Virus record (IMG/VR): IMGVR_UViG_2740892258_000012
Source of the DNA: a virus
Taxonomy: Duplodnaviria; Heunggongvirae; Uroviricota; Caudoviricetes
Strand: one strand, 5' to 3'
DNA: 5,216 bases
The notes under the pieces are model-generated. The model ran no database searches. It was not told the origin of the DNA and was given only the letters and a program-made list of their open reading frames with translations. Of this stretch, positions 1 to 5,216 are shown piece by piece (positions within the stretch are counted from its first letter, which is position 1; each line of letters starts with the position of its first letter). The position numbers and the translations under genes are program-made.

Positions 1-678
1 TGGATGGCAGGCCTCAGGTCCGGCTGGAGCGAGTGGGAAGAGAGCGCCACGGACAGTATGTCGCAGGTTAAAAGTGCTGCCACGCAGACCTTTGATGGTA
101 TTGCGCAGAATATGGCGGCGATGCTGACCGGCAGTGAACAGAACTGGCGCAGCTTCACCCGTTCCGTGCTGTCCATGATGACAGAAATTCTGCTTAAGCA
201 GGCAATGGTGGGGATTGTCGGGAGTATCGGCAGCGCCATTGGCGGGGCTGTTGGTGGCGGCGCATCCGCGTCAGGCGGTACAGCCATTCAGGCCGCTGCG
301 GCGAAACTCCATTTTGCAACCGGAGGATTTACGGGAACCGGCGGCAAATATGAGCCAGCGGGGATTGTTCACCGTGGTGAATTTGTCTTCACGAAGGAGG
401 CAACCAGCCGGATTGGTGTCGGCAACCTGTACCGCCTGATGCGGGGCTATGCGGAAGGTGGTTATGTGGGCGGTGCCGGAAGTCCGGCGCAGATGCGGCG
501 GGCTGAAGGCATTAATTTTAATCAGAACAATCACGTGGTGATTCAGAACGACGGTACGAATGGTCTGCCAGGTCCACAGATGATGAAGGCGGTGTATGAC
601 ATGGCCCGCAAGGGTGCCCGTGATGAAATCCAGGCACAGATGCGCGATGGTGGTCTGTTCTCCGGAGGTGGACGATGA
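1..678 (+). CDS. H: Tail tape measure protein, C-terminal part (lambda gpH-like); 5' end lies outside the window
   Basis: The frame is open from position 1 and stops at TGA 676-678. The translation (...SEWEESATDSMSQVKSAATQTFDGIAQNMAAMLTGSEQNWRSF...DGGLFSGGGR) matches my recollection of the lambda gpH C-terminus almost residue for residue, including the Gly-rich tract. The stop overlaps the next gene's start (ATGA), typical of lambdoid tail operons. Confidence 0.9.
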   Translation, partial: WMAGLRSGWSEWEESATDSMSQVKSAATQTFDGIAQNMAAMLTGSEQNWRSFTRSVLSMMTEILLKQAMVGIVGSIGSAIGGAVGGGASASGGTAIQAAAAKLHFATGGFTGTGGKYEPAGIVHRGEFVFTKEATSRIGVGNLYRLMRGYAEGGYVGGAGSPAQMRRAEGINFNQNNHVVIQNDGTNGLPGPQMMKAVYDMARKGARDEIQAQMRDGGLFSGGGR

Positions 679-1004
679 AAACCTTCCGCTGGAAAGTGAA
701 ACCCGGGATGGATGTGACATCGGCTCCTTCCGTCAGGGAGGTGCGCTTTGGTGATGGCTATTCCCAGCGTGCGCCTGCCGGGCTGAACGCTGACCTGAAA
801 ACGTACAGCGTGACGCTGTCTGTCTCCCGTGAGGAGGCCACGGCGCTGGAGTCGTTTCTGGCTGAGCACGGGGGCTGGAAGGCCTTTCTGTGGACGCCGC
901 CTTATGGTTACAGGCAGATAAAGGTGACCTGCGCAAAATGGTCGTCGCGGGTCAGTATGCTGCGTGTTGAGTTCAGCGCAGAGTTTGAACAGGTGGTGAA
1001 CTGA
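675..1004 (+). CDS. M: Minor tail protein M (lambda gpM-like), 109 aa, apparently intact
   Basis: ATG at 675 overlaps the H stop. The 109-aa product MKTFRWKVKPGMDV...RVEFSAEFEQVVN has the same length and near-identical sequence to lambda gpM as I remember it. Its stop at 1002-1004 overlaps the next ATG (TGATG). Confidence 0.93.
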   Translation: MKTFRWKVKPGMDVTSAPSVREVRFGDGYSQRAPAGLNADLKTYSVTLSVSREEATALESFLAEHGGWKAFLWTPPYGYRQIKVTCAKWSSRVSMLRVEFSAEFEQVVN

Positions 1005-1858
1005 TGCAGGATATCCGGCAGGAAACATTGAATGAATGCACCCGTGCGGAGCAGTCGGCCAGCGTGGTGCTCTGGGAAATCGATCTGACAGAGGTCGGTG
1101 GAGAACGTTATTTTTTCTGTAATGAGCAGAACGAAAAAGGTGAGCCGGTCACCTGGCAGGGGCGACAGTATCAGCCGTATCCCATTCAGGGGAGTAGTTT
1201 TGAACTGAATGGCAAAGGCACCAGTACGCGCCCCACGCTGACGGTTTCTAACCTGTACGGTATGGTCACCGGGATGGTGGAAGATCTGCAGAGTCTGGTC
1301 GGCGGAACGGTGGTCGTGAAAACGGGGGCTGAAGCCATCCGGGCACTGGCCACACAGCTCCCGGCGTTTCGTCAGAAACTGAGCGATGGCTGGTATCAGG
1401 TACGGATTGCCGGGCGGGATGCAGGAGAAACCGAATTATCATCCCGTCTTAATGAGCCGCTGGCAAATGGTGCCGTGATCCACATCGTGCCGCGTCTTGC
1501 GGGAGCAAAAAGTGGCGGTGTGTTTCAGGCGGTGCTGGGTGCGGCGTTGATTGCTACGGCAATCTGGATGCCGGGGATCAGTATCGCTTTCAGTGACATT
1601 CTCTTTTCAATGGGTGCGGCGATGACGCTTGGTGGTGTGGCGCAGATGCTGGCACCGAAAGCCAGAACTCCCCGTACACAGACAACGGATAACGGCAAAC
1701 AGAACACCTATTTCTCCTCACTGGATAACATGGTTGCCCAGGGCAATGTCCTGCCTGTTCTGTACGGTGAAATGCGCGTGGGGTCACGTGTGGCATCTCA
1801 GGAGATCAGCACGGCAGATGAAGGGGATGGTGGTCAGGTTGTGGTAATTGGGCGGTAA
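1004..1858 (+). CDS. In-frame fusion of tail tip protein L (N-terminal ~105 aa) to tail assembly protein I (C-terminal ~180 aa); probable deletion derivative with K absent
   Basis: Residues 1 to about 105 (MQDIRQETLNECTRAEQSASVVLWEIDLTEVGGERYFFCNEQNEKGEPVTWQGRQYQPYPIQGS...LVGGTVV) match lambda gpL N-terminus. From about residue 106 (KTGAEAIRALATQLPAFRQKLSDGWYQVRIAGRD...KARTPRTQTTDNGKQNTYFSSLDNMVAQGNVLPVLYGEMRVGSRV.SQEISTADEGDGGQVVVIGR) it matches the gpI C-terminal part, including the exact gpI C-terminus. No gpK-like sequence appears in any frame. Junction is near nt 1313-1321. Confidence 0.85.
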   Translation: MQDIRQETLNECTRAEQSASVVLWEIDLTEVGGERYFFCNEQNEKGEPVTWQGRQYQPYPIQGSSFELNGKGTSTRPTLTVSNLYGMVTGMVEDLQSLVGGTVVVKTGAEAIRALATQLPAFRQKLSDGWYQVRIAGRDAGETELSSRLNEPLANGAVIHIVPRLAGAKSGGVFQAVLGAALIATAIWMPGISIAFSDILFSMGAAMTLGGVAQMLAPKARTPRTQTTDNGKQNTYFSSLDNMVAQGNVLPVLYGEMRVGSRVASQEISTADEGDGGQVVVIGR

Positions 1859-1879
1859 TATTATTTTACTCATGTTCTA

Positions 1880-1915
1880 ACTAATTTAATATTTATATCG
1901 AACACTGATAATTAT
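1880..1915 (+). promoter_or_regulatory. Candidate sigma70-like promoter region upstream of the lipoprotein gene (weak)
   Basis: Very AT-rich stretch with a -10-like GATAAT at 1907-1912, but no convincing -35 hexamer at 17-18 bp spacing. Proposed only because the downstream gene sits in an inserted AT-rich segment and probably needs its own promoter. Confidence 0.2.
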
Positions 1916-1931
1916 TCTATTGGTTAGCTAT

Positions 1932-2270
1932 ATGAACAAAACGATTTTATTCTGCACGATTATTGCCTTAACAGGATGTAAATCTTTGGATTACGTAAAA
2001 TCCGGAAAACCTGTAATGGAAGGTAATTCATTAAAAAATATTGATGAATTGTCAGGCTGCATATCCAGACAATGGGCTGGTAATGGAACACCTATAACAT
2101 CCCTTCCTATTGAGAATGGGGTAAGCCTTTTAGTTCCACAGGCTATGGGGGGATATGATGTTGTGCTTGATATCAAAAAAGCAGGAAATGGCAGTAGTTT
2201 TACTCTTTATGAACGTGTACCAGCATTAACGCCAAAAATTTTTGCTGATAGTGTTAATGCATGTAAATAA
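1932..2270 (+). CDS. Putative lipoprotein (moron/cargo gene) of unknown function, 112 aa
   Basis: ORF with ATG at 1932 (the track's TTG start at 1920 is an alternative); TAA at 2268-2270 followed immediately by TAG. N-terminus MNKTILFCTIIALTGC has a basic n-region, hydrophobic core and lipobox L-T-G-C (Cys16), the pattern of a signal peptidase II substrate. Residue +2 is Lys, not Asp, so outer-membrane sorting is plausible. The gene lies in a visibly AT-rich segment between I and J. No recognisable Shine-Dalgarno and no homolog I can name. Confidence 0.7.
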   Translation: MNKTILFCTIIALTGCKSLDYVKSGKPVMEGNSLKNIDELSGCISRQWAGNGTPITSLPIENGVSLLVPQAMGGYDVVLDIKKAGNGSSFTLYERVPALTPKIFADSVNACK

Positions 2271-2294
2271 TAGTTAATCCTGTCGTAACTCATG

Positions 2295-2322
2295 AGCCGC
2301 CTTTTGGGCGGCTTTGTTGTTT
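2295..2322 (+). terminator. Rho-independent terminator downstream of the lipoprotein gene
   Basis: Perfect 7-bp GC-rich stem AGCCGCC (2295-2301) / GGCGGCT (2307-2313) with loop TTTTG, followed by the T-rich run TTGTTGTTT (2314-2322). It sits 25 nt after the lipoprotein stop and just before the J ribosome-binding site (GAGGA 2331-2335, ATG 2337). Confidence 0.65.
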
Positions 2323-2336
2323 ATGGAGTGTGAGGA

Positions 2337-2630
2337 ATGGGTAAAGGAAGCAGTAAGGGGCATACCCCGCGCGAAGCGAGGGACAACCTGAAGTCCACGC
2401 AGCTGCTGAGTGTGATCGATGCCATCAGCGAAGGGCCGGTTGAAGGTCCGGTGGACGGATTAAAAAGCGTGCTGCTGAACAGTACGCCGGTGCTGGACAG
2501 TGAGGGGAATACCTCAGTGATTTCTGCTCGGCGATGCGCTGTATGCCGGTATGGAACGGGCAGACGCTGACGTTCGTGCAGGACCGACCGTCGGATAAGG
2601 TGTGGACCTATAACCGCAGTAATGTGGTAG
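2337..2630 (+). pseudogene. J: Tail tip/host-specificity protein J remnant (lambda gpJ-like), internally deleted and frameshifted
   Basis: Nt 2337 to about 2510 encode MGKGSSKGHTPREARDNLKSTQLLSVIDAISEGPVEGPVDGLKSVLLNSTPVLDSEGNT, matching the lambda gpJ N-terminus. From about 2513 a different frame (+1 shift) encodes LSDFCSAMRCMPVWNGQTLTFVQDRPSDKVWTYNRSNVV, which matches an internal gpJ segment several hundred residues further in. The start-codon frame stops at TGA 2568-2570. Well over 90 percent of a normal J gene (about 1100 codons) is missing. Confidence 0.85.
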
Positions 2631-2862
2631 GACGCTACGACAGCACAAAAAGGAATTGTCCAGCTCAGTAGTGCAACCAACAGCACATCTGAAATGCTGG
2701 CGGCAACGCCAAAGTCGGTAAAGGCAGCCTATGACCTTGCTAACGGGAAATATACTGCTCAGGACGCTACGACAGCACAAAAAGGAATTGTCCAGCTCAG
2801 TAGTGCAACCAACAGCGCATCTGAAACGCTTGCCGCGACACCGAAAGCAGTGAAAGCAGCTA
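2631..2862 (+). repeat. Two tandem 132-nt (44-codon) repeat units at the 5' end of the stf fragment
   Basis: Unit 1 (2631-2762) and unit 2 (2763-2862 onward) both encode [18 protein letters not shown](T/A)SE(M/T)LAATPK(S/A)VKAA. Their first ~68 nt differ at only two positions, while the next ~30 nt carry many synonymous differences. Confidence 0.85.
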
Positions 2863-4097
2863 ATAATAATGCGAATGGTCGGGTACCTTCTGCCCGTAAG
2901 GTGAATGGTAAGGCGCTTTCAGCGGATATAACACTGACGCCGAAAGATATTGGTACGCTTAACTCAACAACAATGTCATTCAGCGGTGGTGCTGGTTGGT
3001 TCAAATTAGCAACGGTAACCATGCCACAGGCGAGTTCTGTTGTTTCAATTACGTTGATTGGTGGTGCGGGATTTAACGTGGGGTCACCTCAACAGGCAGG
3101 TATATCTGAACTTGTTTTGCGTGCAGGTAATGGTAATCCGAAGGGGATTACTGGTGCTTTATGGCAGCGCACATCGACAGGGTTTACAAATTTTGCCTGG
3201 GTCAATACATCTGGTGATACTTACGATATTTACGTTGCAATCGGAAATTATGCGACTGGTGTAAATATTCAATGGGATTATACCAGTAATGCCAGCGTGA
3301 CGATTCATACGTCACCAGCATATTCTGCTAATAAGCCGGAAGGGTTAACGGACGGTACAGTTTATTCACTCTATACGCCATCAGAGCAGTTTTATCCGCC
3401 TGGCGCACCAATCCCGTGGCCATCAGATACCGTTCCGTCTGGCTATGCCCTGATGCAGGGGCAGACTTTTGACAAATCTGCATACCCGAAACTTGCAGCC
3501 GCTTATCCGTCAGGCGTGATCCCTGATATGCGTGGCTGGACGATTAAGGGCAAACCCGCCAGTGGTCGTGCCGTATTGTCTCAGGAACAGGACGGCATTA
3601 AATCGCACACCCACAGCGCCAGCGCATCCAGTACGGATTTGGGGACGAAAAACACATCGTCGTTTGATTACGGAACCAAATCCACGAATAACACCGGGGC
3701 GCATACGCACAGTCTGAGTGGCTCTACGGGGTCTGCCGGTGATCATACTCATGGTAATGGTATTCGTTGGCCAGGAGGCGGCGGTTCTGCGTTAGCATTT
3801 TATGATGGCGGTGGGTTCACTTATGTCCAGGATTCACAGTATCAAGTAAGCCCGGGGACTTCTTCCCGTAGATCGTATTATCAACGTATTCAGACACAGT
3901 CAGCAGGTGCTCATACCCACTCGCTGTCTGGTACTGCAGCAAGTTCTGGCGCACATGCACATACTGTAGGTATTGGTGCGCATACGCACTCCGTTGCGAT
4001 TGGTTCACATGGACACACCATCACCGTTAACGCTGCTGGTAACGCGGAAAACACCGTCAAAAACATCGCATTTAACTATATTGTGAGGCTTGCATAA
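2694..4097 (+). CDS. stf: Side tail fibre protein Stf, C-terminal portion (N-terminally truncated); homology runs upstream to nt 2631
   Basis: The 467-aa ORF ends ...[24 protein letters not shown], the characteristic lambda Stf C-terminus, and carries the conserved [71 protein letters not shown] block and multiple GAH(T/A)HS motifs. The same frame is open from 2631, directly after the J remnant and a TAG at 2628-2630, so the first in-frame ATG at 2694 is at best a fortuitous restart. The N-terminal tail-attachment region of Stf is absent. Confidence 0.85.
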
Positions 4098-4672
4098 TGG
4101 CATTCAGAATGAGTGAACAAGCACGGACCATAAAAATTTATAATCTGCTGGCCGGAACTAATGAATTTATTGGTGAAGGTGACGCATATATTCCGCCTCA
4201 TACAGGTCTGCCAGCAAACAGTACCGATATTGCACCACCAGATATTCCTGCTGGCTTTGTGGCTGTTTTCAACAGTGATGAGGCATCGTGGCATCTCGTT
4301 GAAGACCATCGGGGTAAAACGGTTTATGACGTAGCGTCAGGGGACGAGTTATTTATTTCTGAACTCGGTCCGTTACCGGAAAATGTTACCTGGTTATCGC
4401 CGGAAGGGGAGTTTCAGAAGTGGAACGGCACAGCCTGGGTGAAGGATACGGAAGCAGAAAAAATGTTCCGGATCCGGGAGGCGGAAGAAACAAAAAACAA
4501 CCTGATGCAGGTAGCCAGTGAGCATATTGCGCCGCTTCAGGATGCTGCAGATCTGGAAATTGCAACGGAGGAAGAAACCTCATTGCTGGAAGCCTGGAAA
4601 AAGTATCGGGTGTTGCTGAACCGTGTTGATACATCAACTGCACCTGATATTGAGTGGCCTACGAGAAGGTAA
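4097..4672 (+). CDS. tfa: Tail fibre assembly protein Tfa (lambda Tfa-like), 191 aa, with a variant 3' end
   Basis: ATG at 4097 overlaps the stf stop (TAATG). The product [121 protein letters not shown]... matches lambda Tfa closely. The final residues ...DIEWPTRR* differ from the ...[11 protein letters not shown] ending encoded by the downstream duplicate. Confidence 0.9.
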
Positions 4673-4793
4673 AACATGGAAATGGAATCAAATTGACCAT
4701 GTAACGCCGCGGGATAAGGTTCAAAAACATCATGGCTAATTTTATGTTTAATTTTTGATTCCCCAGCCCTTGTAGATGCCGCGTTCAGGCTAG

Positions 4794-4931
4794 CTTCGTT
4801 CAAATCCATTAAAGATATCAGACTACTCTCCGTTGCTGGAGGCATGGAATAAATATCGGGTATTGTTGAATCGTGTTGATACATCAACTGCACCTGATAT
4901 TGAGTGGCCTGCAAATCCTGTCAGGGAGTAA
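4794..4931 (+). pseudogene. Degenerate duplicate of the tfa 3' end (last ~33 codons), same orientation
   Basis: Nt 4833-4910 are about 91 percent identical to nt 4583-4660 of tfa (7 mismatches in 78, last 41 nt identical). The frame reads ...[33 protein letters not shown] with stop at 4929-4931. It is bounded upstream by an in-frame TAG at 4791-4793 and has no start codon or upstream tfa body. Confidence 0.8.
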
Positions 4932-5045
4932 TCATTGGGATTATGCCGCAGACACGTCGTATGCAGGAACGTGCTGCGGTTAGTTTGTGAGCTTTCGATA
5001 GTGGTTGTTATTTTTGCCCTTATTTGTTCCGGAGGCCATGGTTCA

Positions 5046-5216
5046 ATGGTCCGTCTGCCCCCTGTGGTGATGTCAGCAAAATCAGTCACTGCGCGAACCA
5101 CAATAGCCCGGGAAGATGCTGAAGATCACCAGGTAAAGCTATCAGCGCAGAAACTGGAAGAACTGCTCGCATCAATGGTTAAGGATGAGGTTGATCGCAA
5201 TGATGGGATTTATTGA
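5046..5216 (+). CDS. Hypothetical small protein (56 aa from the RBS-supported ATG; in-frame ORF extends to 4935)
   Basis: GGAGG at 5031-5035 lies 10 nt upstream of ATG 5046. The ORF encodes MVRLPPVVMSAKSVTARTTIAREDAEDHQVKLSAQKLEELLASMVKDEVDRNDGIY and stops at TGA 5214-5216, exactly at the window edge. The C-terminal half is charged and probably helical. I recognise no homolog. The longer 93-aa version from 4935 has a Cys/Val-rich N-terminus of poor coding plausibility. Confidence 0.4.
   Translation: MVRLPPVVMSAKSVTARTTIAREDAEDHQVKLSAQKLEELLASMVKDEVDRNDGIY

Follow-up and report, generated by a model that had tools for sequence, protein, structure and literature searches.

The window, a stretch of 5,216 nucleotides from the Caudoviricetes virus record IMGVR_UViG_2740892258_000012, carries a horizontally acquired low-GC cargo segment in the tail operon of a decayed lambda-like prophage. 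As shown by comparison with empty sites, this cargo extends from 1859 to ~2290, directly after the stop codon of gene I and upstream of a hairpin that was already there, and it encodes a predicted lipoprotein of 112 aa. We are highly confident of this anatomy and of the status of the gene as a moron encoding a lipoprotein. The family itself is already known (PHROG 914, phiKO2 Gp19), and the window gene as it stands is an ordinary-looking moron. Our best guess for its role, which we hold tentatively from comparative analysis, is that of an outer-membrane-anchored superinfection-exclusion factor that would act independently of the phage receptor-binding domain.

Organization of the I-J locus

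All features described here are on the plus strand. The ORF upstream of the cargo (1004-1858) ends with a TAA codon at 1856-1858. It is a fusion in which the 5′ part of L is joined in frame to the 3′ part of I, with K deleted. By tblastn, L aa 1-106 corresponded to 1004-1321, and the 3′ part of the tail assembly gene I (aa 12-191), which forms the left flank of the insertion, corresponded to 1316-1858 with 100% identity. Two Pfam domains were found in this one ORF, Phage_tail_L (aa 29-107) and Lambda_tail_I (aa 103-168). The original prediction had named the upstream gene I; the Lambda_tail_I part is present, but the gene is not intact. The predicted I stop at 1858 and J ribosome-binding site at about 2331 were both located as expected, the latter as GGAGTGTGAGGA just upstream of the J start codon (ATG, 2337). 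This ribosome-binding site and a truncated J ORF of 77 codons (2326-2570) constitute the right flank. J aa 1-61 corresponded to 2337-2519 (tblastn), and a deletion junction lies past aa 61.

The AT-rich inserted segment between these flanks (~430 bp; 1859-2290) was delimited by the empty-site alignment and the GC profile. It begins with an AT-rich leader of 73 nt (1859-1931) without a clear Shine-Dalgarno sequence, followed by the lipoprotein precursor CDS (1932-2270, 112 aa; ORF list, RefSeq WP_001332187.1), which RefSeq annotates in UTI89 as well. This is the single 112-aa gene with a lipoprotein signal that had been proposed for the segment. GC content was 0.33-0.40 over 1801-2300 in 200-nt windows, against 0.52-0.64 upstream and 0.54-0.585 downstream, in agreement with the claimed difference between an AT-rich segment and GC-rich tail genes. 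The lipoprotein gene itself has a GC content of 0.36, and its 1-kb flanks have 0.57 and 0.50.

Insertion at the I-J junction

In lambda and LF82 Perceval, the aligned I-J spacer has only 60 bp and lacks the lipoprotein gene. Among the full I-J junctions sampled from E. coli, 54 of 58 had the length of the query plus 60 bp (empty) and 4 of 58 that of the query plus 478 bp. The segment matched ~349 places, against ~8720 matches for the I-J junction, and ~96% of lambda-type I-J junctions, whose I and J genes are otherwise nearly identical, lack the gene. The insert replaced ~17-25 bp of the ancestral 60-bp spacer, and its right boundary is approximate (2283-2293). Two of the features that mark a moron (Juhala/Hendrix definition, summarised in PMC3594210) are thus found: an insertion between genes that are adjacent in relatives, here I and J, and a deviating base composition, for which 10 homologous loci showed the same trend. 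The empty sites in lambda, Perceval and the 54 E. coli junctions uphold the claim of an accessory moron inside the tail operon.

With most junctions empty in the alignment to lambda and its relatives, the alternative that the gene is a standard constituent of this region fails. For the same reason, a role in the structure or assembly of the tail tip, which the location among tail-tip genes could suggest, is very improbable: lambda, Perceval and ~96% of lambda-type I-J junctions do without the gene, and the signal peptide would export the protein from the cytoplasm, where tails assemble.

The block 1316-2513 is 100% identical to UTI89, with 543 of 543 nt identical in the I stretch, and the deletion junctions were mapped by blastn against the same genome. 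This identity indicates that the prophage decayed by clean deletions, and the intact state of the gene therefore says nothing about selection. The claimed selection for its retention in a decaying tail region could not be maintained, as the neighbouring I fragment and the greater part of J that remains are equally undecayed and frameshifted copies of the gene are found elsewhere. Within E. coli, 10 synonymous and 4 non-synonymous polymorphic sites were counted, and dN/dS was 0.08-0.31 within the subfamily for pairs with computable dS. The synonymous excess and these ratios argue for purifying selection on the gene. Between subfamilies, dN/dS was uninformative because dS was saturated.

Hairpin and transcription

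A hairpin at 2294-2314, 24 nt past the lipoprotein stop codon, has nine pairs (six G-C) and a 3-nt loop and is followed by TGTTGTTTAT. It reads GAGCCGCC TTTT GGGCGGCTT and, together with its T-rich tail (2294-2324), is terminator-like according to a terminator scan and its fold energy (-17.1 kcal/mol, z = -3.3). The hairpin aligns with those in the gene-less 60-bp I-J spacers of lambda and Perceval. Judging from this alignment, it is a resident element of the lambda I-J spacer and older than the insert at this site. The "own terminator" of the original prediction is hence probably not the gene's own, a matching hairpin being present already in the empty spacers of both phages. In the homologues that occupy other slots, a hairpin follows directly after the stop codon in each.

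A consensus promoter scan of the plus strand returned no sigma-70-like promoter at the threshold. Manual scanning of the leader for hexamers gave TTTACT (1865) and TAATAT (1887) with a spacing of 16, and TTTAAT (1885) and GATAAT (1907), also with a spacing of 16; these reach 8-9 of 12 matches at most. An autonomous transcription unit had been claimed, yet neither the scanner nor these hexamers, with no more than 9/12 matches in an AT-rich leader, provided a convincing promoter. The lack of a convincing promoter is what would be expected if the protein had a late lytic function only, being made with the tail proteins from the late transcript and acting at or after lysis and not in the lysogen, for instance by neutralising envelope fragments, which would then fail to trigger progeny tails, or by modulating envelope breakdown. 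The intergenic distance in the K-I slot, which is too short for a promoter, and the late-operon orientation of the gene everywhere are consistent with such a function, and Cor and Llp protect progeny from debris in virulent phages (PMC11990801). We nevertheless consider a purely lytic role improbable, since the family was found only in temperate-type groups and prophages among 50,697 phage records, and since the hairpin downstream of the gene in every slot makes most sense for stopping transcription before the next tail gene in a repressed prophage.

The lipoprotein and its family

The N-terminus of the 112-aa protein is MNKTILFCTIIALTGC. Its predicted type II signal peptide (1932-1979) comprises the n-region MNK, the h-region TILFCTIIAL (mean Kyte-Doolittle value 2.68) and the lipobox L-T-G-C, which conforms to the pattern [LVI][ASTVI][GAS]C near the N-terminus and places the lipidated cysteine at Cys16 (codon 1977-1979). 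The lipobox is kept in 45 of 45 family members, with G15 and C16 invariant. The residue at +2 is Lys in the window protein, and Asp is absent from this position in all 45 members. Under the Lol-avoidance rule of Enterobacterales (no Asp at +2), the protein is predicted to be sorted to the outer membrane.

C43 (2058-2060) and C111 (2262-2264) are invariant in the 45 sequences, which are 15-38% identical to the window protein, and 43 of the 45 members have exactly two cysteines beyond the lipid-bearing one. These two residues likely form a disulfide pair around the alpha/beta core encoded between them (2058-2264). In the 45-sequence alignment, C16, P27, K35, C43, G63 and C111 are invariant or at least 90% conserved. 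The AF2 model (pLDDT 83.7, pTM 0.76) confidently predicts a compact alpha/beta fold. Its best fold neighbour is Francisella Flpp3 (DUF3568; PDB 2mu4). Flpp3 and the N-terminal domain of BamC are only 6-13% identical to the window protein and have scores typical of a common fold, and no function can be inferred from them. A sequence search of the PDB with the window protein gave no matches.

The window protein matched phrog_914 with E = 7.3e-33 (protein residues 1-112, profile positions 1-118 of 118), the sole PHROGs match at E ≤ 1. The suggestion that it may represent a new family was therefore mistaken (PHROG 914, E = 7e-33, ~370 clusters). The family contains 370 cluster representatives at 50% identity, both of its subfamilies are recovered by the PHROG 914 profile search, and it includes phiKO2 Gp19, which is annotated in its record as "putative moron gene product". 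No model for the family was found in Pfam or NCBIfam, where the lone match was the VirB7 signal peptide (E = 0.08), and the Pfam scan of the window protein returned no family at E ≤ 0.01. PADLOC-DB 2.0 yielded no defence model at E ≤ 1 for the window protein or its Fraca homologue, a scan of GTDB genomes with the subfamily alignment yielded no confirmed locus, and in a literature search WP_001332187 was mentioned in no paper. The family is present in ~6% of complete E. coli genomes and also in Klebsiella, Enterobacter, Serratia and Pseudomonas. It is thus far a family of predicted gammaproteobacterial lipoproteins.

Copies 100% identical to the window gene were found, among the matches listed, in at least six strains (UTI89, APEC O1, S88, IHE3034, NU14 and ExPEC XM). 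As these are extraintestinal pathogenic strains, the gene might be lysogenic-conversion cargo that encodes a host-fitness or virulence lipoprotein in the manner of Bor/Iss, with a role in serum or bile resistance, envelope homeostasis or colonisation. In addition, the family member of Pseudomonas nitroreducens is chromosomal and lies outside a prophage, the fold neighbour Flpp3 is called a Francisella tularensis virulence determinant in PDB 2mu4, and lambda Bor and Lom provide precedents (PMC3594210). However, the strain distribution may simply be that of a single prophage passed down vertically within a single lineage, Bor homology is lacking (hhalign probability 7%; no Pfam Bor-family match), and all phage and prophage loci that were examined have the gene in the tail module, none of them at a usual lysogenic-conversion site. 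We regard a fitness role as rather unlikely; if true, the protein would be a new envelope determinant that ST95-type pathogens carry on a prophage. Two sets of literature data on prophage genes were considered and set aside. The serum-induced APEC prophage gene phiv142-3 orf10 appears to be a different gene, since its knockout primers mismatch the window by eye. Moron transcriptomics of LF82 are inapplicable, the gene being in neither moron list of its lambda-like prophages and the Perceval I-J junction being empty.

Tail-module positions and a possible role in superinfection exclusion

Morons in tail operons have repeatedly proved to be phage-exclusion or host-fitness genes, as with Cor, HK97 gp15, Lom and Bor. 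Members of the present family occupy at least three intergenic slots: I-J in E. coli; K-I in phiKO2, Fraca, LMessi, OS31 and HK97-like prophages of Klebsiella and E. coli; and T-H at loci L035-L040 and L055. The T-H slot is that of the HK97 gene 15 exclusion moron (PMC3594210). In the phage and prophage contexts examined (15-60% sequence identity), the gene was always inside a siphovirus tail module and never at a usual site of lysogenic conversion. Wherever it was seen, it is oriented with the late operon, and in every slot its GC content is lower than that of the flanks and it is followed by a hairpin and a T-run. The five phage records with the family all belong to temperate-type groups (Hendrixvirinae and the linear-plasmid prophage phiKO2), and no family member was found in virulent siphoviruses among the 50,697 phage records.

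E. coli siphoviruses are known to encode exclusion factors beside their J-like hub (PMC11990801). A small outer-membrane-type lipoprotein beside the host-specificity gene may mask the cognate receptor, the possibility that the original prediction named first, inactivating the outer-membrane receptor of J as Cor and T5 Llp do FhuA and thereby blocking superinfection and the loss of progeny on debris (PMC11990801). Such masking would fit the Cor-like placement of cysteines and the short motif Q-[EK]-P-I-x-S-G that subfamily B has in common with Cor. The J receptor-binding ends give a different picture. Identical or at least 99% identical copies of the protein are encoded upstream of four J C-terminal types, of which D cannot be aligned and the other three (A, B and C) show 46-65% pairwise identity. 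The same ends also occur without the gene: 52 phage records have type A (≥95% identity) but do not encode the protein, and Perceval has type B (90-98% identity). The association of one protein with four J ends, and the occurrence of such ends without it, argue against masking of the phage's own receptor in the style of Cor or Llp. In most lineages, moreover, the homologues adjoin K or the tape measure gene and not J, Fraca carries cor in addition to a family homologue, and the homology to Cor and Llp ends at the signal peptide. We therefore judge masking of the cognate receptor to be improbable. The four J ends and the Fraca homologue that coexists with Cor make a step shared by lambda/HK97-type tails a likelier target than the phage's own receptor.

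Superinfection exclusion independent of the receptor-binding domain thus remains our favored reading, and it may operate as follows. After processing by Lsp and Lgt and sorting by Lol, the protein would be tethered to the periplasmic side of the outer membrane and stabilised by the C43-C111 disulfide. A cell carrying the prophage would then be protected against incoming siphoviruses. The step affected might be the crossing of the envelope by the tail tip or tape measure, or the target might be an envelope component that such phages share. In the lysogen, a transcript might begin within the AT-rich leader and end at the I-J hairpin, and in the lytic cycle transcription of the Q-antiterminated late operon might include the gene as well. 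Confinement to the tail module together with independence of the J end makes exclusion a concrete, testable hypothesis. If true, it would represent a receptor-independent envelope defence of relevance to phage therapy against ExPEC and Klebsiella. A more specific proposal, which we offer as a speculation with a modest chance of being right, is a new class of Gram-negative exclusion, in which an outer-membrane-anchored periplasmic lipoprotein specific to siphovirus tail modules lets lambda/HK97-type phages bind their receptor but then blocks genome delivery, whatever receptor-binding domain its carrier has. Interception of the tail tip or of the tape measure protein would be one way to do so.

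Comparison with known systems

The closest known counterparts of the window protein, phiKO2 Gp19 and the other members of PHROG 914, have the same length (111-113 aa), a lipobox and the conserved C43, C111, P27, K35 and G63, and their genes likewise have a GC content below that of the flanks, a hairpin after the stop codon and a place in the tail module. The window protein is only 20-27% identical to the phiKO2/Fraca/OS31 subfamily, however, and its gene lies at I-J with the resident lambda hairpin, whereas that of phiKO2 lies at K-I.

The original prediction found no match to Bor, Cor or Llp, and hhalign likewise limited the homology to the signal peptide. Bor aligned over 15 signal-peptide columns, T5 Llp (query confirmed as 100% identical to T5 llp) over 18 columns of the signal peptide only, and Cor over 32 columns covering the signal peptide and ~10 residues (probability 71%). 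Bor/Iss is a prophage-encoded outer-membrane lipoprotein of ~100 aa carried as moron cargo, as the window protein is predicted to be, but bor adjoins the lysis genes on the opposite strand, whereas the window gene is in the tail module. The tail-assembly-interference systems (Tai) were also considered as counterparts and rejected, since the genes for most of them lie upstream of the packaging module.

Among the exclusion precedents Cor, Llp and HK97 gp15 (PMC3594210), T5 Llp resembles the window protein as a lipoprotein encoded beside a receptor-binding protein gene, and it has the exclusion function that is proposed here. The FhuA-inactivating Cor of phi80, N15, HK022 and T1 is also a small outer-membrane lipoprotein from the tail-fibre/J region of siphoviruses, and both mature proteins carry one cysteine near their start and another as the penultimate residue. 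Cor is shorter (77 aa against 112 aa), the window gene occurs with more than one J receptor-binding type, and in Fraca a homologue coexists with Cor; the exclusion role of Cor nevertheless serves as our working model (PMC3594210). HK97 gene 15 is similarly a tail-operon moron, and some homologues of the window protein occupy its exact slot, from T to the tape measure gene. Both families have chromosomal bacterial relatives. Gp15 is a small inner-membrane protein related to YebO (PMC3594210), whereas the window protein has the signals of an outer-membrane lipoprotein. Gp15 excludes phages without blocking the receptor, which is the mode proposed here, and a lipoprotein that acted after receptor binding would be a functional analogue of both gp15 and the Gram-positive lipoprotein Ltp.

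Organization of the tail region

The window encodes the C-terminus of the tape measure protein (4-678), M (675-1004), an L::I fusion ORF (1004-1858), the AT-rich I-J segment under study (1859-2336), a truncated J (2337-2570), a side tail fibre (2694-4097) and a tail-fibre assembly gene (tfa; 4097-4672). In 200-nt windows, GC content was 0.33-0.40 across 1801-2300 against 0.52-0.64 upstream and 0.54-0.585 downstream, and that of the lipoprotein gene alone was 0.36. The shift in base composition between I and J, initially judged by eye, is therefore real.

A blastn comparison with the UTI89 locus (L001; the fetched locus ends at 18478) aligned window positions 1-1315 with 6012-7326 at 92% identity, representing a different allele. 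The remaining blocks were 100% identical: 1316-2513 (L001 8458-9655), 2513-2628 (10493-10608), 2629-4664 (15416-17451), 4664-4830 (17809-17975) and 4831-4892 (18417-18478). The window is a UTI89-like prophage tail region with clean internal deletions, the junctions being at 1315/1316, 2513, 2628/2629, 4664 and 4830/4831. Missing relative to UTI89 are the 3′ part of L together with K and the start of I, the bulk of J along with lom and the start of stf, and two stretches beyond tfa. This arrangement was found in no complete E. coli genome of the collection (the best covers 58%), and the deletion pattern may stem from very recent decay by deletion or be an artefact of assembly. At its start, the side tail fibre ORF carries a 118-nt direct repeat (2629-2746 and 2761-2878, 83% identical) corresponding to Phage_fiber_2 repeats, and junction 2628/2629 coincides with the start of its first copy. 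A 78-nt direct repeat (4583-4660 and 4833-4910, 91% identical) lies at the tfa 3′ end. A second, partial tfa C-terminus sits 3′ of the intact tfa, as in UTI89; the UTI89 methyltransferase gene between the two tfa ends is mostly deleted in the window.

The survival of the lipoprotein gene in this region had been taken as a hint of selection for retention. The neighbouring fragment of I and the bulk of that of J are equally pristine (1316-2513, 100% identical to UTI89), and therefore its intactness in the window says nothing on selection. Frameshifted or truncated copies occur at other loci (L031, L032, P0002, P0007 and P0018).

Insertion between I and J

In lambda and in the LF82 prophage Perceval, the I-J gap is only 60 bp. 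In the alignment, the window diverges from both right after the I stop codon and realigns at about 2290, giving an insert of about 430 bp. Among 5426 complete E. coli genomes, 4297 contained matches to a junction query joining the I 3′ end to the J 5′ end, 8720 places in all. Of the junctions sampled evenly down the match ranking, 54 spanned the query plus 60 bp and four the query plus 478 bp; cargo of any other size was not seen in the sampled junctions. The 478-bp segment was present at 349 places in 337 genomes, 240 of them at ≥99% identity; among the matches listed, the 100% identical copies include UTI89, APEC O1, S88, IHE3034 and the type strain. Given 349 places against 8720 junction matches, the segment is a minority accessory element and no standard I-J constituent, which bears out the predicted accessory insertion. 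A structural role for the protein is excluded in practice by this dispensability together with its export.

The original prediction also credited the gene with its own terminator. The hairpin at 2294-2314 has nine pairs (six G-C) followed by a T-rich tail (−17.1 kcal/mol, z = −3.3). However, the same resident hairpin is present at the lambda and Perceval sites lacking the gene, folding equally well in all three (lambda GAAACCGCCTGCGGGCGGTTTTGTCATTTATGGAGCGTGAGGAATG, window GAGCCGCCTTTTGGGCGGCTTTGTTGTTTATGGAGTGTGAGGAATG; spacers at lambda L044 746-805 and Perceval L043 37837-37896, window element at 2294-2324). The 60-bp lambda spacer, inside the late operon, holds the conserved terminator-like form GAAACCGCC-nnnn-GGCGGTTTT (about −16 kcal/mol). 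Because the window realigns with the empty sites just 5′ of the hairpin, the latter would lie outside the cargo, and the insert appears to make use of a resident terminator-like element. The lambda hairpin could be what a moron insertion left behind, or a landing pad for such insertions.

As for the proposed autonomous transcription unit, a terminator scan supported termination at 2294-2324. On the other side, no + strand promoter reached the scanner threshold, the best hexamer pairs in the very AT-rich 73-nt leader matched at 8-9 of 12 positions, and no obvious Shine-Dalgarno sequence precedes the gene; an autonomous unit is therefore only putative. The lack of a detected promoter would agree with a function exerted only upon late expression, which we consider improbable.

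The encoded lipoprotein and its family

The ORF at 1932-2270 encodes 112 aa (N-terminus MNKTILFCTIIALTGC). RefSeq annotates the identical CDS in UTI89 as hypothetical protein WP_001332187.1, between a tail assembly protein (I) and gpJ. The locus tag of the UTI89 gene (UTI89_RS29190; L001 9074-9412) is far out of order relative to its neighbours RS07275 and RS07280, which suggests that the gene was absent from the original annotation; older UTI89 transcriptome, proteome and Tn-seq tables may therefore omit it.

The protein matched no Pfam, NCBIfam or PADLOC model but aligned end to end with PHROG 914, of unknown function (E = 7e-33). Relatives from Klebsiella, Kluyvera, Enterobacter and Jejubacter are 48-62% identical to it. 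A second subfamily, at 20-30%, includes proteins of phages Fraca and LMessi, Serratia phage OS31 and Klebsiella phage phiKO2 (Gp19); the phiKO2 record calls Gp19 a 'putative moron gene product; similar to Xanthomonas gene XCC2962' and annotates a putative terminator after it. An exhaustive profile search recovered 370 cluster representatives (E ≤ 1e-3), nearly all matches listed being full-length at 105-125 aa. Thus, the protein is not the founder of a new family, as had been considered, but by sequence a member of the existing, uncharacterised PHROG 914/phiKO2 Gp19 family. What is new here is a further member and I-J as an insertion slot.

In an alignment of 45 sequences, which were 15-38% identical to the window protein, C43, C111 and the lipid-attachment Cys were invariant and P27, K35 and G63 nearly so. 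A lipobox was present in 45/45, Asp at +2 in none, and exactly two further cysteines in 43. These features fit an outer-membrane-sorted (by the Lol +2 rule), disulfide-bonded periplasmic lipoprotein. AlphaFold2 confidently predicted a compact alpha/beta fold (pLDDT 83.7, pTM 0.76). Polymorphic sites within E. coli were 10 synonymous and 4 non-synonymous, and dN/dS was 0.08-0.31 within the subfamily where dS was unsaturated.

Genomic contexts

The near-identical E. coli copies in IMG/VR all occupy the I-J slot. The K-I slot is used in phiKO2, Fraca, LMessi, OS31, Klebsiella prophages with a giant J and E. coli HK97-like prophages. The T-H slot, with tail protein T on one side and the tape measure gene on the other, is used in L035-L040 and by a distant relative (L055); this is where HK97 gene 15, the original moron, resides (PMC3594210). 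Another distant relative is flanked by a tape measure gene and a J-like gene. The family gene had lower GC than its flanks in each of the ten loci inspected, and in each a hairpin plus T-run followed its stop codon, directly before the ribosome-binding site of the next tail gene. In some phages the K-I gap carries other cargo: a KilA-N protein (L034 9403-9912), a 115-aa ORF with no Pfam match (Fraca, L002 6647-6994), or about 4 kb of sequence that includes Bro-N, an HTH/CI-like repressor and two unknown ORFs (L033 6048-10974). In HK97-like and N15-like tails, the gap between K and I is a hotspot for cargo. In A. baumannii ATCC 17978 prophages CP9 and CP14, the 'putative lipoprotein' genes A1S_3759 and A1S_3701 directly adjoin the tape measure gene (PMC3978071); they share the slot of some PHROG 914 homologues, a likeness in position.

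Pseudomonas nitroreducens has a full-length chromosomal member (L052-L054 6001-6342) between Dus-family (tRNA-dihydrouridine synthase), transaldolase and chemoreceptor genes, with no phage genes nearby. Therefore, the phage-borne lipoproteins may go back to a cellular lipoprotein, in parallel to HK97 gp15 and YebO. This homologue and the ExPEC distribution would suit a Bor-like host-fitness role, which is nonetheless unlikely with a family confined to the tail module.

Possible function

No library gave the protein a named function. Its strict link to siphovirus tail modules, kept across widely differing sequences, its export and lipidation signals, and the phage-exclusion precedents of Cor, Llp and HK97 gp15 (PMC3594210; PMC11990801) point to a role related to phage entry. 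In the version first proposed, the lipoprotein masks the receptor of the adjacent J. Among loci with complete J, however, a lipoprotein at least 99% identical precedes four J C-terminal types, of which A, B and C share 46-65% identity among themselves and D cannot be aligned. Type B is the Perceval type (90-98% identity), and Perceval lacks the insert; 52 phage records contain type A at ≥95% identity, and the window protein is encoded in none of them. Moreover, Fraca has a family member plus cor, and most members adjoin K or the tape measure gene rather than J. Masking is accordingly disfavoured and rather doubtful. These five points instead favour exclusion independent of the J receptor-binding domain, a tentative reading that falls somewhat short of an even chance, in which the lipoprotein would act within the periplasm or on the inner side of the outer membrane. 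The independence of the family from the J receptor-binding end is a useful clue, and the family is large, uncharacterised and experimentally tractable.

In its way of working, the protein would most closely resemble the tail-module morons Cor, Llp and gp15; its sequence places it with neither Cor, Llp nor Bor. Cor of Fraca (L002 12579-12812) has Q-[EK]-P-I-x-S-G just after the lipid Cys, as does subfamily B, and both have a penultimate Cys at the C-terminus (…TCK and …ACK/SCL). An hhalign comparison of Cor with the family alignment A6 gave a probability of 71%, mostly from the signal peptide. The motif common to Cor and subfamily B could be coincidental, or could represent a sorting or N-terminal tether motif used by both.

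Follow-up and report, generated by a model that had tools for sequence, protein, structure and literature searches.

The question raised by this locus is why a tail-fibre chaperone gene (tfa) appears to end twice on the same strand, with two different C-termini, on either side of a segment of about 170 bp. The window, i.e., the whole 5,216-nt stretch of DNA that was analysed, corresponds to bases 3-5218 of the 8,724-bp contig CVOH01000073.1 of the draft assembly GCA_001245225.1. As described in the sequence-only reading, a direct repeat of 78 nt was found at 4583-4660 and 4833-4910, in the same orientation and with 71 of 78 positions identical (repeat family D2). The identical stretch at its 3' end was also found, but with a length of 39 nt (4622-4660 = 4872-4910) instead of the 41 nt given earlier, and chance is excluded by a wide margin for an exact repeat of 39 nt in 5.2 kb. 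The two different endings are likewise present in the sequence: the ORF at 4097-4672 (+) encodes 191 aa with the C-terminus ...DIEWPTRR*, and the ORF at 4833-4931 (+), with 32 codons and its stop codon at 4929-4931, carries the downstream copy. The features of the repeat region are as follows:

4097-4672, plus strand: tfa ORF, genuine up to 4663/4664, with the Pfam domain PF02413 (Caudo_TAP)
4583-4660, plus strand: repeat copy 1, the 3' end of the intact tfa, with the exact 39-nt core at 4622-4660
4664-4830, minus strand: internal 167-nt piece of a ybcY-type class I SAM-dependent methyltransferase gene (residues 68-122 of 217/218)
4831-4931, plus strand: 3' end of a tfaX-like tfa remnant, with repeat copy 2 at 4833-4910
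4945-4979, plus strand: terminator-like hairpin just 3' of the copy-2 stop (fold of -24.1 kcal/mol, z of -3.2)

The identity of the first copy was evaluated against the Caudo_TAP profile (PF02413), which the window ORF (4097-4669) matched with a score of 149.1 bits and an E-value of 9.7e-44 over profile positions 1-128 of 131, so that its C-terminal domain places it among the tfa genes of the lambda Tfa type. Copy 2 is not a complete gene; it has 32 codons in the window and is partial, with the N-terminus missing, in RefSeq. The 89-aa remnant ORF found in relatives covers only positions 75-130 of PF02413, and the first two thirds of tfa are lacking from copy 2 in every relative. Both copies were also matched by an Rfam model, IS009 (RF02111), with the following results:

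4440-4638, plus strand: full-length IS009 match, 223.8 bits against a gathering score of 117
4809-4888: partial IS009 match on copy 2, 48.3 bits, under the threshold

On the strength of these matches, the repeats might be regarded as two copies of a small-RNA gene and not as coding leftovers, which is very improbable, given that the full-length match lies wholly inside, and in frame with, the ORF that scores 149 bits to Caudo_TAP, and that the match of copy 2 is confined to the unstructured 3' third of the model. The 'sRNA family' IS009 appears to model conserved tfa coding sequence.

The segment between the copies (4661-4832), formerly described as having no obvious coding capacity and an unknown origin, proved to be coding sequence of a known type. 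Bases 4664-4830 were found to be 99.4-100% identical to the interior of a 669-bp opposite-strand gene, to which 14 phage records and thousands of E. coli genomes give the annotation class I SAM-dependent methyltransferase or 'YbcY'. Complete identity was observed with the prophage of E. coli O104:H4 (L001 4926-5092) and with 7 phage records, always inside the full-length gene. When 4666-4830 was translated on the minus strand, 54 of 55 aa were identical to residues 68-122 of the 217-aa protein of relatives, which matches the Pfam families Methyltransf_12/23/25; no specific name was obtained from NCBIfam, where the matches were weak and far under the cut-offs. No full-length methyltransferase ORF is present in the window, which holds only 167 nt of the gene, and the absence of the remaining parts is attributed to an assembly effect, not to biology. 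The last codons of the 191-aa ORF (AGA AGG TAA) are also antisense methyltransferase sequence, and the ending PTRR* arises because the tfa ORF runs across the join into this sequence. Two other interpretations of the spacer were set aside. The ACG at 4661-4663 was ruled out as the filler of an illegitimate junction, ...CCTACGAACCC being the natural continuation of tfa in phage 2G7b and in the 100%-identical relatives, and a Hin/Gin/Pin-type crossover site (GGTTCAAAAAC motif) was dropped, since the spacer is internal methyltransferase coding sequence.

The contig was then compared with the intact prophage of a close relative (L017), with the following result for each of its segments:

1-1315: 92% identity only, and 97% to a Qin-like prophage of another strain; ~1.1 kb (part of L, K) then absent
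1316-2513: 100% identity; 837 bp then skipped
2513-2628: 100% identity; ~4.9 kb then skipped
2630-4664: 100% identity (2,035/2,035); 357-358 bp then skipped
4664-4830: 2 mismatches in 167 nt; 441 bp then skipped
4831 to the contig end: 1 mismatch and 1 gap over 3,893 nt

Measured on the prophage of the relatives, the skips between the segments of the contig range from 0.36 to 4.9 kb. The two skips on either side of the spacer are:

4663/4664, join 1 (no strand): ~358 bp missing, from the last 20 nt of tfa through its terminator hairpin into the 3' portion of the methyltransferase gene
4830/4831, join 2 (no strand): 441 bp missing, from the 5' portion of the methyltransferase gene across the intergenic region into the beginning of the tfa remnant

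The string across join 1 was without a match in 5,426 complete E. coli genomes, the GTDB representatives (a weak scan, with one genome per species), IMG/VR and the JGI metagenomes, and that across join 2 was without a match in IMG/VR. None of the joins of the window was found in any complete E. coli genome. When looked for in independent assemblies of near-identical genomes, the joins were absent, and the flank-identical relatives were intact. The Tfa of the window and a further fusion protein upstream (L-I, see below) are each on record in CVOH01000073.1 only. The proposal of an alternative Tfa C-terminus could not be maintained, as the join that creates PTRR* was found in a single draft contig and the relatives that are identical up to the join end in PTNPVRE*. 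Both the PTRR* ending and the 170-bp spacer are, judging from these comparisons, almost certainly artefacts of short-read draft assembly.

The arrangement expected at this locus is known from the relatives. Across the gene collection, 201 blocks contain an identical copy of the 467-aa Stf ORF of the window, at the ompW/yciE-trp locus and on contigs longer than 200 kb, the largest of several hundred kb. The relatives with this identical Stf have a Tfa of 194 aa ending in ...EWPTNPVRE*, a methyltransferase of 218 aa and a tfa remnant of 89 aa, and their 39-nt cores are 1,049 bp apart, as against 250 bp in the window. The true direct repeat, as determined by alignment, is about 225 bp long, comprising the last ~156 nt of tfa and ~70 nt downstream that include the hairpin after the stop, and the two ~225-bp repeats that bracket the methyltransferase cassette are 87-92% identical. 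The copy-1 counterpart of the hairpin at 4945-4979 was found in L017 (-28.5 kcal/mol, z of -5.8) and falls in the segment absent from the window. The same order was observed in the O104:H4 prophage (L001), at the ompW'/yciE-yciF-yciG-trpA locus, with tfa (+), methyltransferase (-), partial tfa (+) and a DUF4376 remnant. Among complete E. coli genomes, a tfa end, the 167-nt island and a tfa end were found in this order in 2,686 of 5,426, with a median of 2 matching places per genome. An earlier caveat, that intact phages might show the same arrangement as a conserved feature with a functional second gene, was borne out: intact phages share the layout as a conserved feature, with a functional gene between the repeats, although this gene is a methyltransferase and not a second tfa.

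The closest annotated counterpart is the DLP12 prophage of E. coli K-12 MG1655 (b0561-b0563), in which tfaD (+), ybcY on the opposite strand and tfaX, a short tfa-derived ORF, follow one another; the 39-nt core lies within tfaD and the 3' end of copy 1 is almost identical. An opposite-strand ybcY-type gene between two same-strand tfa 3' ends was also found at the present locus, the window itself holding only an internal fragment of that gene. In DLP12, however, the annotation gives ybcY as a pseudogene, most of the tail region is deleted, with tfaD as its remnant, and the sequence of tfaX departs past ...RVDTS, whereas copy 2 at the locus of the window keeps the full end. The sequences downstream also differ, with appY-ompT in DLP12 and the DUF4376 remnant at the ompW/yciE-trp locus. 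The duplication is an arrangement of the tfaD-ybcY-tfaX type, already annotated in K-12, and nothing about it is new here. Similarly, the phages 2G7b, ev243, PhiR26_1, PhiR29/30/49, Kati and Turner carry a 222-aa methyltransferase gene with tfa-derived sequence on both sides, and this gene contains the 167-nt island at 99.4-100% identity. In 2G7b (L002 3040-4160), unlike the present locus, no more than 120 nt of the tfa 3' end are present on the left, preceded by an unrelated fibre gene and an ORF for a small membrane protein, and the right flank is a frameshifted tfaX-type fragment; the cassette accordingly moves with its tfa flanks. In Kati (L007 1354-4383), tfa and the methyltransferase gene are separated by a DNA invertase gene and some eight very small ORFs, which suggests that the cassette can adjoin an invertible-fibre system or the remnant of one.

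The invertase of Kati, placed just after tfa, and the pinQ gene found after tfaQ in a Qin-like prophage show that related tail-fibre loci can carry invertases, and the 39-nt core could accordingly be imagined as the dedicated site of a recombinase, forming a shufflon-like or invertible switch (as in Mu G, P1 C and e14 P) with switchable Tfa C-termini. This can hardly be entertained for the present locus. The copies are direct, and no inverted repeat involves 4583-4931; no recombinase or serine invertase ORF was found in the window, between the two copies of the relatives or from tfa to yciE in the relatives. In addition, the core is conserved coding sequence that occurs as a single copy in loci without a second tfa end, and copy 2 is without the first two thirds of tfa in every relative.

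For the short form found in the contig, the ends of its segments were examined. The two mismatches of the island with its cognate copy, at 4720 and 4774, are each located exactly 56 nt from an island end. The next segment starts at 4831; the copy-2 tfa remnant first departs from the DLP12/2G7b-type tfaX copy at 4887, exactly 56 nt further on. Further upstream, a 116-nt island from gene J ends at 2628, 56 nt past the paralogue-variable base 2572, and the segment that precedes it ends 56 nt past the paralogue-variable base 2456. The segment that follows opens with a repeat of the same length:

2629-2684, plus strand: opening 56 nt of the stf segment, directly after the join 2628/2629 and recurring without change at 2761-2816

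This repeat is an internal witness of k-1 = 56. An exact 56-nt run in a paralogous copy was found at 6 of the 10 internal segment ends, for a 56-nt background of 1.04% per position and direction (binomial P = 2.5e-10, or 1.7e-6 when corrected for all run lengths), and no other run length was common to more than two segment ends, trivial island lengths aside. An assembly collapse or expansion, which the sequence-only reading had itself named as a finding that would overturn it, is what this 56-nt signature points to.

The second cassette copy was represented by proxies from other genomes, which at k=57 reproduced the segment ends 12329, 12495 and 12937 (L017 coordinates) and failed for the left end near 11971 (L017) and for the 1315/1316 join. 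Four of the ten segment ends (1315, 1316, the start at 2513 and the end at 4663) were matched by no proxy, the nearest proxies giving runs of 60 and 63 nt for the 4663 end. The pattern is similar to that of the repeat-collapse and misjoin errors of short-read de Bruijn assembly, in which ends lie k-1 from the bases that distinguish paralogues and segments from different prophages form chimeras, and differs from these errors in that the nodes are here joined bluntly, without Ns. Standard de Bruijn assemblers place Ns between scaffolded nodes and do not produce blunt joins. Since the blunt joins are unlike this standard output, an additional post-processing step must be assumed, and a literature search on CVOH01 for the assembler used gave no relevant match. 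Also against an artefact, a skip of 4.9 kb is hard for short inserts to bridge.

The alternative is a real short form, produced by two illegitimate deletions (~358 and 441 bp) that left a 167-bp piece and a new PTRR* end behind, as part of a wider decay that also deleted K, most of J and lom, among others. In its favour, deletion is a usual way for cryptic prophages to decay, the joins show microhomology of 0-1 nt and contain no Ns, and the four segment ends just mentioned are left unexplained by the k-mer model. A deletion origin is nevertheless improbable. All five joins are confined to one 8.7-kb draft contig while flank-identical relatives are intact, and there is no biological reason for six endpoints to lie exactly 56 nt from paralogue-variable bases. 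Deletion also does not account for an island that departs from its cognate copy at 2 of 167 nt between near-identical flanks, or for a leftmost segment that comes from a different prophage type. The contig is chimeric in this sense, with 2 mismatches in the 167 nt of the island, 0 in the 2,035 nt of the left flank and 1 mismatch and 1 gap in the 3,893 nt of the right flank.

Taken from the sequence comparisons, the locus very probably has the known layout of tfa, ybcY-type methyltransferase and tfa', compressed by mis-assembly. An intact tfa (+) would be followed by an opposite-strand methyltransferase moron (an extra prophage gene) and then by a tfaX-like 3' remnant, each tfa end having its own terminator hairpin, so that the cassette would be bracketed by direct repeats. 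The remnant would be the leftover of an earlier tfa after exchange of the tail-fibre module, and the two copies, as the comparison of alleles suggests, still recombine, with deletion of the cassette or conversion of patches as possible outcomes. The contig, for its part, would consist of unique k=57 de Bruijn nodes strung together, with omission of the nodes common to other prophage copies; those omitted here would be shared with a second tfa-ybcY-tfaX cassette elsewhere in the genome; most E. coli carry such a second cassette, at the median of two matching places per genome given above. The 167-nt spacer would then represent the one node that differs between two methyltransferase copies (a k=57 'bubble' over 4720 and 4774), and the core-to-core distance would thereby shrink from ~1049 bp to 250 bp.

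Recombination between the tfa copies was studied by comparison of alleles. In strain EFF60 (L008 3526-3720), the same locus is without the cassette, and copy 1 runs up to ...CCTACGAACC and is followed by downstream sequence of the copy-2 type, a hybrid allele with its crossover within a 37-nt identical stretch. In O104:H4, copy 1 (L001 4526-4640) contains a short conversion patch of the copy-2 type (GCAAAT). Alleles with and without the methyltransferase cassette therefore coexist at the same chromosomal locus (L001/L017 versus L008). The diverged copies, the hybrid of L008 and the patch of L001 bear out the earlier suggestion of a recombination footprint between tfa alleles or fibre modules. 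Mosaicism of tail-fibre and chaperone modules among lambda, P2, Mu, P1 and related phages was reportedly described by Haggard-Ljungquist et al. (1992), Sandmeier (1994) and Hendrix and Duda (1992). The present case resembles it in that the conserved C-terminal coding sequence of tfa serves as shared homology for swaps, with partial copies left behind; it differs in that a tandem direct partial copy brackets a moron, and in being known from allele comparison. The duplication is a textbook outcome of exchanging tail-fibre modules at the conserved end of tfa. A methyltransferase moron bracketed by recombining tfa repeats is a clear and unsurprising instance of lambdoid mosaicism, with an annotated example in E. 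coli K-12.

What is left of mild interest would seem to be only the role of the tfa-plus-terminator repeats as homology arms for the gain and loss of the moron, as seen with L008, L001 and 2G7b. It is tentatively suggested, with somewhat less than even confidence, that the ~225-bp repeats of tfa 3' end and terminator may be portable homology arms for the methyltransferase moron, acting through ordinary homologous recombination. If true, the moron could be gained or lost at any tail-fibre locus that shares the conserved tfa end, and this would explain the presence of the cassette behind unrelated fibre genes (2G7b), the alleles with and without the cassette, and the converted patches.

For the interpretation of drafts in general, the locus is a reminder that the tail-fibre regions of genomes with several prophages assemble badly from short reads. 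Where such a draft shows a blunt 'deletion', a fusion ORF or a novel protein end, the feature should be checked against k-mer offsets and close relatives before it is given a biological meaning.

Two further features of the window belong to its other joins:

1315/1316 (no strand): H-M-L' segment joined to the start of gene I, giving a false L-I fusion ORF at 1004-1858
2513-2628, plus strand: island of 116 nt out of the central part of gene J, with 837 bp skipped before it and ~4.9 kb after it

The L-I fusion appears as a protein of 284 aa, with the N-terminus of tail protein L and the C-terminus of I. Its left part (1-1315) matches a Qin-like prophage of another strain at 97% and the cognate prophage at only 90-92%, and the right part, which starts with the GTG of gene I, is 100% cognate; very likely, this fusion too results from a false join. 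Between I and J, at 1932-2314, an AT-rich insert was observed (GC of 0.33-0.40, with ~0.55 around it), which encodes a small putative lipoprotein (MNKTILFCTIIALTGC...) and ends in a strong terminator-like hairpin at 2294-2314. The relatives keep this insert, as does O104:H4, with the annotation 'hypothetical protein' in the latter, and it looks like a classic moron. At 2337-2628, the start of J (first ~59 codons) runs directly into the 116-nt piece, which belongs 837 bp further along in J, and stf comes next; the ~4.9 kb of the relatives' sequence absent after the island comprises the rest of J, lom and a 245-aa opposite-strand ORF. The stf gene opens with 132-bp repeat units, 2629-2746 and 2761-2878 being 83% identical over 118 nt, with the first 56 nt exact. 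The scaffolds of relatives have Ns directly upstream of the homologous stf point (in L017 up to 9936), which indicates that other short-read assemblies also fail at this repeat stretch.

In the C-terminal part of the side tail fibre, at 3696-3989, repeated GAHTHS / HxH motifs were found (family D3: 3696-3710, 3906-3920 and 3975-3989), which recall the histidine-rich repeats of other phage fibre tips. Downstream of copy 2, 4935-5216 (contig L003 5048-5218) corresponds to a remnant that the annotation of relatives gives as a DUF4376 pseudogene, interrupted by an internal stop. Beyond the window, a truncated ompW forms the right attachment border of the prophage and is followed by yciE-yciF-yciG-trpAB.
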